A stretch of DNA of 63,785 nt, filler included, from Dicyema japonicum (Eukaryota; Animalia; Dicyemida), in the NCBI GenBank assembly GCA_011109175.1. It is 10 parts of 10 records of this genome, joined end to end, with 100 filler letters (N's around TTAATTAATTAA, not from the genome) between each part and the next. Parts side by side here need not be neighbours in the genome. Positions count along the whole stretch, not along the records: positions 54,074 to 56,588 come from RDEW01000360.1; 9 more parts are not named here. One strand, 5' to 3'. Position numbers and translations under genes: made by a program. The notes beneath the pieces are model-generated. The model had not been told where the DNA came from. It did not search any database and saw only the letters and a program-made list of their open reading frames with translations. Shown here in pieces: positions 1-63,785 of the stretch (its first letter is position 1; each line of letters opens with the position of its first letter).

Positions 1-292
1 GGAGCGTTCCGCTCAGATCAACCTTGCTCGTTTCCGCTCGGGCCATCACCGCTCACTAAACTTCTACGTTCACTCAATGAACGACGTGATCTCCCCTTGA
101 TGCAACCTCTCCTGTGCCGACGATCACTCAACCTATCACCTTTTCCGCTGTCGTTCCGGTCTTCTCCCTATCCGCAAAAAACTTATTGTTCACTCCCCTG
201 AGGTCCTTTGGGAGCAACCCGCGAAGGCGCGGTTATTTCTGCTAGCTGCTGGTCTCATACCCTGATGTGAGACCGGGGTTATGCAACAACAA
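1..292 (+). mobile_element. 3' end of Jockey/I-like non-LTR retrotransposon with (CAA)n tail
   Basis: Encodes RFRSGHHRSL...CNL..DHST.HLFRC zinc-knuckle region and ends gggttatgcaacaacaa; nearly identical to 30075-30340. Confidence 0.8.
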
Positions 293-597
293 TTACTAAC
301 GTAGTTATATAATGCTCAATATTTGACAATGATGTTCGTAGATCACCTCTATTGACAACATCAAGTCTATTCCTCGTTTTTGTAAGTGGTACTACTTTGC
401 TGAAGCCACATTCAATTAAATAGGTTGATGAAAAAGGAATACAAAAAATTGACCTCTCTAAACTTGCAAATCCTCGTCCTTAAGAATATTTTGTATTTTC
501 GATAAATTTGGAAATTGTGCTTGTCACGTTTAATATTAATACAATAAAGTTTAAGTTTTGCTTGAAATGACAAAATAGCCTCCCTACTATTATTATA

Positions 598-747
598 GCC
601 TTTCCCGCAGAGCCATAGTATTCTATAACTCCGCACAGGCAGGACACACACTTTATTTTAAGTGAAGAAGTTAATTTTTTTAATTAATCGTAGGTAGGCC
701 CAATTGAAGGTAGGGAACGGTGTAGGGAGGGCCAAAGATCTTCACTT
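598..747 (-). repeat. Dispersed structured repeat (second copy 33079-33204)
   Basis: Sequence similarity between the two copies; minus-strand hairpin gcggagttatag/ctatggctctgc. Confidence 0.65.
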
Positions 748-758
748 TTTTTTAGCGC

Positions 759-911
759 CGGAGTGGCACAGTGGTTAGGCTTGGACCATAATGACTTAGG
801 TCGCAAGTTCGAGTCTGCCCCTGTTCATCCGGTCGAAGGTTCCACGCATCTACGATGCTAAAAAGTTTGACGAGTGACGCAGTCATCAGTGAATACTCAC
901 TGCAGAACCGG
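759..911 (+). mobile_element. tRNA-derived SINE (head plus structured core)
   Basis: A-box TGGCACAGTGG and B-box GTTCGAGTC, followed by core ggttccacgcatctacgatgc...ttgacgagtgacgcagtca. Related copies at 31626, 33248(-), 46023 and 48260. Confidence 0.75.
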
Positions 912-1599
912 TTTCTACGAAAATTCTTCTAATTTCGCTGTCAATTGGTGATTTTAAGGACCTCATCATCGAGGATATAATATTTTAGATTTTTGGTCGC
1001 CCCAATATGGGGTTGCATCGTAAATCGGCTTTTGCACTATTAAGTTTTTTTAGTGCAACCATTGTCGTCCATAAACAAAACTATTTAATCTCTAAGAGAA
1101 ACAAAACGATTTAGACAATTTCCCGTTGAAAGCCATCTACAGCTGTGTGTAGAACTAATGTTGTAAAATCTTCATCATTTTCTTCACTCAATAATCGAAA
1201 AAAGGCGATCCTGAAGTGAATGAGATTTTATATAATTGACAAAATAAATGACGACGGAAGAGAAATAGAATGAAGACCTCTCAAATTTTTGTCAATCAAA
1301 TGTTGCCAGTGAATTGTGAAAATAGATAGTACGCGAGATTTTAAATATGCCAAACATCCTCTGTATTCGGCAACCATAGAAGCAGCGCACATGCAATTAT
1401 GTTTGCAAAAAGAATGTTATTCTGACAAAAATGTGCTTCAATTTCATTATACAGTCCGGCACCAGAAAATATTAAATATTAAATGATATATAATTTTAAA
1501 TCCAAACGTTTAATCATTATCCTTAGTGTGTCGAAATATGCTTCTTTTTTATTATTGAATCAAACCGTTGAAAACTAAAAAGAGAAAAGTTTAATTTAG

Positions 1600-2110
1600 A
1601 TTAGTCGCCGAGTGGATTGACAGGCAATTTCCACGCAATATCGCTCGCGATATCCGTTGGAAAAGCTAGCCAGTTGCAGGACTGTCGTGACTCTTCCTCA
1701 AGATGATTAAACCAATTTCTGAGAGGAGACTCATTGCTTTTTGGCCAATTATCCACTGGTTTTGGAAGCCAGGAGGACGAAGGGACAAGTGTCGACCAAG
1801 AAAGAACAATTTGCGATTTTCTTAGTTTCAGCAAGAGCGGAGGCAGATCCAGGGCGAGAAGCAGAGTCTATGAGCGATGATGAGGAAAACGAGTCGAGAC
1901 AGATTACGTCCCGTACGGGGGCAAGTCCCATCTTGAACGGGAATAATGCAGCGTTTTCCGTCCCCGAGAATCCAGCGGCGTTAAAAGCGCGCTTTACAAC
2001 ATCATTTAGTGAAGCGTGCCGGGGAATCCTGCCGGCACTGAGGCAACAAGAAAGGGGGTGTAATCCCCTCTTGTCGATGAGTTGGCCACGGACTGATTCG
2101 TTGTTTATGC
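1600..2110 (-). mobile_element. CRE-clade non-LTR retrotransposon 3' fragment (RLE domain), degenerate
   Basis: Minus frames read PLSC..SAGRIPRHASLNDVVKRAF, ..DVICLDSF and LFQRISRAILRGN, typical of the CRE restriction-like endonuclease C-terminus. Confidence 0.7.
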
Positions 2111-2281
2111 TTTCAGGATATCGAAAGTGATCTTAAAGAATATCTTTTAAAATTAAATCTTTGTCAGGCTGTAATGCTGGTTTCAAAATGTTGGAATGAA
2201 GTAACAGAAATTTCAATCACAGATTGTTGGAAACAAATTGAAAAAAATCGTGATGTCTTAATTATTGACGATCGCATAACT

Positions 2282-2350
2282 CAGTGGTTCTCAACGGTGG
2301 GCGATTTGCCCCCTAGGGGGCGATTTTTTTTTGGTAGGGGGGCGATGGTT
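2282..2350 (+). mobile_element. hAT (Charlie/Buster-type) terminal fragment
   Basis: Begins cagtggttctcaac, followed by ggggcgat subterminal motifs. Confidence 0.55.
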
Positions 2351-2759
2351 GATTGCTAATATTTGAAAAATTAAAATCTTATGTTAGAAGTCGATAATCT
2401 TTGAAAAAATAAAGATATATTTTGGCATATTTTATCTATTAAATAAAAATACTTGATTAACCTCGACTCGATTATTTGATAAAATGTTAATTATTGCAGC
2501 AGCCGGATAGAATGGAGACTCGAATTTATCCAGCCGCAACGAAGGTTCGTTCCATAATTTTTTTTAACTCGAACCTATCTATAATTTTTTATCCATACTT
2601 TATCTCCGACACCAAATTCGTATTTACTATTGTGGACATTCATTTTCCTATACATTGCCTTATAGTAGGCTGAGTTTTCATCAATCGGATTTAAATCAAA
2701 TTTGATTTTTTTAGATTTGGACAATATTATTATTAAAAACCAAGATCACCGTCCAAAAC

Positions 2760-4935
2760 CTAGAACTAATTAATCAGGTGACCCCGGCTTCTCTGAGGAG
2801 GGTCCTCATCTTTGCCCGGTGCTGCTCCCTAGTCCGACACAATTTCTATGATGGCGCGGTGGTGGAGTTTTAGGGCCTGTGGGCCCGTTGTTCCTTCTCA
2901 AGATTTCTTTAAATGAGGCGATGGATGTTCATATCGGTCCTGTAGTGCTTTCCGAAATCTTTCTTGAGTTTTTTCGATTTTTTCACGGTTCGTTTCACTG
3001 ACAAACCCTCCCACGCCCCACAAGCATAACTAATGGAGGGATTCGAGGTATTGCCGGTAGATTGATTGGCGTGCGGGGAAGCTGATCCATTGTTGTATTT
3101 TCGGAGGAACACTTTTAAGATTTCAGTTTCTTCGTGCAGCTAGTTGTAACATTTTCAACTTGTTGGGAGAAACACATATGACTATCGTAAGTCACGCCGA
3201 GGATTTTCTGGATTTTTTAAAGGGATTTCCATGTTGTTTAGATATAAGTTCACCACTATTTTCCCAAGTTCCTTGCTGAAGTCAGAAGCGTAGTGACTGA
3301 TTTTTCAGGACTCGTTGATAGTCGATTTATCGAAAGCCAACTTTCGAGATTGTGGAGGTAGTTCTGCAGTTTTGAACTTCCCGTGTTAACCTCACGGCTC
3401 CGAGTAGCAATCACAATATCGTCAGCGTATGATAGTACGATTGAGTCTTTGTCGTTTGGCAGCGGGAGGTCCGATAAGAATAGGTTAAAAAGAGCTGGCG
3501 AGAGGGGTGAGCCTTGAGGGACTCCGTTTGGAAAATATCTTGACATCGATCTTGTATTGTTTTGTTGGATCCTGCCTCTTCGGCCGCTGAGGAAGTTAGC
3601 TAGCCACTTTTTCAGCTTTGGGTGAATTTCACTAAGGTATATTTTCCTGGTCAGTATTTTCCTGGGAACGGAGTCAAAAGCCTTATGGATATCCACTGAG
3701 CACATAACCGTTTTTTGGTTATACGGTTTGGCAGATAGTCCACCTGAGATGAAGTTCGTTAAAGTGACAAGGTGCGAAGTGGTTGATTTGCCACATTTAA
3801 ATCCATGTTGAAAATCCAAATCCGGGAGATATTGTTTGATGTGGTTGAGTATAAGTTTTTCCAGAACTTTGGATAGGACACAGAGGAGAGATATTGGCCT
3901 GTAGGACGCCGGATTGTCTTTTGGTCTCCCTGGTTTTAGAATAGGACGAATGTGTGCCATTTTCCACAATGTTGGTATTGAGTTGTTGTTTATAGAGAAG
4001 TTGTAAATTTGACAGAGAGCTGATAATGCCACCTGACCTAGGTTTTTCACCAGAATAGTTGGAATTCCGTCAGGACCACAAGAGCCAGTGTTTCTCAAAT
4101 TTCTGATAGTCTGAGACACCTCCTCATGGGTGAGGATTATCATGTCCCGACATCTTTCAACGACTTCAAGCATGGTCCATCATATTTCCTGTGCGGGATG
4201 TTGCTGATCCCAGCGTAGAACTTTATCAATTTGTTGGTGAAGGGAGCCGCATTATCCTCACCCGATTTAAATCTCTCCGGGTTTGCGAATCTTCTTAAGG
4301 ATGCCCATACTTTTGTTAGAGGGACCTCCGCATTTAGTCCCCTGGCGAACTTTTCAGCCCTCCCGTACCGTTTGTCCTTTGCAGGCTGTACTATGTCTTT
4401 ATTCAGTAGTCTGATCCGATGCCGGTTGTCCCTTGTAAGATGTAAGCGACCTTTCAGTGAGTTCCGTTCCTCGATTAGGGGTAGAATCCTCGAAGGAAAT
4501 TTTCTTACTGGTTTTGGATAAATTTTCCTCATTCTTAAGAATGATTTTCGTCCATTCAAGATTGTTTGGTTGAAATGCTTGAGGGCGTTGTCGACCGAGT
4601 CGAAACCGTGTACATCAAAGTTAATCAGTGCTTTTGTCAATGTAGTGGGCAAAATTGATCCAATCTGCGTGCTTGTAGTCGTATTTCAGGTTGGGGAACC
4701 CCTTTCTGAGGGGCGATTTGGCTTGGACTTTTATAATTAACAGATTGTGATCGCTCCGTAGATCGTAGGTAACGCCCCATTTGACCAGAGGTGCGAGGTT
4801 GGAAAGAACAAAGGTCAGATCGGGGGAGGTAGGCTTGTCCTTGGTATTGTATGGAGTCCTTGTGTGCAGTGAGGGATCGTTCATGATTACAAGGTTGTCC
4901 AGTAGCTCGAGAATAGACTTACCACGGGAGTCAGC
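2760..4935 (-). mobile_element. Jockey/I-like LINE ORF2 (APE end plus RT), frameshifted
   Basis: SPDLTF/SDHN endonuclease motifs; RT motifs YRPISLL, KAFDSV, GVPQGSPLSP and YADD in ORF 3256-4173. Confidence 0.9.
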
Positions 4936-5035
4936 NNNNNNNNNNNNNNNNNNNNNNNNNNNNNNNNNNNNNNNNNNNNTTAATTAATTAANNNNNNNNN
5001 NNNNNNNNNNNNNNNNNNNNNNNNNNNNNNNNNNN
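4936..5035. other. Artificial scaffold linker N-TTAATTAATTAA-N (also near 16642, 21292, 23695, 34025, 35860, 47023, 53974 and 56589)
   Basis: The same six-frame-stop 12-mer flanked by N runs recurs nine times. Confidence 0.95.
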
Positions 5036-5212
5036 ACAACCAAGGGATTCTCTACCACCCTAATGATTCTTCCTTATTTTATTAATAAAGTTTTTTACAT
5101 CAAAAAAAAATTCAGTCCGATAAAAATGAATTACTTTAAAATATATCTAATTTAACTATTTGTATAATTGATAATTATTTTAAATAAATTTTATATTCGA
5201 GTTATTTTTCTT

Positions 5213-5517
5213 ATGGTACCAATTTAATTACCTATCTAATCTTTATAGGGGGACGAAGAACCACAAGTAAAATTATATTGAATTAAGCATCGTTAGGACC
5301 CTTTTCAAATGCTTAGAGAAAAGTACAGAGAATCCTCCCAGTGCCTTGGCTTTCGAACAGAACTAGAAAACTGCAACAACTGTGTCTATTCAAAAGTAAA
5401 CACATCTGAGACCTGTCAACAGGAAACAAACGATTTTAGGGCTTGTGTGGATCGTCTGGTATATTAATTAATATACTCTCAAAGGCCTCTAAAGAAGTCT
5501 TTAGTTATTTAAAATGA
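5213..5517 (+). CDS. UQCRH: Cytochrome b-c1 complex subunit 6 (hinge protein), 4 exons
   Basis: Removing three GT-AG mini-introns gives MGDEEPQDPFQMLREKYRESSQCLGFRTELENCNNCVYSKVNTSETCQQETNDFRACVDRLASKEVFSYLK, which matches the hinge-protein pattern DP...RE...C..E..DF....D....K.F..LK. Confidence 0.85.
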
Positions 5518-5519
5518 TN

Positions 5520-5768
5520 AAAATTATATTGAATTAAGCATCGTTAGGACCCTTTTCAAATGCTTAAAGAAAAGTACAGAGAATCTTCCCAGTGCCTTGG
5601 CTTTCGAACAGAACTAGAAAACTGCAACAACTGTGTTTCTTCAAAAGTAAACACATATGAGACCTGTCAACTAGAAACAAACGATTTTAGGGCCTGTGTG
5701 GATCGTCTGGTATATTAATTAATATACTCTCAAAGGCCTCTAAAGAAGTCTTTAGTTATTTAAAATAA
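5520..5768 (+). other. UQCRH: Second (allelic or duplicated) partial UQCRH copy after a single-n join
   Basis: Near-identical repeat of 5269-5517 with several substitutions. Confidence 0.6.
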
Positions 5769-5877
5769 TTTATCCTGTTGTTTTTCCAATTAATATCACT
5801 CATTATCTCTAACTATAGCTATCCGTACTCTTCGGTCTATTTTATTACATTTTGTCTGGAGGTCCTTTCATATAGAC

Positions 5878-6008
5878 ACGGATTTCACCGTGGCTATGGT
5901 AAAAACGCGGAGATTGGAAGTCACGGATGTGGAATGTCACGTGACGTACACGTTTTTTTCGGCACTTATTTTGACTACTGGGCTTTGAGTATTCAAGACT
6001 GAGGACCT
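5878..6008. repeat. Dispersed ~130-bp repeat (second copy 8842-8973)
   Basis: Shared cgga.ttcaccg...gaagtcacggatgtggaatgtcacgtgacgtacacg...acttattttgactactgggc...ctgaggacc. Confidence 0.7.
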
Positions 6009-6712
6009 TTAGTATATTCGGTAAACATCATCGTATCCTCCCGCGCTTTTTGTCTCAGTGAGACAACCAACATCGACTCCATAAAAATCCTCGCACAGGG
6101 AGTTTCGTTTCACACTCACTTATGAACCTGATAGTAAAAACCAGAAATTATAAAAAGAATATCAATTCTAAGGTTGGTGGAGTCCTGGCTTATGGGGAAC
6201 TTTTTTGGGACGACGGTATATCACAAGGTCAGGAAATGTTTATAAATTTACTTAAAAATACATATAAATCTGGAATGTACAATTTATTTGAATTTACTTT
6301 ACGCTGTTCTAATCGAAATGTATGATTATATAAGTTTATGTTAAAGTACGAATTAGTTTCTGACCTACTGGCTTATTTTATGGGACACAAATGCTCCTGA
6401 GCCACGTAGAGATTAACGGCGTTGATATTACTAGCGGAAATGTTAGATTAAATGGAAAAAATACGATATTTTATTATAACGAATTACTTAAAGATTTTTT
6501 ATTTTTGTTGGATTTTAGATGATGGTTATCGACACGTTTAATTCTTCTCTTATTGGAAAAATATTATTTCGTGGAATTAATTAAATTCATTTCGTTAATT
6601 AATCTTACTAATCATGATTATGAAATCTAAATCGTAAGCAGGTGTTTGCCTGTAACAGAAAAATTTAATTAGTTGCAATATAAATGTACAACTAGTATGT
6701 ATATTTGATCTA

Positions 6713-8400
6713 ATGTTCGCACTAGTATTGTCTTATACAAATAATGTCTAAATTAGATTTTTTTGATGCAGCAATTTATAGTTAAAAATACACAAGACGG
6801 TTAAAATGATATTTTATGCTAGATAAAATTTTGGCTTGTTACTATACAAATTGGGCAGTTTACCGAAATGGGCAAGCTTCTTATAAAGCTGAAGATATGT
6901 ATCCATATCTTTGCACACATATATTATATGCATTCAGTGATATTGATATCGTTAATTTTAAACCTAAATCAAAGGACGAATATTCGGATTTAAAAAAAAA
7001 TTGTTTTTAATGAATTTAATAATTTTTAGATGGAATTGGGAATTTCGAAAAAGTTACGTCGTTAAAAAAAGTAAATCCTGATCTGAAAATATTACTTTCT
7101 GTGGGAGGATGGGCAAGGCAACTTTCAGAATTTGCAACAATATCTAAAAGTGTCCGAAATGCATATATTTTTGCAAAAAACACTATGAAATATTTGTCTC
7201 AATATAATTTTGATGGTTTTGATATTGATTGGGAATATCCAAGCAATCAAAAGCAATCTTTCTCTCGACTAATAAAAGTTTTCCAATCAATTTTTTGTTT
7301 TTTACAAATAGGTAATGAATAATGTATTTAAAAAGAATAAATCTAAAAAATACATGTTGACTGCGGCAGTTTCTGCTAGTAGATCAACGATTCAAAACTC
7401 ATTTAACATTCCAGATTTATCGAAGTATGTTTTTCTTCTTATTTAGGTATCTTGATTTAATTTTCTTAATGACGTATGATTTTTATGGACCATTTTCCAA
7501 CTCTGTTGGACATCATAGTGGACTTTACGGGACAAATAATAATGACGAGTTTAATACTGTATCGAACCATGATTTATCACAATTTAGGATTTTGCAGTTA
7601 ATTATTTCATCAAAAATGGAGCAAGTAGGTCTAAGTTAGTAATCGGATTGGGGACATATGGACGGGGGTTTAAAATTGCTAACAAAAACGGAAAGATCGG
7701 TGATAAACAAATTGGAGGGACTCCTCCTGGAAGCGTATTAAATACTGCAGAAATGTTGAGCTTTACCGAAGTTTTATTTATTTTTATAGCATAGTATTGC
7801 AATGAAAATTATCAAGAAGTTTGGGACGTTAAGCAAAAGGTGTCACATGGAGTTAAAGATCACTATTGGATTGGAATCGAGACAAAAAGAAGTATTCGAG
7901 AGAAGGTAGAATATTTTGAAATAGTTAAATGGCAAAATATGTGAAAGAAAATTCTTTGCGAGGAATGATGGTTTGGACACTGGATCATGACGACTTTTCG
8001 GGAAAAATATGTAATCAAGGGAAAAGTCCACTGATTGGTCAAATGCACGAATCATTGGGAATTTATCCTGGAATTGTAATTATTGTAGAAACTAAATACT
8101 ATAGGATTGGATAAATAGCAAAAAAATTCATAACAACCATGTTGATAAAAATGAAACTGCTATGCTTGTTATTTTTGTAATTTATTAAACTAGACAACGC
8201 TCTCAGTTGGAGAAACTGAATTTGATATAATTAAGTCTAGATCTTCAGAAAATACTACTCCACGACGTAAAACATCATCTGTTCATGTTTGTCCTTAACT
8301 AAACTCGAAGAATGATTCGATTAACACAAATAAAAACGGGATGAAAACGGACAATTTAGATGGATTCAAAATTATACTTGAAATTAAAAATGAAACTTGA
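6713..8400 (+). CDS. GH18 chitinase / chitinase-like protein, multi-exon (start approximate)
   Basis: CYYTNWAVYR, CTHILYAF, LSVGGW, catalytic FDGFDIDWEYP, LMTYDFYG and GMMVWTLDHDDF motifs joined by ~23-33 nt introns. Confidence 0.9.
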
Positions 8401-8489
8401 AATGCTAAATTTCATTAATTTTAATGTACTAACCAAAATCATAACTTAGATTTATTAATAAAAAAAACTAATTAACTAATTAATTTATT

Positions 8490-8820
8490 TCCTAACTAAT
8501 TTCCTCTCCTGAACATTTGGAACTGACTGAATTTTCTTCTGCCTTCGAAGTTTGGACTGCATCTGGTCTTGGCACCCCCGACCTGGATCATTTGCAGAGA
8601 AGCTGGGATTCCATTCGAAACTCTGAAATCGTGAAATGCCTGAAAGCGAGAGCCGATCAAATCGAACTCGCCTCGATGAATGCAGCCGCGCAACCACACT
8701 CGGGGGACTGGTTGAATGCCGTCCCACTATCCTCAGCCGGTTTACTCTTGGATGATGAGTCAGTTCGACTCGGTACCTGCCTACGACTCGGAATCCCTCT
8801 TTGCCACCCCCACCCGATGT
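8490..8820 (+). mobile_element. CRE-clade non-LTR fragment
   Basis: SGDWLNAVP..GLLLDDESVRL...LRLG.PLC.PH, the region preceding the CRE zinc finger and RLE. Confidence 0.7.
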
Positions 8821-9271
8821 TGAATTGAGAGTCAGATCGACCCGGACTTCACCGAAGCTATGGCGAAAACGCGGAGACTGGAAGTCACGGATGTGGAATG
8901 TCACGTGACGTACACGTTCTTTTTTCGGTACTTATTTTGACTACTGGGCTTCGAGTATCAAAAACTGAGGACCATTAGAATTGTGTTACAAACACATATT
9001 TTGCAAGACATAGTAAAGTCATGTGCATTCTGTTTTTTATTAAAGAAAAGCAGAAAATCGTTAAGACTGATCGCTCGTGATTGATGGACAACCTTCTTAT
9101 TTTGCAAGATATGGAAGACAGTAATATAGTTTAAAAAACTATTTGTTTGAGTTGGTCGTAAAAAAGATAATTTCAAGTCAGAGAAAATGGCTATCGACAT
9201 TTTACAATTTTTTTGAAAATAAAGAACAGATGAAAATTAGACGAGATCAGTACACACAAGAACAATATCTN

Positions 9272-12200
9272 TTGGAAAGTCTGCCATGTACACGTTGAAT
9301 AGTAATGGGCTGAGAACTGAGCCTTGAGGTACTCCCCTTTTTTGGAGAATGGCTTTTGAATCTTGGCCAAGGTATTTGACAGAGGAGATCCTCCCATTCA
9401 AGAAGCTCTCTATCCATCCAAGGGTTTCCGCATCGATGTCACAATTTTCAAGGTTTTTCAGCAAGACTGAGTGACAGACACTGTCGAAAGCCTTCGAAAC
9501 ATCCAAGCAGACGATATTGGTCGATGAGCCAGAGTCCCGTGCCTTAGATATTATCGAGTTCAGTCGATAAATGCAGTCAGCACAGGAGCGGCCCGGGCGA
9601 AAACCCCACTGATCTTGAGAGAGCCAGTGGTTCTTCTCTATGTGCAATACTAGTCTTCTATATATAATTTTCTCCATTATCTTCGATGTAGAGCAGATTA
9701 GGCTTATAGGCCTAGAGCTCGAGGCTTCTTCTTTAAGTTTCTTCGGTTTTCGAACCATTCGAACTTCGGTTTTTTTCCATGACTTTGGAACATATCCTTT
9801 CTGGAGGCTGGAATTGAAGAGGTTTGTAAGCAGAGACACCAGACAATGTGGTGCATGCTTAAAACAGACCATTGGAATCTTGTCATATCCTGGGGCCGCA
9901 TTTTTGGCTGCTCTTATTGCTTCTCAGGTCTCAGACTCACTAATTGGGTAACGTTTCAATCTGCTTGTGTATTTTACTCGAGGAGGCTTTGGTAAGGAGG
10001 CAGATGGATCTGCTTCCAAAACCGCTGCAAGCTGATTCCGGAGGAGTTCGGTTGTCTCCTCTTGGCTCGACAGGCCTCCTCCCGGGAGTCGCAGGCGAAT
10101 TACTTCGGCCTTTGTTTGGGTTCCGGTAATTTTACTGTATGCTGTCCAAAATTTAGGGTGTTTTGGATGGAGCATTTTTGATTGGCGTAACCAAGCACGT
10201 TCTTTTTCAATTTGAGCTGTATGACAAAGTGATTTTTCAATGGCACTTATTCTTTCTTTCAGTAGAGTTCTGTCTAGGGGATCCCAGCATCTTTTAAGCT
10301 TCGACGTAAGCCTATTCTTTAAAGACAATGTTTTTTCATAGACCCCGGAAGTATTTGGGATTTTCTGTTTTGAGTAGATTTTTTCAGAGTTCTTCTCTAT
10401 GAAATTTCTCAACAGACTTCTAATGTAGTCATCTGCTCTTTCTATTGCATCTTCATTCTCCTCGACTATCAAGCAGGAGTTTCCAAGATTAGAAGAAATG
10501 AATAACTTATAGAAGGCCCAGTCTGTTTTTGCGGTTCTATAGTGCAAAAAGATATCCTCCATTAACGTCGGATACAGCATTATAGTCATCATCTGGGGAG
10601 CGTGATCACTGCCGATGTCTTCGATTTTCCTCGGAGGTTCACATAAGAGCTTCAATGAAGGTGAAGTTAGGAACATTCCTAAGAAATCATCTCCATGGCA
10701 TGAAAAATGATTTGGCTCCTCCGATGTCCAAACATCAAAACCAATTCGATCGGATATAGTCCGCGAAATTTTTCCATCTCGGTTTTCTTTTCGACAGCCA
10801 AAAGATAGGCATTTAGAATTTAGATCTCCAGCAATTAGTGCAAATTGGTTGCGTTTGAAAAAATCAGCAATTGAGTTTTTGTTTTCAGCTAATTTCTTAA
10901 AGTACATTCCTCCAATCAGAATCCACTCTTGTCCACACAATAACTCAAGTGAGACAAATTCACAGGTGGTTTCGTTTTCTATTCTCAAGTTTTTTATCTT
11001 CAACCCATTCATATAGTAGATGGCCGTACCAGTGCCAGCAACCGCACCTTCTTTCCACGGGACACCATATGAAGTATAGCCATCAAAGGTAAATATCATT
11101 CCATGTTTTAATTTTGACTCGTTTACTACTAAGATATCCGGCCGATGAAAAGCCACAAGCCGGATTAGCTCGGAACGCCGTCTCCATATTGATCTGGCGT
11201 TCACGAGGATGACCACAAGAGAGCCTTTTACACGGGTTGGTGGCAGCCCTCCCGAAGGAGCGCCACCATCTCCCGTAAATATCGCTCTTTTTCGTTAGAG
11301 ATCACATCCTTCGATCCCAATTTAACGATTTCCGCCTCAATCGAATTAAGTGACTTGTCTATCGCAATGTTGAGTTCCTTTTTAAGGGGGACTTCCATTT
11401 TAGGTCGTCTGCCCCTCGTTATTTTTTTCTCCGGAATTAATATTGGGACTTGTGGAGCTTCCAGCTCTATAGTCTCAGTCTGAGTAAAGTTGTCATTATA
11501 TTTTGCGTCCATAGGTTCATCCGTTTGGGTTCCAACAGATACACTGCTTTTAGAAACTTCTGTTGGCAGACGATTCTTCCAAACAGGAGTTACAGTTTGC
11601 TGTTTTTTCCAAGCTGAGGTCGTACTTTGGGCTTTCTTAGAGGCCGTATACAATCCGGAATTGGAAGGCGGTTTGGATTCTGTAGTCTTGTTATTTCTCG
11701 CTGCGGGGCAGCCTCCGTATGTAGCCCGGTGTTCTGAAGATCCGCAATTGATGCAGAGTTTCGTATTTTCTCTGAGATTTGGGCATTCTTTCCCATCATG
11801 AGGAACGCCACAGGTTAAGCATCTTACTTCTGCTTTGCAAAAACGTGCTATATGCCCGTAGGATTGGCATTTGTAACAACGAGTCTTTGGCTTACGGAAC
11901 CATTCGCATTCAATTTTTCTGAAGCCAATGTTTAGTCCCAATCGGATTAATGAGTTTGCCTCACCTCTCGAGGGGATAGTCAGCTTTGCTATCGGTAAGT
12001 TTTTTCCAGCTTTCACAAAACGTTCCACTTTAAATCCCGGTGAGAGTATCGTCGAGAGATACTTCTCCAGTTCTTCATTACTNTTGGCATTTGTAACAAC
12101 GAGTCTTTGGCTTACGGAACCATTCGCATTCAATTTTTCTAAAGCCAATGTTTAGTCCCAATCGGATTAATGAGTTTGCCTCACCTCTCGAGGGGATAGT

Positions 12201-12420
12201 CAGCTTTGCTATCGGTAAGTTTTTTCCAGCCTTCGTAAAACGTTCCACTTTACATCCCTGTGAGAGTATCGTCGAGAGATACTTCTCCAGTTCTTCATTA
12301 CTTGCCCAGTATGGGATATTCTTTAACAAGATCTCCGATGGACGAAACTCAACTTGTCGTATTTGATGGCAGTCCGAACCAAAAGATTTCAGTTGATCAA
12401 GCTCCATTTGGAAGCTCCTT
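9272..12420 (-). mobile_element. Jockey/R1/I-group LINE with gag-like ORF1 and APE-RT ORF2 (frameshift near 9920; assembly duplication at 12083)
   Basis: ORF1 has three CCHC knuckles (CYKCQSYGHIARFC etc.). ORF2 has NARS, NESKL, GDLNSK and SDHAP (APE) and KAFDSV, GVPQGSVLSP (RT). Confidence 0.92.
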
Positions 12421-12583
12421 CAATTGGCCTCTGCATGAGATCTGAACTCGAGTATAAATGAACCATTTATTTTGCGTGAAATTCTTGCCTTTAGAACAGT
12501 TGGAATTGAGCATAGTATGTTGTATTTCTGTATTTCACAAAGTATTTGACTGTTTACAGTCAGATGTAGTGATAAAGTTTCAN

Positions 12584-13955
12584 ACAAAGAGATCGCAGGG
12601 GAAAGTTCACAAATTCTCGAAAGGATTTTCCCCCTTGAAAGCCACCTAATTTCAGAATGATAAAGTAGTATAGAATGATCACTTCCTAACTCTTCACAAA
12701 GAGTTTGGAAAATTCGATGATTAAGTGGTCGAGATCGAATATAGTTTATCACTTTTACAATAGTGTTTAGTGTTTCTCTTAACGACGAACACATAGTTTT
12801 TGAACAAAGTGCATATTTGTGCAATGCACAATGTCTTGTAACAATATCAGGAACCAAATCCTTAATACGAGTAACAAGTCCAGATTGATGACCAATCATC
12901 GCAGGTGCACCATCAGTACATATAGATCCAACTTTATCCCATTGGATTTTATTCGTCTTCATAAAATTGTCAAAAATATTAAAGATGTCCTCTCCACGAG
13001 TGTGTCCATCCATCTCCAAACAAAATAAAAACTCATCAATAATATTCTCATCATCAACAAAGCGAACATAGGACACAAGCTGACAGACGTTAGAAATGTC
13101 AGTTGACTCGTCCAATTGAATACTTATTCTGCATTTACTTTTATTGATTCTTTTAATTAATTGCTCCAGGATATCAGATGACAATTCTGAAATTCTACGG
13201 GAAATTGAATCGTTGGATAATGGTATGTCCTTAAGTTTGGTAACTGCATCCGGACCAAACAAAATTCGAGCCATTTCAAGAGCCGCTGGTTTGATTAACT
13301 TTTCACCAGAATTATGTGCAGCTTTGTTTTTTGCGATAATCATTGAGACCTATTTGTTTTAGATATAAATTAAAATTACAGCATATGATGCTTCTAATCT
13401 CGGTTTATCTTGAGATTTATTAAACCACTCAAGCTTTGGCTGTGAATCAAACTTCGTTCTTTTGACTTTAAAATATTCATGTGAGGAAGAATTTTCTGGG
13501 TGTACAGACTCTTTGTGGCGCCTAAGTTGAGAAGGTTTCAGTGAATTGTTTCCCAAAATTTTATGGCAAATCATGCATTTTGCCTTTATTTCATTATTTG
13601 GGGCAATGAATTTAGTGAATCCAAATTGTACGTAAGAATCCGACCAAAGACGACGATTCTTGTTAACCATAACTAGAATGATAAACCACGCTAATCAAAT
13701 CAGATTAATTTCAATGTTTTTGATTTATACTTAATTGTACAATTAGTTTTAAATTTAATATATTTTTATTTTTCGAAAATTCCTGGGGACCACTAAAAAT
13801 TTTCTGGGGACCACGATTGAGAACCGCTGGATTAATTTCAATGTTTTTGATTTATACTTAATTGTACAATTAGTTTTAACTTTAATATATTTTTATTTTT
13901 CGAAAATTCCTGGGGACCACTAAAAATTTTCTGGGGACCACGGTTGAGAACCGCT
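12584..13955 (-). mobile_element. hAT Buster/ZBED5-SCAND3-like transposon 5' part with BED finger, TIR and a 30-nt intron
   Basis: CMICHKIL..LKPSQLRRH, LDESTD, CTDGAPAM, HCALH and IRWLSRG motifs; TIR cagcggttctcaac at ~13955; intron 13350-13379. Confidence 0.88.
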
Positions 13956-14194
13956 GGAATAAACAGACATTTCTTTTCTATATTTTTTTAGCAGGTTAAT
14001 TAGTTTTATTTTAAGAGGAAATGAGTAAACAAATTAACTAATTAANGGCACAAGCGACGATGTGGGTATTTTATATCTTCTATAAGATCGAATTTAAACA
14101 TCACTTTTAATAATTAAATTATAATTATGAAATATGAACTAAATTCACGCTAAAACCATAGAAATCGTTTAAAATTAAAAACAGATCGTTTATA

Positions 14195-15602
14195 ATGGAC
14201 AAGTATAAAATACTAGAATCTATTGGCGAGGGAGCATACGGAATAGTCGTAAAGGCCAAAAATAAAATTGTATAATTAAAAAGATTGTACAATTAAAGAC
14301 ACAAGAAATTGTCGCGCTAAAAAAAGTACAGCTAAGAAATGTCAAGGAAGTTGGAATATCGAACAATGTAATCCGGTAGTTAAAAGCTGATAACTTATTT
14401 CTAGAGAAATTAAGGCGCTACAATATATAAGTGATCATCTACATGTTTCAAACTACTATAAAATTTATAGATTGTGAGTTTGTATGAAGTACTACCATAT
14501 GGATTGGGGGTTGTGTTAGTATTCGAATATATGTCTTCCGATTTATCTGAAGTTATTAAAGACTACAATTTCCAGCTTTCAGACGCTCAAATTAAAGCAT
14601 ACATGTTAATGCTTTTGAAAGGGGTTGCACATCTGCACAAAAATCAAATAATGCATAGAGTAGCTTAAATTGGTTGATCGTGTTTTAGGATTTAAAACCA
14701 GCTAATTTATTGATAAATTCAGAAGGCGTGTTAAAAATTGCCGACTTTGGCTTAGCGAGAATATTTAGTCGAGATGATTCCCGACTTTACTCTCATCAAG
14801 TAGCTACACGGTGAATAAGTTTATTAAAAAACTTATCAAAGGTGGTATCGTGCTCCTGAACTACTCTACGGAGATAAAAATTACAATGAAGGAGTTGATT
14901 TGTGGTATTACTAAATTGCACTTTGATTTCAGGGCTGTTGGATGTATATTTGGCGAACTAATAAATAATTCTCCACTTTTTCCAGTTTTTATACTAATAT
15001 TTATCTTAGGGAGAAAATGATATTGATCAGCTTCATTGCGTTTTTAAATCTTTGGGGACTCCTACGATTGAAAATTGGCCGGNGCGAACTAATAAATAAT
15101 TCTTCACTTTTTCCAGTCTTTATACTAATATTTATCTTAGGGAGAAAATGATATTGATCAGCTTCATTGCGTTTTTAAATCTTTGGGGACTCCTACAATT
15201 GAAAATTGGCCGGTGATTTATTTATTTATAAATTATCAGGAAATGGTCGATTTTCCTGATTACAATAAAATTATATTTTATCCAATGGAGTCGGTAGAAT
15301 TTGAAGATTTAGTTCCTGAAGCAGATGAAACTACAATAGAGTTGTTAAAACAATTTTTGAAACTAAGATCAAGTGAGAGAATTACTGCTGATAATGTGAT
15401 TTATTGAAAAAATTAATATAAGGCTCTAATGGATGATTTTTTTTATACAAGACCATTGCCTGCAAATTTCACTGATTTGCCCGTTCCTGCAAGAACAAGA
15501 AAAATTCATCCACAATTACCATTTGATTTTAAGATTTCATATTCATTAGAAAACTATTTAATAGATCCTGATATTTTGAATGTAGATCATTTTAAGTTTT
15601 AA
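14195..15602 (+). CDS. CDK20: Cyclin-dependent kinase 20 (CCRK), multi-exon; assembly duplication at 15083
   Basis: Spliced product [22 protein letters not shown]...[11 protein letters not shown]...[33 protein letters not shown]...PDYNKI...PLPA carries CDK20-specific motifs; introns ~24-30 nt. Confidence 0.9.
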
Positions 15603-16019
15603 TAAATGCTTTTATTAATCGTTTATTAATTTTTAACAGTAACTTTATTATGTTTTGCCAAGTTTTTTTAATCATTAGTGAAAAGAAGACAGATCACAAG
15701 GTTTTAAAAAACTAACAATTCAACTTCAGTAAACTCGAACCTTTTTTATTCAAAAAGAACCAGACTATTGAGTATAAAAATTACGTAATTCCATATTTGA
15801 TTAAAAAACAACGATTNTTTAACAGTAACCTTATTATGTTTTGCTAAGCTTTTTTAATCATTAGTGAAAAGAAGACAGATCACAAGGTTTTAAAAAACTA
15901 ACAATTCAACTTCAGTAAACTCGAAACTTTTTTATTCAAAAAGAACCAGACTATTGAGTATAAAAATTACGTAATTCCATATTTGATTAAAAAACAACGA
16001 TTCGTTTGGAAATGACGAT

Positions 16020-16213
16020 ATTAACAGGTAAGTATAGAGGTGAGGATGTTTATATCCCACGAATTACGATTATTTCTGATGAATTACCGTTTAGATTTAA
16101 AAGGCTGCAACTTCCGTTGAGGATGAGTTTTGCGATGACAAGGCCCAGGGACAATCATTAAAGGTAGTTGGCTTATTTTTAGAGAGCGAGTGCTTTTCAC
16201 ATGGACAGCTATA
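16020..16213 (+). mobile_element. Helitron/PIF1 helicase C-terminal fragment
   Basis: VYIPRI...FKRLQLPLRMSFAMT..KAQGQSLKVVGLFL..ECFSHGQLY. Confidence 0.75.
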
Positions 16214-16637
16214 TTTTGGATAGAAAAAAGAAAAATGCAAATATTTTTCTTTTTTCTATATTTTCCAGACTATTCCTGGAAATTGGTTCTCTTCGCAGCA
16301 TTTTGTAGGTAATCAATCGGCCATCAAGTCGGTTATGTATTGTCGCAATACAAACTTTATTATTTACCAATGTTCGTATTTCCTTCAATGTTATTGATGG
16401 ATTGTTCTCAATTTTTTCAATTATCAAATTCATATCATCATCCGTAAGTTTAATCGTAGCATCCCTTCTACCTCCACGTTTACAAACATACGGATTTCCA
16501 CTTTTTACAATGGCTATAGCTGTTGTCCTCTTGACACCAAGATCCCGAGCAAGCTGTATATAATCGCCACCCTCTTCATCCTTATTTATAAGTGCTCTTC
16601 TCGTAGCTTCTGATACTCTTGAATTTTTTCTTGACAT
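16209..16637 (-). mobile_element. IS630/Tc1-like transposase N-terminal HTH fragment
   Basis: LARDLGVKRTTAIAIV, RGGRR linker, NPSITLKEI, ITYK. Confidence 0.7.
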
Positions 16638-16741
16638 AAAANNNNNNNNNNNNNNNNNNNNNNNNNNNNNNNNNNNNNNNNNNNNTTAATTAATTAANNN
16701 NNNNNNNNNNNNNNNNNNNNNNNNNNNNNNNNNNNNNNNNN

Positions 16742-17400
16742 TGGAATTGTCATTTTTTGGGTAGACAGTTTAGTTTTATTTTCTGTTTTGATAATTATTC
16801 GCTGGACTGTCGTATCTGTAGAATTCAAACAATATCGTCCTAAAATAAATAAGTACAACAACCAAGAGAACTAAATTTGATAGTATTTCTATTATTGAAT
16901 ATTTTGGTCCTTAAACAAGATATATTGAGAGAAACATCTGAAGAAAATTTTTTAAATATAGTTTGACATTCATAGTCACGATTTTCTGGAATCAATTGTT
17001 GATCAAGTGTAATCGTGTAAACATCAGATTTATCTGAGAATTAATAAATATAGTTACCAATCGATAGTTCTATTTTTTCAAGTAAATAAATCTTTCCAGG
17101 TTTCAAAATGAACGTAAAATATAACTTAATATCATATGTGATGATAAAATTAGAACAATTTTATCATTTAGTTCAATTCTATATAAGTTTAAATTTTCCT
17201 CATTAAATATGAAATTCATATTCTAATATTAATAAAAATTACAAACTTTATAATCTTTCACATATGTTACATTTATGTTTGCACTTAAAAGTGCTTTATT
17301 TCGAGCATTCCAGGGATATACACGTTTAGTCATACATGCAATGTATAATTATTTAAATGATCTATGCCACCATTAGTATAAACCATTTGATATGCAATTA
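16742..17400 (-). CDS. Uncharacterised gene with mini-introns (partial)
   Basis: Several GT..AG segments of ~24-30 nt separate open exon-sized stretches; no recognisable domain. Confidence 0.35.
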
Positions 17401-18799
17401 CAGGACTTATTAAAATAATTAATAATTCATATCCACACAATGATAAAGTGATTTATAGGTTATCTTTTATTTATTAATAGGTTATTTTATAAATATTAAA
17501 TTATTATTAAGTTAATAAAATTTATTAAAAATATCTCAAATGATGGATAAAAATGTTAGAATTTTAATTATGTACCTTATTCCGAAATGTACTCATTTAT
17601 ACAGAAAATAAGTCAGTTCTTGGGAGGAACACCGAGAAAAATTGATACGGCTGCTTAAGGAGGCTCGGATCACCTTTCTTTTTTTTTATGCTAAATAAAT
17701 TAATAAAATTCAGGATTCGAAAATGAAATGGAGCAAAGCAGTATGGTGCAAAGTTTCTTTAAACATAAAAGGAAGATACCATATTAATTGCGACTTTTAT
17801 TTTATAGATTGAACAACCAATTAATGACAGCTATACATTGCATAATACCTATGTTTCTTGTCGAAAATAAAGGTAATAGACATAAAATAAAGAATCCCGA
17901 CACCATTAGTAGATCCCTGCTTCCTTCAGTAGAGTCCTTGTTTTTGGATCCATTCCCCGCCGAGAAAATCGTCATTGCGTTGTCTCTCACGATTGCAACA
18001 GAGATCAAGTAAAGAAACCACTGTTTCACATGCGTAGTGGTCTTTGAATGTAGCCAGACAATCCTCCTTTTTGAGGAAATCAAGCTATTTCACGCTTATA
18101 GTTGCCTCAACTGCAATGAACAGAACGTAAATCGGTCTACCAACACTTTGTATTTTTCCCTCGGCCTTCCTAGCTAATTTCCACATCATTTATTAGAAAC
18201 GAATCTCCATTATTATGACTTTTATTCAATTATTAGAAAATTATTGAGTATTATCTGTACATTTTTAATTTTTCATACAACACGGCGATGATTTTTATTA
18301 ATTCTCGAAAGACGTTTGTCCTTGTCTCGAGGACTTTACTTACAAAAAATGTTTTTGACTCCGAAATCTATTTTACCCTAAAACTTGAATGGAAAACCTC
18401 CATCCAAATGGAATAGCCTTTCTTTATATATCTACTTTCCGTGTAGATGCAAGCAGAGATACTTCCAAAAAGCGGTATGATTCTTCGATGATTACAAAAC
18501 AAAAGGAGAACTGGGATCAACTAATTAGTTTGGTTAATATTACTTTTTATCGGACTTTAAGTGTACAGATCCCAGTCGTGTGGTGACGGGTCCTTCTAGC
18601 ACGACACGAAAATTGAAAGGAATAATAAAAAATAAATAGTCAGTCTGTGGATAAATCTAACCTTCAACAGAGAGATATTTCTATTTATCTTTAGTGGAAT
18701 AACTTAAGAGTAGTGGGAAACTGGCGAAATGTCGAAGCGTAGTAGCAAACTAGAATACCAAACCTTCCAATTAACTACTAATTTCTTGTTACTAATTAG

Positions 18800-18905
18800 A
18801 ATTTCATGCACTGGAGATCTCCGCGAACGCCGTTGGATGTTTGAGCGAATTTCGCTCCCAATTCTGAGAGGGAACAGCCCTGCAGTGAGGGCGGCACCTA
18901 ACTGA
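18800..18905 (+). mobile_element. CRE-clade extreme 3' fragment
   Basis: TGDLRERRWMFERISLPILRGN. Confidence 0.6.
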
Positions 18906-19539
18906 TGTTTTGTCCCTTTTTTTATTTAATATAAATTGTATAAATAAAAAATTTAGAATTTCGTAGTTTTATCGCTTTTTCTGAGTTTTTAAATTTTTGA
19001 AGTTTTTAAACTGAACATATTGATATTAGAACACCAATTTATTTCTCTATTTGCATTTTCTTTTAAATTAAGTATCTGTTACGTTTATTCCTTGAAACTC
19101 CGAGAGTTGCAAAAGTCACCAACGATCAACATGAAAATGGATGACTTCGAGAATGTATTTGATATCTATTATCAGATTAAACAACTTTTCAATTTTAAAC
19201 ACTTTAGATAAATTAAATTTACTGTCCATTTTATTCTTAAATAGCAATCAACCACATTGTTGCAGTAATTCTTGTAGGAATCGGCACTACTTAATATAAT
19301 TATGCGAGGATCAACAGGTTTAAAGGAAAAAAAGAAACTTCTGACCTAATCAAATCCTTAGTCAAATGTCACTCCCTAGATGGTTAGCGTTGCCGCAAAA
19401 GAGATTGTCATATCTTAATTCGTGGTCTTAGGCCTCCTCATTAATGTTGTCTGGAAAAAGTAATTTAAAATCTTTTTTCAAAAGAATAATTTTTTAGAAC
19501 GAATTAATTTAATTTGATCGTGTTTAAATAGAGTCTTGT

Positions 19540-20230
19540 GACAGTGCATATCCAAGTTCGATTTTATCGAGAAAGTTATATTGCCTTTGGTTTCACATGG
19601 ATGGGGACATGGATTGTCCTCTACCACTTTGTGTTGTTTGAAATGAAAAACTTGCGAATAGTGCTATGGCTCCAACGAAACTTAATCGTCATTTCTCAAA
19701 CAAGCACCCGGAACTTTCAAAAGAAGAATATTTTATGTGGAAATTGGACCAGAATAAAGTTCAACCATCCGGTTTTACAAAAAAATTAAAATAAACGAAA
19801 AAGCACTGCATGCTAGTTATGCTGTTTTTGAGATTACCGCTAAAATATGAAATCGCATACTCTCGCCGAAACTGTTATTTTGCCTGCATGCAAAGAAGTA
19901 GTGAAGATACTGTTCGGATATGTCTGATTACATTGAAACCACTTTGGTTTGGCGAATAAAAAATTTGTGTGTTTTTACGCTTCAAATAGATGAATGCTCA
20001 GATATTACAGGAAGAATGCAACTCCTTGTTTTCGTTCGATATATGAACGATGAATCCATTGTTGAAGATTTTTTTGCTCAAAAAGTTTCTCGGAGCAACA
20101 AAGCGATATGAATTTTCAATCTTATAATTCATATTTCGAGGATATAAATTTGGATTGGAATGTATGTGTATCTGCACTGATGGTGCTCCAGCAATGACTG
20201 GGCAAGGATTCGTTTCTATTGCGTCCGCAC
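19540..20230 (+). pseudogene. Degenerate Buster-type hAT transposase
   Basis: SYIAFGFT, LQIDECSDI..LLVFVRY and CTDGAPAMTG motifs with frameshifts. Confidence 0.75.
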
Positions 20231-21539
20231 GTTAAAGTATAAGAAAATGTTCGTCTGTTGGTGGTGGTATGTCGTATATATATAAATTGAACAGTGTTGG
20301 AGATGATTGGGATCTTTAAGGTAACTCGTAATAATTTATAGGTTCTATTTCAGCATTTTAATCATTAACACTTAACTAAGTTTATAAGAAAAAATTAAGT
20401 CAATAAATTACTAGAAACAATTCAACCTAAAAACTTTGAACTAAAATAGAGCTCTCAATTACTATAGAGAGACAAGGTTATCCATATTATAATAAAGCAC
20501 GCATCAGTCTTTATTAAGTAACTCCACTTCCACTAGGTTGTAAAAGGCATTTTGTCCTCAAAAGAACTAATGCTGGAAGCATCCACAATTCTCTGATAGT
20601 CAACGGAGGACATGAGTAGTATAAAACTTCGCATAGAATAATCAAAAAAGGACCTGATTCGTCTCTGATGAAGATTTGTCACTAACAGAATTAAGCTAGT
20701 GTCTTGCTTGTCTCTCTGTCAAGTGTGCACTCTGATAAATGACCATGGGGAGGGTTTCTAGCAGCTGGGTCCAATTGTTGGTTCGGATAGTCTTTGTTGT
20801 TGGTGTCTTGTGGATATTCGCCTTCTTCCTATACAAGTCCGTGTTTAATGAATAGATTTATTTATATTTGGCAACAAGTCATTTAAAAAAATTATAGGTT
20901 CCTCATTGATAGATGGTCCTCCAGCAGGAAAATGGTGGATTATAGTGTATATGGTAGAACTGAGTGTGATGTACGCAGAGCACAATTTTGATCAGTTTAG
21001 AAATGAGAGAAAGTTTAAGAAATAAACTTTCAGATAAAAACTAACTTAAAATCGACAAGATAAATTCATAATTTTTATTCAAATAAATTAACCCTTATTC
21101 CCAAAATGATAAACCATGCGAAATTAATATTATGCCAATTTTTTTGTTTTTGTGGTTTCACCATGAAAACACTCAGACGCTAAAATTCATAAAAACTAAA
21201 ACCATTTCCAATAAAACGGAAATTTAAATCATCTCGAAGAACTTGTGCCTTAAAAGATGACAATTCAGCATATATGTTATCATTAAATTTANNNNNNNNN
21301 NNNNNNNNNNNNNNNNNNNNNNNNNNNNNNNNNNNTTAATTAATTAANNNNNNNNNNNNNNNNNNNNNNNNNNNNNNNNNNNNNNNNNNNNCTTGGAATC
21401 ATATGATTAGTTAGTTGCTGAAACTTGAAAACTTTAATATTCGTTAGCTGTAAAATGACCATGTATTTGCATGCAAAAATCACTTCAATTTGATTTAATT
21501 CTACTCAATTTTTTTTGGATCTTCCAATGTTTTCAGCTT

Positions 21540-21900
21540 TGGTATGACTAACGCTGTCATTCAACCTGACTCCCATATATCGCAAAATGTAAAACCTTTA
21601 GACTCCATAAAATCAATTCTATCCATAGCTGATTTCATGAAATTATCCAAGACATCGAATATATCGTGACCACGTGTCCTGCCAGAAAGTTCAAGACAAA
21701 AAGGAAATAGAATTGTCATTTTCGACAAAGTAAGAAACGAGTTGTCCAATTGATGTTATATCTAGATTCATAAAACTGGAAACTATGGACTTTTTCAGTA
21801 CGTTTCACATCTGAAACAAAATATCACCAGCCATATCTTGAATTCTTCGAGATATTGTATTATTCGACAGAGGAACCTTTTTAAATTTAGATGCAAAATT
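21540..21900 (-). pseudogene. Degenerate Buster-type hAT transposase
   Basis: KVPLSNNTISRRIQDM and FCLELSGRTRGHDIFDVLDNF. Confidence 0.65.
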
Positions 21901-22479
21901 AGCAATGAGTAAATTCAACGAAACCTTGACTTGTTCTCTGATTTGAAAGAATTCGTGAAATATGCTTCAAAACTGTACAACAATTGTTTTTCAGGTGGAA
22001 TATATTCGAGCAAAAAGATCAATAAGCAAAATATATGAACTTTTACCACCACACATCACATCATTGGATCTGCGTGAGTATCTGGTCATTAAATACAACG
22101 ATAATAGTTACTTTAAGGTAGGAAATGAAATCTCCACCGAATCTCAATCAAATAAGACTAATCAACCAAAAAAACAAAAAACGACAAAACACAGCAAATA
22201 ACCGAGGCAGCTAATAAAGAAGTGACAATCTCGAAAGACAAAATAATAATAGTTACTTTAAGGTAGGAAATGAAATCTCCACCGAATCTCAATCAAATAA
22301 GACTAATCAACCAAAAAAACAAAAAACGACAAAACACAGCAAATAACCGAGGCAGCTAATAAAGAAGTGACAATCTCGAAAGACAAAATAATATCGACAT
22401 ACACATATAGAGGATCATCGACAGGTAATCAATGATCACATAGCGTCTCTCGATACAAGACCAAATGGCTGTGTCGATG

Positions 22480-23694
22480 ATATCGTTCTCGATTAAACAG
22501 AAGAGTTTACCCTGACCTAAAATCACTATTCTCCAAGTGGCTGTGATTATTTGGGAATGGCGTTAATATCGGAATCTGTTCATCAATTTTTGGAACGACC
22601 GATTACGATTGGTGATATTGGTAGTGATCATTTACCATTCCTTTAGAAAACTCAACCTAACTCCTTTAGAGGTCAAGCCTGCTCTAGTTCGCTATGATCT
22701 GACAAGTATTAACTGGGACCACTGCCGAAAAAGCATTGTTATATATTTGGAACTTTTGGGAATTTTTGTAATCCAGAGTCTTCCAAGTTGGATCTTGAGA
22801 GTTCGAGTGACTCAAATTGTTTTTTTATTCGTACCTCGAAGCATATAGTCGAATAAAGTCTATTCGGTTAACAAGAATTTTTTTTTTGACAACAAAAAAT
22901 ATTACAGTTTTTTTGAAAAGGAAACAATGTTTGAAAAACAAACTACGTCGATGTCCTGATCCCCATAACCGTATGCCCATGGAGCAGGAAATTATGATGA
23001 TCACGCAAGAAATACGCAGATTAGAAAAAGTTAAGAATAATTTTTGGATAGCTCAGTGGAGCGGATTGTATCGAAAAAAACCCAAACTTTTGGAAAGTCT
23101 AAATAAAGTAACCGGACGTAAATCCAAAATAGAAATTCCACTGTTGCCATGTCATGTGGGTCTCCTGTATTTTTAGAAGAAATTCCTATCCTGTTTAGGG
23201 ACGAACTCTCGAAAATACAGCAGGTTAACCCTGATGAGCGACTGTCTCGTTTGCCCATCAGTTTTCTAAAAGAAAAGCTGGAAAGTTGATTAGTTCTTTA
23301 CCTCTAAGTCACAGCCCTATAAATACTGGAGAAGTTGAAAATGCGGTAAATGCACCAAAAACAATGTTTGGAAAGGGCAAGATCGCTATTTGTTAATTCA
23401 AGAAGCACCCCAGGTACTCTATGAATATCTGGGATGTCTCTATACGTGCAGTATCAGGTTGGGTTATATACATTCGCAAAGGTTTTGCAAAGGTTTTCTT
23501 GGACACCTCTAAACCCTACACCTTTTGATGAATTTGTGAGGAAATCCGGAGCCTTACTACCCTACAAAAAAGTTAGAAATCCTCGCCCAATCCGGAAATG
23601 CGTTAGAACCCGGGAAGAACACCGAACAAGAATGAGATGTCTACTCGAGGCGGCCGGAATCACCTGGCGGCTATGTAGTTATTTAATTTGTCGG
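22480..23694 (+). pseudogene. Degenerate Jockey-like LINE ORF2
   Basis: IGDIGSDHLP; similarity to the 9924-11216 ORF; 3' EEHRTRMRCLLEAAGIT resembles 17620-17680. Confidence 0.6.
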
Positions 23695-23799
23695 NNNNNN
23701 NNNNNNNNNNNNNNNNNNNNNNNNNNNNNNNNNNNNNNTTAATTAATTAANNNNNNNNNNNNNNNNNNNNNNNNNNNNNNNNNNNNNNNNNNNNTCTTT

Positions 23800-24917
23800 T
23801 GACATTATGAGGTCCCACAGGCGACGGTCCTGTCTCTTTCAAACTATTTTTATATGCAGGAAGGCCCATAGGTTTGTTTTCCTTAACAGTTTGGAAACTT
23901 ACATGCACACACCACAACAACTATAATATTTTTCCTAAGAGATTAAAATAATTGATGTCATTCATTTTTCCTTTAATAAAAACAATATTTCCCACACCTT
24001 CATATGAGAAACTTTCCCAAATCATTAATCTTCATTCTCCGTACTTCACGGTTGCCACAATATTGCATTTTTGGAAGGCATGTCCATTTTCACAATAAAC
24101 AATTTGACGTTTTTTATTATTAAAAGCATCAAAAATTGATTCGTTCAAAAAAATGACTGTTTTCCATATGTCATCAGAGATGCTGAGAAATTTTTTTGCA
24201 AGTACCTATTTCGATTTAATATTTTTACTTTCAACAATAGTTTATGTTTTTCAACTCGAGCATAGAGACCACCTCTTTTCAAAATTCGACCAATTGTTCA
24301 AAGGGAAATATCAATATTGAATCGATCTATAGGAATGGCGGACAGAGATACAGTAGACATACACCGTGCGTTCCTCGATATTTTATATAACTCATTGGAT
24401 TGGTCGTTTGTCAAGATAGGTGGACGTCCTGACCCAATTTTCCTTTTGATTGAATCAATCTTTAGGAATAGCGGACAGAGATACAGTAGACATATACCGT
24501 ACATTCCTCGATATCACACATAACTCATTGGATTGGTCGTTTGTCAAGATAGGTGGACGTCCTGGCCCAATTTTCCTTTTTATAGATCCCGTATTTCATA
24601 TTTCTTAGTCACAAAGCCATCAGTTGATCTCGAGATATTCGATAGTATTGAGATCTCATTTATTGTTTTCCCAGAAGAATAGAGGCCAATAACGACTCCA
24701 CTAGTGAATTCAGTTAGTTGAGGCTTTGAAAGCATGTACATATTTTTGTCAATTCAGCAGCAACAAAAAATCCAAGTATTTATGTCAGGTCAATTATTAA
24801 ATACTGCGTTAAAATAAAATTATGAATACTATAAATTTAAATTAATTTAATATATTTTTTAGTAAATACACTAATGATCGTGTAAATTAATTAAAAAAAT
24901 ATTTTTATATGACAGGC
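23800..24917 (-). mobile_element. Tc1 transposon, degenerate, with left TIR
   Basis: GSGRPPILT, WKTVIF.NES and ATVKYG motifs; TIR (ta)cagtgcctgtcata at ~24905-24919. Confidence 0.75.
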
Positions 24918-25406
24918 ACTGTAGATTGTTAAAAATTAACAAAATAAAACATATGTTTTGAAAGTGAACAGAAAAAATAGGGGAAAATCCTATCATAATC
25001 ACGAAATTATTACGAAATGATTTGTGGATGTATTCGTAATAGTATTACTTTTCACACTTGAATATTATTCAATTTCTTATTTTTATAGAATAGCAGTCGA
25101 TCATAGAACTGATAATTCTGAAGTATGCAATTTGTATACAAATTAGACAATGCATGCCAAACTCATATAAAGTGTATTAAAATAATTTTATTGCTATCCA
25201 TATTTTTAATAGGAAATTACAAGGAAATACAAAGTATCTCCATGATAGGCATGAGGGATATAAATATTTTTTGTGTTAGAAATAGCTGAATAAAATAAAC
25301 AATTAAATTAAAAAATATTTTTATTTATTTTTAAGTCTCGCTATAAATATATGAGGAGGTCTAAGAATAACACAGAAAGCAAGAGAAGTAATTTAGAAAA
25401 ATCTTT

Positions 25407-25913
25407 ATGATTATAGATGTTTCTAAACATGAAGAACGTCACCGAGATAAAAAAAATCATTCAAAAAAGAGAATATTATATACTCAAAGACAAATTTATG
25501 AACTCGAAGATAGATTTAACTTCAATCGATATATTAACTTGGCGGAAAGAGAGAATTTAGGAGGCAGAATAAATTTAACTCAAGAACAAATTAGAACATG
25601 GTTTCAAAATCATCGATACAAAATAAAAAAAGATGCACAAAACACAAATTTCTCATTTTCAAAACTTTCCACTAATCAAATAATGTTCCAAGATTATTAT
25701 TCTCCTGATTTGCATGTAAATAATGTTTCTGAATATTATAAAGAGAATAATGAATGCTATTTTATACCCATACCATTACAAGCTACCGACTTTAATCAAA
25801 AAGATGAGCCCCCACGTCAAAAAATCAACATTCATACAAATCCTGGAAATGATGAAGGGAATTGGCAGTTACTAAAGGATATGATAGCTGAGTATTATCC
25901 AGAATTTCAATAA
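25407..25913 (+). CDS. NK2-class homeobox protein (NKX2-1/2-2 family-like), intronless
   Basis: KKRILYTQRQIYELEDRF...RYINLAERENL...LTQEQIRTWFQNHRYKIKK (NHRYK with Tyr54); TATA-like ctataaat near 25341. Confidence 0.85.
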   Translation: MIIDVSKHEERHRDKKNHSKKRILYTQRQIYELEDRFNFNRYINLAERENLGGRINLTQEQIRTWFQNHRYKIKKDAQNTNFSFSKLSTNQIMFQDYYSPDLHVNNVSEYYKENNECYFIPIPLQATDFNQKDEPPRQKINIHTNPGNDEGNWQLLKDMIAEYYPEFQ

Positions 25914-27059
25914 ACATAATACCATGTCTCTATATTATAAGATTTTGCGGAAATTTGAATTTCTATGAAAATTAATTAGACCCTACTCGAATATAAACCC
26001 CATCAGTTTTTATGGAATGACTCTATATCTCCAATCCTTTGATATTGCTAGTAACTCTTTATTAATAAAACGAAACTAATTAACTAATTAACTGCCTAAC
26101 TAAGTCCTGAGCTTTCGAAGTGAACAGGGGGTGGTACTCTACCCACCTACTTTCCTTCTTCCTCCTCTTCTCTCGCTCTGTAGACCTCCTAGAAGGTGCA
26201 GTCCAGCGCCTCTCGCTGACTAAATGTTAGGGAAAGACTGGATCGGCGAGCAAAGAAATACTCTCCAGAGTCCTCTTAACAGCAGAGTCCTCTTAGAGCA
26301 GTTGACTGCATATATGCCTGTAGAGACTTATCTTTCTCGCGGCTATCTTTGCGGCAATGTTTTCTCTCTACCTACTCTTTGGCCAAGGCTTCTGGGTGAT
26401 TTCTTCATAGGTTGTCTCTGCCGAGTACAAATAGAAAGAAATCTCGTCCATGGTCTCGGGAGCATTACGCACGATCGCCTAAAATATGGCACGATTGATG
26501 CAAGAGTAGTTTTTAAAAACTATTTACGTCTCGAAACAAAAGAGTTTATTTAGCTAAAAACGAAGAAAAATTCAGAAAAGAAATAGCATCAAACCAAATT
26601 TGGCAGAAGTAAAAGATTGGGTTTAGGGAGCTTGGGAGAATATTTCTGATGACTGTTTAGAAATCCCTCTGGAACAGGTTATCTTATTCTAGATGTTAAT
26701 TTAAAGAGTCTTTTTGTCTTCACGAAAGGTTGAATCCTCTGTTTTAACAAGCTCTTGAAATGAAGAGAAATGTCAATATTCTAACCGAATCTGTATTCGA
26801 AGATGTCCCGGAAACGAAGATTTGGATTTCGTCAAATAAATGGATCCGTAAATACTTAGTTTTATACTTTTACCTTGTTATGGTCTGTTTATCATGTTCC
26901 CTACTTTTAACTTGTTATGTTTCCGCTTATAAAGCATTTCGAAATATAATTTACGTGAAAAAAATACACCCTATTCGATAAAATTTGGCCTTTCCCCCTT
27001 TAAAAATATAAGCCCCGGCCTTATAATATAGAGAACACGGTATTTGATTGATTAAAAGA

Positions 27060-28920
27060 AAAAATCTTTTTAAAGCTCTAACGAACTAGTCGACAGCGTA
27101 TCATTGTTGTCACTAGATGTAGAAATAGTTGATCTTAGGTTGTTTAAAGATTCTAATTTATTACTGTCGGAATATGTATGATACCGGCATAACATTCACT
27201 TGAATCCGTTGATTTTATATTTGAATCATATTCGAAATGTGATATAATACCAACCGTAGAATTATTATTACTAGCCGCGAGTTCATTTCCAACTTCTTGG
27301 AAATTAAAATTAGAGGCTTAAAACCAGAAGATATGTTTTTATTTTTTAAATCAATCATATTCGAAATGTGATATAATACCAACCGTAGAATTATTATTAC
27401 TAGCCGCGAGTTCATTTCCAACTTCTTGGAAATTAAAATTAGAGGCTTAAAACCAGAAGATATGTTTTTATTTTTTAAATCTTCTTCCTGAAACAAACTC
27501 TCAACATATTGATCTAATAAATAGTTGCACAAACAAACAAACAATATTTGGTTGTTTGAAATATTTGAGAGGCTACAATTTCATTTCTCAAATCGCAGAT
27601 ATTTCCGAAAGGAGTTTGCTTTTAACTAAGAAATAGTTTTTTACTGCGAGTTTTTCTTGATACTGAGAATTCTTCAATTCTCCGTAAATAGGAAAATTCT
27701 TGAAAATTGGTGACTGGCAATCGATTTGGGGTGTTTTAAAAACATTTTCACTACTATCTGGGACTAAATATATATCGTCACCATTGCATATAGTCTTTTT
27801 GGCCGAATTCGGAATTTTTTTTATTAACTTTTTTGGTTCTATCATATAAAAACATTTTCACTACTATCTGGGACTAAATATATATCGTCACCATTGCATA
27901 TAGTCTTTTTGGCCGAATTCGGAATTTTTTTTATTAACTTTTTTGGTTCTATCAATTATTTTTACTTAGATATTTTTTTGATACATAAACTCTTCACTTG
28001 TCACTATTCTTATGTCCCAAATCTTTTTATCCACGGAAGACTGATACTTTCTAAACCTTTAGTGGAAGCATCCTCCACCTGTTAAAGCATACATTCAAAT
28101 TAAACAAACCACTTTATCTCGGACTTTAGTACTTAATTTCTAATCAAATTAAAATTAGCGAAATTTAACTTTACATAAAAGTACATCTCCTGAATCATCT
28201 GATTCGATTCTATTTGGTAACTCGAAATCCTCAAAAATAATTTCCTCAGTGCGATCTATACAATTGCAAAATTAAGTTTAACCTGTTATAAGTTCTTCAG
28301 ATATTTGCTTTTCATCATTTCTCTGATTCAACTTTGCCTCTAATTTAGCAATAATATCGTTTTTTGAATTGATTATCTCAATTAGATTATCTTTCTCCAA
28401 CATATTAAATCCGTACTTAAAAACTATTCTGGTAGAATTTTACCTCAATGTTTGTTATGTTTATTCTACGCAGTTCGGTGATTAATTCAGTCTTCTACAA
28501 AAATGTAAATAAAAAAATTTGTTGGCTGTATTTTTTATTGATAATATTAAATTATAGATTACTTTCTGTAAGCAATGTAAGCAATAAAATGTTGCTGAAC
28601 AATATTTTTCAATCTAAATTTTATATGTTAATAATTTCAAACAATTTTTTCAAGCCGTAAATTATGTTTTCTGAGAAGATCAATTTCATCGTTCATTGAA
28701 ATATTTTTTCGTTCGATTCTGAATGATCTCCTGAAGATGTTTCATTATTCTAACCAATCTGTTATTTTGTGTTTATTTACCGTATATTTTGTTTCGAAAA
28801 GAAATTTAATATTCTTGGTCAGTTCCAATATTTCGTTTGTTACCCACAAACTCTTATGGGCCATTTCATTAACATTAATTAGATTATGAGTGTCAAGCGA
28901 ATATTCAGACGAATAGAGAC
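27060..28920 (-). CDS. Uncharacterised coiled-coil-like gene with mini-introns (approximate)
   Basis: E/K/N-rich open segments separated by short GT-AG stretches; no domain recognised. Confidence 0.35.
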
Positions 28921-29149
28921 CTAAAATAATTATATACAGTAAATACTCGCAAATTCGCCAATTCTTAGATTCGCCTTTTTTAACAAAAAAATTCTAGTTT
29001 TAATGGGAATTCGCCACAATTTTTCAAAATTTTTAAATAAAAATTTGATAAATAATACATTTTTAAAAAGCATAGCGAAACGTGGGTTTAGTAGTAATTA
29101 CACGCGAGTTACAATTAAACAAAAATTGAAATTTTCTGTTATAAAGATG

Positions 29150-30340
29150 AAAATAAACGGCGCTATCTAAAATCCTCGAAAGACTAATCCTTTCACGAGT
29201 ATCGAAACACTTACCAACTTCCCACACCCAACATGGTTTCAAACCACTGCACTCAACAACTACTCACTTAACAACGCTTTCACAATTCGTCCTGGACGGC
29301 TTCAATGAGAAGAGACCGCCAAAACGAACAGTTCTAGCTTCCATCGACATATCTAAGGCTTTTGACAGCGTCCCTCGATGCGGTCTCACCAAGAAAATCC
29401 TCACGACCGGCCTAGACTCAAACTACAAATCCTGGCTTGCAAACTTCTTATCGGGCCGCATGGGTTACGTCTCCCTCATGGACCATTGTTCCAAACAACG
29501 CTATCTTCCAAACGGGGTACCGCAGGGTTCCGTGCTGTCTCCATCCCTGTTCAACCTTTACTTGCACGACTTTCCGGCGAACGACCCAAACAACTTGACA
29601 CTATCTTACGCAGACGACATTATTATTGCCTCAAAACACGAAGACTACAAAGCCGCCTCCTTCAACATTCAGCAACAACTATACTCCGTTGAGAATTGGC
29701 TCAGCGAAAACAGGCTCGAGGCCTCGTCCTCCAAGTCCTCGGTCACCCTATTATCTTCCGACAGAAGACAAACAAACATACATCCCAAGCTATCTCTCTT
29801 TGGCTCTGACCTCCCACTATCAAAACACCCCACTGTTCTCGGACTAACCTTTGACCCAACCATGTCCTTCAACAAACATGTCTCGAAGATCTCCGACAAG
29901 GCTAACAGGCGTACAAACATCCTGAAAGCAATAAGTGGTCGCATCACTGGTGCGCAGAAACCACTTCTCAAACGTGTGTATAAACAATACATTCGCCCTG
30001 TCCTAAGCTACGCGAGTCCGAGCTGGGCTCCCTGTCTATCTATGAGCTCCTCTGTGGCTCTCCAATCAATTCAAACTCGTTTCCGCTCGGGCCATCACCG
30101 CTCACTAAACTTCTACGCTCACTCATTGAACGACGTGATCTCCCCTTTATGCAACCTCTGCTGTGCCGACGATCACTCAACCGATCACCTTTTCCGCTGC
30201 CCTGTTCTCCTCCCTATCCGCAGGAAATTTGCTGTCCACTCCCCCGAGGTCCTTTGGGAGCAACCCGCGAAGGCGCTGTTGTTTCTGCTAGCCGCCGGTC
30301 TCATACCCTAATGTGAGACCGGGGTTATGCAACAACAATA
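29150..30340 (+). mobile_element. 5'-truncated, internally deleted Jockey/I-like LINE (RT plus 3' end, CAA tail), probably nested in a Tigger element
   Basis: DISKAFDSV, GVPQGSVLSP, YADD and IRPVLSYAS motifs; same 3' end as 1-292. Confidence 0.88.
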
Positions 30341-30344
30341 TTTG

Positions 30345-31440
30345 CTTTGAATCTGAATAGATCTTCATCACTACTGTTATCATCCCAGAAACTCTCCAAA
30401 ATCGGATTTTCCACATATCCGAATCAATCAGACTTTCTCCGATGTCCTCTTTTTCACGACACTCATATTCCAAAGCTTTCTCAAAGCAATGTCGTTTTGA
30501 AATGTCTGTAATGTCCCATGCCAATTTCGAACATGAAATAGCATCCAATATTGTGATTCCCTTTATTGCTTCATCTATTTGTGCTGCAGGATTTTTATTA
30601 TAGATAATCGTTTTCACCATCCAGTTATTGAAATGATCTTTAAATGCCTTTATTATTCCTTGGTACATGGCTGAATTAAGAAACTTGTATTTTTTGGAAA
30701 AAATATTACGTCGACGTTTGAAAGTTTGGCAGAAACAGCATGACAAGTTGCATTGTCAATTAACAATGCTATTTTCCTTCTTTTCTCCCTCATTTCCTCG
30801 TTAAATCGAGATAACCAATTTTCAAAAATAATTTTTGTCATCCAGGCTTTGCACGAAGCATCCTATTCAATGCCGATTTCTTTCAGATTCACACCTTTTA
30901 ATACTCTTGGTGACTTCGCACGCCCAATTATAAGCGGTTTATATTTTTCTCCTATGTAACTGCAACACAAAAGAAGTGTCATACGTTCTTTTCTTATTTT
31001 ATATCCGCTGTGTGACTTATTTCTTTCAACAAAACTCTTTTTGGAAACAGCTTTATAAAATAATGCAGTTTCATCACAGTTGAAAATGTTTTCTCCGCAA
31101 TAGTTTTCATGCAAATCATTGAAAGTCGATCGGAAATTTTACGCACCTCCTTTATCAGCTGATCGTGATTCGTCATGTAATATTCTGAATTTTATTTCGA
31201 ATTGTTTCTTGAATCTGTAAAGCCATCCATTAGAAGCAGTGAAATCATGATTTGAATTTTTATACGCAATTTTACGTGCAATAATCTTTAAGGTTGGCCC
31301 ATTGATTGGGAAACCTTTCAATCAGAGATTACGAAAAATCTCGTAAACTTTGACTTTCAATTCGGATCCAATTCTCCCTACCGATGTTGAGAAGCCTTGA
31401 GAATATATTCCTTCCCTTTTCTTTTTTAGTCGGTATAGCA
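30345..31440 (-). mobile_element. pogo/Tigger transposase, frameshifted
   Basis: FTASNGWLYRFK (CENP-B HTH), FNCDETALF, LLIDNATCH and QP.YQGIIKAFK motifs; TIR-like tacagta at ~28935. Confidence 0.85.
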
Positions 31441-31625
31441 TTCCTTTAGATCAGGGTTTCCCAAACTTTTTCTTTCGCGACACCCCTAAAAATGTTAACT
31501 TTATCCTCGGCACCCCTAAATAATATTTTAAATAAATATTTGTTAACAACTAAACTGAATAATGATTCAGTTCTAATTCTAAAATTTAACCTTTTTTTAA
31601 CAATTCTTTCAATTCGTGATTTGCC

Positions 31626-31742
31626 AGGGTGGCACAGTGGTCTTGGACCATAGTGACTTAGGTCGCGTGTTCGAGTCTGGCCCTGTTCATCTTGCGGAAG
31701 GTTCCACGCATCTACGATGCCTAATGGCTTGACGAGTGACGC
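31626..31742 (+). mobile_element. tRNA-derived SINE copy, truncated in the core
   Basis: Highly similar to 759-880. Confidence 0.75.
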
Positions 31743-32420
31743 CGAAGTGCAATCAGCAATTTTAAAATTGAAGAATAATCGATCTCCGGGACCCGATAAC
31801 ATTAACTCCGAACTACTGAAATACGGGCCATATATACTATTTGAAACAATTGCTAAATTGCTGAACGAATGTTCACATCGAATTCTTCTCTACCCGTGGG
31901 GAAAGGCATTCTAATCCCAATTCAAAAACCACATAAGCCGAAAGGCCCTTTGGAGAACCTACGGCCGGTCATTCTTCTAAACTCTCTTCGAAAAGTGATT
32001 GCACTGATCATCCTGAATCGAATAAAAGAGCCTGTCGACGAATACCTTTCTGCCAGTCATAGTGGGTTCAGACAAGGGAGATCTACAGCGGATATTGTAT
32101 GGAGCCATCGATGGAGATGCGCTATATCTCAAAGATTCAAATGTGCAACCACACTTTTGGGAATTGACATGTCCAGGGCCTTTGACACAATAAACAGGGC
32201 AAAGCTAATTGAGGTGTTACAACGCTTTTTGGATGAAAGCTCGGTTAGAGTAATTAGATTGCTTCTCGCCAACACTGAACTTGAAGTAAGAATAAGAGGA
32301 CACAAGTCGATGAGTTTTGAAACGACACTGGGAACGCCTCAGGGAGACTCATGATCTCCATTGCTATTCGTAATATACTTGGAGTCGGCCTTACGAGATC
32401 TAAGACCATATTACAAAGGT
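31740..32420 (+). mobile_element. RTE-like LINE RT fragment
   Basis: SPGPDNINSELLK, NLRPVILLN, GFRQGRSTAD, DMSRAFDTI and GTPQGDS motifs. Confidence 0.8.
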
Positions 32421-32474
32421 GGAACCGAGCGATAAATTTTATTAAAAATGTTAATTAAAATTTTTAATTTAGTA

Positions 32475-33860
32475 CAGTATAACCTCCATTTGGGGCATCA
32501 ATTTTGAAAAATTGCCCCCAAAATGGAGGTTTCCCCAAAAATGGAGGTCTGAAATTTTCTTCATTTTTATAAACATTTTAATAGTTTTAGCATATTTTTC
32601 ATTATTTATAAATAAGTAAAGTATTTTTAAGAACATTTAAACATTTTTTCCATTAATTTTATTGATAATTAGAGTATTTTTTAAGTAGTAATTTAGTTTT
32701 ATTCTATTACACGAAAATAATCTGTTATTTTGTTTCCTGTTGCAGATTTCTTCATATGTATGCCCAATATTTTTCTGAATGAATTAATGAGGTTGTATTT
32801 TTTGGGAGAAAAAACAATTAAATGTTGGAAAGATAGATATATTTGTGACAGCTTCAACATCCTTGCTAATTTGGAAGCAATATTTTTTAAAAGAGGACCG
32901 GACACAGGAATAAATTCTTCCTTTGTCTTGGTGAAAGCCTCAAAAACAATTTTATCCAATATTTAGGATAAAGTATGAGGAGAGCGTTGAATATTTCTGG
33001 GAAAATCTGTTTGAACAGCCCCAGTATTAAAAAAATTGAGATAATTTTTTTAATACGTGACACAGCGCCTAAAAAAAGGCCTTTTTCGCCGAGCCATAGT
33101 ATTTTATAACTCAGCATAGGCTGGACACACACTATTATTTTAAGTGAAGAGGAGTTAATTTTTAATTAATCGTAGGTAGCCGAGGAATGAAGTTATCTTC
33201 ACTTGTTTTTTCTTTGTTTCTCATGTGCTCAGTCCAAGATAGACGCTCCAGTTCCGCAGTGAGTCCTCACTGATGACTGCGTCACTAGGCATCGTAGAAA
33301 GCCATTAGGCATCGTAGAAAACTTACATTAATAAACAACCTTTACTAATTTTGTACTTATCTACAATATCTCGTTCAGTTTAATAGCAAATNCTAATTTT
33401 CTACTTATCTACAATATCTCGTTCAGTAAGATGTTTATTTTCACTTAATTCCTTGGCAATTTTGATCTTTAACTCAAGACTAAGCTTACGAGCCATAACA
33501 ACAAGAATACAAAAATTACACGAGGCTTCCAAATAAAATTTTATATAATTAATTTTAATTTTAATAGCAAATATGTATATAAATTGAAAATCCTGTGCCC
33601 CACTTAGAGGTTCCGGTAATTTCTAAATTTGGAAATTACCGCATAAAAATTATATCTTTTTCAAACTACCCCAAAAATAGAGGTTTCCCCAGAAATAGAG
33701 GTTCCCCAACCTGTGCCCCACTTAGAGGTTCCGGTAATTTCTAAATTTGGAAATTACCGCATAAAAATTATATCCTTTTCAAACTACCCCAAAAATAGAG
33801 GTTTCCCCAAAAATAGAGGTTCCCCAAGGCAGAGGTCTGCCCCAAATGGAGGTTATACTG
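32475..33860 (-). mobile_element. Non-autonomous pogo/Tigger element with perfect 23-bp TIRs and TA TSD
   Basis: cagtataacctccatttggggca at 32475 and its reverse complement at 33838-33860, flanked by TA. Internal transposase remnants (IPVSGPLL, KITDYF). Confidence 0.88.
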
Positions 33861-34144
33861 TACTAATCAGAGCCCAAATGGCAGGTTTGTCGATTAATAC
33901 CACGAATGGAGTGAGAATTATGTAGCCAAATTGAGCAAATTCTTTTCTGTATAAGGCAATTCTGCCTTCTAGAATGTTGTATTCATGATATTTTTCTGTG
34001 TATATATTTGAGAGAGATTTCTTTGAATGGTGAAAAATAAAATTNNNNNNNNNNNNNNNNNNNNNNNNNNNNNNNNNNNNNNNNNNNNTTAATTAATTAA
34101 NNNNNNNNNNNNNNNNNNNNNNNNNNNNNNNNNNNNNNNNNNNN

Positions 34145-34220
34145 ATTAGGTGTTGTATTGGGTGTTGTATTAGGTGTTGTATTAAATGTTGTCTTGGGTG
34201 CTGTATTGGGTGTTGTATTC
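34145..34220. repeat. 12-bp tandem repeat (ggtgttgtatta/g)
   Basis: Directly visible; reads TTPN repeats on the minus strand. Confidence 0.8.
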
Positions 34221-36422
34221 GGTCGAAAACACGCTTTTTTGTTGATATTCGACTGGTTCCGACGAAAACTATAAAAAGTAATCAAATTTGGAGACCACCA
34301 ACCCAAATTGATTTGGTCGAAAAATGGTCCCTATATTCAACTGTTGAGCAGTTAGAGATTGATAGTAGACTTGAGGGTATTGTTGATCTAACATATAAAT
34401 CCATTTATTTTGTGAAATACAATAATAGACAGGCTGGAGAGGAATGAAATTGATTGGATATCCATTAAATTGATTATACACTTCTGGAACGAATTGAGTT
34501 TCTGGGGGCGTATAATTGTTTGTATTTTCAGATTCACCCTTAAAATGTGTTATGATCAGTGATACAGTATTATTGTAGTTATTCGCCATGTAGAGAGGCA
34601 TGTATGCATCTCTTAATGTAAACTAACTGATTATTTTAAAATTCAACACTGTCAGTCGGGAGTAGGCTGACGACGCAGTCCGTGGAATAGTTATTGGCAT
34701 ACAAGAGCCACCTATCCTCGAACATTCGCCACCCAGTTATGTCGCCCCGGGTGATTCCATAGAAGGTGGACAGGTTGTCCCAGAGTAACTGTGATGAATA
34801 CACCATGACAGTACTTTTTCAGTTCTCATTTCAATTCCGTTTAAAATTCCGTTCACTTCTATGACTCTTGTGGATATTATTCCTTTTACTTTTGTTCGAG
34901 TCGGGTCAAATATAAGAAAAGACGAGTCTAAAAATGTGCTTTGATAAATATGATTATACTTTTAACTGCGGATGTTAGGTCTTCAAGTGTTGCTCGAAAT
35001 TTTCTCATTATCCTGAAGGAAAGGATTTCTTCGAGCTTTACAAACCCGAATTCGTCTGAAAGTGTTTCGAGATGCCTGTCACTCATCATATTTGTGCTAA
35101 TTTATGATTACAGTTTAGTTACTCGGAAAGATAATATTCGAGTTGGTACTGTATCTGGTAGGGCTGGTCTTTTTCTACAAGAAAGCGAAGCTTATGCTCA
35201 TTCTGATGATTGTATAGATTCATTCTCAGCGATTTCAACTGCAAAAGTACCGTTAATCTAGACTATATATCCCCCATTGAGACACGTGAAATTTGCACGG
35301 TAGTAAGTCAAATTACGTGGGCTAATTTAGCTCTGGATACTGATTAAAACACGTAATTATTATAATTAGTGTTTCCTCATCCCCAGTTATTAGGAAGCAA
35401 CTCACTTTTTTGAAGGTGGTATTCTTCAATCTTAAATTATTTCAAATAATCGAATATAGATATGGATTACTTGTTATGTTTACTTGTACAGATTAAATGT
35501 TGTGTCATTTAGATTTGAAAGTCAATTAATAATCATTTACATTTCTCAATTTGGCTTATTTTTAGTGTTTTATTCAAATTATTTACATTGTCTGAGAATA
35601 TGGTGGATACAATGCAGACAAATCAATTCTAAATAAGTACCACTCAATTATTTATTTAATCTATTTAATTTCTTCTTTCAAAATGTATATATGTAATCCT
35701 ACGGAGACACGACACAAATGACAGCGACCGTGGTGAGCACAAATAAGACACGTGATTCTCGTTGCCATCAGGGATGTTTGTTTCAGTGACAGGCTTAAAT
35801 ATCGTTGTTAACTTGAATTCGGGTATACAACCACATTGTCAACGTCGAGACAACGGAGTNNNNNNNNNNNNNNNNNNNNNNNNNNNNNNNNNNNNNNNNN
35901 NNNTTAATTAATTAANNNNNNNNNNNNNNNNNNNNNNNNNNNNNNNNNNNNNNNNNNNNGTGGAGTCTTTGGGTCCAAGACGGTTTCTTTTCTAAGATCG
36001 CTTTGGTCAATAGTTTCTAAAGTCAGAAACGATCGTCGGGAAGGCGAATGGTTGTTCCAAAGGATTTCTATGGCATTTGTGGGAGGAAGAGCCATTCCAT
36101 TATATCAGCTAAATTATTTTGATTGTCTTGTTTTCTTAATTTACTATAAAATTGTATTTAAATATAACAAAATGCGAAAAACGGAAATATCAAATACTTA
36201 ATTATGCATAAACTCACCTTATAGACGATTAAATCATTTAAATTCCGATGGACAGAGAGTGGTACATAAAATACTGGTATACGTTTCGCAAAATAGATTA
36301 CAAGGAAATAAAAAACGGTTGAATTTATGGAGTAATTATAAGAGCTCTCATCAGAATTTACGCATACTGTCGGCAATGTGAGGTCTTTGGATTCTAGAAT
36401 TAACAAACGCCAGTGGTACATC

Positions 36423-36779
36423 ATGTTTTGGTGTAAAATGAACAACCGGGCTACAATTACACGTAAAATCCATCCACGGCCAAGAAACAGAAAGCCAGAA
36501 ATTCAGGACTCGCATAATCGGCGCGTGAATATTCCCAAAGAAAACAAAAATATATCGCCTAATAAATGTAAAGTAGACAAATATACTAAACGTGATGTAT
36601 TGGGAGAATTCAACGTACATCACGAATACATCGCTCGACGACCTGATGAACTCAATCTAATTGTGGGAGATTGTATTGTAATATATGAAGCATTCGATGA
36701 TGGATGGTGTTTGGGGTATTCTAAAAATACTAAATGCTATGGATTTCTGCCTGGAAATTTCATTAAACCAATTTTTTGA
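36423..36779 (+). CDS. Small SH3-domain protein
   Basis: VHHEYIARRPDELNLIVGD.IVIYEAFDDGWCLG...GFLPGNFI; start codon uncertain. Confidence 0.8.
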   Translation: MFWCKMNNRATITRKIHPRPRNRKPEIQDSHNRRVNIPKENKNISPNKCKVDKYTKRDVLGEFNVHHEYIARRPDELNLIVGDCIVIYEAFDDGWCLGYSKNTKCYGFLPGNFIKPIF

Positions 36780-37771
36780 GTTATTTGACTCATTTACATT
36801 ATTTTTTGTAATAATTAATTATCACCTTGTTTATTTAATTATCATTTTATAATCATTTCTAATAAAGTTGGAAACTACCGTGGTGGTGTTTTCTCTAAAC
36901 TTGTATCTTTTCCTCTTTATTAACAAAAATTAATATGATTAAAATGCCTTCTACCATAGTCCGCACATCAATTGAGTCTAAGTTAGTATCCAAGTTAAAA
37001 ACAAGCATGTGAATAATTGGGGTTTCGGTTATTCTGTACTTTCTACTATGATCCTTACTAGTTTCTTCCATCCTACTTTCTTCTTTGCTAGTTTCCGTAT
37101 TTAATCAAAGTAATCCGTCATATTTAATTGCCCTCAAATTCCAGCATAATCATGACCCATAAATAGAGCAAGTGGAATTCTAGACCATCCACGAATGCCC
37201 CCGCTAGCATCACATAATTTGGTGTCTAAATTTCGCACCCTAAAATTAGATTAATCATACTAAATTAATCACTTTCAAACTCTGGCTTGCTAACTTTCCT
37301 ATCGGTGCGAGTCTTCCTTGGGAACATTCGATCAGTTTCTTGACTCTTTTTTAATGAGGTACCCAGGGTTCACCACTTTCCTCGCTACTTTTTAACTTAT
37401 TCTTGGCTCACAATCTGATACCTAGTGGAGAAAAACTATCCTCTCTTGGCTTATGAAGACATCGTTTTAACATCACGGCATCAAGATGTCCAGACAACCA
37501 CGAAGAGAGTACAACATTGTCTGAACTGGTTGAACGAAAACCAGCTGATAATCAGCCATGATAAATCCGTTTCATCCTTATTCATATTGGACAAGAAAAT
37601 GTCAAACACGTCAATTGAAATTGAAACAGATGGAAAACACTGTCAATTAAGAAATGAATCCTGGGAGTGATCTATGATGCGCATATTCGTTTCTTGTGGC
37701 ATGTTGGAAATGTGTGTTACAAAATGTGAGAAAAAATCAACCTGAAAATCTTAACGGGCATATGGAAAACC

Positions 37772-39252
37772 GGTTCCCATTCAAAATGGACTCTCAAAAT
37801 GGCCTCCATTCAAAACGGCCTCCAATTAATTTTCTCTGGTTTTAGATAAGTTCATCAATAAACATCACGCAATATTTTAGCAAGGTCCTCGACATCTTTA
37901 GGTAAAAAAGTCATCTTTTTTAAATCTTATAAAGATTGATTTTAAAGGGTCCTATGAGTAAGTAGTACATTTTGCCAAGGTCCTCGACATCTTTAAGTGA
38001 AAAAGTCAACATTTTTAAATCTTATAAAAATTGATTTTAAGGGGTCCTATGGGTATGTGGAACATTTTATCAAGGTCCTCGACATTTTTAGGTAAAACAG
38101 TTATTTTTTAAAATATTTTTATTTAACTTTAAAATGAAGATTTATTTTCAAAAGGAAAAAAAGAAAAAAATTATAAATGTTAGTAGAATACATATTCTAC
38201 TAAATTGAATATATTTTCTATCGGATCCATTTTAAGTAATATTTGTTCCTGAACAAATCTCAATATATTCTCAGATAAAGCGATATATTTAGTTTTTCTA
38301 AGAATTTTTTCTCCATTTTGTAATCTTATGAATTTATCATTATGCCTTCTTCTTTTATCAATATCTTTACAAAATTTCTTGGAGTCTTGTTTAGTGTCAA
38401 ATGTACTTCTAAAAACGTAGTGCCAGCCTTCAAAGGAGTTATTTGTCCGTTGTAAGTCCTCATATAAAATTATTAGATTAATTGTAAATCTTGGATTTAA
38501 TTCATTTTCTTGATTTCCAATTTAATTGATCGAAAAATATTGATATAATGGATTTAGAATCGCAGGAAAATCTGATATCGACACTATCCAATCAAAAGTG
38601 TTCTTTACAGTATGTGTAGGAATAAGGGAGAGGCATTTCAACAGTTTTACAAATCTATCGTTAATTTTAAATCACATTTAACCGATTTATATCTTCATTA
38701 TTTATGTCGTTGAAAATTCCTAATTCCAATATTTTTTGTTAATATTTTGTCCTAGATGGAACATGCAGCAATTTATCCGTGGGTTTGGAAATGACTTTTA
38801 AAAGAGTTTATTGCTCCTATTTCAAAACCTTTGACAATAACTCTTGGTTCTAAATCCGGAGTGAGACGTTTAATTATTAGAAAAATTCTAATAAAAAAAT
38901 TATTAGAAGCATTTTGTCATATTTATTTTCAGTGTTTGATGTTAAAAGACAGAATATTATTGGAATTACATGGTGAGTAATTATTACCGATATTGTGAAT
39001 AACTGCTTCCAAAAAAGCTTTATGTTGGACCCGTTAAAATCAATTTTTACAAGATTTAAAAATAATGACTTTTTAACCTAAAGATGTCGAGGACCTTGGT
39101 AAAATCAATTTTTATAAGATTTAAAAAAGATGACTTTTTTTACCTAAAGATATCGTTTCGCTAAAATCTCGTGATGTTTATTAATGAACTTATCCAAAAC
39201 CTGAAAAAATTAATTAGAGGCCATTTTGAAAGAGGCCATTTTGAATGGACAT
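37772..39252 (-). mobile_element. Mutator-like (MULE) foldback element inserted in a decayed LINE RT
   Basis: TIRs ggttcccattcaaaatgg / ccattttgaatggaca; 9-bp TSD tggaaaacc/gggaaaacc; internal RTNNSFEGWH transposase motif. Confidence 0.8.
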
Positions 39253-39859
39253 GGGAAAACCATGAACAATCCCAGAGTAAAAACACTTTACTCACAATAC
39301 ATTGAGCCATTTATGTATGTGACTCATAAGGGCCTTCGATCTCTCGGACTAATGAGGGCCTGGATTAAATTTGTCCGAGTCACAGTCTGTTTTTTTGTTT
39401 AGGCGTAAAATGTTCACTTTAAACAAAAAATAAAATTTGTAGGCAATTTTTTGGTATGATAATAAATNCTGACGGAGAGGATGATTCGGAATATGGCACA
39501 AGGGAAACTTAACTAAGAATTTAAGGAAAATTAAATTCGACTGCGCATTAGTGATTTTGTTGATCCTAGAGTCGGTAGATGGAATGAGAAAATTAAATAT
39601 TTTTTTACAGTGGCACCCGTGGAACAGTAATAAAAATGGTTAACCTGTTAGTTTGAAATATTTCCTAAACAAAAAATTCAATAAAAAGCTGTTGTTGAAA
39701 AATTCGTGAATTGATATAAATTCGCAATAATATTTTCTAATATCAGTCTTAACCTTTTCAATGACCTTCCTGATTGAACCCGTCATTTATTTATTTAGCA
39801 CCCAAGTACCACGGTAAAACCAAACTAACTATCACGTGATCCCGATGCGTTCCACCAAA

Positions 39860-40370
39860 ATCCTCATCCTTTCCCGGTGCTCCTCCCTCGTGCCCACACA
39901 AGCTTGTACTGGGCAGCTGTATTTGCAAGGCCACCTTCCCGCATGCCGGAGTTTAGTTTTATGAAGGCCTCCAGAGTAGTCAGTCCGGTTCTGTGTCTCT
40001 TACAAGTCCACCGCTCCGTGACTCTGAAAGCCTTCTTTTGTACGTCCTCGATTTTCTTAGTATTCGTCCATGATAATGAAGGTCCCCAAGAAGCACACGC
40101 GTGCGAGAAGCATGGTTCAATATATTGTTTGTAGATATTCATCAAGACCGGGTGGGTACCGGTCTTGTCCGACATGTTTCCGACGCGGAGGCTTCTAGGA
40201 TTCGTCCTCAGCAAAACAACACGAAATTTCCGGTTTTAAGAGCAATAATGTCTTCCTCAACAGCTGATTGTCGAGAACAATGGGCTACCTCGGTTGTTGA
40301 AAGCACGCGCTCTAGACTCGGTCGTGTCCCCAAGGTGGGCTATTCTTTTGGAAGGGTTCAAGTCTAAGTT
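39860..40370 (-). pseudogene. LINE RT 3' fragment
   Basis: IYKQYIEPCFSHACASW...IEDVQKKAFR. Confidence 0.65.
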
Positions 40371-40399
40371 TGCAGAGGAAATAATACCTGAGTTCAGAA

Positions 40400-43300
40400 A
40401 ACTGATGTACGTCTAAAAACGCCAACAATTACCAATCAATGAACATGATTCGAAAAGGACCTCAGATTCTAAGCCTGATATGTCTTCACTGTCCCTGGAC
40501 CCTAAATTATACGATCACTCCCGACGCACATTTATGGAATAATTGATTATTGCCGAGAAAATTGAACAAAGCTCGAGACCCGAACCAAAAAGATTCCTTA
40601 TGTCAAGATTGACAATAACTTACTGGAGTGTTTGAACTGTGTCATTAGCCAATGGGTTAAAAAGAACTCTATAACTTCTATGGATCAAATTTCTACTCTT
40701 ATTTATGCTGGTCAGGTTACAAATCAGATTATTTCAGTGAAAAAAATGAGCCATCAAAATGGAAAGAGAATATAAATAGAAAAATTGAAAAATGGAAATC
40801 TTTTGCTAACTAAAAAGTTTTTTATGAAGACTTTGTCAACCGAGGAAAACCTATGGCTTGTCACGCATTATCGTTAGTGGGATATAAAAAGAGGATTACT
40901 TCGTACATTGAAGATAAAAATAAAATTCTCGAAAAGAAATTGTGTGTATCTGAGTCCCGCAAGAAATTTCGCCTTGATAATCTAAACTTCGAATTAAATC
41001 GAAGATCATTCTACAGAAACCTAACCCCTACGGCAAATAATGTTACTACGTCTAATGATAATGAAAAATGTGCAGACTTTTGGGAAAAATTATGGAAAAG
41101 AGGAGTCTAAATTCGGAAAGTTTTAATATTGGACAAAAGAATGACTGGTGTTATGTCTGTTGAATTCTCGAAAAATGTGTTTGAACAAACGATTCAATAT
41201 TTCCGAATTGGAAGGCCCCAGGTTGTGATGGGATCTACAATTTTTTCCTTAAGAAATTTACCTCCCTGCATGAATTTATCTATACCGAAATGCTTAGGGT
41301 TGTAAACGGAGAGTAGCGGACTTTCTAGACCTGGAAACTGGTTTTTACTGGAATTACGTTCTTGATCCCAAAATGCGAAGCGCCACAGTCGCCAAAGGAC
41401 TTACGCTCTATCACATGCATGTCGTCACTATATAAACTTATGACAAAGTGTATCAATCCAAGCTAGTGGATTATGTGGAAGAGTTTGGCCTTCTTTCTGA
41501 AAACCAGATGGGAACAAAGAAGAAATGTCAGGGTGCTAAAGAACAGGCACTAGTCAATAAATCACTTAATAAAGTAAATGGAGGTGGATTATATGCTGCA
41601 TGGATGTCAAAAAAGCATTTGACTCGGTTGACCACAACTTTTTGATGGAAGTCCTTGAAAAATCCGGAATCCCAGAATGGATGATTAAAGTTGTGAGATT
41701 ACTGATTATGCACTGGAGAGTGAAACTAATGTTGAATAATGAAAATATTCGTGATATTCAGATTGAAAGGGGAATTTTGCAGGAGGATAGTCTATCCCAC
41801 ATGTTATTTGTCTTAGTGCTTGACCCACTTAGCCTTTTTATTGACATATAAGTACAAAAGTCTCCGTTTTACATGATGATCAGTCTGTCTCGTCATTCTC
41901 AACTAATCATCTTTTATTTATTGACGATTTGAAACTTATTTCGACTAGCTATTGTCAAGATGAATGGAAGATGTTAATTTTGTACTTTAGTGCTGTGGGC
42001 TGGAAAGGAATCTAGAAAAGTCCGCTACAAATGTCTTGTTGTTATCAGATGAAGCCAAGTTGCTAGAGGGAATGGATGGATATAAATACCTCGGTGTATT
42101 GGTAGGACCTTCCGGACAAATTCAAAAGTCAGAAATGTTAAAAATAATTTCTTCGCAAGTAAACCAGAGAATGAGAAACTGGTGAATACAAACTAAACGC
42201 AGTGAATTTGTTTAAGGCTATTAACGACCATGCTCTGTCTTTATATAACTATTAAATTGGACTCATTAATGTGGAACCCTGTGAATACGAATTGATTGAG
42301 TCAGCTATCCGCATCATATTGATTATACATCGAATCCATCTCAACCTACATGCAAGCAAAGGCTTTATTTAACGAGGAATTACCTTGGGAGAGGGCTACG
42401 ATCAATCTCTCTTTTAAGTGAGAAGACTGTTATATGGATTTTTTCAATGATTTGAAATTCAGAAATACTGTTTGCAGTACAAGTGCCGCAATTCTTAAGC
42501 CGAAATTACGGAAAAAACGGTTCCCATTCAAAATGGCCTCTTTCAAAATGGCCTCCAATAAAATTTTTCAGGTTTTGTATACGTTCATCAATAGACATCA
42601 CGAGATATTTTACCAAGGTCCTCGACATCTTTAGGTAAAAGAGTCATCTTTTTATATCTTATAAAAATTGATTTTTCCAAGGTCCTCGACATCTTTAGGT
42701 AAAAAAGTCATCTTTTTTAAATCTTATAAAAATTGATTTTAAGGGGTCCTATGGGTAAGTGGAACAATTTACCAAGGTCCTCGACATCTTTAGGTGAAAA
42801 AGTCATCTTTTTTAAATCTTATAAAAATTGATTTTAAGGGGTCCTATGGGTAAGTGGAACAATTTACCAAGGTCCTCGACATCTTTAGGTGAAAAAGTCA
42901 TCTTTTTTAAATCTTATAAAAATTGATTTTAACGGGTCCTATGGGTAAGTGGAACAATTTACCAAGGTCCTCGACATCTTTAGATAAAAAAGTCATCTTT
43001 TTGAAATCTTATAAAAATTGATTTTAAGGGTCCTATGGGTAAGTGAAACATTTTGCCAAGTCCTCGACATCTTTAGGTAAACATTTATTTTTTTAAATAT
43101 TTTTATTTAAATTTAAAATGAAAGATTTATTTTCAAAAGGAAAAATAGAAAATAATTATAAATGTAATAGAATATATATTCAACTAAATTGAATATATAT
43201 TCTATCGGATCCAAGTTAAGTAACATTTGTTCTTAAACAAATCTCAATGTATTCTCAGATAAAGCGATATATTTAGTTTTTCTTGAATTTTTCTCCATTT

Positions 43301-44790
43301 CGTAATCTTAAGAATTTTATCATTATGCTTTCTTCTTTTATCAATTTCTCAACAAAATTTCTTGGAATCTTGTTTAGTGTCCAAATGTACTTCTAAAAAC
43401 GTTGTGCCAGCCTCCAATTGAGATATGGACCTTTTTTTTACCTAAAGATGTCGAGGACCTTGGTAAAATCAATTTTTATAAGATTTAAAAAAGATGACTT
43501 TTTTACCTAAAGATGTCGAGGACCTTGGTAAAATCAATTTTTATAAGATTTAAAAAAGATGACTTTTTTACCTAAAGATGTCGAGGACCTTGGTAAAATC
43601 AATTTTTATAAGATTTAAAAAAGATGACTTTTTTACCTAAAGATGTCGTTTAGCTAAAATCTCGTGATGTTTATTGATGAACTTATCCAAAACCTGAAAA
43701 AATTAATTGGAGGCCATTTTGAATGGAGGCCATTTTGAAAGAGGCCATTTTGAATGGACACGGAAAAAACACATTTGACATTGATTGAAGAATTTCTAAG
43801 GCACAAGTATTCTGTTTACGACACTTCTGAGTTGGGCATAAAATTGACATCGAACATGCAAAAAAGGTTTAATGGATCAAATAAGATTGAAGAGTCTTCA
43901 TTCCATTATTTATAAGAATTTGTTGGAGGAGTATGTGAATACAGAGCATTCCTCTCATTGGCTTCTAAAAGGTAATGACTCCCCAAGGTCGGAAACCTTA
44001 TTCTGCCTTATTCAAGATATGAATCTGTTCTTTGGAGATAAAATGCAATGTGCACCCATTGTAAAAAATGGAAGAAGACCGTGGATCATTGTGCCACAAG
44101 GTGTGAAAAGATGTTGCGTTGGGATTATGTAAAAAAACATAGCGAAGTCGTGAGGTGTCTACATTTCCACTTTTGCAGAGAGTTTGGTCTCAAAAACGAT
44201 AAAAAACTGAAGACTCATTCAGTGCAATCCATTGTAATGAATGACTCAGTTGAAATCAGAGTTGACACTTTTATCAAAATGGACATAATTATTGAGCATA
44301 ACAAGCCAGACCTGTTCGTTTTTGATAGTAGGAGAAACAAAATTACCTTGGTCGAAGTGAGAGTAACATCTCAAAATCTACAGCAGGTGGAATGCGAAAA
44401 GCTGAGGAGGTATGACCTTTTTTCCAAAGAACTGGAGTTGATACACCACTCAGAAGTCAAGATTGTCCCGATTGTACTCACTTGGGATGGCCTAGTGACT
44501 ACACATTCGTGGAAGTATGCCAGATCTTTGAATATAAGTGAAAGAACGTATGCGTATGTTCAATCGCTGGTAATTAAGAAGACTTTGGAGAGCATGATAG
44601 TGTCATATAGGAACAAAGTCGACGTTTCGCGGCGTTATGATAAGCTTAATGAAGGGATAAAGGATATTTATTTTCGGTCTGATTATGAAGAAATTCAAGA
44701 GAAGAGTGTGAGCGAAGAAAAGGACTGTGACAATTGGGTTTACCCCATAGTTGCTCGATGAGGAAACGAATTGGATAGAGAACATTTTAA
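40400..44790 (+). mobile_element. R4/Dong-like RLE non-LTR retrotransposon, decayed and interrupted by a MULE
   Basis: NWKAPGCDGI, ENQMG, DVKKAFDSV, GILQEDSLS and HLLFIDDLKL (RT); C..C....TVDH....C, H..V and NKPD...E (RLE). Confidence 0.85.
42519..43761. mobile_element. MULE foldback derivative with 95-bp and 65-bp subterminal tandem arrays
   Basis: Perfect 9-bp TSD GGAAAAAAC at 42510-42518 and 43762-43770; same TIRs as 37772-39252. Confidence 0.88.
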
Positions 44791-46022
44791 TTAGAATTAA
44801 CTTTTTAAGATAAAATAAAACTTATAGATTTAAAAAAATCACATTTTGATATGTTAAACAATTTTAAAGAACGTATGAATTTTTGACTTCATTGACAAAA
44901 AGTTATAATTTAATGACCTTTGAAGAATTTTGAAATTTGGCTATTTTTAATTAATTTGATAATTTTTAAGACAAAAACTAACAGTTAGTAATCACTTGCT
45001 TGATAATTGATTTTTGAACTAAAGTTTCCCCAGTTAATAATTTTTAGAAATAAAAGCATCTTTCTTGAAATAGACAACAAATGACTAGGATTTCAGACGT
45101 CGAGAAATAGCCTTCCGCAGTCTTGAGTGAAGTGAACTGGAGCGAAGTGAACTTAGTAAGTTATAATTATATACGTACCGCACTTGGATGACTTCCAGTT
45201 TATTAATCACTTTCATCTCGCTCTATGTGTGCCAATCGCCACTTCTCAGACCGAAGAGGTCTTAGTCATTTTTCATTGCTCTCTTTACGACATCAGATTA
45301 CCATTAAAAACTTCAGGAACCGTTGTACATGAATCTCCATTGAATCTTTTCTCTGATGTCAAAAAGTAGTCCTCATGATGAAATTCTTGGCATGCTTGGT
45401 TCTAATCTTATAATGTGAATCTGCTAAAGTCTGTGATCACAGTTTGATCGCTTCAACCTCAAGCAGTTGTCGAAGCGCTTTCTTGTCGCTTGAGGCAAAG
45501 TTCACGTCTTCAATGTATTTAATCACTGTAAGACTTTCTTAAATTATTCAAAGTCTATTTCAAATATACGATGAGTCATAATTGAGATAAAAAATCTTTT
45601 CGAGCTGTTTTCTCGCTTTCCGAGACAACGATTCATGTACCTTTGACTCGTTTTGGATAAAATGACCAAATCTCGGTCCAGAAAACTTTAATCAGTTCTT
45701 CACGACGTATATTGTCTAAGGAGATATCGTATATTATCTGAAGTTCCTAAGAAACAGTTGAAGCACTTCTAAATCTTTGGTGAGTAGCTCATCTATGGAA
45801 CCATCTATATTAGCCGTAAATCTCTAGAAGTCACTTTGATTTTGATCCAGATATTGGATCTGATTGAGAACGATTAGGACAACGATTTTTCATATCAAAT
45901 TAGTGCATTAAACTACTTTTTCATTACCTATCAAGTTTAGAAGACAATCGTCTGGATAGAGGTGATTTTTGCACAATTAACCGGACTATCACATGAATAG
46001 TGTCAAAGTTGTTTTCCAAAAA

Positions 46023-46168
46023 TGCAACGGTAACGTAGCGTCATAAGTACCAGTCACAGGCCTGATGGCACCTGGTTCAAATCTTGCTGTTGTACATTCC
46101 GGCTGAAGGTTCCGCGCATCTACGATGTTTTGGATTTACGAGTGACGTCGTTAACAGTGAATATTCAT
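46023..46168 (+). mobile_element. SINE with a different tRNA-like head and the same core
   Basis: Acceptor-like stem tgcaacg/tgttgta, B-box ggttcaaat, core gaaggttccgcgcatctacgatg...acgagtgacg. Confidence 0.65.
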
Positions 46169-47202
46169 ATAACAAAAAATAGAAGTAAAGAGCATTCCTT
46201 GGTTTTCCCTTTTTTAAAGATTAGCCGAGCGTTTCACAACTTGGTGGATTCAAAAAACAAATTGATTTCTAATCCTCGGCATGCAGTGTGTCTACCGCGC
46301 TCCTGACAATGTTGGATGGGCAAAGGGGGTCGACACAAGTAGCATGTTTTAATAAAAATGATGATTTTTAGAAAAAAGCCTTGTGCCATGTGATCTCTGA
46401 ATAAAGAAATTTTCGTATGCATGTAGGATCCAGATCCAATCAGGGCTTAAATTGAGAGAATTTGGAGGATAATTTGTCGGAAGCTGTACGAAATTAAGCG
46501 AATACTAAAGCACGACGAGGATATGAATGACGATCGATTTAAAAAACGAAGGATTGTCATTTAATCAGGTTGAAAGATGACGTCGGACGGCATCACGAAA
46601 AAGCGGATATTTCGCCATAAAGTATTTCCTTGTTACCAAAACAAACTGAAGAGACAGCTTACTCACGCTTCTATGTCATGAAGTGTGACATGCTCAAAAC
46701 TGCGATATCTCTCGGTTTATAGTTTTTCCAAAAAATCTGAGTCCGAATATCACAATTTTCGCTGAGAAACCAAACGAATGGCTTAAAATTGTTAGACCGA
46801 TTTAAAGACGTACTAGCATTTATTTTTCAAACAGCCCTTTCGTCAAAGAATAAACAATGTTTCTATCACTTAAACCTCACCCTAGACAGAACTTGCATTT
46901 TAAGAAGAACAACGATGCTAATTAATCCAAGGGATCCAAGACATTGAAAATTTTCTTGACTTCTTGATCTTTTCTTTTTTGCCTGTGTGAGTCCCAGAAA
47001 ACAATCTAGTTCCGAGGTGAGCNNNNNNNNNNNNNNNNNNNNNNNNNNNNNNNNNNNNNNNNNNNNTTAATTAATTAANNNNNNNNNNNNNNNNNNNNNN
47101 NNNNNNNNNNNNNNNNNNNNNNCGTTCTCTCTTTCTCTCTGGAACCTAACTGCATTGTATTAAAAAGATAGCGGAATGCGACCAATCTCTGTTAGTAATG
47201 AA

Positions 47203-48640
47203 CAGTGCCTGTCATAAAAACTTGGATTTATTTATTTATTATTTATTGTTACCCCAGGATCACCGGGTTATAAGGAAAGAGAGAAAAGTCCTAGCTAATT
47301 AAGTGATCCCAGACCATGACAAAGAAGGTTTTGTCCGACGTGGACGAGAGTCCTGGATGGCTCTCCAGAAAGGGCATGTCGATAGCTCGAAGCGGGGACG
47401 ATTTTTGAGGTAGTTAGACAAGGATTCATATAGGGGACTCGCAGGGGTAGAGGCTGTCCTCACCATTTTTGTTGCCTTTTGATGAGGACCTCTTCCAGGG
47501 TGTTGGATAGTAGGTTTCGGCCAATTAGTCTTTTCGTGGCTTCATGAATTGTGGATAATTTTATTAGGGAGGAGCGGGAAATGGCCATCGACCACGATTC
47601 GCTTGCGTAGGTTAAGGTCGGTTGTATGAATTGATGATATACCGTAGATAGGGTCTTAGCGTTCCTACCGAGGGGTTTTGAAATCAACTTCAGGATCCTC
47701 ATTTTCATGAGTGCTGCAGTGACCCTGTTTTCGACATGTTTTGCAAATTTGAGTCCTTGATCGAAGGTCACTCCAAGGATCGTAGGCGTGGCCGTAAAAG
47801 GTATTGTCTCGTTGTTAATTATGATGTGAGGTCTTCTCGAATAATGATGTTTGCAAGTGGTGAATAAGGTTACAAAAGACTTCGTGGGCGATACTTCCAG
47901 TCGTAGTTGTTTAAGCCAAGCAGTTAGTGAATTAAGTGTTTCTTGTACCGTTTGGTTGCGTTTTCATAAAAACTTGGATTTAAAAAAAATTGGGTTTTTA
48001 CTCGAAAAATAATCTTTTAATTAATTTACACGATCATTAGTGTATTTACTAACAATATATTAAATGAATTTAAATTTATATTGTTCATAATTTTATTTTA
48101 ACGCAGAATTTTATAATTGACCTGACATAAAAATATAGACAACCACCGCATAGCCGAGGCACGTAAGTGTTTAAACTGCGCACGTGCGAACCACACAGTT
48201 TTTTCAAGACAAGAGAACAATTTAATTATGCTAATTAAGCCGAATGAGAAGTAGGAATAGGGCTGATTGGTTGAAGAACCCGTTGTTCCTCTATGGTCCT
48301 GGGTTCGATTCCCAGAGGCTGCCTGTGAAGCTCCGATCGGGCTTGACGAGTGACGCCGTCATGGACATCTCATCACATACGGACTCCGCATGGATAGGAT
48401 CTCCGGATGGGATGTTGAGCTTTTTACTCTGCGACAGCCACATTCCAATAAAAAAGATTGGCCTTTATTCTTCTGGGAAAATAATAAATGAGATTTCAAT
48501 ACTATTGAATATTCCGAGATCAACTGTTTACGGATCTATCAAAAGGAAAATTGGGTCAGGACGTCCACCTATCTTGACAAACGACCAATCCAATGAGTTA
48601 TGTGTGATATCGAGGAATGCACCGTCTATGTCTGCTGTAC
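47203..48640 (+). mobile_element. Tc1 element (same family as 23800-24917) disrupted by LINE and SINE insertions
   Basis: TIR cagtgcctgtcata; 47990-48130 and 48455-48635 match the reverse complement of the 24.3-24.9 kb element. Confidence 0.7.
47231..47963 (-). mobile_element. 5'-truncated LINE with (TAAA)n tail and 19-bp TSD, inserted in a Tc1 TIR
   Basis: TSD tcataaaaacttggattta at 47212-47230 and 47964-47982; ILGVTFD...IQPTLTYASESW. Confidence 0.85.
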
Positions 48641-48654
48641 AGCAAAAAGAAAGG

Positions 48655-49650
48655 GAGTCTCCCTGAGGGGTGCCCACTGTCGTCTAAAAATTTCTGGATG
48701 ACGTGCTCCCAATTCGTACCATCAGTTCCGTGTTCGACAATAGAACTTCTATCATCCTGACACAGTCCCCGTCGAGGAATCCCCGCAGAACACCAATAAG
48801 TCTTCCTCGGCAAATTGTGTCGAAAGCTCTCGACATGTCGATCCCCAAAATTGTGGTCGCACTCGGCGAATAAGTAGCACAACGCCACCTATGTCCCCAG
48901 ACCACATCAGCGGTAGATCTGCCCGCCCTGAACCCACTGTGGCTCGAAGACAGGAATTCATTCGCAGGCTCTTGTAAACGGTCCAGCACCACCAGAGCAA
49001 GGACCTTTCTCAGCGTATTGAGTAGGATGACTGGGTCGCAGGTTATCCACAGGGCCCGCCTTCCTATTCGGTTTTTGAATCGGCACCAGAATTCCTTTGC
49101 CCAAAGGAAGAAGGTTGTTAGTTGCAAACATTTTGTTTAATACTTTGGCCACGATTACCATCAGTGTTTTCGGACCGTATTTCAGCGCTTATACCGTCCG
49201 GTCCTGGAGTACGATTGCTCTTCAGTCTCTCCGTTGCTTTCATAACCTCTTCCACCGTGTTTTCTGATCGTAGACCCATGTCCTCGACGTACTCCCGCTT
49301 TAGCGTTCCAGTTTCCTGCAATAAAGACTAGAAAGGACGATTCCAGTTTGGCAAATGTTCCCAAAGCTGCATGTAGAAAGCGTAAAGTTCATCCGAATCT
49401 TTGGCGACCGTCCACTATGGGGTGCATATACGTTTATTATGGAAATGAGGGCCCTCGACGTACGTTTGACACCGACCCGTATTTGAAGGATGCTGATTCT
49501 ATCAGAAACACTCCAGCACCGATATATCCCGCGTGGGTAGTCCCCGTGTAGCTCATCCATTCCCTTTTGTATTTTGGTCTCTTGTAGGCATCCGACGGTT
49601 GTACCGTATCTTTCCAGATCCGAACATAACAGGTTTTTTTTCCACTCCTT
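48655..49650 (-). mobile_element. RTE-like LINE (APE plus RT remnants)
   Basis: GCLQETK, INVYAPH, AGNWNAK, TPGPDGISAE, DMSRAFDTI and GTPQGDS motifs. Confidence 0.8.
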
Positions 49651-49749
49651 GCTGATCCGTCTTACATTGAAAGATGTATCTCCTCTAAGCTTTTCAAGTG
49701 CGTTTCAGACATAGTGAAAAAGTGGCACGTCACCACCTCAACCAAAATT

Positions 49750-50395
49750 ATACTAAAAAATACTTTTTTGGACGACCATTCTTTGAGGATTGGAATGGGG
49801 ACCAAGACTAGGACTAGAAGTTTGCCAGGAGCACCGATGCCGTTGCGGAAAAACTGTCGATGCGAAGGGATTGTACCCGCTATCCTGCAGAAGAAGCGCC
49901 GGAAGAGGACCACGTCACGCTGCTCTGAACGACGTGATCGTCAGAGCTCTGAAGGCTGCAGGCTTCCCAGCACAGCTCGAACCAGTGGGTCTCGATCGAG
50001 GAGATGGAAAAAAAACCAGACGGGATGACCCTTTTCCCTTTCACATCCGGAAGATCTTTGGTCTGGGGACGCAAATTGTGTTGATACTTATTCAAGCACG
50101 AATTTCCTTAAATCGGTTCAGACACCTGGAGCAGCTGCTTCAATCGCGGAAAACCTAAAAACCAAAAAATATTTCTTCCTTGGGGACCGCTACCGATTTA
50201 CCCTTGTTGCGGCCGAGTCATCGGGAGCCGCGAGTCCAATGACTGCTGAGTTCTTGCGCGAACTCGGAGGAATGCTTTCCACAAAGAAAAAGGGATCAAC
50301 GGAAAGGATTATGGCTAAGACAAAGGATTGGAATAGTCATACTCCGAGGCAACTCGTTTTCGATCAAGGCAGCAGGCTTCCTCAAATAAAAAATA
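49750..50395 (+). mobile_element. CRE-clade non-LTR 3' part (zinc finger plus RLE)
   Basis: [21 protein letters not shown]...[23 protein letters not shown] and ILRGN, then an A-rich tail. Confidence 0.8.
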
Positions 50396-50589
50396 ATTAA
50401 AAATACTAATTTGGTTTTAAAAAATTTTTTTTAATTGATTTGAACAAAAAATCATTAGTCTTGTTTAATTTTTTAATTTATTGTTTTTTAAATAATTAAA
50501 TTATTTGAATTTATAAATTTTTTTGTTGTCTCTTTTTCTTCTCTTGCTACCTCAATTTTAACGATTCTCACAATTTTCTTAAAAATAAA

Positions 50590-52190
50590 GTCACAATGTA
50601 ACCTTCATTTTTTCTTTAATTTGAGCAGAACTCAAACTGTGCACTTCTTCTCCATCAATTGAAATAACCAGTCTCCAATCTTTAAGCCAACTTCTTGACT
50701 CTACGTTGTTAATTATAGTAGAACAGTTTTTTTAACGTAAGCTCCCGCAGAATTAAATTTATCCTCAATATCTATTTCACCTGGTCTCGATAGATCAACA
50801 AAAATAATTTTATTTCATATTTTTTCCCTAATAAACGTACGGCAACGTTTTCTCTCCGAAGAATATCAATAAAATATATTTCCTGAATATGCTCAATAGC
50901 ACGTTCAGATCTCCATTTGACATCAAAGCCAAGTCATTACCGCAGTACTAGTTCAGTTATTCTTAAGAAACCACTCGAATTATTTGGTCCCCGATAGCTA
51001 TTCTTTGATCCAAAAATGCAGCACCGCTCCGATAAATATCGATCACATAGACCCCTTCCTATTCTTCGAAAAAAATCGAATTTACCATATCTGTGTCATC
51101 CCGCCAAAAAGGACCAAACCAATTGGATTAGAATTACTCAAAAATTTCCAATCTAAATTTGTTTATTAGATTTTCATTTTGTAATTCGGAAATGGGGGAT
51201 TTTACGCTCTCAGTCAAAATAGACAAAATTATTACCTTTTGAGAATCCTGAGATCCGCTATTTTCCTAAATTAAATTTTTGCTGACAAACAAGGACTACC
51301 GGTGACCCACGATCATTAGATCTTCAGAACAATTCGATTTTATAGTTCCTGCCGCTACGACATGATGTTTACCCTGAATAAACTCATCATTGATCTTGTT
51401 TTTTGAGCATGAATGTACCTGAATAATCTCATCGTCGACCATGAACGTATCAGCAAGGATGCTGTCAGAGGATATGTGTTTGATGAATATTCCGAATGAC
51501 GATTCGTCTCGGTTTTGTCCGACTAATTTAATTCCCAGTTCACCGACAGGAAGTGAAATTTTTTTGACAATGATTTCCCCGCCATTTTTTGCATATTGTT
51601 CAGTCAGTTTCCCCTAATTATTATTTTTGTTAGTTATACAGGCTGATAACTCGTTTGTTTGGTTATTGACATTAGTAGGTTCAACACCTTTTTCGACAAA
51701 AGAAAGAAGTTTTTGGACAAATGGAAGTTTTTCGTGTTGGCTTTTTGATCGATTGAATTTTTGGACAAGCAAAACAATGCTATTTCTGGCTTCCTCGAAA
51801 AGTTTTTTAACTTCAGCATAATTGAGGCAGTCCGACATGAATGTTGTTGATCTGTTTATATTTTATTTTATAGATACTTCTAATATTTTATCTCCTGACC
51901 TCAGATCAAAATCCACACAGGCACTACTATTTGGGAGTGTTCGATAGATAAAGAATTCTGTTTTTTTTTTGATAATATCCGAATGTGCCAAAATGTGCTT
52001 ACTGTTAGTATTTAGAATCGTACCAATTACGCTTAAGCCAAATGAACCGTAATTTGTGCGAAATAGAATAACTTGTATAGGGTCTTCCCACTCGACATTA
52101 TCCCTAAGATCCTTCAAAAAACGGTTTTCAAAAACCTCAGTGGCAAATTTTTTTTCGTTAAATGAAAATTTCAATATTTTTCATACAAAT
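50590..52190 (-). CDS. Multi-PDZ protein (MPDZ/PATJ-like), partial, with mini-introns and two apparent frameshifts
   Basis: At least four PDZ repeats: WEDPIQVILFR..SFGLSVIG..LRSGDKILE; ELGIKLVG..GIFIKHI..DEIIQIN; GVYVIDIY.SGAA..IAIGDQII; GLKIGD.VISIDG. Confidence 0.7.
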
Positions 52191-52334
52191 TATTTTTTTC
52201 TAAAATTATTTTATCTATTNATAATGCATATACCCTTTCGGATAGGAGTATTAATTCTGAAAAAATTTCATTAATTTAATTTACCACTAAAAAATGGGGT
52301 GTATGAATCATAAAAGTACCATTAAGGTACTCTT

Positions 52335-52480
52335 AGTCGCACCTGGATCTGTTATCCATACTGATTCCTGGAAAGGTCACATTATTTAATTTCTATTAAT
52401 ATAGGATATTCAACAGAAGATATAAATGCCCATGGTTGCGTGCATCTCAGGGTAAATCATAAGTACGTGTTTAAATACGT
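52335..52480 (+). mobile_element. Merlin/IS1016-like transposase fragment with a 29-nt intron
   Basis: Spliced product APGSVIHTDSWKGYS...HLRVNHKYVF. Confidence 0.7.
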
Positions 52481-53220
52481 TCTTACTTTTAGGCGAAATT
52501 TTATACCACAAACTGGCAGAAAATAGACTCACCAACGAGTTCTCATTCGACTCTCAAGTCCCACTATATGTCCCAGAATGGCTCAAGATAATCCACGGAC
52601 AGTCCATTTCCGAGCCCTCACGCCCCCCCCCCCCCGACTTGTACAGCAAGCAAATGTTTGAGAGACTTTTAACCAGCACAGTCGAATGACCCCCTCCCTC
52701 CAAAGGGAGTACTACGACGTCCACCCCGACACCGATTTCGTCGAGGATATGCCCATCCAGAAACTCCCCGCCAACAAACCCGACCCAGAGCCACCAAAGG
52801 AGGGCCAAGTGGACAACCAGGAGTATACGTGGAGAGCAACCAGGAGTATACGTGTCCTCACTGTTTCGAGAGAATGGGGGACGAATTTTTTTTGTTTGTA
52901 ATTTTTTTTCCTAGCGTCGTTTCAGCTGTACGACAACTATGAAAACTGGGGACCTCATAATTTGAGATTAATTAGAATAATTCACTTTATTGTTCTCCCT
53001 CAAAAAGTTCTCTTTGTACGGCTGGCGTAAGCGAAATCTTAGTAATCCATGGACCTCTGGTTTTGCGATGCGCTTGTTGTTGTTGTAACTTAAACCAGTG
53101 ATTCTCAAGTTTTTTTTAATCAGGGGCCACAAACATAAAAAAAATTACATCGCCACCACTATTTTTTAACAATTATTTATTACCTAAAAAATCAAAATTA
53201 GGTTTAATTTCGCAGACATA

Positions 53221-53973
53221 TGTTGTCACAGTCCGATAAACAAACACGACGTTAATTATACCCCAACATCAAATTGACAAAAAATCATATCAAAAAAGAT
53301 AAATTAATACAAATCGTCATTGGAAATGATTAATTACTAATTAATAATTAGTTATTAATTTTAATAAAATCCGTTTTTTTATTTTTAAATAAGGAAGCGT
53401 GAAAGTATGCGGATAGTGAGACTAACTAAAGAAATTCTCAGTATTATACAAAATATCAAAGAAGAAAATTCAGAAATTGGATTTCCTGATAGCATGAGCC
53501 CCTTCGAGAGGTTCAGAATCAGGAAATTATCTGAATCTGTTCCATTCTAAAATGGAGTCTTATTCTACAATAGAACTGGTCTAAAATTACGTTTTTCCTG
53601 CGAAGATGAAATGGAGCTGAAGCTCAAATTTATTGAAGTAGAATTTATTACAATATAATTTAAGCGGAACAGAATCTTAATCACTTTGGACTGGACCGCT
53701 TATTCTGATTTTTCAGTTAAAAAATTGTTAGTCTAAAAAATTGTTATGCTCAAAGCCACCGATAACCCCGATTATTGCGAGAAGGAGTCGAGACAGATAT
53801 ATTGCAGATCTGTTACTGTAGATTTTGGTTATAATCGATTTTTTTTCAAAATATGTCGTTGTCGAACTCGCCATGACTAAAACATCAAAAGAAATTTCCG
53901 AATTATTTCAAAAAGTATTTTATCTGATCGGCCCACCAATAATTTTGCATACGGATAACGGGACAGAATTTTG
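53221..53973 (+). mobile_element. Ginger/KRBA2-like integrase-type transposase fragment
   Basis: PITPII..RDRYIADL, IIDFFSKY and PPIILHTDNGTEF motifs; putative TGT terminus at 53221. Confidence 0.65.
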
Positions 53974-54073
53974 NNNNNNNNNNNNNNNNNNNNNNNNNNN
54001 NNNNNNNNNNNNNNNNNTTAATTAATTAANNNNNNNNNNNNNNNNNNNNNNNNNNNNNNNNNNNNNNNNNNNN

Positions 54074-56588
54074 AAAAAGAGTTACTTCTACTTAGGCCTG
54101 TACTTGGGAGTGAAGGGGAATTCTTTGGGTTTCTCCTGAAGGAGGTATGCGACTCTAGGGTCGCTACTAGGTGTGAGGACGGGAGGGTGTTAGGAGGACG
54201 ATTAATATTTAAATAAAATAGAGCCTCCCTCAGAGAGAGCGTTACTGTGAGTGCGACCTAAGAGCACGACAATGGAAGAAGTCTCCCTCACATAGAAGAG
54301 AGTTAGAGAGTTAGGCCAGACTACAGTGGTCGTGGGATGATGTTGATTCTCTTGACTTACTACGTGAGAAAGAATCAACTACTACGGTGAGGAACGATCT
54401 CTTATGTGATAGATTCTCATCTAAGATTCTTAGTAATTTATAACATTTATAAGATAGAGAATCTATACTATTTAAATCTATATATATGATAATCATTTTA
54501 CTATCATTATCATATATACTTTGGTGTAGTGATCGGGCCAGCGAGGAAAGAGGCTCCAATCACAATAAGTTTGTTCTAGTTGACGTGGAGACTATAGGTG
54601 GAGTGCAGCCCCATATCGATGAGTTCACATCCACGGATGTTTACGTAATCGATATAGTGTAGAAGAACACTTCTCCCCATAGATTCCTAAGAGCAGTCTC
54701 CACTACTCCGTAGGCTGTTCGCCAGTCTCTTATACCGTAGAGATCTATTATAAATTAAATAAAAATTAAAAAGAGTTACTTCTACTTAGGCCTGTACTTG
54801 GGAGTGAAGGGGAATTCTTTGGGTTTCTCCTGAAGGAGGTATGCGACTTTAGGGTCGCTACTGGGAGTGAGGACGGGAGGGTGTGAGGAGGACGATTAAT
54901 ATTTAAATAAAATAGAGCCTCCCTCAGAGAGAGTGTTACTGTGAGTGCGACCTAAGAGCACGACAATGGAAGAAGNGGAAATCTATTGTACTGTGGTATA
55001 AACACCATCTAAAGTGTCGTTTAGGTCGTTGGATGGTGTGTAGAGTCGCTCTGATGGGCGAAGGGCGGTAATTGGGATTACGGTCCTGAGGTATGGAGAA
55101 GTCTCTATCGGTGAGGACGGGTGTTAGGAGGACGACTAATACAAAGAGATAAACCCCTCTCTAAGAATACACTACCTGTGAGTGCGACCTAAGAGCACGA
55201 CCGAGGTGAAGAGAACTCACAGCCAGAGAGAGTTGGAAGAGTGGCCAGACTAACTGTGGTCTCAGGGGATGTAGATCCTCTTGACTGATATTCTTGAGAA
55301 AGGATCTACTACTACGGCGTAGGTTTCTACCTTATAGGTTAGATTCTACATTAAGATTATGCGTAATTGTAAACACATATAGATGTAGAATCTATACTAC
55401 TTTATATGTAACAACAATTTTGTTGTTACATACGATGGTGTTGTGGTGTCCGGGCCAAGGAGGTCGGGGGACTCGAGGGACACATTGAGGTAGTACTGAT
55501 GGACGGTGAGTCTACATGAGAGAGTGCAGCCCCTACTATCGATGAGTGTCGTATACACGTATACCGTCACGTAATCGATGTAGATGACGCATAACACCAT
55601 ACACTCTCCCACATAGTCCTCTAACAACCGACTCACCTGCTCTGTAGTCTGTTCGACAATGTAGTAGAGGACTATTATACTAAAATATAATATAGATTTC
55701 CATAATTAGGAAATCTATTCTACTGTGGTATAAACACCATCTAAAGTGTTGTTTAGGTCGTTGGATGGTGTGTAGAGTCGCTCTGATGGGCGAAGGGCGG
55801 TAATTGGGATTACGGTCCTGAGGTATGGAGAAGTCTCTATCGGTGAGGACGGGTGTTAGGAGGACGACTAATACAAAGAGATAAACCCCTCTCTAAGAAT
55901 ACACTACCTGTGAGTGCGACCTAAGAGCACGACNGGACGAACGGTATGCGGAGGAGGATATTCTGTGAGAGAAACCATTCTAGGACAAGTCTTTACTTCA
56001 TAGATAGCCGCAGAGTTACCTAGGGAAGAGTAAGGAAGAAGTCTTCATAAGATGGAGGAGCGTTCTACCTTATTTTAAAAATAGGTTTGTAGTAGTATCG
56101 GGGTATATGCAGGTGATGTAGATCCTCTTGATTGATCGTCGTGAGAAAGGATATACTACTACAGTATAGCTCTACGGTAGGCCTACTGTTAGAAGTCTAC
56201 TTCTAAGTATAGATTCTCCTTTAAGATTCTTGTTAATTATAAATAACTATAGAGAGAATCTATTATATAGTTCTTTATATATAATAATACTTTTATTATT
56301 ATATATAATACAGTTGGTGTGGTGTCCGGGCAAGGGAGGTAGTGAGTTAAGATTCTTGTTAATTATAAATAACTATAGAGAGAATCTATTATATAGTTCT
56401 TTATATATAATAATACTTTTATTATTATATATAATACATTGAGTGTGGTGTCCGGGCAAGGGAGGTGGTGAGACTGGTCGGACACATTTAGGTGGTTCTG
56501 GTGGACGGAGGGTCTAACACTATCGAGCGCAGCCCCTTATCGATGCGACTCGTATCGCACACGTCCGGATAAGAATCATAATCGATAG
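54074..56588. repeat. Three divergent ~700-nt structured non-coding repeat units (tandem or circular)
   Basis: Unit 1 has period 694, unit 2 period 732 and unit 3 is partial; they share motifs and covarying stems. Confidence 0.75.
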
Positions 56589-56699
56589 NNNNNNNNNNNN
56601 NNNNNNNNNNNNNNNNNNNNNNNNNNNNNNNNTTAATTAATTAANNNNNNNNNNNNNNNNNNNNNNNNNNNNNNNNNNNNNNNNNNNNAATTGTCTTAG

Positions 56700-56985
56700 T
56701 AGTGATCATTTTGCATGATCACCTACAGAAACATTGTTATGACTTCTATTTTTTAAATGAGAGGCGGTGTTTACAAAGGACGGGAACGGAATAATTGCAG
56801 ACGGATTACATGTGATCAACTAGAATCGAACGACTAATGAACAAGTCTGAGTCTCGTTCGTCATCGGAATAAACCAGAAAAATCACCTCACCAACAAACA
56901 ACAGCCATGCATCGCTTATCCACAGTATCAAGAGAAAGCTATGAGCCTGTCAATTCTCACTGTTTAGGCTTGACTGAGTTTTTTT
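56700..56985 (-). pseudogene. Degenerate, internally deleted 18S rRNA 3' fragment
   Basis: Imperfect reverse-complement matches to 18S landmarks: tcacctac.gaaac.ttgtta.gactt, ggcggtgt.tacaaagg, gtctcgttcgt.atcggaat.aaccaga and gccatgca. Confidence 0.8.
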
Positions 56986-57109
56986 TGTTAAATGAAATAT
57001 TTTTTATATATTTGTAATGAAACGAGATCAGAAATTTACTGTCTCTATAAACCATATCCTGGAATAGTAAATTATTTTTATTTGTGTCAACTCTGACAAA
57101 CTTTAAAGG

Positions 57110-57330
57110 TTTGTCCTTTTTATCTCATATTAAGGACATAGATGCAACTGCAGGCATCGTTATGGCGTCTGAGATAGGAGCTGTTAAGCATTCGGCTATA
57201 CCTTGTAGCAAGGTGATCAACTGTCGTTTTTGATGAGTTGTATTTGCTGCATTTAATCTCTCCGTTATTGGAAAACAAGTTGCGCTCTTCACTAGCCACA
57301 TGCTTGCTTGAATATTCCAAGCGAAAAATT
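57110..57330 (-). pseudogene. R4-like RLE element fragment
   Basis: TTVDHLATR..RML..SYLRRHND, homologous to the 44048 ORF. Confidence 0.65.
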
Positions 57331-57586
57331 CAAAAGTACATAAAAATACAAAAATTAGGAAAAAATGATAGATTAGGACAAAATACAAAAATTATACAGA
57401 AAGCGTGGAGACAGACAAGTCGATTGCCACTCGTTTTAACCCTCTTTAAGTCGATAATATATAATTAACAAACAAAATAAATTATAGCGCAGACTATACA
57501 AGAAACGTGATTGAATAAAATTACGCTATTAATTTAAATAACGAATTTTACGCTAATAAGAAACATTTTTCTCATAGACGGAATAG

Positions 57587-57868
57587 ATGCAGTCTGATGA
57601 GGACCAGAAAGAAATTCCCAAGAGACCTGTCAAGAAAGAAAAGCAAAACTACAAGACAGAAATGTGTCAAGTTTTTCAAATTCATAATTCTTGCCGCTTT
57701 GGGGATAAATGCAATTTTGCACATTCTGTAGAAGAACTAAGAAGTCTTGAATCAATCAAAAATAAGGAGCAAGCCACATGTAAGTATTTTGCTCTTCTGA
57801 GTCATTGTTCGAAATCTGATTGTAAAGATCTCCACGTTAAAAAGACGGAACCGTCAACTGAATCATGA
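57587..57868 (+). CDS. Small CCCH zinc-finger protein (TIS11/ZFP36-like lead-in)
   Basis: NYKTEMC-x8-C-x5-C-x3-H..EEL plus a second degenerate CCCH. Confidence 0.75.
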   Translation: MQSDEDQKEIPKRPVKKEKQNYKTEMCQVFQIHNSCRFGDKCNFAHSVEELRSLESIKNKEQATCKYFALLSHCSKSDCKDLHVKKTEPSTES

Positions 57869-59864
57869 AATTCGATTTTAAATATTTAACAATTTTCTGT
57901 TGTTCATATGTTTGCGCAAATATTTGTTGTATTTGGTCGTTAATTAACTAATAACTTTCAGCTTTAGTACATTTAGAAATACAACCAAAATGTAATGTCA
58001 TTTAATTTGCGTACTTAGACCAGTTAATGGAGACAACTAATTTTAACACACCTAGAACTACATATCGCTAATCTATCTCCTTAAACGAATGTTCTCATAA
58101 AGCTCCTAAATCAGAAGTTTGTGTCTGTCCTAACTCAGACTTGTAAACACTCAAAATACGATAACGATTGTCTGAATTAGTCAAAATTGATTTCTTTAGG
58201 TAATTAATAATAAGTGAAGTAGGACAATAATAACAAACAGATTATGCAATATCTTAATAGATGTCATAAAATTGTGGTCATTTACAAAATCACATTGATA
58301 AGAATCAAGAATTTATTTTGCAGGGAAAAATCCATCATTTCTTTATCATTCAAACTTCGAAAAGCACAAGCTGTCGCTCTCCCACTGTATGATAACGTGG
58401 ATTTCACAAGCCAATTTTTATTTATATCAAAGTCTAGTCGGATTTTGACCTATTCTTTATTAGTTACAAGATTTGAAACGAAAATTAGGGTTATTAAAAC
58501 GATAGATTATTTATTTTTTNCTCCCACTGTATGATAACGTGGATTTCACAAGCCGATTTTTATTTATATCAAAGTCTAGTCGGATTTTGACATATTCTTT
58601 ATTAGTTACAAGATTCAAAACAAAAATTAGGGTTATTAAAACGATAGATTATTTATTTTTTTACCAATATTTACTTCAAAAAACATGGACTGAAAAGGTA
58701 AGATGCCTCTTTCGATACTGCAGAGTAAATCCGAGTTTTTTTAGTGACAAGCTTAAGATTTTTTAGAATCTCGATATTGAATCTTTAAGGACAACTTGGA
58801 AACTGATTTATCATAAACCTGTTGAATAATCATTAAGAATCTGAAAATATTTTTCAAATTATACTCACGAGTATATTTAAATATGAGTTTTCGACTCTCT
58901 TCTAGCATCTATCATTAATTTTTACCGAATGTATGAATGCTCTGATAATCAGAAAATGTGCACTTATTTCCATTTGCTTACAGATTTATCGGCCTTTTTG
59001 GGAGGTAATAAGAATTATGTTTAAACAGTCACTGAATAATTCATTACAAAACAAAAATTACCGAATGTATGAATGCTTTGATAATCAGAAAATTTGCACT
59101 TATTTCCATTTGCTTACAGATTTATCGGCCTTTTTGGGAGGTAATAAGAATTATGTTTAAACAGTCACTGAATAATTCATTACAAAACAAAAAAAAGGAT
59201 TTCCGGTCAAATCTGAATGCCACCTTGGTCGCTAAAGTGGGCCGGGACATATTAAAATAATTATTTGATTTTTCATTTGTTCAAGTCAAATCTGTGCACA
59301 ACCTTCTCAGTCAAGTATTGNNNNNNNNNNNNNNNNNNNNNNNNNNNNNNNNNNNNNNNNNNNNNNNNNNNNNNNNNNNNNNNNNNNNNNNNNNNNNNNN
59401 NNNNNNNNNNNNNNNNNNNNNNNNNNNNNNNNNNNNNNNNNNNNNNNNNNNNNNNNNNNNNNNNNNNNNNNNNNNNNNNNNNNNNNNNNNNNNNNNNNNN
59501 NNNNNNNNNNNNNNNNNNNNNNNNNNNNNNNNNNNNNNNNNNNNNNNNNNNNNNNNNNNNNNNNNNNNNNNNNNNNNNNNNNNNNNNNNNNNNNNNNNNN
59601 NNNNNNNNNNNNNNNNNNNNNNNNNNNNNNNNNNNNNNNNNNNNNNNNNNNNNNNNNNNNNNNNNNNNNNNNNNNNNNNNNNNNNNNNNNNNNNNNNNNN
59701 NNNNNNNNNNNNNNNNNNNNNNNNNNNNNNNNNNNNNNNNNNNNNNNNNNNNNNNNNNNNNNNNNNNNNNNNNNNNNNNNNNNNNNNNNNNNNNNNNNNN
59801 NNNNNNNNNNNNNNNNNNNNNNNNNNNNNNNNNNNNNNNNNNNNNNNNNNNNNNNNNNNNNNNN

Positions 59865-60797
59865 AATTGAAGCAGTTAACACTTACTCAAGTTATAGAAA
59901 AGAAAAATATGTGGAATATTGACGATCATAAATCAAAAATAATTCATAAATTAATTGGAGAAATGATTGCAGTTAATTTATTACCCTATTCATTTGTTGG
60001 TGATATTGGTTTCATTCGATTACTAAATCATATTATGCCAAATTATTGTATTCCCTCCAGAAAATATTTTTCGGAAAATATTATTCCTGAAATTTTCAAA
60101 AATGTTAAAGCAACGATTACAAATGATATCGATTCTATCAAATTTTTGTCCCTGACAATTGATATTTGGACGGCTACCACAGCAAATAAACCTTTTCTTT
60201 GTATAACCGGACATTGGTTAACAGATTTATTTGCACAACAAAGAGTTTTGTTACGAGTTATTCCCTTGGAAGGTTCTCATACTTTTTCTAAGATTTGTGA
60301 CGAGATAACTAATGTATTAGATGAATATAATCTGAAAAAAGAAATCTTCTAACCGAATTATGTCTATAGAGAAAAATTACCAACATTGCTATTTGACGGA
60401 ACTTCAAAATTATTTAGAGCTAGATTTAATACCACGAACTGATAATATATTTACGTGGTGGAAGAACTTCACGAATATATTTCCCCGCTTAAGTAAAATG
60501 GCGTTGAAATATTTAACAGCTCCTGCTTCGTCTGTAGAAAGCGAAAGAGTTTTCAGCACTGGAGGAAATATATATCAACCGAAAAGAAATAGACTTTTGC
60601 CAGAGAATGGAGAAATGATGATGTACCTTCAATATAATTTAAAAACATTAGACTTTAATTATTGATTCTTTTAAAAAAAATTTGTTTTTTTAACGTTTTG
60701 TTGTATACAATTGTATTTCGGAAAATAATTACATTACCGATTAATCGGCAGATTCTGCCGATTACCGATTATCGGCCGATTAATCGGTGCACCTCTA
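59865..60797 (+). mobile_element. hAT (Ac/ZBED1-4-like) transposon, internally deleted, with right terminus
   Basis: LSLTIDIWT and ITGHWL motifs; dimerisation domain WWK...FPRLSKMA..YL.APASSVESERVFS; terminus ccgattaatcggtgcacctcta. Confidence 0.85.
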
Positions 60798-61149
60798 GTA
60801 TTAATAATCCATTTCCAAGTCTTAGATCGGTGTAAAGTTTCAAAGATGTCATTTAGAATTTTTTCAATTGTGTCGTGAGTTTTTTGACCCATATTTCATG
60901 AGCTATTTGTGTTTCTGGTTATTCTCGTAATTCAGTTAAAGATCACGAGTTAGGAAAACTAAATATACAGATCATCAATTACCATAAATTGATTCCTTTT
61001 TTAATAATCTTTTATTTTTCTGATTTAGATGTAGTTGTTACTGGTTGTTGGAGTACTACATTTACGAAAGTTTTGTATTCAGCATCATTTTTCAAGTAAC
61101 CTAAAGATTGAGACTATAATGCTAATAATGAATTATTTGCGTATTTAAT

Positions 61150-61855
61150 TATATGTCGAAAAATAAATTGTGGCTAAACATGAAGGTACTTCTGGTCACC
61201 AGCGTGGGACGCGACATATTTTGTATCAAAAATTTGAATTACATTTTGAGATTCGAGCCTGAAAAAGCTAATTGTGAAATTAACAAAATCAAGAAAAAGG
61301 AATTTGTTGAAAAATATTTAAGATTTCAATCGGAAAACAGGCCAATTTGCTTTATGGATGAAACAAACTTTAATCTCCATATCAGCAGGACAGAAGGAAG
61401 ATCACTAAAAGGAACAAGATGCACTACTCTAGCTGCTGCATCAAAAGGGTCGAATATACATATAATCGGATGCATCTCAAATCTAGGACTCATTTACTAT
61501 GAGATCCAAGAGGAGCCTTTAAAAAAGAGCAGGCTTGTCATTGGATGAAAACTTGTTTGAAGCAAGCACGGATTAAACATGGTGGTCCAGTTATTATGGT
61601 GTTGGACAATGCACCAGCTCACAGTGGTATTGAGGAAGTTCTTCAATTGGAAGAATTTAATGATTTTCATATTNTGGATGAAAACTTGTTTGAAGCAAGC
61701 ACGGATTAAACATGGTGGTCCAGTTATTATGGTGTTGGACAATGCACCAGCTCACAGTGGTATTGAGGAAGTTCTTCAATTGGAAGAATTTAATGATTTT
61801 CATATTCTTCGTCTCGGCCCGTACAGTTCAATGCTTAATCCCATCGAAAATGTAT
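61150..61855 (+). mobile_element. IS630/Tc1-like transposase catalytic part
   Basis: FMDETNFN, VLDNAPAH and LGPYSSMLNPIENV motifs. Confidence 0.8.
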
Positions 61856-62360
61856 TATTAATCCCATTTAGTTTTCTATTGATTCCACTTAGTTTTCTGC
61901 TAATTCCACTTAGTTTTCTATTGATTCCACTTAGTTTTCTATTGATTCCACTTAGTTTGGTGTTAATCCCATTGATCAAGGAATCATTAGATCCTTCATT
62001 TCTGCTAATTCCACTTAGTTTTCTATTGATTCCACTTAGTTTTCTATTGATTCCACTTAGTTTGGTGTTAATCCCATTGATCAAGGAATCATTAGATCCT
62101 TCAAGGGACATTTTAATAAACTTAAATTTGAGTTTATGTTAGAAAAAATTGAAAATGGAGAAAATCCACTGGAAGCTCATAAAAAATTAACCTTAAAAGA
62201 CGGTCTTCTTTTTACATATTTTGCCTGGAAAAAAGTAACGACAAAAACAATTACAAATTGTTTCGGACATTCAAAATGGATGGAATGTGAAAATCAACTC
62301 GANTTTTCTATTGATTCCACTTAGTTTTCTATTGATTCCACTTAGTTTGGTGTTAATCCC
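61856..62360. repeat. 21-bp minisatellite ttgattccacttagttttcta, partly duplicated by assembly
   Basis: Directly visible tandem copies. Confidence 0.8.
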
Positions 62361-62933
62361 ATTGATCAAGGAATCATTAGATCCTTCAAAGGACATTTTA
62401 ATAAACTTAAATTTGAGTTTATGTTAGAAAAAATTGAAAATGGAGAAAATCCACTGGAAGCTCATAAAAAATTAACCTTAAAAGACGGTCTTCTTTTTAC
62501 ATATTTTGCCTGGAAAAAAGTAACGACAAAAACAATTACAAATTGTTTCGGACATTCAAAATGGATGGAATGTGAAAATCAACTCGAAAGACCAACTGTT
62601 GAAATTGATAATTATGATCAAATGGTAAATATCTTGAAAATATTGGACCCGGTGGATAAAGATGATTTTATTAATCATGAATTTACCGAAATAGATGAAA
62701 TTGAAGATTACCTTAATATTGCTGGAGATTCTTTCCCACAAAAATATGACGATGAAGATACTCATAATGACGAATCTCATGTGAATTCAGAAGAGGCTTT
62801 GAAAATGTTGAAAAGAATAAAGTCATTCTTTTATCAAAATGAAAATTTTGATATAAATTCGTTGGAACTAATCGACACCGTTATTAGAAATATGGCTGAA
62901 TTAAAAAAAACTATTAAAGATTATTTTAGTTAA
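62350..62933 (+). mobile_element. pogo/Tigger transposase C-terminal part
   Basis: P.DQGIIRSFK, AWKKVTTKTITNCF and KKTIKDYF motifs. Confidence 0.8.
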
Positions 62934-63785
62934 ATTTTTCCTTTTAATTTCTTTCGATTCTCTTTGTTTCTTTGCTCAAATATGACTTGGAAGGCTCACT
63001 TATGATCGGAAAGTATCGAAAACCGAGATGTTTTCAAAATTTCAAAGTCAAACATTTATTGATTATTTCCATTGCTCGCCAAATTCTATTGCTCGCCAAA
63101 TTCTATTGCTCGCCATTTTTTCTTCGGTCCCGAAAATGGCGAGCACCAGAGGTTTTACTGTATCTGTCCCGACTCCTTCTCGTAATAATCGGGGTTATCG
63201 GTGGCTTTGAGCATAACAATTTTTTAGACTAACAATTTTTTAACTATGAAAAATCAAATTTACCTTGCATGGTACACAACGAGAAATATCTTCCCTCGTG
63301 ACTCCATAAATCAATCTTCTCAGCTTTGAGAATAAACGGTCCCGTCCAAAGTGATTAAGATTATGTTCCGCCTAAATTATATTAGGATAAATTCTACTTC
63401 AATAAATTTGAGGTTCAGCTCCATTTCATCCTCGCAAAAAAAACTATCAGGAAATCTAATTTCTGAATTTTCTTCTTTGATATTTTGTATAATACTGAGA
63501 ATTTCTTTAGTTAGTCTCACTATCCGTAAACTTTCACGCTTCTTTATTTAAACTTAAAAAGACGGATTTTATTAAAATTAATAACTAATTAATCATTTCC
63601 AATGACGATTTGTATTAATTTATCCTTTTTTCGATATGATGTTTTGTCATTTTGATGTTGGCGTTTAATTAACTGCGTGTTCGTTTATCGAACTGTGACA
63701 ATATATATTAATAAATACAGTTTAATAAATATATTAATTCAATGTCTAACCAATGAGTTATTCACAATAAAATATGACCTTAATT

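Follow-up and report, generated by a model that had tools for sequence, protein, structure and literature searches.

Head-to-tail units at the locus

The window, that is, the whole stretch of DNA analysed, comprises 63,785 nucleotides from Dicyema japonicum (assembly GCA_011109175.1), and we describe here positions 54074–56588 (record RDEW01000360.1). A single n at 54976 and another at 55934 divide this segment into three pieces, the first two of which restart on themselves, as an earlier note on this DNA had described. The unit 1 period is 694 nt, with 54074–54281 recurring at 54768–54975 (208 nt, 5 substitutions), and that of unit 2 is 732 nt, with 54977–55201 recurring at 55709–55933 (225 nt, 2 substitutions). 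Unit 3 (55935–56588) is partial, in line with its earlier description as a partial third variant, and contains a 126-nt tandem duplication (56221–56472; 4 substitutions between copies) which that description did not mention and which may be either genuine or two variants stitched together. Read as circles, the units are collinear, with an identity of 71–73% over aligned letters and 65% by column (MAFFT); each piece carries at most 1.3 periods and is without unique flanking DNA. The units and repeats are as follows (X1 is the public sequencing run treated below).

54074–54767, unstranded: unit 1, one full period, putative circle (repeat comparison; junction 54767/54768 spanned by X1 contig 3, 54696–54841)
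54768–54975, unstranded: unit 1 terminal redundancy, 208 nt with 5 substitutions relative to the first copy (repeat comparison)
54977–55708, unstranded: unit 2, one full period, putative circle (repeat comparison; junction 55708/55709 spanned by X1 contig 7, 55631–55933)
55709–55933, unstranded: unit 2 terminal redundancy, 225 nt with 2 substitutions (repeat comparison)
55935–56588, unstranded: unit 3, partial family member, 528 nt when the duplication is left out (X1 contig 8 lies on 55935–56147 with 4 differences and reaches 71 nt upstream)
56221–56472, unstranded: 126-nt tandem duplication in unit 3, 4 substitutions (spans part of hairpin D, hairpin E and the start of hairpin F)

The longest stretch identical in units 1 and 2 is a 26-nt block (54245–54270 on the + strand, equal to 55176–55201). 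Piece 2 ends precisely with this block, and piece 1 runs 11 nt past it; branching of the assembly graph among family members would give such ends. The single-n joins fit SSPACE-type scaffolding. SSPACE and four mate-pair libraries were used for the Dicyema japonicum assembly (PMC6736024). Much of the difference in length is explained by an additional 11-bp hairpin in unit 2 (55002–55039), without a clear counterpart in unit 1.

Conserved helices and motifs across units

We compared the potential base pairing of the three units, and at least ten helices recur in identical order, so that the description of strongly diverged units with a conserved order of motifs stands (~65–73% identity). The order begins with the GAGGACG domain, the 26-nt block, helix C, the ACTACR/TGTRGT domain, hairpin F and domain G, and continues with the GNC-TGTTC-GNC hairpin, an AT-rich tract and the Y-GAA-GGGS/SUCC-U-GA-R loop-helix. 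All five stems named in the earlier note were located at the positions it had given; one of these, the ATCGAT stem, is essentially invariant and therefore carries little information on covariation. The conserved features are listed by their unit 1 positions.

54110–54142, +: Y-GAA-GGGS...SUCC-U-GA-R helix with internal loop (unit 2, 55058–55092; read by eye, missed by MAFFT)
54173–54229, +: GAGGACG domain, comprising a helix whose GACG bulge is conserved and a hairpin whose loop is GGAGGA (hand-drawn; unit 2, 55111–55159; unit 3, from 55935)
54342–54379, +: helix C, whose inner motif is CUUGA/UGAG-AA (covariation with unit 2, 55271–55309, and unit 3, 56119–56155)
54381–54530, +: domain that ACTACR/TGTRGT closes in each of the three units (unit 2, 55311–55447; unit 3, 56158–56323)
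54529–54563, +: hairpin F, GTGAT/ATCAC versus GTGTC/GACAC (unit 2, 55446–55483; unit 3, 56448–56485)
54585–54703, +: nested domain G (unit 2, 55505–55637)
54679–54748, +: helix M, 54679–89/54738–48 (unit 2, 55613–23/55665–75, 11 perfect pairs)
54713–54723, +: small GNC-TGTTC-GNC hairpin, in which one pair is compensatory (unit 2, 55647–55657)
54749–54775, +: A/T-rich tract within a GTAGAG/TTCTAC helix, across the unit 1 junction (AT-rich unit 2 counterpart at ~55676–55712)

In unit 1, the ACTACR/TGTRGT domain contains hairpin D (54409–54466) and the AT-rich hairpin E (54481–54518). Domain G is closed by a long-range helix (54585–92/54696–703) with 3 compensatory pairs relative to unit 2, and its interior comprises a helix (54600–05/54668–73), an invariant unpaired CAGCCCC, a TATCGAT/ATCGATA helix and a terminal hairpin with a CACG loop, in which 3 of the 5 stem pairs are swapped. 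Both variable pairs of the Y-GAA-GGGS/SUCC-U-GA-R helix covary between units 1 and 2, and the helix has a bulged U. We take the layout of its GAA/GA internal loop (54110–54142; 55058–55092) to recall that of VS stem-loop I, the substrate loop of the Varkud ribozyme. Helix M cuts across domain G and has strands in common with two further conserved helices, and would therefore form a pseudoknot or an alternative fold. The CAGACTA motif is invariant, and its possible long-range pairing with TAGKCTG (54317–54323/54711–54717 with one mismatch; 55246–55252/55645–55651, perfect) would preclude the TGTTC hairpin, and is thus another candidate switch.

Compensatory changes and strand

Since the helices were partly hand-drawn and so open to selection bias, unbiased tests were applied. 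The RNAalifold consensus energy for units 1 and 2 gave z = −6.5 on the + strand and −9.9 on the − strand relative to column shuffles, and the consensus contained 31 pairs changed on both sides, compared with 17.1 ± 3.5 in column shuffles. A test of single-unit predicted structures was significant only from unit 2 to unit 1 (p ~ 0.016, both strands). A test of Watson–Crick helices, run after it, set energy-free helices of at least 7 bp in one unit and checked them in another: 37 of the 51 doubly changed pairs were still Watson–Crick, against a strand-neutral null of 18.6 ± 3.5 (p ~ 3e-4), where pairs were tallied in both directions, so that the independent count is about half. Cut-offs of 6 and 8 bp agreed. 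The covariation is real, though it comes from three sequences, and the compensatory changes noted earlier are borne out. Paired columns were not more conserved than unpaired columns.

Among one-sided changes in the Watson–Crick helices, G·T defects numbered 24 and A·C defects 28, and a second strand-neutral defect count gave 9 versus 8, the same as in shuffles; three tests for a strand bias of folding found none. With G·T and A·C defects at equal frequency, neither strand is established as the one that folds, and the earlier argument from G-T pairs to one single-stranded fold does not hold. The + strand has a G skew, predicted loops rich in purines and the more stable fold.

Coding capacity, known RNAs and relatives

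The longest ORF has 82 aa and none is common to the units, which agrees with the earlier judgement that there is no credible ORF. Six-frame tblastn against 120 mitochondrial loci revealed no similarity to a mitochondrial protein or pseudogene (best E 0.23). ARAGORN found no tRNA in the units; in mitochondrial mode it found nothing in unit 1, and its calls in units 2 and 3 differ in strand and anticodon. Profile HMMs built from 86 metazoan mitochondrial LSU and 35 mitochondrial SSU rRNA sequences, which detected the E. coli rRNA controls at E 6e-19 and 6e-8, left the units undetected (E at least 1.9 for LSU and at least 4.9 for SSU). An rRNA identity, considered when short motifs resembled 23S domain V by eye, was rejected, as the HMMs were negative and local alignment to E. 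coli 16S/23S was no better than that of shuffles. The small GNC-TGTTC-GNC hairpin (54713–54723; 55647–55657) resembles the A-loop of large-subunit rRNA, with rRNA profile tests negative; its flanks are bacterial-like in unit 1 and invertebrate-mitochondrial-like in unit 2.

The Rfam search suggested in the earlier note, which covered the complete set of 4,227 families with a cut-off of E ≤ 10, returned no family, only chance miRNA/sRNA hairpin matches far under the gathering score. Neither CUGANGA nor CUGANNA occurs on either strand of the circularised units, confirming the reported absence of a canonical hammerhead core, and none of the core patterns for hammerhead, hairpin, HDV, group I or group II ribozymes is common to the units. 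A group I intron or lariat-capping ribozyme was also rejected: CAGACTA alone is R-like, P, Q and S are unmatched, and no Rfam match was found. Begomovirus deltasatellites and CRESS-DNA satellites are ~700 nt, non-coding and carry stem-loops and an A-rich tract; the units are alike in all of these, but lack the exact NANTATTAC nonanucleotide, have near-matches to it that are not conserved at a stem apex, and match no viral contig, and this identity was rejected as well. Relatives were found neither by pattern scans of viral, metagenome and prokaryotic genome contigs nor by blastn of plasmids and phages.

The family in a public sequencing run

We investigated the family in X1, a public run of 2019 in which 27% of the sampled words were present. 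A total of 186 X1 contigs match the stretch at 80% or more, across all identity bands and with depths of ~100–650 each; the summed depth at helix C is ~3,000–4,700, which corresponds to roughly 10–15 variants. X1 contigs span both head-to-tail junctions, which are therefore not artefacts of this assembly, and fit circles and tandem arrays equally. Two further runs of the same sample (X2 and X3) contain essentially no family sequence; they are plausibly long-insert libraries that miss small circles. No RNA run was among those containing the sampled words, a weak negative, and the RNA element proposed in the earlier note thus gains no evidence of RNA.

Some X1 contigs look mosaic, following one unit and then another, with joints such as 54387 to 55326, 54506 to 56295 and 55311 to 56210; among the joints listed, none skips or repeats exactly 126 nt, the length of the duplication at 56221–56472. 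The mosaics may reflect recombination between circles at conserved motifs, or many intermediate variants. Among the X1 variants listed, and as anecdotal evidence, some are compatible with the fold, such as 55537 T>C, which turns G·T into C-G, and one, 55217 T>C, would break a pair unless its partner also changes.

Discussion

Gene-less circles are already known in dicyemids, which are parasites of octopus. According to Zverkov et al. 2019 (PMC6543705), Dicyema sp. has 3,220 circular contigs above 500 bp, with a median of 702 bp, that are non-coding besides mitochondrial genes and pseudogenes; their lengths show a 10.44-bp periodicity, only three families exceed ten members, and the non-coding circles have 12–20-bp motifs in common with mitochondrial circles. 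The authors propose selfish circles bearing maintenance signals. Like the non-coding 'long' circles of Dicyema (Noto et al. 2003; PMC6543705), some of which form families of more than ten members, the units are 600–800 bp, have no protein domain, are poor in low complexity, are well covered, are assembled as contigs with terminal repeats and have short motifs in common among themselves. By size, form and non-coding status, the units thus probably belong to this gene-less 600–800-bp class. The 694- and 732-nt periods differ by 3.6 helical turns, which is not a whole number. Dicyemid mitochondrial minicircles and pseudogene circles share with the units a size range (344–1605 bp) and hairpin-rich non-coding DNA (Watanabe 1999; PMC6543705); the units, unlike these, revealed no gene or pseudogene for a protein, an rRNA or a tRNA. 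The label 'undescribed' in the earlier note consequently fails for the class, thousands of non-coding 600–800-bp Dicyema circles being published, and stands, as far as literature searches found, for the conserved whole-circle fold: the papers on these circles, as far as consulted, report only 12–20-bp motifs in mostly unrelated sequences, and no whole-length fold or covariation.

We tentatively favour, as a reading that falls a little short of probable, selfish DNA circles that lack genes and whose fold, formed on a single-stranded intermediate of replication, serves as a cis signal read by the host's replication or segregation machinery for minicircles. The DNA minicircles of the earlier note accordingly lead, and circularity itself, by any mechanism, is likely. 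The locus would hold three distinct small circles of double-stranded DNA, one of 694 bp, one of 732 bp and a third in part; the assembly would run round each circle once plus 0.3 turn, and the scaffolder would have joined them at motifs in common. These circles would come from a family of which one sample contains many divergent members, and which most probably is that of the dicyemid gene-less 600–800-bp circles; they would encode nothing and persist as cis-only selfish replicons, relying on the host's apparatus for maintaining dicyemid (mitochondrial-type) minicircles. Selection would act on the fold of a single strand in strand-displacement, rolling-circle copying or cruciform extrusion, and the conserved helices, mutually exclusive ones included, would be origin, priming or segregation signals. 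The helices are mostly pure Watson–Crick and neither strand has an excess of G·T, which is what folding of both strands, or of DNA, would give. Against a DNA origin, the multi-branched, long-range and crossing helices and the covarying GAA/GA loop look more like RNA; against DNA circles stand the 3.6-turn offset, contigs that fit tandem arrays too, and a link to dicyemids made by size and assembly style, together with the presence of such circles in chromosomal DNA as well, which was reportedly found by Noto (2003).

These RNA-like features are what a doubtful, though not negligible, alternative would build on, namely that the units are the DNA stage of a Varkud-satellite-like RNA satellite, in which multimer transcripts are cut and ligated into circular RNA by an unrecognised ribozyme and a helper reverse transcriptase remakes the circle. 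The Varkud satellite plasmid of Neurospora has 881 nt (PMC6765202) and resembles the units in being sub-kilobase, non-coding and elaborately folded, and in the circular DNA that the units likely also have. The whole-unit fold, with its multiway junctions, crossing or alternative helices and covarying GAA/GA loop, fits such a satellite, as do the G-skew, purine-rich predicted loops and stabler fold of the + strand. The hairpin, however, has no VS-type kissing loop, no Rfam ribozyme appears at E ≤ 10 and no known ribozyme core is common to the units, G·U tolerance is not strand-specific, no RNA run is among the sequence-bearing runs (again a weak negative), and no helper reverse transcriptase is known. 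Its stronger form, an animal (possibly mitochondrial) retro-satellite with an RNA of ~700 nt that carries an undescribed class of self-cleaving ribozyme, as a counterpart of Varkud, is more doubtful again, and literature searches returned nothing connecting dicyemids with ribozymes. A retrozyme, as invoked in the earlier note, is not supported. Non-LTR retrozymes are ~170–400 nt and carry a type I hammerhead (PMC7229834); like those of animals, the units are head-to-tail and non-coding and may yield circles, but they are too long, at ~700 nt, and have no hammerhead, the CUGANGA core being absent from both strands.

Chromosomal head-to-tail arrays or dispersed copies of a structured satellite or non-autonomous element, with circles as developmental excision products rather than replicons, are unlikely, less so than the retro-satellite and more so than the general RNA-satellite reading. 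Copies of each unit differ by 2–5 substitutions, which is tandem-like, and the junction-bridging X1 contigs fit arrays equally. Chromatin elimination and chromosome-derived circles have been reported in dicyemids (cited in PMC6543705). The scaffold, however, shows neither a flank nor a terminal inverted repeat, a target-site duplication or an LTR, and no piece attains two full periods, and the family is missing from two other runs of X1's sample. Ordinary satellites homogenise, whereas here members diverged by ~30% keep covarying long-range helices in pieces of at most 1.3 periods, and in this the earlier contrast with an ordinary satellite is upheld. A host-functional structured RNA gene on each circle, with many paralogues (for example a guide-type RNA, an RNA like that of RNase P/MRP, or part of a mitochondrial rRNA in extremely diverged form), is improbable: circles that encode rrnL, rrnS and tRNAs, with paralogous and pseudogene circles, exist in Dicyema (PMC6543705), and short LSU look-alikes such as the A-loop-like GNC-UGUUC-GNC hairpin occur in the units, but the mitochondrial LSU/SSU HMMs and Rfam are negative, the mitochondrial tRNA calls are inconsistent, and at least 10 variants 20–30% apart in one sample are unlike an essential rRNA. 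It is most improbable of all that the stems are mutational by-products, in which template switching or gene conversion has homogenised inverted repeats of non-functional circles while the fold is under no selection. The mostly perfect Watson–Crick, strand-symmetric helices, paired columns no more conserved than others and mostly non-significant single-sequence structure tests would suit this; helices of 5–8 bp spanning 70–150 nt nevertheless covary, and unpaired motifs are invariant across the unit, and template switching is disfavoured because it would not preserve short long-range covarying helices or invariant unpaired motifs.

Gene-less dicyemid circles have been known for two decades, and the question has been whether they are fragments cast off by chromosomes or elements that replicate. 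A family that keeps a dozen covarying helices at ~30% divergence is under selection, a point in favour of an inherited replicon over developmental waste. The outcome would be a structured DNA origin shared with animal mitochondrial genomes that are fragmented or, with lower probability, a catalytic RNA of a new kind; the retro-satellite, if true, would explain the thousands of gene-less dicyemid circles.

A minor feature of the conserved 26-nt block is its 10-mer CCTAAGAGCA (54257–54266), which has a second copy in unit 1 only, at 54686–54695.
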